Assembly: GCF_028641065.1 (NCBI RefSeq)
Contig: NC_073381.1
Location: 25,358,001-25,421,816 of the forward strand
DNA: 63,816 bases
From: Leucoraja erinacea
Lineage: Eukaryota
Reading direction: 5' to 3'
Below are positions 1 to 63,816 of the stretch, one piece after another. The notes beneath the pieces were generated by a model. That model was not told where the DNA came from. It did not search any database and saw nothing but the letters and a program-made list of their open reading frames with translations. A program made the position numbers and the translations under genes. The first letter of the stretch is position 1; each line of letters begins with the position of its first letter.

Positions 1-4
1 GGGT

Positions 5-643
5 TTAAGGAAGTTTGTGCCCTGGATTTTGATTGTCTATTCCGTCACGAGCTCCGCGATGTGCATCTAAGGTATTGGGATCGTAAGAGGAATAAGGTGG
101 TGGATGTGAATTCCTAATTCTAACACTCTCCCAATCTTCTAAATAATCATCATCATCCCCCTCGTAATCAGTGCTAACCATCGGATCCTCACACTTAAAA
201 CTTATGGATGACAGTCTTTCTGTGAAAGATTTCCTTCTCCCTTTATCTTTAATACTCTCAGGCTCTTGCCTTAGGCTACGTGGAGGTTCAAATGTTTCAG
301 TGTCTTCTAATTTTATCCCCCGCTTGCTTCCCGAGTTGCTTCCTTCCAACGCCTTTCTTTCCTCCGCTCAACTCGCTTTCTGTTCCTCATAATAATTTCT
401 CCACAATTCAATAAGTTCCTTTGCCTCTGTATTATCGCTGCATTGCCATATAATCTGCTCAATGAATTTCAATCCCTTTACTGTATCTATGCCCCCTCTG
501 GGCCATAATTCACTCCCTAATTCTATATTTAATGATCCGGAAAGAATTCTCAATCTGTTAGCTTTTTGTGGAAATTCACTGCATATTTCTTGTAAAGGAC
601 TTTCCGAGTCAGCGGATGTATCTTTATTTGCATCGTTCCCCAT
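5..643 (-). pseudogene. gag: Endogenous retrovirus gag N-terminal region (matrix plus late domain), interrupted by an in-frame stop
   Basis: ATG at 643 gives MGNDANK (N-terminal Gly, myristoylation-like), followed by ...ELWPRGG..., a WPxGG matrix motif typical of gamma/epsilon-like Gag. ORFs 368-691 and 5-349 share one frame, separated by a single TGA at 370-368. The second part contains a PPPY late-domain motif. The element continues off the left edge of the window. Confidence 0.7.
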
Positions 644-2136
644 TCTATTGGATATGGAAGTAACTTTCAAACTACCCGCATCTCTTAACAATTTCTCTTT
701 CTAATTTCAAAGTTACCAAAGTCATTTTAAGCAATATTCAAATCAAGATGCTCCAGGAAACAACCAACTACAATCACACACGTTCTCGCAGCCCATTTCC
801 TATCCCCGACCTTAGTCTAAACACATGCAAATGAACTCCAAACACATAAGCAAAATTGAACACAAAAAGGAAATTATTTCCACTTATTAAAAGTATACCT
901 AACCACGCACCTGCATAAATCACAAACATCCACTTATTACAACGGTAAATTACACTCTAATAAATCCTCCCCATGGCACAATCGGTCAGAGCATCTCCTC
1001 CCCCGACATAGTGATCGAAAGAGAATAAACCTTGATCAAACCACCACAAATTGGATTCTCACAATATTACAATCTAAACAATTACAAATATTTAATTCAA
1101 ACACACTTTTACTTAAATTATCTAACAACCAAAAATCCTTGAACACACACAAGCAGCAATACAATTGGCGGTCTGCAAACTTAACGCACTCTAAATCTTC
1201 TTTCTAAACCTTAATACACTCTAAATCTATTTACATACGCAAAGTATTTATACAATTCAGATCCGATAAAGATGCAAAAAAAAGATGCAATTTACTATAA
1301 TAATTTAACACGCTAGCGCAGTTTACAAACACTCGATCTCAATGCCGCGTCACGCTGTTATCAAACAGTGAACCTCTCCCTCTGATACCGAAGATTTTCC
1401 CCTTCTTAGATTACTCTTTGTTGAGGGGTACTACTCTTTAAATGACTACTTTTCATCCCGAATGTTACTATCCTTACGCCAAGACTGAACTTCTACAGGG
1501 GAACCTCTATCCCTCCTCTCTAAGTTCTACAGAATTAGGGGTACCCTTCGCATTCGGATTACTTTTCACCAAGTAAATCAGGTTCCCGTCTCTCAGTTAC
1601 TCTTCGCTATCAGGTACTAATCAACAATCGATCAGTTACTATTCACTGTTGATCAGCCGCTATTCGGAATCGATCATGAACATGCACAAACTCCAAACTA
1701 CTCAGAATTTGAATGATACCGTATGGGCAGAACTTCAATGTGAAATTCTGTATTTGGAAATTTGATTCTGCAAATCTAGACTCGTTCTTAGACCCCTAGT
1801 TTTGGTGTGTACCACTCCACATACGCGGGCTCTCTAATTCAAACTAAATTGCCCAATGAAATCTCGAATGGACTAGAGTATTCTCAGCCAATCTATACTC
1901 TAGCCACCGAGCCCAGTATCTTTACGAGATTCCTCGTCCATCACTCCAGGGAGGGACTCGGATATCTTCACGCAGACACCCCCCTCTGCTGGGCACTGAG
2001 GGTTCGGCGCCTAACCTCTTCACGCTGGCAGTCGATGCCGATTTTCAGAACGCACCTTTCCAATCAGTGCTCCCGGCAAAGAAAGATCAATACGTAGACC
2101 AGACCCGTGTTTGAATACCCCACCAATTGGACACCA

Positions 2137-2936
2137 AATCTGGACAGTGGGCCACCCCTCGCCCAATGAAGTACATCAGTCTCTCGTTAAAGCAGCTGTA
2201 GTCTGCCAACTACTACCAAGTTTTGGGCCACTCCACGGCCTATTTTATGGGTCCCCAACCCAAAGGGGTGCATCTAAACTTTATTTTGACCAAACACAAT
2301 TACAGTTCCAACTACTGTACCTAACCACCGCGGGTTTGATCCTCGTATCTACCTGATCAAGCCCTCTTGGCCTCACTCAAACAGAGACAGGCAGTCCTAA
2401 GTGCTCTCCCAGAAGATCGACACAGGACCTTGTGGTAACGGACTTTTATAAGTCCACGGACCTCGAGGGGCCGAAGCACATGGGGGTGATCTCTTTACAA
2501 TACAATAACAGATATGGATTAACCCCATACATGACAGACATTTCCCTAACCCAATAATCCAGTGGCTAATACATTGTATTTGAGAGAAAGTTATAGAAGG
2601 AAGCAAACAAGAATAAACATTGAAACATGTGCCCTGAGATTCAAACAGTTTCTCCAAGGCTCAACAGTTCGACCAATCATCGATTAACAGGATGATCGTC
2701 TCGCAACATTAGTTAAACTAATTACAATGCTTTTGTGGCGATCCAGTTGAAATGATGCATTTAAAGTTCGTTTGCAAAATTGGTCTACATTTTATCAATT
2801 TAAGAGAAACACCTGGACCCCTCCCCATCCTGCATACCAGTCTGAGCCTAGACTGGCTGGTGCCAATCAAAGCCTGTAAAGTTCAGCTGACGAGGGTTAA
2901 GCAATTCTGACAAGTGCTGGGATTCTCCATTTTATA
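2137..2936 (-). mobile_element. Putative 5' LTR of the ERV (boundaries approximate)
   Basis: On the minus strand: candidate start TATAAAATGGAG at 2936, TATAAAA box at 2450-2444, AATAAA at 2285-2280. Degenerate PBS candidates are TGGTGTC at 2136 (tRNA-Leu-like) and TGGTAGTAGTTGGCAG at 2218 (tRNA-Ser-like). It lies upstream of gag in the correct orientation. Confidence 0.55.
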
Positions 2937-4391
2937 GTGCCTTTAATTTGGCCAATATTAACATTGGCTTGTCAGATAATTAGTCTCTGTAAATTGACCT
3001 TAGAGTGTGGGCGAGAGGTAGTATCTGGGGGTAGTTGGTGGGAATTCGAGAGAATTAAAGAAAAAAATTACTGTATGGTAAATGTAGATAGGTGGTTGGT
3101 GGTCGACGTGGATTCATTGGGCTGAGTGCCTGTTTTGTAGTGTCCATCTAGTTTGTGCTGAAAACCATGCGCCATCTACACCAATCCCATTTTGTACTTC
3201 CTACATTCCCATCAATTCCTTTTAGGTTCTATCACGTTCGTGGCAATTTGCAGTAGCCAATTTATCTACCAGCCCTCATGTTTTTTGGTAAGTGGGATGA
3301 AAATAGAACACCCAGGGGAAGCCCATGAAATCACTGGGAAAATGTTCAAACTCCACGCACATAGCACTGGAGATGAGCTTTGAACTTGTGTCACTGGAGC
3401 TGTGAGGCCACCCTTGTCCAAAAATCACCTCATCCAATCCTTGAATATATTCAATGACTGAGCAAAAATGCCCTCCCTCTTGGGTAGAGAATGATAAGAA
3501 GTCAGAATTGAGGAGCACGAGTTGACTGGAAGATAGGTCCACAATCTTCCTGGCTTAATGCTGGCTCTCTTCCTGGCTTAACACATGAAGAAAGGTTGTG
3601 GTGTTTTCTGGTTAAGTGGTTGGTGCTTTCTGGTTAAGTGGTTAAATTTTTCTGGTTTTGGAAAGCTTGAGTGAGCGCAGTCTGGGATTTTGCAAAAGGT
3701 TGGGGAATGTCAAATTTACTTATCTTGTTGATAGGGTACCCTTAAAGGCCAATGGAAGATAGATTGTTCTTGAATTATATCATTCGGAAGGGGCAAGTTA
3801 AGTGTCCATTGTCAATACTGCTGATTTATTGATTTTATTCTCTTGCCGACTCGTATAATTTACATTTAAAAAACATTTAAAATATGTAGTTAAGTCACAC
3901 ACACAAAATCAAAGCATTTACTGACATAACATAAATGTTTAATGTTTAAATCATTCACATTTGGAACATAATAGTATATGTGTTCCAAAGAGAGTAACTT
4001 CTGACAATTTGTCTGTATGTGGACATCCATTGTGGAGAAGGGCTATCAAAGAAGCACAGTAAGATAATGAAGACTCTCAGATTTAGCTAAGAGGAACAAA
4101 AAAAGGCAGTCAATTTTCCCATGCATGGCCTCAGCGCAGGTAGGCAATTAGGAGTATTGTAGATGAACATATGTGGAAGCTGTGCTTTGATATAGAGAGT
4201 TTTTAGTTTCCATGGTGACTGCTCATTGATTAGTTGTAATGGTGCTCAGAGTTATTTCATCCTGTCTCACACTCTCCTGAGTATGTGAGTTGCCTCAATC
4301 TGACAGCAGGGAAAATCCATCTTCTCTGTCCTCCAAGGCAAGGGGTATAATGGAAGCAGCCATTATATAAGTGGGTAGATTTTATGTATTA

Positions 4392-4456
4392 CTAGACCAA
4401 GTGCAGACCCATTGGGTCTGTTCCCCCAATGCTAGTTTGTGGGGCGGCATGCTGCG
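4392..4456 (-). mobile_element. Helitron 3' terminus (remainder lost in assembly gap/low-complexity DNA)
   Basis: a|CTAGACCAAGTGCAGACCCATTGGGTCTG is the reverse complement of the hairpin+CTAG|T end seen at 59445-59475. Confidence 0.65.
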
Positions 4457-4648
4457 NNNNNNNNNNNNNNNNNNNNNNNNNNNNNNNNNNNNNNNNNNNN
4501 NNNNNNNNNNNNNNNNNNNNNNNNNNNNNNNNNNNNNNNNNNNNNNNNNNNNNNNNNNNNNNNNNNNNNNNNNNNNNNNNNNNNNNNNNNNNNNNNNNNN
4601 NNNNNNNNNNNNNNNNNNNNNNNNNNNNNNNNNNNNNNNNNNNNNNNN
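4457..4648. other. Assembly gap (further gaps at 48325-48515 and 50670-50799)
   Basis: Runs of N. Confidence 1.
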
Positions 4649-4740
4649 GATATTATATTAGGGGATATTATTAATTTGCTCCTTTTACCCCATAACCCTA
4701 TCCACTGACGCATAGCCCCCAACTCGGTGGGCACGTCTAG

Positions 4741-5295
4741 AGAGGGTGGGGGGGGGGGGGGGCAGAGAGTGAGGGAGGAGAGAGAGAGAATGGGGAGAGA
4801 GGCAGAGACAGAAGGGCAAGAGACAGAGGAGAGGAGAGGCGGGGCGGAGAGGGGGGCTGAGAGAGGGGGGAAGGGAAGGGAAGGACCACCAGCGTGACAG
4901 AGGGGGAGAGGGGGAGAGGGGCAGATGGGGCCTCCCCGGAGAGAGGAGGGGTGAGAGAGAGGGAGGGAGAGGGAAAGAGAGAGATAGAGATAGGGAAAGA
5001 GATAGAGGGAGTGAGAGGGAAAGAGAGAGATAGAGATAGGGAAAGAGATAGAGGGAGGGAGAGGGAGAGAGAGAGATAGAGTGAGGGAGAGAGAGAGAGG
5101 ACAGTGAGAGAGGGAGAGCGAGGAGAGGAGAGAGGGGGAGAGAGAGAGAGAGAGATGGGAGAGAGAGAGAGAGGGGGAGCGAGGGGGAGGGGGGGGGAGG
5201 GGGCGGGGGGGGGGGGGGGAGGGGGGGAGAGAGAAAGGCATGGGGTGGAAGGGAGGGACGGATGGGGAGAGAGAAATTAGAGGGGAGAGAGCGAG
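4741..5295. repeat. GA-rich low-complexity / (GA)n tract
   Basis: Polypurine run with GAGA and G tracts. Confidence 0.95.
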
Positions 5296-5319
5296 CATAC
5301 ATACACCGGCACTACTCCA

Positions 5320-5507
5320 CACACAAGAGACAATTTACTGAAGCCAATTAAACTCCAAACTTGTACGTCTTTGGAATGTGGGAGGAAATTGGAGCACGCG
5401 GAGAAAACTGACGTGGTCACAGGGAGATTATGGAAACTCCATGCAGTCAGCACCCTAAGCCAACATCGAACCAGGATCTCTGGCGCTGTACAGCAGCGGC
5501 TCTACTG
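5320..5507 (-). mobile_element. tRNA-derived V-SINE (HE1-like) fragment
   Basis: Reverse complement of the SINE at 33300-33558 (gacaattta...aagccaatta...tctttggaatgtggg...ctggcgctgta). Confidence 0.8.
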
Positions 5508-6024
5508 CCTATATAATATAAGAATAAATTATTCTTATAATTGTATCGAGAAGAGGAACTGCTCCACTGAAGGCACTTTGTAACCTGCACCTGGACCTTA
5601 ATCGTAATTTCTGAGTTCGGAAGCTACACCATTCAAATAAGATATTGAGGAAAACTCCACCAAACGAAATGAAAGATGTCGGGCAAACCCTTGGTAATTT
5701 GGTTAACAAGAGTAAAATAATCTTAACTTGAGGACCCTGTGACATGGAAAATATGAGAGTTCCCTGCCATTCATATTGCAATTAACTTTTATATGCTGCA
5801 CATTAAAAGTTTTTTTCTTTAAAAAAAAATTAAACAAATATTGAAGATTTTATTTTTGCACTATGCTGTATTGGATTTTCCCATAGTTATCTTTTACAGC
5901 TGCAAGCTCCCAGCTGACATTTTTCAAACAGGATGTTATTTATTGGTCATACTTACAACTTTTCTCTCTTGATTTGCTGAGCCGATTCTTTGGGCAGGCT
6001 ATATCAACCAGTCAACTTAAAAAA

Positions 6025-6129
6025 AACTGTCAAACATTGGTAAACAAGAGCAGCAATAAAGTTTATCTGTACGATGGGAGAACAAGCTGAGGATGATTCC
6101 TTGCGCACTGCTCTGTGTTCCATCATAAG
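6025..6129 (+). promoter_or_regulatory. Candidate COLEC11 promoter and non-coding exon 1
   Basis: Strong donor AAG|GTAAGA at 6129/6130 in unique sequence 1.5 kb upstream of the first coding exon. Forkhead-like sites (GTAAACAA, TCAAACA) lie just upstream. The first coding exon has an acceptor before its ATG, so an upstream exon is required. Confidence 0.4.
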
Positions 6130-7256
6130 GTAAGAGGAATTTGAATCTGGTTTTAGTTCCATTCTTAGTTTAAAAACCTGCAATATTACTTTCCAAATGA
6201 CAGTCCTTGCTCCCAGCTGCTAAAATACAAGGAGCTCAGCAAATCAACTGAGTTATTTCAGTTGCTAAAGATCTGTATCGGAGTGCATGGTAACTCTTAA
6301 AATGCTTCGGAATTTTGATCAGTTGAAGAAGCATCAGCTGCGGGCCATTAATTGACCGGTGATAGCCTTAATCTTTTTTCACGACCTGTAGAATTATTTT
6401 GCCGACTAATGGAATTTGTTGATCTGATCTCAGATCAGTAAAATGTTATTCTGATTTGCATCATGTAGCTAAATTATTTCTTTTGCCCCATTGCTACTCA
6501 CTGAACTTTTGAAGTGGAGTGAAAGTTTGTTTTTTGCAGAGCTGTTGTATTGCTTACATTTAGCAGTTATCATTAATCTATTAATGCTGTTTGCTAGCTA
6601 GTTGGAGGATATGCTTCTTTTTAAATTCGACATGAATAAAGAATTCCATTGTGCAAGCCATAAGTTGATATGTTAAGGTCAGGGAAAATTCAGAGTAGTT
6701 TTTAGCCTCTGGAAATTCCTCACAGACTCTCCTGTGGGACCTACTCTTGGGTGGCGTGGAGCTTCTGTTCATGTTGTGCAGATGCACATAGCATTGGGTA
6801 GAGGTCAGTGGGAGGCTTGGGGGAGGGGGGCTGGCTAAATGTGTAACTGGCGGGAACTCTGGTAGATGACATCATCTCTCCAGCCCTTTCTCATGCTGTC
6901 ACATCTCCCTCCGATGGGGCCATGCACAGGGAGTAAACACAATCATCTATTCCGTAAAGTTGATCGAAAAGATGGGAACAAAGACCCTGACTAAACTGAG
7001 CCACAATTTCTTCCTCCAACCACACTTACTATCATAATCCAGAATACCAGGACCTGAGTAATTTCAAACTTGAAAAGCAAAAGCTTGATTGAAGGAATAA
7101 CCAAAACAATGAGGTTGATTTGGGAGATGGCCACGGGTGGGGAGGGTGAGTTTGGGTGTTTTCAGGAAAATTAAGGAATGCAGAAGATGGAATGGTTTGT
7201 TTTATTTTTAATACATAGAGGGTGAAGGCAGAAGAGTAGGGAAGATTCTAACTAAT

Positions 7257-7563
7257 TTGAAGATTCAAACAAGGGGACATGACATGAGAATTAAGGGACT
7301 GAAGTTTAGGGGTAACATGAGGGGGAACTTCTTTACTCAAAGAGTGGTAGCTGTGTGGAATGAGCTTCCAGTGAAGGTGGTGGAGGCAGGTTCGTTTTTA
7401 TCACTTAAAAATAAATTGGATAGTTATATGGATGGGAAGGGAATGGAGGGTTATGGTCTGAGCGCAGATATGGGGACTAGGGGAGATTATGTGTTCGGCA
7501 CGGACTAGAAGGGTCGAGATGGCCTGTTTCCGTGCTGTAATTGTTATATGTTATTTGGTTATA
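7257..7563 (+). mobile_element. CR1 (HER1-like) LINE 3' fragment
   Basis: Encodes TRGH...FFTQRVV..WNELP, followed by a (GTTATAT)n-like tail; near-identical to 12808-13110. Confidence 0.9.
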
Positions 7564-7701
7564 GAAGGTGGTTTCAGGGTGGTTTTAAACATTGCTGGTA
7601 CTTAAGGAGTCAAGAATGTGTTTATTTCATCTCAGCACTGTGATGGTTATTTACAAAAGGAATTTCTGCTTTCAGGAGTCAATGAACTTCGTGTGGACAT
7701 T

Positions 7702-7831
7702 ATGAACAGCGGACTATTTTTACTGGTGTTGCTAATTGGACTGCTGGTCCTGTCCTTGCTCAGATCTGGAGAATCTCAACACATAGCAGATGAATCATGC
7801 TCAGTACAAATCCTTGTCCCTGGTCTGAAAG
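7702..7831 (+). CDS. COLEC11: Collectin-11 coding exon 1 (signal peptide, N-terminal Cys segment); exon begins at 7676
   Basis: ttcag acceptor at 7675. Encodes [44 protein letters not shown], then a GT donor at 7832. 130 nt. [12 protein letters not shown] is the COLEC11 signature. Confidence 0.95.
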
Positions 7832-8438
7832 GTATATTCAGTTTGAATCTTTGTGATTTGAAAATTATTGCGGACTGCTTACTATTAACGATGCATATGT
7901 TATTATCACATTAAATCATGGTAGTACTATTCTTTGCAACTTATTGGGTGTAAAATATAAATTACTGTATATGGGTTACTCCATGGTACAGCATGGATGG
8001 AAATGATCAGAATGCATGTTGAGTGAATCCAATGCCCATTAGTGAACTAAACACAACAGTTCCTCATCTGTGCTGAATTAATTGATCTTGAACAAAACAC
8101 CAGTGGAATTAGTTAGATTCTGCAGCCCACTTCTGATCACTATCCAATGAGTCCTGCTGAAAGGGGGGTGGATGATGACTAAAATGAATTCAACTGTGAG
8201 GCCGTGTGAAATTGAACAGCCTGCTGATATTGGGGTCAGATCCTTGGGCAAGATAATGGAGTTCCATTTGACCAACACGTCAACATCTTCAGGTAAAAGA
8301 AAATGGAGGAAGTGGATTAAAATATGCTCCGCTGAAATGTTTATTTAGTGTCATGTTCATGCAACGGTGTAGTACAAAAACATCAAATGCAAATTACAAT
8401 ACTAACAGAAAGGCAAGTTCTGTGTGGAGATGCCTTGT

Positions 8439-8658
8439 TAGAAACATGGAAAATAGGTGCAGGAGTAGGCCATTCGGCCCTTTGAGCCTGCACCGCCATT
8501 CAATATGATCATGGCTGATCATCCAACTCAGTATCCTGTACCTGCCTTCTCTCCATACCCCCTGATCCATTTAGCCACAAGGGCCACATCTAACTCCCTC
8601 TTAAATATAGCCAATGAACTGGCCTCAACTACCTTCTGTGGCAGAGAATTCCACAGAT
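8439..8658 (-). mobile_element. CR1 LINE 3' fragment
   Basis: Contains tagaaacat...aggtgcaggagtaggccattcggccc, shared with many copies in the window. Confidence 0.9.
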
Positions 8659-10632
8659 TGGCAGATAATTCCACAGATTACAATTGCTTAGTTTAGACCT
8701 TCTTGCAGAACTTTAACATTGTCTCAAAGTCCATTATGTGCCTTAAGTAACGTCAGAAGCATGAAGCCTGTTGCAGCCTAGAACTCTGCATGCATATTCA
8801 GATATACGAAACAGACTAATGGTATGTGTTCTATGACTGTGCACACATGCTTGACTGGGTGTGAAGTATGTGAAAAGTTTAATTTGCTGGCACAACTAAG
8901 AAAGGTCAGATTTTACCCCCAATCCACATATAGTAAGAATTGTCAACATGTCAGCTAAAAGTTGCATTAATGTGTCAAAGAGCAGCACAGTGATATATTC
9001 ACTTTGATGCTATTGCATTAGCTACCATTAAACTGGCAAATGATTCTGAGATCCTATTAGCTGAGCAGAAGAGTAGAGACAGCTTCTGGCAGTAAATACA
9101 TAGTTGATAAGGTAGTTATTGCTGTCTTATAATTATTTAAGTATGTGTTACGTAAAACCATTTATTTCGGTCATTCTTTATCTGAATGTTTGCACAATAA
9201 TTAGAATACAATAAATCAGTACAAGAATCTGAAATCTATTTGGTCATTGAAAATGTCATTGTCCTAGTGATGCTGCAGTTAGTCCAAGAATTACATGGAG
9301 ATAAAATTGAACACACCTATTCTTTGGATTGCTCTTCTTGTATCTCGTGAATTTGTCAGCTACTTTTGGGTGTTGTTCCATAGTGTCAGCTCGTTCTTTG
9401 GTTGGTTCATGGGTGAGCTCGGATGATGTGAGTTACCAGGCTGTTTTTCATGGTGAGGAAGGAGCTTAGCTACAGTCCTCATTTACCAGATTCATAATTA
9501 TGCAGCTAACATTTACTAAGTGCACTTAAGAGGGCTACTCTTTTTTTCTTAATTCTTGCTCCATTAGCACAAAGAAATGTGCAGACCATAGTAAACTGTG
9601 AGACAAGGTGGTGAGCGGGATAGATGATGAAAGGAAATTGACTGTGGTCCAGAAAATGTTACCTGGAGCTATTAAACAACAGATCAAGGGTATTGAATTT
9701 TAACATGACCATTGTGCGTTGGAACACATATGTGCATACAGCGTCTGTCAAAAATGTGCAAATATGTTTATTAATTATGTTCATTAAATGCACCCAATTA
9801 ATGAAAGCTGCTGAATGGTTAATCAACTAATAATTGCACCTTGAGTACAAAGATTATGGAACAAAATGAATGGTTTACCGTGCACTCCATATGGGCAATT
9901 GCATTCATGTGGGACATGCTCAACACTTACGATCTAGTCAGTTATGACGTAGTAATTCCAACATGGGTAAATGCAATGGCAGAAATATGTATTTATATAT
10001 TGCCTTTAAAGCAGTAGATAATTCACAGTATCATTTGACACAACTGCACAAGGGTAAATTCAAACAGATATCCAAAAGCTTGGACAGACGGGTACATTTT
10101 AAGGATTATTTTGCACGAGGGATAAGATTTAGAGAGAACATTTACTTCAAAAGATATAAATGCCATATCGTTATATTAACAATATTAATAATGTAGCGAG
10201 AAATTTCCTACTTGTTGATTAATTTATCAAATCTTATTTTTCTAAAATTCTTTTATCTAAAGAAAATTGATATTCTTAGTGAGAAGGTGGGTGAGTTTGT
10301 ATCCCAATGAAAGTTGGAACAGCTTCTCCGTGGCTGGAAGCACTTGTAGGGGTTGTGGAAACCATATTAGAGGTGGAAGGAAAGTGTTTAACACAGAAGG
10401 CAGACAACAGTTTTGCATGGTGCTGAGAGCATTGTCTTCAGTTACGCTACATGCACCGTTGGGAAAATAGTCAGCATAATCAAGGACCACTGACATCACG
10501 GTCATTCCCTCTTCTCTATTCTACCATTGGGCAGAAGATTTAAAAGCTTGAAAGCCCGTATCACCAGTCAGCTTCTTCCCTGCTGTTATCAGACTCTTGA
10601 TGGTTTAGGTTTATTATTGTCACATGTACTGA

Positions 10633-10920
10633 CATAGAAACATAGAAATTAGGTGCAGGAGTAGGCCATTCGGCCCTTCGAGCCTGTACCGCCATTCAAT
10701 ATGATCATGGCTGATCATCCAACTCAGTATCCTGTACCTGCCTTCTCTCCATACCCCCTGATCCCTTTAGCCACAAGGGCCACATCTAACTCCCTCTTAA
10801 ATATAGCTAATGAACTGGCCTCAACTACCTTTTGTGGCAGAGAATTCCACAGATTCACCACTCTCGGTGTGAAAAATGTTTTTCTCATCTCAGTCCTAAA
10901 AGATTTCCCCCTTATCCTTA
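10633..10920 (-). mobile_element. CR1 LINE 3' fragment nested in a Rex1/Babar tail
   Basis: Same family as 14527-15030; flanked by duplicated tactgacata. Confidence 0.85.
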
Positions 10921-10924
10921 TACT

Positions 10925-11690
10925 GACATATAGTGAGAAGGTTTATTTTGCATGCTATCCAAACTGATCAGATATATCATACATAGATACAATCAGTTCA
11001 AACTCAAGTACAATAGATAGAGCAACGGGAAAGATATTGAGTGCAGAATGTTGTTCTCTGCATTGTAGCGCATCAGTTCCTTAGACAAAGTCCGATGCCA
11101 TTGGTGAAACAAAAGATACACTATCTTATGAAATAACTGTTCAGAAGCCTGATAACAGAAGGGACTGTTCCTGAGTCTGGTGGTGCAAGCTTTCAAGTTT
11201 TAGTATCCAAAGCCAGAAGGGAGCAGGGAAAAGAAAGAATGCCCGGGTGGGACAATTCTCTGATTATGATGGCTGCTTTTTCGAGATGGCACGGTACAGA
11301 TGGAGTTAAAGGTGGGAAATCTGGTCAGTATGACGGCTGGGCTGCATCCACAAATTTGCAATTTATTGTGCCCTTGGGCAGAGCTAATCCTAAACAAAAC
11401 TGTGATGCATCCCTACAGTATGCATTCTATGCTGCATCTGTAGAAGTTTCTAAGTCACAGGAGACATGCTGAACTATTTCAGTCTCCTAAGGAAGTTGAT
11501 GCATTGGTGTGCCTTCTTGGCTGTCACATCAATGTGGTTGGTCCATGACAGATCATTGGTAACATTAGTGTCAAGCTACTTTCCACATTCACACCATTGA
11601 TGCTGACTGGAGCATGTACTCCTCCATGCTTCCTGCAGTCAGTCACCAGCTCCTTCATCTTCTTGACATTGAGGAAGAAGTTATTGGCCT
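10925..11690 (-). mobile_element. Degenerate Rex1/Babar LINE 3' fragment
   Basis: Minus-strand translation NVKKMKELVTDCRK..PVSING resembles the Rex1 RT C-terminus; the tail matches 16140-16380. Confidence 0.7.
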
Positions 11691-11849
11691 GAATGGACCT
11701 CTCATGAGCTAAGGATAGATTCCACTTGACCTTATTTGGGGCTTTGCACTTTTTCTTATCACCACTTTCATGACACCTGCAACCTTCACTCGACTTCCTT
11801 TCTCCCTGTGCACAACTTGCTGCACTCATGTATAATATTATTGCACTCG

Positions 11850-12050
11850 CGTAGAAACAAAGAACCGCAGATGCCGGTTAGTACACAAAAGAACACAAAA
11901 TGCTGGAGTAACTCAGCGGGTCAGGCAGCATCTATGGAGAATATGGATAGTGACTTTTCAGGGGGTCTTGACCCAAAAAGTCACCTAGCCATGTCCTCCA
12001 GAGATATTACCTGACCCGCTGAGTTACTTCAGCACTTTGTGTCCTTTTGA
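11850..12050. mobile_element. Palindromic Penelope-derived element
   Basis: Inverted arms gctggagtaactcagcgggtcaggc / cctgacccgctgagttacttcagc; attgcact on both sides. Confidence 0.75.
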
Positions 12051-12109
12051 GGATTGCACTTTGCGACGACCTTTTTCACTAACGTGGTACACAGGAAATA
12101 ATAACCCAA

Positions 12110-12337
12110 TGTAGCAACGCCTACTGGTGCACGCTGGTATCGAACCCGGCGTTCGGAAACCGCGGTCACGTGACTCGATGGGGGCGGCTTGTTTTCGCGT
12201 GGTTTTGCTTTCGCGCGGTTAGTTCAGCAATGACCACCGATGTGGCCAGACGTATCTAGAGAACCTGTTTACTGAAAAGTGAATTTTCGAATAAAAGTTT
12301 GTTTAAAACTTCAGTTGTCGTTCTTGAGACCACTAAA
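12110..12337 (+). mobile_element. Solo-LTR-like element with 4-bp TSD (CCAA)
   Basis: CCAA|TGTAG...AATAAA...CCACTAAA|CCAA; homologous to 62589-62763. Confidence 0.8.
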
Positions 12338-12347
12338 CCAATACCAT

Positions 12348-13110
12348 ATAAATTACATGGTAAATGGTAGGGAATTGAAGAATGTAGGTGAACAGAGGGA
12401 TCTGGGAATAACTGTGCACAGTTCCCTGAAAGTGGAATCTCATGTAGATAGGGTGGTAAAGAAAGCTTTTGGTGTGCTGGCCTTTATAAATCAAAGCATT
12501 GAGTATAGAAGTTGGGCTGTAATGTTAAAATTGTACAAGGCATTGGTGAGGCCAATTCTGGAGTATGGTGTACAATTTTGGTCGCCTAATTATAGGAAGG
12601 ATTTCAACAAAATAGAGAGAGTACAGAGGAGATTTACTAGAATGTTGCCTGGGTTTCAGCAACTAAGTTACAGAGAAAGGTTGAACAAGTTAGGGCTTTA
12701 TTCTTTGGAGCGTAGAAGGTTAAGGGGGGACTTGATAGAGGTTTTTAAAATGATGAGAGGGATAGACAGAGTTGACGTGGAAAAGCTTTTCCCACTGAGA
12801 GTAGGGAAGATTCAAACAAGGGGACATGACTTGAGAATTAAGGGACTGAAGTTTAGGGGTAACATGAGGGGGAACTTCTTTACTCAGAGAGTGGTAGCTG
12901 TGTGGAATGAGCTTCCAGTGAAGGTGGTGGAGGCAGGTTCATTTTTATCATTTAAAAATAAATTGGATAGTTATATGGATGGGAAGGGAATGGAAGGTTA
13001 TGGTCTGAGCGCAGGTATATGGGACTAGGGGAGATTATGTGTTCGGCACGGACTAGAAGGGCCGAGATGGCCTGTTTCCGTGCTGTAATTGTTATATGGT
13101 TATATGGTTA
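12348..13110 (+). mobile_element. CR1 LINE, RT C-terminal region and 3' UTR
   Basis: ORF encodes QRDLGITVHSSLKV...LYKALVRPILEYGVQFWSP...ERRRLRGDLIEVFK; tail (GGTTATAT)n. Confidence 0.95.
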
Positions 13111-13429
13111 TCACCTGGGCTGTGATGGAGATGCAGAGGCAGAGCTTAACCACTCTTAGAATATGACATTTAACTGCCCTTTGCAACCACATATTGACTG
13201 CCCAAGGTTAGTTAATACTATTCAGTCTTCATTGTAATCCCTTTACATAGCCTGGAAGAGAAATATGGATAACTGAATGGAGAATAAAGCTCTGACCATC
13301 CTAGGCAAGATTAACCATCATCAAAGACAATCAGATTCAACCTGACCACCAGAAATAAAGTTCCCTCCACTCTTTCCCCAACCATGTACCTAACCCTATT
13401 GGCAATCTCACAAAACAAACCTCCGATCA

Positions 13430-13720
13430 ATCTGACCGTCCCCGTTTACAATTTGTCTCTGTTGGCTTTGTTGTTAACTTCTCCTAGCTGACAATGATCT
13501 ATTCTACATTTTCCTTGATCTCCATCCCCTTTGCCTCATTTTCCCACCTTGGACTTCCTTATCTCTGTAGCTCCCTCTGCCCTGACTCAGTTTGAAGAAG
13601 GGTCTCGACCCGAAACATCACCCATTCCTTCTATCCAGAGATGCTGCCTGTCCCGCTGAGTTACTCCAACAGTTTGTGTCTATCTTCGGTTCAAACCAGC
13701 ATCTGCAGTTCCTTCCTACT
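13430..13720 (+). mobile_element. Penelope-like element 3' repeat fragment
   Basis: Contains tgaagaagggtctcgacccgaaacatcacc...gatgctgcctgtcccgctgagttactcc...gcatctgcagttccttcc. Confidence 0.75.
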
Positions 13721-13917
13721 TATTAATTGTTAACATTTGTTAAAATTAACGTTTTCGATCATCGCATCCACTATTTCATTGCTTGAGAATGTCACCCATT
13801 TGATTTTTGATCGTTCATCGGAATTCGAGGGGATCCATCTACATATGGATGGTATTATTTCCTGGCTGTTATTCTACTAATGAGGAAGATAACATCAATA
13901 TTTGCATTCTGTTGCAG

Positions 13918-13989
13918 GTGAACCTGGGGAAAAAGGGGAGAAAGGAGAACCTGGAAGAATAGGAAAAGTTGGCCCACTTGGACAGTCAG
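13918..13989 (+). CDS. COLEC11: Collectin-11 collagen exon
   Basis: AG/GT bounded, 72 nt, phase 1; (G)EPGEKGEKGEPGRIGKVGPLGQS. Confidence 0.95.
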
Positions 13990-14526
13990 GTAACCAAACT
14001 GGGTCTTTTGCATTTACTTTAATATCTGATTCGTATATCTTCTGCATGCCACGCATTGCATACAATATCCACTGTAAAAATTACCAGAACTTGTCCATAT
14101 ATTTATTTTGATGCCAAACTATCCTGCAATAACGTGGTGTTCCATTGTTTCTCACAAAGGAACCAAAAGGAAAAAGGGAAAATGGATGTAATTTTATGCT
14201 AGTGATTTTTTAAAATTCCATTTTACTCGTTTCCAATCTGGGATTTAGGTGGAGATGCTTTAGCAAAGAAACTTTAGGTATTTTATTTGCTGCAGAATCG
14301 ATGAATGTGTCTAAATGCCCAACTAGATTCTAAAAATAAGTTTGATTGAATAAACATATAATTAACAATTGAAGTATTTGTCAAAGTTTTAATTTAATTT
14401 TTCTAATATAAATTAAAAATAAGATAATGTCAATAACGACACCTAAATCTGGGCTGGGTAAGAATAAATTCCATCAAGAACTGAGCTTAATTCCAGATCT
14501 TAAAAATGCTTTTAGGGTTTCTATTA

Positions 14527-15419
14527 ACATAGAAACATAGAAATTAGGTGCAGGAGTAGGCCATTCGGCCCTTCGAGCCTGCACCGCCATTCAATATGAT
14601 CATGGCTGATCATCCAACTCAGTATCCCGTACCTGCCTTCTCTCCATACCCCCTGATCCCCTTAGCCACAAGGGCCACATCTAACTCCCTCTTAAATATA
14701 GCCAATGAACTGGCCTCAACTACCCTCTGTGGCAGAGAGTTCCAGAGATTCACCACTCTCTGTGTGAAAAAAGTTCTTCTCATCTCGGTTTTAAAGGATT
14801 TCCCCCTTATCCTTAAGCTGTGACCCCTTGTCCTGGACTTCCCTAACATCGGGAACAATCTTCCTGCATCTAGCCTGTCCAACCCCTTAAGAATTTTGTA
14901 AGTTTCTATAAGATCCCCTCTCATTCTCCTAAATTCTAGAGAGTATAAACCAAGTCTATCCAGTCTTTCCTCATAAGACAGTCCTGACATCCCAGGAATC
15001 AGTCTGGTGAACCGTCTCTGCACTCCCTCTATCAACGTGGCAGATGGCACAATGGGCTAAGTGTTCGGCTGGCGACCGGTAGGTAGCCGGTTCGAATCCC
15101 GCTTGGAGTGCATACTGTCGTTGTGTCCTTGGGGCAAGACACTTCACCCACCTTTGCCTGTGTGTAATGTAATGTAATTATGTGAAGCACTTTGGGGTCA
15201 ATGCAAGTTGACTGAAAATGTGCTATATAAATAAGATTATTATTATTAATAATGTACGGCGGCAGGCGCGGGCACACCGCGACGCCCTGTGTCTCCCTTT
15301 CAAGGGAGATGCTAAAAATGCATTTCGTTGTCTCTGTACTGTACACTGACAATGACAATAAATTGAATCATTTCATTTCATTTCATTTATATGGCAATAA
15401 TGTCCTTCCTCAGATTAGG
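14527..15419 (-). mobile_element. CR1 LINE 3' part interrupted by a composite insertion at 15033-15389
   Basis: Encodes IEGVQRRFTRLIPGMSGLSYEERL...; the sequence resumes as tatggcaataatgtcc after the insert. Confidence 0.9.
15033..15250 (+). mobile_element. tRNA-derived SINE with L2-like tail
   Basis: A box TGGCACAATGGG, B box GGTTCGAATCCC, core gtgtccttggggcaagacact, tail gtgaagcactttggg...gctatataaata(att)n. Confidence 0.85.
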
Positions 15420-16393
15420 CTATTAAGTATTGACAAAGCTACTTTAAATTCTGGAGAAGTGTGAAAAATTCATTAATGCAAATGAGTCAAAAATGTCTAG
15501 AGTTTTAGAGACCCCATCATTGATTTTTTTTAACATATTGACAAGAGGATTTTGTTTTGATTGGCAGATGCTAAAAAATCTCAATAATTATGCAATATTT
15601 TTCCCCAAGAGAAGTAACTATCCCCCTCTGTTGAAAAAGAGTTCCATCAGATTTGTCGATGTAAGTTAGCTCATTGAATTGGAAACCCCCCTGGATATGA
15701 TTGAAAATTATTTTCAATTAAAGCTCTTGCTGGCTGTGAAAGCATAATCTAATCCTATCTGTGTAAGACAGGTTGAAATCAAAGTGTCAGGGAACTAAAT
15801 ATGAAATTCTTGAGTGTGAATGTCAGCTTCATTGAAAACATTTATATTATTTTCTAAACATGAAAACTTGCATTAAAATTCCTGTCACGTTAATGATAGC
15901 GAGTCAAAAACATGGGCTGCTCACCCTGTTCAAAGTTAAATGTCGACACATACTTAATATCTATTCTGGCTAGTTCTTCATTGATAGAAAACTTACTTGT
16001 ACAATATAAAACTTGCTTATGACTTGTTAACATTTACTATTAATGTATATTATATGATGTAAAATGTATAAGCACTTTCATTTTTCAACAATACATGAGC
16101 AGCACAAATTTTGGTATTGAAAAGATGACCAGTAACAAGTTTAGTTTATTGTCATGTGTACCGAGGTACAGTGAAAAGCTTTTATTGCGTGCTATCTAGT
16201 CAGCAGAAAGACAATACATGATTACAATCGGGCTATTTAGCGTGTAGATGCATGGAAAGGGAATAACGTTTAGTGCAAGGTAAAGCCAACGAAGTCTGAT
16301 CAATGATAGTCCGAAGATCACCAAAGAGGTAGATAGCAGTTCAGCACTGCTCTCTCGTTGTGGTAGGATGATTCAGTTGCCTAATCGAAGTAA

Positions 16394-16732
16394 AGCCCCT
16401 GTCCCACTGTGCGAGGTAATTCAAGAGTTCTCCCGAGTTGCTCTGATTTGAACTCGGAGAATTACAGTAATGGCCGTTCGTAGGTACTCGGGGCTCTCGT
16501 GGACATTTTCCAACATGTTTTTCAACATGTTGCAACATGTTGAAAAATCTTCAGGAGTCTTCCCGGGCTTACCGCGTTTCCCAAGTACCTGCTGTTAGCG
16601 ATACGAGCCGCTAAGAGATGTCCCCGAGCTCCAATGTATCCGCTACGTACTTTCTACATGCTTCCACGAGTTTGATTTTTTTAAAAAAACTCTGGAGTAC
16701 TCTTGAATGAATTCCTACAGTGGGACAGGGCT
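16394..16732. mobile_element. PIF/Harbinger-type MITE
   Basis: TIR AGCCCCTGTCCCACTGT / ACAGTGGGACAGGGCT, flanked by TAA and TTA; homologous to 38719-39048. Confidence 0.85.
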
Positions 16733-17763
16733 TTATGGACAGATCTGAGAGGCGTTTAAGAAGATTATAGTTAAAGTAAGAAATGGTGCTATGGGGATGG
16801 AGATTTACTGTAAGAGTGTGGAGTGATTGTAATATACGTTTGTAGATCTGCTTCTGTGGCTCACACTAATAGTCATCTGGATTGGGTGCCATCTTGGATC
16901 AGACTGTTAATTATTGCAACAGTTCAACATTATTTTTCCCGGTTTATGTGTTTTGTTACTTTAACCTGCTGCAAACTTAGTGTAAACAGAATGTAAAGTG
17001 TCATGGACACTACCTTTTCTTGACACTTAAATGCGTGTTGGTTATATGAACTCATGGCTAATCTGATTTAATTGATTCAAATGGAGAGAGCGTGTCACCT
17101 TTGGAGTTTAATCAGAGCATGTGCGGGGTGTTGCAGGTCGAATGCAAGGGGTATATAGTTAATGGCAAGACCCTTAACAGCAATGATGTATAGAGGGATC
17201 CTGAGGTCCGTCCATAACTTGTGTATGGTAGAGACATAAGGGACTAAAGGGCCTGTTCCTGTGCTGTATTGTTCTATGTTTATGCTGCCTGGTTTTTCAA
17301 TAGTTTTAGTGTCCAGCTGGCATTAACTGTTTTGTTTATTGACTTGAACACTATGGTGAGTGGCCTGCTCCAGTTACAGGCAACCTGTACAATTTAAAGA
17401 TAGATTGCACCTCTCAAGTAGGAGAAGGATTGTGGGTTGGAGCAGTTGCAAGAAGCGAATCTCACTTGGGGAAACATTGAAAACATTGACACAACATGGG
17501 AGACAGTGAGCTTCAAGGTTTTCAGATGTTGCAGTGGAAGCCTTGGTATAGCCAGCCTACAGAACAATTAAGTCCTTCTCAAAGCAGAGTAGGCACACTT
17601 AGGCTGTGGAAGAGCACTGCAGAATTCAGTGGCAGGAATCGTCCAAAGCATGTAGAATCAGTCCCTCCAGCGGACCTCGCATCAGAAGTTAATGGCAGTG
17701 AACGCATCTTCAAATACCATCGCAACCCCAATGTTACCATTCCAGCACATTACCAATTTGATT

Positions 17764-18455
17764 CATAGAAATATAGAAAATAGGTGCAGTAGGCCATTCG
17801 GCCCTTCAAGCCTGCACTGCCATTCAATATGATCATGGCTGATCATCCAACTCGGTATCCTGTACCTGCCTTCTCTCCATACCCCCTGATCCCTTTAGCC
17901 ACAAGGGCCACATCTAACTCTCTCTTAAATATAGCCAATGAACTGGCCTCAACTAACTTCTGTGGCAGAGAATTCCACAGATTCACCACTCTCTGTGTAA
18001 AAAATGATTTTCTCATCTTGGTCCTAAAAGACCCCTCTTATCCTTAAACTGTGACCCCCTTGTTCTGGATTTCCCCAACATCGGGAATAATCTTCCTGCA
18101 TCCAGCCTGTCTAACCCCTTAAGAATTTTGTAAGTTTCTATAAGATCCTCCCTCAATCTTCTAAATTATAGCGAGTACAAGCCGAGTCTATCTAGTCTTT
18201 GTTCATATGAAAGTCCTGACATCCCAGGAATCAGTCTGGTGAACCTTCTCTGTACTCCCTCTATGGTACGAATGTCTTTCCTCAGATTTGGAGACAAAAA
18301 CTGTACGCGATACTCCAGGTGTGGTCTCACCAAAAATGATTTTCTTATCTCGGTCCTAAAAGACTTCCCCCCCCTTATCCTTAAACTGTGACCCCTTATT
18401 GTGGACTTCCCTAACATCGGGAACAATCCTCCTGCATCTAGCCTGTCCAACCCCT
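17764..18455 (-). mobile_element. CR1 LINE fragment with internal duplication
   Basis: Encodes LVRPHLEYRVQFLSPNLRKD; 18332-18455 repeats ~17998-18118. Confidence 0.9.
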
Positions 18456-18806
18456 CATGTCCATCATTGGTTGGTCACACAATTGTCAGACTTAGCTGGA
18501 TTGTGAACATCACACCTGCATCACGGAACGTAACCTCAATACCAGCTTTTCAATCAAGAGAGCAAAAGCCTGCAGATTTGAAGGCACAGGAACAATCGGA
18601 AATGGACATAAATCCAGGTCTTGTCACCTGTGTCGAACATAGAACAGTGCCGCACAGAAAAAGGCCCTTGAGCCCAGGAGCAGAAATCACTAGCAAAACA
18701 TGGGGGGGGGCACAATTTCTTAGCGGCCGCGTGCATGCGCGCACACACACACACACACACATGCACACGCGAGGCTTCGGAGGTTTCGGCCGTGGGCCAT
18801 GTGGAC

Positions 18807-18832
18807 CAAAGAACATAGAGCTATGATCTTTG
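18807..18832. mobile_element. 26-bp collapsed hAT element (TIR stubs only)
   Basis: ATGTGGAC|CAAAGAACATAGAGCTATGATCTTTG|CTGTGGAC; same termini as 50179-52460. Confidence 0.7.
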
Positions 18833-18981
18833 CTGTGGACAGTAATATCTGGAGCTGACCTGGTTGGTCTCTGACCCCGAACTCCAGCAACAGCAATTTC
18901 GTCCGCCCCGAATCGTGAGGCCCGTTCGCGGGGCCTTTCAGCGACCAGAGCAGCTTAAAATCGGCCAGCGGGGGCTTCAAC

Positions 18982-19425
18982 CAAAGATCTTATAGCAGAG
19001 CAAGTTGGGCTACTCCTGCGAAATGCAATGGGCTGACGTGTAGTACGCTATGGAGGGGATCCTGGGCATTTTTCCACGCCCATTTTAGCAACCTGAGCCT
19101 ACCTGATCCGACCCGAGTCGCAGTAAAACAATGTTGCGGGGCAACAGTTTGTGTGGGTTAGATTCATAAATCTGTCAGTTCATACTTCTTGTCAAGAATA
19201 AAATTTGACTTTGGTAATTGTCTTTTTTAATGTTTTTTAAATCATTTCTTTTTAAATGGCTCACAAGCAATGTTTGAGTTGATTTTGTAGTAACCAGAAC
19301 CGACCCGACTCGCAGGGTAATTGACATTGCGGGGGAACTTTTTGTGTGTGATATAGGGTTAGATTCATAATTCTGTTAGTTCATAATTCTGTTAATTCTT
19401 GTTAAAGAATAAAATGTTTATAAAC
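18982..19425. mobile_element. Truncated hAT-family element (one end only)
   Basis: Starts CAAAGATCTTATAGCAGAGCAAG, similar to the TIR at 50179; contains internal duplicated blocks (ccgacccgagtcgcag...gcgggg). Confidence 0.55.
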
Positions 19426-20791
19426 ACACATACATAAGCTCAGCCCACAGTGTCCAGTCTGAACATGATGCCAAGTTAAACTAATCTCTCTGTCTGCACA
19501 TGATCTACTATATCACTCGATTCCCTTCATATCCATGTGCCTATCTAAAAGCCTTTTAAATGCCACTATTATGCTACCTCCACCATTAACCCAGGTACCC
19601 ACCATTCTCCGTGTGTATTAAAAATAAACTTGGGCCATAAATCTATAAATTTTGCACCTCTCAGTTTAAAGCTATGCTCTCTAGCCTTCAACATTTCCAT
19701 GCTGGGAAAAGGTTTCTGACTGTCGTAGAATTTTATAGACTTTTATCAGGTCACCCCAGATCTTCGTGAAACCGATCGCTTGGAACTAGCTTAGCAGTGG
19801 CGGTGATTAGCTTAGCACACTGAGACCCAATGTGTTGCATCGCTGGTCTCATGACTCATTGTTCCTGGGCTCTGCAGTGGATGCTCAATCACCTGTGGTA
19901 GAACACGGTCCCACACGGGAAAAGAAAGGAATTCCTCCACTTCCGTGCTCTGTTGATGTGTGACCATCGGTTGTGAATCATGGAGATGAATTTCCAACAT
20001 CCAAGCAGCTGTGCATTCTGTTTCACTTTCAGACAGAACATTACCAGCCTGATTTCACCTGGTACAACAATGGAAAGGTTGCTATTGAGCTTGATGATGA
20101 CTTTGATCTGTGTCTCGCACACGCGTGTGGCCTACATACATCAAAGGTCGCGAGCAATGTAGTGAAGCAGACCATTGATGGCGTATCGAATCCACTGTGT
20201 GGACCACTCAAGAGTCAAGAGTATTTAATTGTCATACGTACTGACAATGGACAATGAAATTCTTACTTGCAGTAGTTTAATAGACCTACAAACGCAATAG
20301 ACACAGCTAAATAGCACTTAAAATAAATCAGTAAATAACAACTGTAATACTAGGCAAAAAAAAAGAAGTCTTTAGTGCACTCAAAGAAACAGTTTATAGA
20401 GTTTCATAGTTGGTGAGGCTAGTGTTGTGTAGTGTTCAAGAGCCTGAGGGTTACTTGGAAGAAGCTGTTTTTGAACCTGGTGGTCACGGTTCTTCATCTC
20501 CTGTACCGATTTTGCGATGGTAATAGCAAAATAAGCGCATGGCTAGAGTGGTGTGCTTTTTTTTAAATGATATTAGCTCCCTTTTTCAGGCAGCCCCTCC
20601 TGCAGATCCCTTCAGTGACGGGAAGGTCAGTGGAATGGAATGGGCATACAACCTTGTAATCTTCTTTGTTTCTGAGTTTTCGAGTTGGAGTCCATTGGAC
20701 TCTTGCAGTGCTTGACGAAGCAGATATCAGGATGAGTGCATTACGTCACATGACCTTACCATCATGAGATAACAATCGTTGCCACCAGCTT

Positions 20792-21032
20792 TACACAGAG
20801 AGTGGTGAATCTCTGGAACTCTCTGCCACAGAGGGTAGTTGAGGCCAGTTCATTGGCTATATTTAAGAGGGAGTTTGATGTGGCCCTTGTGGCTAAGGGG
20901 ATTAGGGGGTATGGAGAGAAGACAGGTACGGGATACTGAATTGGATGATCAGCCATGATCATATTGAATGGCGGTGCAGGCTCGAAGGGCCGAATGGCCT
21001 ACTCCTCCAACTAATTTCTATGTTTCCATGTT
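20792..21032 (+). mobile_element. CR1 LINE 3' fragment
   Basis: cacagagagtggtgaatctctgg...ctaatttctatgttt. Confidence 0.9.
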
Positions 21033-21464
21033 TACAGCAATCAGGAGTGGAAGTACAGGGGTGGAAGTGGAAGCAGTAAGGATAGCTCAAGAACCACCAG
21101 TTGTCACACAGCATGGCACTGGCCCTTCCGCCCACATAACCTATGCCAATCCATTTACATTATTGTGTTAGGTCCAAATATCAAGGGGCATCGATCTGAG
21201 AAAAAGATGGAATTGACATGTATGTCAGCCATGATACAACTGAATAGCAAGTAAGTAAGTTTATTGGCCAAGTATTCACATACAAGGAATTTGCCTTGGT
21301 GCTCTGCCCACAAGTAGTGTCAGAAATTAATCTGTTATCAATTCCATCTCTCTCACTGCTTGTAAAAGTCAAGGAGAAAATTGCACACTGCTTATTTGTA
21401 ACTAAACAAAATCTGAATTGATTGAAATGAAGATGACTAATTCTAGTGTAACTTTGTGCACTGA

Positions 21465-21952
21465 GACCCCTAGAGCTATGCCAGGGGGAGATTCGTCTCC
21501 TGTTAGGGTCTCCCATGCTGGGTAGAGGCGAGACGAAGAGTGACACTACTGGGCGTGATGGACTTCCTGGGCTATCGACAGATGCTAGGATGAATGAAGA
21601 ATCTTTAGAATATTTTGGCCAAACACCATATCCAACCAAGATCTCCTTGCTCAATGCCGACAAGAGACCATGGACACCATCATCATGAGAAGGTGCTTGA
21701 ACTGGATTGGTCATATACTGACAAGAGAACCAGACAACATCCCAAGAATAGCCCTGCACTGGACACTGGAAGGGAAAAGGAAAAGAGGGAGACCCAAAAC
21801 CACCTGGCATTGAACTGTAGAGGAGGAAATTAAAACAATGGACCTGACCTGGGGTAGTGTCCAGAAGCTAGTCCAGAACAGACAGGAGTGGAGGACCTTT
21901 GTTGTTGCCCTACATGCCAGGAGGCATAATAGGCAGTAAGTAAGTAAGTACG
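21465..21952 (+). mobile_element. Bipartite non-autonomous RTE element
   Basis: The 3' part translates to LRIFWPNTISNQDLL..WIGHIL..PRIALHWTLEGKRKRGRPKTTW, followed by an (AGTA)n tail. TSD TTTGTGYACTGA at 21453-21464 and 21953-21964. Confidence 0.85.
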
Positions 21953-21979
21953 TTTGTGTACTGAATAACTAAGAATCCA

Positions 21980-22172
21980 AGATAGACACAAAATGCTGGA
22001 GTAACTCAGGGTCAGGCAGCATCTCTGGAGAAAAAAGATGGGCAACGTTTCGGGTCAGAACCCTTCTTCAGACTCATCCTTTTTCTCCAGAGCTGCCTGA
22101 CCCGCTGAGTTACTCTGACATTTTGTGTCCATCTTTGGTATAAACCAGTATAATAAGGTAGTTCCTTTCTAC
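21980..22172. mobile_element. Palindromic Penelope-derived element with intact minimal hammerhead core on the minus strand (22040-22074)
   Basis: Minus strand reads AGTCTGAAGAAGGGTTCTGACCCGAAACGTTGCCC. Confidence 0.8.
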
Positions 22173-22807
22173 ACAGACTATGAATCCAATGCACTTATAT
22201 AAAAGTTGGGATATTTAAATCTGCTTGCGGCCTGGATAATCAGCAAATCATTTTTCAGTGACTTTGGAACTCAGAAAAAGTGAACTATTTCCCACAAGCT
22301 GTGCCTCTTTGTTTGTACCTCCCAAGCAGTCGAACCGCCACTGCGTGTCATTTGATCATAAATTAACCTTGAAATGTCATTAGCTCACCAGCTACAACAT
22401 GCGCTTGTTTAAGAGACCACTGCTTGTAAGTGGTCTGGCACTGTGCTTCAAATAAAGGACAGGAGGTCACCACTAGCATAGCCAGAGAACATATCTAATG
22501 ACTAGCTGCTTATTCCATGTGTTTATAAGTATTTGTATTTATGGATCAAATGTCAGTTTTTTAAATTATTTCTGTTTAAATCTGTGGACCTCCAAAGTTT
22601 TGGAACAAAAGTTCAAACCTCAGCTATAGCTACGTTTTAGCAGAAGTGTTGAGGCAGATCTAGCAGTATGACAGTCATTAACTCGCTTTCTATAAAGCAT
22701 GAGAACACTGTTGCAGTGTGTTCAGCCATTTCAAAGCGCTCTGAGTCCCCATCAACTCCAGTTTCTTCTACGCTAATGTTCCAAGATTCACTACCTAATG
22801 CAGATAT

Positions 22808-23098
22808 AGTTTAGAGATACAGCACGGGAACAGGCCCTTTGGCCCATTGAGTCTGTGCCGAACAACGATCACTCCATAAACTAGCGTTATCCTAGACACT
22901 AGGGACAATTTACAATTTTTACCAAACACAATTAACCTAAAAACCTGTACATCTTTGGAGTGTGAGGAAACCGGAGCACCTGGAGAGAACCCATGTGGTC
23001 ACAGACAGAACATACAGACCACACCCGTTGTCAGGATCGAACCCGGGACTCTGGAACTATAAGGCAGCAACTCTACTGTTGTGCCACTGTGCCACCAC
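22808..23098 (-). mobile_element. V-SINE (HE1-like), near full length
   Basis: tRNA-like head (gtggcacagtggcacaacagtagagttgctgcc, gggttcgatcc) and CR1-derived tail (aaagggcctgttcccgtgctgtatctctaaact). Confidence 0.9.
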
Positions 23099-23501
23099 TA
23101 ATTGCTTGAATATTTTTTAGACAAGTTGCAGAGGTTAATTGGCTGGATTCTCCACATCTGCCATTATGATAGAAGGAAAATAACAGCTTGGCAATGAATG
23201 CCACTCATATTCTTTTTTAATTGGTGTTGGTTAAAACCATGTAAGGGAAAAAGCTTAGTCCAAAAAGTGACTGCTGCTAATTTTTAGTCAAATTAATCTA
23301 CAACACATGGATAATTTCTAGAAACCGCCACCTTCAGTTTTGCAAAGTGCCTTTTTTACGAATACCTATCTAACTGGTCATGCTTCTGTGCATACATGAC
23401 ATAATTCTAGGGGTGCTGCTGATGAGGCTTGTAGATTTATGGATCAAATTTATTTATACTACTTGAAGTGTTTTTGTTTACATGTAAGATCAAAATAAAC
23501 A

Positions 23502-23614
23502 GTAGGCGGCGCGACTCTCGTCAGCAGCGGCCTCTGCAGCCCGTCTGCGTTTTTATTATTTTTTTGTCTATGTTTTTATATAGTTTTTGTTATTTTTTGT
23601 TGGGGTATGTGTGT

Positions 23615-23659
<45 letters not shown>

Positions 23660-24385
23660 GGGAGGGAGGGGGGGTAACTTTTAAATCTCTCCCTGCACGG
23701 GAGACCCAACCTTTTCTTTGTAGGGTCTCCGTTGTCGTTGGGGCTGCAACGAAGAATGGCCTCCAACAGGAAGACCGGGGGCTCTGGTGCTGACTACTCA
23801 CCTCACCGTCGCAGAGCTGGCCGAGTCCAGAGCGGGTGGAGCGGTGGTGGAGCGCTGCTGCCGCCCGACCTCCGGGGATTCGGAGGCTGCAACTGCGGGT
23901 CTGGCGGACGGCGGCACCGGGAGCCCGCGGGTCCCTGGAGGGAGACGCTTTTCAGGGCTCCCGCAACGGCGACTTCTCCCGCCCGAGTTGCGGGGTCGAA
24001 GAGCACCTGGAGCGGGGCCTTACAGCACCGCCCCGTGCGGCTTGGAATGGCCGCGGGACTCTGCGAGCGCACGCCGGGGGCTCTAACATCAAGAACCCGG
24101 TGTGCGACCTTGCATCACCCGGCGTGGCTTTAATGGCCGCGGGACAATCGCCATCGCCAGTCGGGGGCTTTGACTTTGACTCTGACATCGGGGAGGGAGA
24201 GTGCAGTGGAGAGATAAGTTTTTTTTGGCCTTCCATCACAGCAATGTGATGGATGTTTATGTAAATTATGTTGTGTCTTGGGTCTATTTGTTTGTAATGT
24301 ATGGCTGCAGAAACGTCATTTTATTTGGACCTCAAGGGGTCCAAATGACAAATAAATTGTATCTTGTATCTTATCTATCTATCTT
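23502..24385 (+). mobile_element. GC-rich non-autonomous retroposon (unclassified family)
   Basis: Full-length homologue in reverse at 60661-61535; 3' hairpin atttggacctc..gggtccaaat followed by gacaaataaa and a microsatellite tail. Confidence 0.8.
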
Positions 24386-24537
24386 TGTTCATATTTCCTA
24401 GTAAAAAACGAACAGTAAATATACTCTTGATAATCACAGACATTTCCGATTTTTGTTTGGAGGGGGTGTAGAAATGAGTCCCTTGAAATGGGAAAGATTG
24501 TGTTGAATACTCTCTGATTTTTTTTTTCTTCTTCTAG

Positions 24538-24609
24538 GACCTATGGGAGAAAAAGGCTCAAAAGGCATGATGGGTCGTTATGGAAAAGTGGGCCCGGCTG
24601 GGTTAAAAG
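24538..24609 (+). CDS. COLEC11: Collectin-11 collagen exon
   Basis: AG/GT bounded, 72 nt; (G)PMGEKGSKGMMGRYGKVGPAGLK. Confidence 0.95.
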
Positions 24610-24729
24610 GTATTTTTTATTCATTTCAAGGTCACAGGCACAAAATCTAGCTGAATACCTGATTGTAAATTTGTCTCTGCCAACCAACATGATTTTCTTC
24701 AATGCAATTTACTCAAATTATATTTTTCT

Positions 24730-24967
24730 TAGTGTTTAAGAAAAACTGCAGATGCTTGAAAATCGAAGGTACACAAAAAAGCTGGAGAAACTCAGCGGGT
24801 GCAGCAGCAGCTATGGAGCGAAGGAAATAGGCAACGTTTTGGGCCGAAACCCTTCTTCAGACGGGTTCTGAAGTCTGAAGAAGGGTTTCGGTCCGAAACG
24901 TTGCCTATTTCCTTCGCTGCATAGATGTTGCTGCACCCACTGAGTTTCTCCAGCTTTTTTGTGTACC
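24730..24967. mobile_element. Palindromic Penelope-derived element with two opposed hammerhead-like cores
   Basis: ~100-bp inverted arms; GTCTGAAGAAGGGTTTCGGTCCGAAACGTTGCC at 24873-24905; 12-bp TSD TTATATTTTTCT. Confidence 0.85.
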
Positions 24968-26465
24968 TTATATTTTTCTCACATTAGGTCATTTATTTAT
25001 TTCCATCAAAATGACAATTTTCAACTCCGCTGCAACCCGTCCCAATTATTTAACTTTTCTTTTGCTCCTAGTCTGACCAGATTAGGTGAAAGTAATGTGT
25101 AACCATAAATACTGAATCTGATATGTTTTGTCTTCGGAGTGCAATGATGACATTGAGATTTTTGGATGTACAGACCAGATTAAGCCTAGGATTTGAACCA
25201 GGACGAGTTGATCTCAAGTTCAGGGAGAAGCAGGCGGTTAAAGGGTGTTAAAGTTTCATCTTGGTGCAAGAAGCAAAATGGAAAAATGAGCGCTAGGTGA
25301 AAGTCTGTTGAGTAGATGATTGGGTTCAGATGTGATGGGTTCCCGATGGAATTCCTTGACATTTGTTTTGTAAATTATTATTGTACTATTGAGGCACCTC
25401 GGGTATCCTGATACCATGAATAAGCATATTTACTGAAATATGTACCTTGTCATTCTTCACAGGATGTTTCCCTTGTAATATGCCTATTTAAGTGAACAAA
25501 GGTACCACATCATTTATGTTTTATTTATTAATTTGTGTGTTGCCAGAATCTAAGTGTGTGTGATGTTGTTGCAAGCAACATTTTTGTTGTACCTCTCCCT
25601 CACCATACACGTGGTTCTGACAATAAACTTGACTTGAGGACAAAATGATATCTTCAGATGCAGCAAACCTGGAAGATCTGAAATAGTTAGACTAGGATGC
25701 ACAGATCTAAGATATGCAATAGACCAGTGCTGCAAATGAAGAAGGCCTTTTCTGCACCGTGTCTGCATCTAATATGATACTAAGGTAAAATAATCTTAGA
25801 GGCCTGCACAAAATCCATATCCATCCATTCCCTGTAATTTGTCCTTAGCTTTATATAAATCTTGGGTTTCATACAAAACTTTGATGTTACACGTAAATCT
25901 ATTGTTCAAAAATGAAAGCGTGACAATGGGTCATTTTCTAACACTAAGGAGCCAGAAAAATTCAATTTCATGCGGCTAAACACCACTACTGGTGAGACAG
26001 TTTATCCAATGCTCAGTATTATAAATATGGACAAAACTTTACAATGATTAAAGTTCACAAAAGGAAATTTACTCAGAAAGTGAAAATGTGACATCATAGA
26101 TATTTTATCCGTTTTATCATCGTTTAAATTCAAGCTGTGATCACACCTTTGCACAGGCATTAATCTGAAGAGCTGTGTTATGGGTGAGAAGTGATTTAAC
26201 AAAAAAAAGTGCTTCTATTGACAAGAGGTCTCACTTCAGATTAGAAATTTGATACGTTCAAACCTTATGATAATAATAATAATAATACATTTTATTTATG
26301 GGCGCCTTTCAAGAGTCTCAAGGACACCTTACAAAAATTTAGCAGGTAGAGGAAAAACATGTAAGGGGAATGAAATAAATAGTAGAGACATGACTAGTAC
26401 ACAAAGTAAAGACAGAATACAATTCAAAACACAATATTTTTAATTATTTATGTTTTCATTACTAG

Positions 26466-26519
26466 GAAGCAAAGGGGACGCTGGCGATTTAGGCCTAAAA
26501 GGAGAAGCTGGTGATCCAG
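26466..26519 (+). CDS. COLEC11: Collectin-11 collagen exon
   Basis: AG/GT bounded, 54 nt; (G)SKGDAGDLGLKGEAGDP. Confidence 0.95.
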
Positions 26520-26615
26520 GTAGGGTTATCATATCTTCTCGTGGGTTTAGCCCACATTCTGTTATTCTGTTGCCTTAATTCTTTGGCTGAATACTTTCTT
26601 GTACAATCTCCTCAG

Positions 26616-26711
26616 GCTTACCCTGTGAATGTGGCCAGCTGAGAAAGGTAATTGGAGAAATGGACATCCTGGTGACAAAGCTAACACATGAACTCAATTT
26701 CATTAAAAATG
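26616..26711 (+). CDS. COLEC11: Collectin-11 neck exon
   Basis: AG/GT bounded, 96 nt; (G)[31 protein letters not shown]. Confidence 0.95.
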
Positions 26712-27167
26712 GTAAGTTTGATCAATTAAGTTAAGAATTTTTTTTTACCCTCAGGGGTGTTTGGAAACTCTCGCAACATTTAAGACGCATCTAGATGAGC
26801 ATGACGTGCCATGCTATAGAAACCTAGACAAGATCTTAGACTCCTGCAGCATGGAAACAGACTCCTCAGTCCATCTTGTCCTTGCCCACAAAATTAGCAT
26901 GTTGAGCTGGTCCCATTTGCCAGCATTTGGCCCACAGCCCTCTAAACACTGCCTATCCATATATCTGTTCAAATATTTTTTTAAGATCGTAACTGTATCC
27001 ATGCTGCAGGAGCCTAAGATCTTGCCCTCTAAACACTGCCTATTCATATATCAGTTCAAATATTTTTAAAGATCGTAACTGTATCCACTTCAACTGTTTC
27101 CTCTGGTAGCTCAATCCAGATACCAACTACACACTGTGTGAAAATATTGCTCTTGAGGTTCATTATA

Positions 27168-27587
27168 TGGGCCATTCTTTGCAAAGTGAACCAAATTTCA
27201 AACACGTGACCAGATGGTCATCACACAAAGTAATACATTAAAAATATATTGTAAGAGCTTAGTCTTATTCATTGCTATTTTCCTACCAGCAGAACTATAC
27301 TGTTAATGTTCTAGCTTTCTAGCTTTCTAATGTTCTAACATTCTAGCTTTTTAAAATTCAGAGTTTGTAAGTTAAAACTGAGTTATGAAAAAAATGCTTC
27401 CATGTGATGTCACACACGTGACCAGTCATATTTGACCTCTGCCCCTAAACAAACATTGATAGCATAACATAACATTTTTACTTGATAAACCGGAAAAAAT
27501 ATGAATCATATATAGCACAAAACAATATACCTGTATATTCCACAATTTTTCATATTTTTGGTCACACGCGTGACTAAGAATGGGCCA
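27168..27587. mobile_element. MITE with 12-bp TIR inserted into an old CR1 fragment
   Basis: TGGGCCATTCTT ... AAGAATGGGCCA, flanked by TA/TATA. Confidence 0.65.
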
Positions 27588-29183
27588 TATATCTCTTCCC
27601 TATCACCTTAAGCCTATGGCCTCTGGTTTTGGATTCCTCTGACTTGGGGGTAACAGGCTATGAGTGTTTACTTTATCCATTCCTCTGATGATCTTCTTCA
27701 CCTCAATAAGGTCAATGAAAGATAATAAGCAGGTTTGGCATTCCGAATAAAATTGAATAAAATAAAATTGTACATTCCAGCATTTGCTTACATCACCTGA
27801 GTTACTGCCCCTTATTCCAGGGCATTCAATAGTTGATTAAAGTTCATAAACCTGTACAATTCTCACAATTAGAACATAGAATAGTAGTGCAGAGGGACAT
27901 GTCCTTTGGTCCCCATTGTCCATGTCGACCATGATGCCAAGTTAAAATATTAATGTCTGCCTGCATGTGATCCAAATCCCTCCATTCCCTGCACATCCAT
28001 GTGCCAATCCTGTATTCTGCAACAATCCAAATGTTCAGACATTTTGCACCTGACACATCTATTTACAACTGACAAAAGACTTGTACCACTATTCTAATAA
28101 CTCGCTCCTTGTAAATTATTTTCTCTCCAACCTTTAATGCATTGAAGGGTTCAATATCGTGCTTAGGATTCTTACTCTAGACATGTGATGGGAACATTGC
28201 CATTTGACCATGATATTTTCAGGGACCTCTGCTGGCCACATGTGGGCAGCAATATACAAGGCTGCACCTTAAGCTCTGAAATTGTTGCACAGCTCAGCTA
28301 GCCGTTTAAATCAATATTGACATCTGTATATTCCATTGCAGGGACAAAGTGGCTTGAAAAAGATACCCTGGTTTTTAAACTTGATTTATAAATGAAATAA
28401 TGAATAGCAAATAAAATAGCATGGGTAAACTGTATGCCATATGCTAAAACTAACATATGTGACAGTTTTGTCACTAGATTATAGGATGTGATAGCACTGG
28501 AATAGGTGCAGAGGAGGCGCGAAGATATTGCCAAAGCTTGTGAATTATAGTTATAAGAATTCAAAGGCTTGTCTAAATTTTGGGGGCTTTTTTGGAATAG
28601 AGACCTCTGAGATTATGACAGGGATGTACAAAGTGAGCAGGGGAAACGTACTTCCTTTTGCAGAAAGGTCAATAACCAGGGAACACAAAATAATCTACAG
28701 AAAAATTCAAAGGGAATGAAGGAGAGCTATTTTGCACCCATGTGTACTTGGGGTTTGGAAGGGTAGTGGAGATGGTAACTTTCTTTACACTTAAAGGTTA
28801 TGAAGGGGAGCTGGGGAATGGAGACCATTTCATAATTTGATTCAGTATTGGTTGGCATGTTTATGATGGGCCGAGTAACTCCCGCCTGTGCTGCACTTTT
28901 CCTGGGATTCTATATGCCGTTGTCATTCCCTGATCCATCCACAATTAAAATTATGCAGCATATGAAGGTCTAGATTTATTGCAGAGAAAGAAACGTCGGA
29001 AATGTATTGAAATCTTTTGATATTTTCTTCCAGCAGCAATTTGTATGCAGACATTATAACATGGGGTTGTTCACGTAATATTAATTTTAATGGGGAAATA
29101 TGAGGCTTTGTAAAGCTGTTAATGTCTTATTAAATATAACAGAAATCAAAGTGCTCACTTTTCAGCACTGCCCTCCCCTGCAG

Positions 29184-29575
29184 CTGTTGCTGGAGTACGA
29201 GAGGTAGAGAATAAGATTTACCTGCTGGTGAAGGAAGAGAAAAGATACACTGATGCCCATGAGTATTGTCGTGACCGAGGAGGACTTCTCATAATGCCGA
29301 AAGATGAGGCAACTAATAGCCTCATTGCATCTTATATCAGCGAAGCAGGGCTCAGCAGAGTGTTCATTGGTATTAATGACCTGGAGGAGGAAGGTCGCTT
29401 CATCTTTGCAGATGGATCACCCTTGCTGATCTTCAACAAGTGGCGGAACGGAGAACCGAACAATGCCTACGATGAAGAAGATTGTGCAGAAATGGTATCC
29501 TCTGGAGGGTGGAATGACGTGGCCTGTCATATTACAATGTATTTTGTCTGTGAATTTGACAAAGATGTACCTTAA
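29184..29575 (+). CDS. COLEC11: Collectin-11 C-type lectin domain exon
   Basis: (A)[21 protein letters not shown]...[40 protein letters not shown]. Exons sum to 816 nt = 271 aa + stop. EPN/WND mannose-type motif. Confidence 0.97.
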
Positions 29576-29846
29576 ATCAGCCGGCTCCTGAATGTAGCAT
29601 ATTATTCCGTGCCTGCAATGGATAAATCTGTGTTAGTTTTAAAAGTCTATGATACCTCAACGGAGAATGATTACAACCACCAGAGTTTTAGTTTCAATTT
29701 TATTTTTCACTGTTATTAGATTTCGAGCATGACTAAATATATAATTTTTTAGCAGAAGATTGTGTCCTTCTTTATCCTTACTGAAAAGAAGATTGAAGAT
29801 TACTTGGACTTTATATCTAAAGACGAAGGGTTCTAGAATGTGCGGT

Positions 29847-29852
29847 AATAAA
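29847..29852 (+). terminator. Candidate COLEC11 polyadenylation signal (alternatives at 31348 and 31397)
   Basis: First AATAAA after the stop codon. Confidence 0.35.
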
Positions 29853-30159
29853 ATTAGGGAGGTGTGTATAACCAGAGACCAATCTGAGATCAATTGTTTC
29901 ACAGTATTGCATTAAGAAAAATTAACACTTTTTCAGTACCTAAATTTATTTTTCGTTCTATATAATGGTTTGAACTTTTTGATTGATTATTGAATACTGT
30001 GAAGATAAGCTTATTAGCTTTGAGTTGCCAAAACCCTGAATCTCCACGCCACGAACTCCTAAATCTTGGGTAACTGGTCTGAAATTACAGAGTTTTAGTT
30101 TAGTTTATTATTGTCAACTGCAACAAGGTACAGTGAAAGGCTTTATTGTTACATTAGCA

Positions 30160-30400
30160 AGCCAAAACATAGTCTAGGCAACTGTTTTGCCGAACACTTG
30201 CGCTTTGTCCACCAAGGCCTGTTGGATCTCCTGCTTGATGACCACTTCCTTCACTCACCTTCCCATTGCCATACCCACCTTTCTGTCCTTGGCCTCCTCC
30301 ATTGGCAGAGTGAGGTCGTACGCAAACTAGAAGAGCAGCATCTCGCATTCCACACGGGTAGCTGACAATCCAACTGTATGAACATTGGATTCTACACATT
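30160..30400 (+). mobile_element. Penelope-like element GIY-YIG endonuclease fragment
   Basis: Translation LGNCFAEHLRFV..HFLHSPSHCHTHLSVLGLLHWQSEVVRKLEEQHL matches the PLE endonuclease C-terminal pattern (RFAEHL..HF..SH...RKLEE). Confidence 0.8.
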
Positions 30401-31559
30401 CTCTACTTGTCTTGATGCTTTGTGGCAAGAATGGGCATGAGCCACAGGAAGAGCAGAATAATATAAGGGCTGAATTTTACAGGAGGCATGGACCTTCAAT
30501 GGAGAATTGGGGAGGTGGGGTGGGGACACAAGGACATAGAGATCTGGGCACATGTGTGAATAGTTCATTGGAAATGACAGGGCAGATTGAGAAAGTGGTT
30601 AAGAAAAGGAAACTGGATCATGGACTTTATGGCAAAAATAGAGAGCAGGAAACACTGATTCAGCCACATTGATAGTTGAATTCAGGTCTGGGCAGCGCAC
30701 TGCATGAGAGATGTGAAAGTTTCAGAGGGAGTACAGAAGGGATTTACAAATGATGGCAGTAGTGATGGGACTTAGTTATGTGGAGAGCGTGGACAGGATG
30801 GGATAATTTTTCTTAGCCCAGAAGTGGCATGTGGAGACCTGAGTGAGGTATTTACAATTATGATGGGAATGGACAGAGTAGATAAAAACTATTCCCATTT
30901 ATAGAGGGTTCAAAAACTAGGATGTGGAATGAAGATGTGTAAAAGAAAACAAATGGAATGAAGAAAATGTATTTGAAATAACGACTGGCTTAGGTTGGCA
31001 ATGCAGCACCAGGGAGTAGTGAAAGCAGATTCAAGTGTAACATTGAAAAGGGAGTGGAGTGTACGCATGTGCGGGGCCTTTCCAGAGTGTGCGCATGTAC
31101 GTGGTCTCGAGCCCATGAGGCCTGCGGAATCAGCGATATTTTCCTGACGCATTGAAGTTATGGATTACAGAAATTAGTTGCTTAAATTGTTGTGAGGCAA
31201 ATGAAACTTTTACGGTACTGGTAATTTACTTAAACTTTATTTAAGCTTTAAGCAACTCTACTGTATTGTCCATTAGAATTTCACAGTTGAATGAGACAAA
31301 ATGGGCAAGGTAGAATGAATTCAAAAGAAACATGTACTGAATGCTGTAATAAACTAAAATATACTTTCTTCCATGTGTACTTATTTTAAAAATGGAAATA
31401 AAATATTCTTTTTATTGTTATACTTTGTGGAAATATTTGATTTGATTTTACACCGTATAAAAATTACCATTATGTGTTCCAGAATGCAACATTGTCTCAC
31501 ATTAGTAACACCTTTACATTCCTCTGTGTTCACTAACAAACATTCTTCACTTATCTTTG

Positions 31560-31763
31560 TTTAAGAAGGAACTGCAGATGCTGGAAAATCGAAGGTAGAA
31601 AAAAAAGCTGGAGAAACTCAGCGGGTGCAGCAGCATCTATGGAGCGAAAGAAATAGGCAACGTTTCGGGCTGAAGAAAGGTTTCGGCCCGAAACGTTGCC
31701 TATTTCCTTCGCTCCATAGATGCTGCTGCACCCGCTGAGTTTCTCCAGCTTCTTTTTGTGTAC
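31560..31763. mobile_element. Palindromic Penelope-derived element with hammerhead core
   Basis: CTGAAGAAAGGTTTCGGCCCGAAACGTTGCC at 31670-31700; 15-bp TSD CTTCACTTATCTTTG. Confidence 0.85.
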
Positions 31764-32214
31764 CTTCACTTATCTTTGATGGGTTGATTTTTTATTTTTC
31801 CACCTGTTGGGTGTGGTATCCTCAATACCACCCTTACTTTAATTAAACTATATGCAATCTACCACTGCTAAAGCTGCCACCAAGATTATATCCAGTTTTC
31901 TGTTGATATTTCCAGCAACCATTTGCTATTTCTGTTTATTCTGGTTAAAGGGAGAGTTGGCTAGTGGGAGGACAGTGGCATTTGAAGAAGAGTCACAGAC
32001 ACTGCTAGAATTTCTCTGTAGAAAGTGTGTTCATATTGCTTTGTCCCCCGCTGGTGCCTCTGGCTTTATTTTTCCCACCCTGCTCTCCATTCCGAATCCC
32101 AAGGCCGACACAATTCATTCAGTATTCAGTATTTCTTTAATATCATTTTCACTGAGTACTCGCATATACAGAGGAAACGAAAACACATTGCTCGATCGGT
32201 TTCCATTCAGTGTA

Positions 32215-33298
32215 TAAATAAAAAAAATAAAAAAAGGATAAATACATAGAGCTTTAAAAACAAATTAAAATTACCATGTTTAAAACAGAAAGTAGGCCTA
32301 AAATTAACAATATAATAAAAACAGACATTCTGATCGACAGTGGCTTTGGCTTTTACAGTGGCTTTACTTTGGCAGGTGCCCAACTGTCAAAGTATGGGCG
32401 GGGTTGGATGTGTTGGTGAGCGATATTTTGGGAGGGGACAAAGTCCGTTAATCAGTCTTATTGCCTGTGGGAAGAAGCTGAGGAGCATCCTGCTGGTTTT
32501 GCAGCTGATGCTCCTGTACCTCTTCCCAGATGGCAGAATGGAGAAGATGTGGTGTGATGGGTGGTAGGGGTCCTGGATGATGGAGATGGCTCTACTGATG
32601 CTCCTCTTCTTGTATATCTCCAGCAGGAAAGGGAGTGGGGCACCAATAATCCTGCTGGCTGTCTTCACTATCCTGTTTAGTTGATATTGTTCGTAAGCCT
32701 TGCAGCTCCCGAACCAGGAAGTGATGCCGTAGGTTATTATGCTTTTGATTGTGCCCCTGTAGAAGGTTCTTAGATGGGCAGTGGGGAGACCTGCTTTCCT
32801 TAGTCTCCGGAGAGGGTGGAGTTGCTGTTGGGCTATTTTGACCACTGCTGTGGTGTTGGTCATAGAGGTCAGGTCATCCGACAGGTGGAGTCCTAGGAAC
32901 TTCACACTGCTGACCCTCTCCACAGCAGCTCCATCAATGTACAGCGGTGTGTGGTGTTGTTTTCCCGCCCTCCTGAAGTCGACCACCATCTCCTTAGTTT
33001 TTTTTTCCACATTAAGAGTGAGGTTGTGGGATCTGCACCATCCTGTGAGCAGCTCCACCTCCATCCTGTACGCCGACTCATTATTGTCGCTGATGAGACC
33101 CACCACTGTTGTGTCATCAGCGAACTTGTTGATATAGTTGTTACTGAGTCTAGCAGTACAATCATGTGTAAGCAGACTAAACAGCAGGGGGACACAGGCC
33201 TTGGGGTGAGCCAGTGCTCACGGCGATGGCTCTTGATATCGACTGCCCACCCTGACTGTCTGCTGCCGTTGTGATAAAACGTTAAGGACCCAGTTGCA
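32215..33298 (-). mobile_element. Rex1/Babar LINE RT C-terminal fragment
   Basis: Translation KFADDTTVVGLISDNNESAYR..WCRSHNLTLNVEKKTKEMVVDFRR..FLGLHLSDDL..FFPQAIRL. Confidence 0.9.
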
Positions 33299-33299
33299 A

Positions 33300-33559
33300 T
33301 GGTGCAGCGGTAGAGTTGCTACCTTACAGCGCCAGAGACCCAGGTTTACTCCTGTCTGGATTGAATTTGTATGTTCTTCCTGTGAACGCGTGGGTTTTCT
33401 CCAGGTGCTCTGGTTTTCTATTGCATTCCAAAGACGTGCAGATTTGTAGATTAATTGGCTTCTGTAAATTGTCCCGAGTGTGTAGGATAGAACTAATATA
33501 CAGGTGATCGGACTGAAGGGCCTGTTTCCACACTGTGTCTCTAAACTAAACTAAACTAA
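33300..33559 (+). mobile_element. V-SINE (HE1-like)
   Basis: ggtgcagcggtagagttgct head, conserved core, CR1-like tail and (CTAAA)n. Further copies at 33975-34275, 42558-42890, 47065-47246 and 56158-56425. Confidence 0.9.
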
Positions 33560-35545
33560 GCAATCTCTTGATCCTAAACCTATGACGCTTCCAATTTTGA
33601 AAATCTCTCACTAATGTTCCAAAAACATTCAATCTGTACCCTAACTGTAAGTACATTAATCTTTTATTGAGTTCTTCAGTTAGAGGATCTCTAAGTGCTT
33701 CAATCAACTTTTAATGGTGATTTTGTAAGTTATCACTATTATATAGAAATGTAATCAAAGTACATATTAGAGTATGCTTAAGAACACCACACTGAACAAC
33801 ACCATCCAGTCTGAAGGGTCCTAACCCGAAACATCACCTATCCATATTCTCCAGGGATGCTGCCTGGCCCACTGTGTTCAGAAGTCAGTGGAAATGCAAA
33901 GTTTCTTCAAGGAGACTTTGGGCACAGCATTGAACAATGCAGCACAGGGACAGGCCCTTTGGCACACAATATTATGGTGGCGCACTGCTGGAGTTGCTGC
34001 CTGACAGCACCAGAGACTCTGGTTCAATCCTGACTGTGGGTACTGTCTGCACAGAGTTTGCATGTTCTCCCATGGTCTGTGGGTATTGTCTGCACAGAGT
34101 GGGTTTTCTCCTGATTCCTCCACAATTCAAAGACGTACACACACGTTTGTAGGTTTATTGGCTTCGGTGAAGATTGTAAATTGTTCCTGGTATGTAGGAT
34201 AGTGCTGCTTTCCGAGGATCGCTGGTCAGCACGGACTCAGTGGGCTGTTTCCACGCTGTATCTCTAAACTAATCTAAAACAAAATATCTACTGAAGATGA
34301 AGCCAAGATAAACTACTCACATGATCCACATCCCCGTAATCCCTACATATCCATGTATCTGTCTAAATGCCTCTTAAACACCACTATCATGTCTACCTCC
34401 ACTATCACCACTGGCAGTGCCTTCCAGGTACCAACCACCAACTTTGTACTAAAACATCGCCCTGCTCATCTCCTTTAAACTTTCAATGCCATACCTTCTA
34501 GTCTTTGATATTTCCACCCTAGGAAAAAGGTTCTAACCTATCTCTGCTCTCATAATTTGACACACTGCCATAGGCGAGTCGGCAGAGGAGCAGCAGTCAG
34601 AGCAGCGAGTGAGTGTATTGGTTGGAAGAAGGGAATCTTAGGTGAGTTGCAGTGCGGGAACTCTAAAAAGCCTGCCCAGGGAGAGCCTTGAGCAGTTAAT
34701 GCGACAATTCCATACACCCACCACCCTTTGTGTGAATAGGTCAGGTTTGGAGGGACAGGGACCAAATGCGGGCAGGTGGGACAGCGTGTGGCTGGGAAAT
34801 GTTGGCCGGTGTGGGCAAATTGGGCCGAAGGGCCTGTTTCAGCGCTGGATCACTCGGACTCGTCCAAGATTCCTGAATCTTTCCTCTGTCCATCTGGTAA
34901 TCTCTTCCAGAGATGTGGTTTGTTTTGGACTCTGGAATCAAGCCAGTGAGCAATGTGGCCTGCCAAGTGGAGCTGAATGGGAATAACTGAGGCCTGCATG
35001 CTGAAGGTGCTGGCTTGAGAAAACCTCTGTTGTTTACTATAAGGTAAGCCAGGGTACATCACAGAAGCATTCCTGAACAAAACGAAGCATGGAGATGCCG
35101 ATGGACTTAATAGGTCAGGTGAAGTCGTGAAGGTTGGTTTTAAAGGAACATCTTAAAAGGACGAAAGAGGTAAGGAGAAATTTAGGGAGGTGATTCCAGG
35201 ACATTGGGCTTGATTTGCATCAGGGCCTTTAGCTGTTTAATACCAAAAGGTTGATCGAAGGTAGCTTCAACTAGGGTGAGAAAAAGTTTTATAAAAATTC
35301 TGTGACTATTATGTTACTAGGATGAAGTGTTCTAAAGGTTGTCTTACTGAACACACAAGGAACTGCAGATGCTGGCTTATAAATCAACCCACAATGTGCT
35401 GGAGTAACTCAATGGATCAGGCAGAATCTCTGGAGGACAAGGATAGGTTATATTTTGGGTCGGGTCCCTTTTTCAGAGTAATTACAGTATGGGAACGAGA
35501 ACTCAGGAAAAGAGGTGGGGTCAGGGTGAAGCCTGGCAAATGATA

Positions 35546-36135
35546 AGTGAACTCCAGCTTAATCACATCCTTTAATATGGTGGGTGACCCGAACCGCACA
35601 CAATTCTCCAGTTGCAGCTTCACCAACATCTTGTATAGCTGTAACATGACATTACAAAGACTTAATGTTCTGCCAATCAAAGCAAGCGTGCCATATGCCT
35701 TTATCACCAACTTGTCTACTTACTGTGAACAAAACTTGTATCTCTAGTTCTCTCCCTACGTCCTTGACATTCACTGCGTATATTCCGCCAGGGTTTATTT
35801 TCACAGTCATGCTGACTATCCCATATCAGCTCTTGCCTTTCCAAGTGTAGACTGATCCTGTCTCTCAGATGCACCTTCAGTGATTTTCCTCACCACCAAT
35901 ATTTGGTTCACCAGCCTGAGGTTCCCTGGTTTGTAATCCTTCTTAACTAAAGGCACAACATTAGCTACCCTCCAGTCTTCCTTTTTCCAAAAGGTTATAC
36001 AAAAACCTCTACCAGGGCCCCAGCAATTTCTTCTCTTGCTTCTTCTAACATTGTAGGGTACACTTGATCAGGCCGGGGGATTCACCCATCTGTGGATTTA
36101 TCACGTCTGAAGAGGCCTGGGATTTATCCACTTCC
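35546..36135 (-). mobile_element. Old CR1 fragments
   Basis: Minus-strand translation VMLQLYKMLVKLQLENCVRFGSP. Confidence 0.75.

Positions 36136-63816: not shown

Follow-up and report, generated by a model that had tools for sequence, protein, structure and literature searches.

The window analysed here, a stretch of 63,816 nucleotides from the skate Leucoraja erinacea (NC_073381.1, positions 25,358,001 to 25,421,816), contains a collectin gene on the + strand, with Gly-X-Y exons at 13917, 24537 and 26465 and a Lectin_C exon at 29123-29575, followed on the same strand by an allantoicase gene with exons at about 41720, 44207, 54504 and 58375. From the domains found and from synteny, we take these genes to be COLEC11 and ALLC. 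The insert of interest (24730-24967, 238 bases) is located in an intron, 120 nt past a collagen-type exon of the collectin gene, and consists of an inverted repeat that is asymmetric and flanked by target site duplications (TSDs) of 12 bp (Table 1). The repeat itself (24759-24862/24873-24976) spans 104 nt with 92% complementarity, and its predicted fold has an energy of -182.7 kcal/mol (z -24). It is not a symmetric palindrome, because a 36-nt tail is present on one arm only; in full-length tandem copies of the source element, this tail continues into the beginning of the ORF. Each arm is, by its sequence, a terminal repeat (pLTR) of a Penelope-like element (PLE) that has RT and GIY-YIG domains and is abundant. 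The pLTR is ordered as hammerhead motif, about 65 nt, the site S1 (position ~97), the 36-nt tail and the site S2 (~133), with the ORF starting about 30 nt further on. The short junction between the arms, to which junctions in L008, L010 and L029 are related, is from its composition likely to be the product of template jumps.

Table 1. Coordinates of the focal insert, the other head-to-head pairs and the PLE remnant in the window.
Feature	Coordinates	Strand	Remarks
Left TSD, 12 bp	24718..24729	+	Identical to 24968-24979
PLE tail, 36 nt (S1 to S2)	24730..24765	-	On the long arm only
Long arm, pLTR positions 1-97	24766..24862	-	Core dead, GAAA>AAAA at 24840; profile match to positions 1-132 including the tail
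Junction, 10 nt	24863..24872		Composed of two short arm-derived pieces
Short arm, pLTR positions 1-97	24873..24967	+	S1 end, without tail; profile match to positions 1-100
Minimal type-I hammerhead motif	24875..24902	+	CUGAAGA, bulged A, 4-bp stem II with tetraloop, GAAA, palindromic CG, UU
Right TSD, 12 bp	24968..24979	+	First 2 nt common to the arm end
Head-to-head pair, S2 left + S1 right	11856..12051		8-bp repeat at ends
Head-to-head pair, S1 left + S2 right, non-nested	21974..22174		Intact core on - strand; 13-bp TSD with 1 mismatch
Head-to-head pair, S2 left + S1 right, non-nested	31545..31778		15-bp TSD; intact core on + strand
Decayed head-to-head pair	50937..51147		TSD searched, none found
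Head-to-head pair, S2 + S1	51275..51483		15-bp TSD
Head-to-head pair, S1 + S1, dead core	51816..51965		Followed by a tail-to-tail fragment to 52009
Head-to-head pair, S2 + S1	52967..53265		14-bp TSD; 65-nt centre
Head-to-head pair, S1 + S2	54685..54920		TSD searched, none found
Decayed remnant of the GIY-YIG C-terminus from a related PLE, lacking a pLTR	30159..30404	+	tblastn 61%; blastn to L031/L032/L034

The initial annotation had described more than ten inverted-repeat insertions of this kind. The insertions are real, but the arm profile recognised 29 arms and nine head-to-head pairs in the window, and these are not symmetric palindromes, the tail being confined to one arm. Four TSDs were recovered exactly where they had been placed (12 bp at 24718/24968, 15 bp at 31545/31764, 15 bp at 51275/51469 and 14 bp at 52967/53252), in agreement with TSD-bounded insertion. 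The three cores listed as intact (24875 on the + strand, 31670 on the + strand and 22071 on the - strand) are the only matches of the family to CTGANGA...GAAA in the window. Of the opposed cores attributed to the insert at 24718, only that of the + arm is intact, its stem II having two wobble pairs; the - arm core has lost GAAA. A GGT/ACC pairing proposed around the core at 51863 could not be upheld: the junction supplies the GGT, the native upstream letters being CAGT, and the core itself is dead, with AAAA and a broken stem II. The pair at 31545 is situated beyond the lectin exon of COLEC11. The GIY-YIG remnant reported at 30160 does exist (30160-30404, with 61% identity to the C-terminal peptide of the source family over the aligned part, and no Pfam match when searched alone), but no pLTR follows it, and a role for it as the driver is not supported, since full-length copies are located elsewhere. 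Also identified in the window were an unrelated 330-bp element, a MITE-like DNA transposon derivative, in two copies (16397-16730 and 38718-39049) that have terminal inverted repeats of 43-49 nt, a tRNA-derived SINE-like sequence with a 51-nt inverted repeat (73%) at its flanks (56059-56391), and a 276-aa open frame on the - strand for the C-terminus of a LINE reverse transcriptase (32387-33217; RVT_1 E 3e-6).

The 30 best genomic matches were mostly solo copies of 135-140 nt, many of them with TSDs, or fold-backs. In the best matches that have native upstream DNA, the arm is located about 115 nt behind the end of a GIY-YIG ORF, and a genome search with the C-terminal GIY-YIG peptide produced 93,540 first-look candidates. 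The source ORFs are up to 1085 aa long and contain ADKG, YIDD, YIGET and C..C..H..H motifs; Pfam matches were obtained to GIY-YIG (E 2.6e-4, just under the cut-off) and, weakly, to RVT_1. A single ORF with RT and, at its C-terminus, a GIY-YIG domain, together with DKG and CCHH motifs, is the layout of an EN+ PLE. Full-length tandem copies (L100, L101, L105 and L106) have a unit of about 3.95 kb in which the pLTR and tail run into the ORF; they are partial tandems that form pLTRs, with the hammerhead inside the pLTR. The Penelope origin suggested earlier is thus borne out, in that the arms match the 3' end of full-length copies with RT and GIY-YIG. Several sub-families differ in the 3' UTR and share the pLTR end. 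The linker between RT and endonuclease reads CNRKKCNTC in L057-L066, that is, CX4CXXC, and Neptune is presumably the name for vertebrate PLEs of this linker type. A CX2-5CXXC linker between RT and EN defines the Neptune/Nematis clades (PMC8557442), and this motif places the source element with them.

Several features of individual loci were also recorded. Long ORFs, open over as many as 1085 aa and nearly identical to one another, occur in large number genome-wide, which indicates recent activity of the PLE family. Young copies are inserted within older copies of the family, near the pLTR or the endonuclease region (L004 1421-1640; L102 3425-3560 and 6675-7004), and L062 (2248-2640 and 4067-4660) contains a complex multi-jump cluster of arm fragments together with an arm-derived tandem array of 66 nt. 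Two full-length cDNAs end exactly at the tail end of the 5' pLTR, at body position 1-3 (L104 6835 and L107 3937), as if S2 also blocked an oncoming RT.

We determined the abundance of the arms in a genome sample of 60 stretches of 10 kb (600 kb) taken from the 31 largest contigs at round-number positions, a sample which is not strictly random. Arms were accepted at E<1e-3; with 12 weaker matches dropped, 283 of the 295 matches in sample and window were retained. The sample contained 254 arms (4.2 +/- 0.4 per 10 kb), corresponding to 4.0% of the sampled DNA, and 53 head-to-head pairs (0.88 +/- 0.16 per 10 kb), from which we extrapolate to about 0.9 million arms and about 190,000 pairs genome-wide. 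The 3' ends of the 283 arms are bimodal, with 119 at S1, 114 at S2 and 50 elsewhere. Close pairs in the 600-kb sample (gap of at most 40 nt) were head-to-head in 46 cases, tail-to-tail in three and direct in five. The 62 pairs from sample and window comprised 38 of type S1+S2, nine S1+S1, two S2+S2 and 13 with an unclassifiable end, so that S1+S2 accounts for 38 of the 49 classifiable pairs (31/41 in the sample alone) against an expected fraction of 0.49 (p=4e-5). The arms are non-nested in 13 of 38 sampled S1+S2 pairs. TSDs of at least 10 bp flank 21/62 pairs, as compared to 2/150 controls, and are mostly 13-17 bp (at least 13 bp in 24/30 young copies), lengths that are possibly slightly high because the finder may extend into microhomology at the ends. 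The unit of insertion is an inverted, 5'-truncated copy with a tail in the 30-40 bp range on one end and a TSD, and the junctions of the sampled pairs are varied.

Two junctions were counted genome-wide, one of 31 nt with 410 exact copies and another with 19. The first 30 of the 410 and all of the 19 served as young copies, which were picked by junction only. All classifiable young copies are S1+S2 (21/21 and 15/15, in total 36/36), with 13 of the 49 unclassifiable, and the tail occurs on either side at both the first junction (14:7) and the second (8:7). Sub-lineage marks agree between the two arms in 13/15 and 6/7 scorable copies, and the arms are non-nested in 7/15 copies of the 19-copy junction (type B). 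In the 33 of 49 young copies with two long arms, 13 non-CpG variants are common to both arms, as compared to a mean of 0.68 and a maximum of 6 in 2000 permutations. The centre letter of the commonest junction was considered as a marker of the first cDNA, and its 14:7 split gave no decision either way. A master copy with a fixed 5' leader was rejected: the leader seen in the top genomic matches is absent from the native unit, its junction is the one with 19 exact copies in both polarities, and its enrichment in the top matches is due to query bias.

The same pairing was observed on a larger scale. Among 46 loci with ORF sequence, ten have an adjacent inverted copy, of which seven are S1+S2, one is S1+S1 (L103) and two are unclear. 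In six of the seven kilobase-scale S1+S2 pairs, the tail-less (S1) arm is the longer one and the arms are non-nested. Arms of this size are 99.1-99.3% alike within a locus, as compared to 97.0-98.7% between loci.

Both the focal insert (24875-24902) and the young full-length copies carry the features published for minimal PLE hammerheads, as had been proposed, namely the core, the bulged base, a stem II with G10.1-C11.1 and a palindromic helix III; the putative cut in the insert would fall after position 24902. Dimer cleavage was reportedly described by Lunse and colleagues in 2017. In 23 copies in native context, 92.7% of cells are paired. The motif is retained in the young full-length copies, and intact in 27 of 120 stub cores. 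The G>A change in GAAA was found in 64/233 arms and the corresponding change at the next CpG in 65/241 (27% each), in line with the CpG decay suggested by the initial annotation. The covariation score of helices I and II over the 23 copies, which are too alike and too decayed, was 0.186 and was reached by 213/500 shuffles; pair 1 of helix I, in 2/23 copies, is the only pair with a two-sided change. In predicted folds, the probability of stem II is 0.0 at 24718 and 31545 and 0.998 at 21980, where the opposite arm does not extend as far as the core. For the native pLTR fold it amounts to just 0.005, and folding alone therefore rules activity neither in nor out. The Rfam check proposed earlier gave no match to a hammerhead family at E<=1, and the miRNA-type hairpin matches that it returned were generic, below the gathering score, and were set aside.

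The suggestion that opposed cores could yield self-cleaving pre-mRNA is not supported, since the antisense core is no ribozyme and stem II is not predicted to form in the hairpins at 24718 and 31545. Intronic arms in the window have no strand bias, albeit in small numbers (COLEC11, four sense and three antisense; ALLC, seven sense and nine antisense). The formation of long dsRNA in COLEC11 and ALLC pre-mRNA is plausible from the predicted hairpins. The hammerhead in these stubs is likely to be a dead passenger.

At the 5' side, 120 of the 254 sampled arms extend at least as far as position 3; just 26 of the 120 run on into the pyrimidine-rich native upstream sequence at a cut-off of 0.75, below which some shorter native pieces score. 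We infer that the simplest cause of this step is an RNA start at the initiator-like TCAGT. Three raw RNA runs under the same species label were inspected, the reads of which come from many copies. In X24, the depth is about 2000-fold on the arm and about 10 on either side, equal in both directions and with loose ends at the arm start; this step is not independent evidence, because genomic copies that are passively read would give the same. No pile of read starts was listed at the hammerhead start, and no pile of read ends was seen at the cut site in these reads, the latter being weak evidence. The polypyrimidine tract and CAG before the core resemble a 3' splice site. The idea that they mark an intron was rejected: a spliced-type upstream junction was found for none of 415 arms, three matches were unspliced, and no GT-AG joint was present among the 15 joints listed of 58. 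A similar 3' splice-site-like sequence precedes the core in Penelope of D. virilis (PMC4209133). The 3' UTR in L106 (4795-4914) and in older sub-families has at its beginning, where the ORF stops, a GT(A/T)AGT-like donor, and at its end, just before the core, a pyrimidine tract and CAG; it resembles the intron in the 5' UTR of Penelope, and no spliced product of it was found in the reads. Mismatches in the pooled reads (A>G at 7 places, T>C at 27 and C>T at 26) cannot be interpreted as RNA editing, as the reads stem from many copies.

The insert is probably a pair of short PLE terminal-repeat copies placed head to head between TSDs in a single insertion, in which both cut DNA ends primed RT on one RNA, at start sites 36 nt apart. 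The endonuclease would cut both strands in a staggered manner; one DNA end would prime at S1 and the other at S2, the cDNA of which would displace the S1 cDNA. Both cDNAs would run off near the hammerhead start, the likely 5' end of the RNA in the 5' pLTR, where the TCAGT is located. One cDNA could then jump onto or anneal to the other, often via a native 9-nt palindrome at this place, and repair would fill in the rest. The stubs would be by-products that decay neutrally, with the hammerhead as an inherited passenger. It is likely that the fold-backs are made anew at each insertion rather than spread as a self-copying unit, because of the S1+S2 pairing, the shared private variants, the non-nesting and the varied junctions of both polarities. 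A PLE protein has been found in vitro to cut and extend both strands and to start at two tail-bounding sites without a need for ribozyme cleavage, and it is predicted to be a dimer (PMC11167929). In the same work top and bottom strand did not differ in start site, which speaks against two-ended priming, as do the nine S1+S1 and two S2+S2 among 49 pairs, the kilobase-scale S1+S1 pair in L103 and the 13/49 young copies with a truncated or internally deleted arm, which aborted snap-back would give. Some of the rule-breaking pairs may carry old tails that the profile did not recognise. In short pairs, a subsequent deletion at the centre of the hairpin could also produce non-nested arms, and gene conversion of one arm by the other could account for the shared variants.

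An alternative which we consider rather unlikely is self-priming, where one cDNA (or antisense RNA) folds back and copies itself into the inverted arm. Self-priming from junction palindromes is the published reading of head-to-head PLE repeats (PMC3846280), the short 5' additions complementary to stem II in solo copies look like snap-back, some of the young copies without two full ends have truncated second arms, and variants shared between arms would be expected here too. However, an S1-primed cDNA has no tail to copy, and yet in 6/7 kilobase-scale, 13/38 sampled and 7/15 type-B pairs the arm ending at S1 exceeds the other in length; self-priming likewise fails to explain why the copy stops exactly at S1, where solo full-length copies end too. 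Snap-back is likely to occur as well, and to account for the truncated second arms, but it is insufficient alone, because a tail-bearing short arm sits beside a tail-less long arm.

It is very improbable that a self-propagating, non-autonomous mini-element is at work, MITE- or retrozyme-like, with one or a few fold-back masters transcribed, processed by the hammerhead and reinserted whole, despite the very high copy number, the exact repetition of two junctions (410 and 19 copies) and the derivation of animal retrozymes from pLTRs (bioRxiv 10.64898/2026.07.22.740005). The tail lies on either side at each junction and across several sub-lineages, by which this explanation is already largely refuted, the sampled junctions are diverse, the ends of the copies do not coincide with the cut site and the core is buried in the predicted hairpin. 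A MITE would have a fixed full unit with symmetric termini, and a retrozyme would consist of direct tandem repeats, each with a hammerhead, whereas direct close pairs are rare here (5 vs 46 head-to-head). The earlier proposal of a distinct mini-element family mobilised as a unit is accordingly not supported. That the intronic copies are functional in host RNA, regulating COLEC11 or ALLC through self-cleavage or dsRNA, is exceedingly improbable. The insert at 24718 does lie in an intron of the + strand collectin gene with a predicted hairpin of about 95 bp, and the family sequence is abundant in RNA reads, but the catalytic G12 decays like a neutral CpG, few cores remain intact, the arms in the window genes have no strand bias, covariation, in copies that are too alike and too decayed, does not exceed that of shuffles, and read ends do not pile up at the cut site. 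With two-ended priming as the preferred reading, we give even chances to a more general proposal, that the protein, as a dimer, uses a single RNA for priming from both target strands, at the two sites that bound the tail, that engagement of the 5' pLTR leads to a strong-stop-like run-off, and that this one mis-engagement wrote about 4% of the genome and some 190,000 perfect-hairpin inserts, in place of self-priming on an antisense template.

How PLE tandem and inverted repeats and the one-sided tail are formed is a named open question (PMC8557442). In the skate family, young and complete events whose ends can be counted number in the hundreds, and they predict that each insertion has a single S1 and a single S2 primer; if the general proposal is true, the stubs record, as fossils, the way in which Penelope elements form inverted repeats. 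For annotation purposes, about 4% of the sampled DNA is a single terminus that may be confused with MITEs, miRNA hairpins or active ribozymes. None of the papers listed by the literature searches described these stubs or priming from two ends in PLEs; Repbase, Dfam, subscription papers or supplements may already contain the family.

We compared the skate copies to known systems. The hammerhead resembles the minimal motifs of metazoan PLEs in the CUGANGA core, the bulged base before stem II, G10.1-C11.1 and the palindromic 15.2-16.2 (PMC4209133). In comparison with that set, the skate motif, a putative ribozyme, has a helix I of only 2 contiguous bp, as short as in the D. virilis variant, and a stem II of 4 bp. 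Metazoan PLE hammerheads mostly occur singly and dispersed, and in Schistosoma pairs on opposite strands, separated by 100-700 bp, have been noted (PMC4209133). Non-LTR retrozymes are likewise short, non-coding, pLTR-related and hammerhead-bearing, but are direct tandem repeats, whereas the skate copies are inverted pairs or solo stubs that end at RT starts and not at the ribozyme cut (bioRxiv 10.64898/2026.07.22.740005). As in PAc (Poseidon of Anolis), the hammerhead is located just upstream of two RT starts that bound the tail, and the ORF begins nearby (PMC11167929). PAc belongs to a different clade from the skate element, in which the CX4CXXC linker is present; in vitro it cuts and extends both strands with no need for hammerhead cleavage, and the main text of that study does not address inverted products and reports no strand difference in start site (PMC11167929).

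The closest likeness is to EN+ PLE insertions, which consist of an inverted, 5'-truncated copy with a one-sided tail of 30-40 bp (PMC8557442; Pen2a_Av in PMC3846280; PMC8969392). Shared with these are the head-to-head inverted pLTR, the tail on one end, a TSD that flanks the unit as a whole, junction palindromes and heavy 5' truncation (PMC8557442, PMC3846280). The skate arms differ from the insertions described in these texts in that they are only about 100-135 nt long and without ORF, and their TSDs are mostly 13-17 bp as compared to 8-10 bp in Adineta (PMC8557442, PMC3846280). The type of element is thus not new and its layout has already been published (PMC8557442, PMC3846280, PMC8969392); what goes beyond the layouts presented there is the extrapolated number of about 190,000 pairs, together with the S1+S2 rule and the non-nesting counted here.
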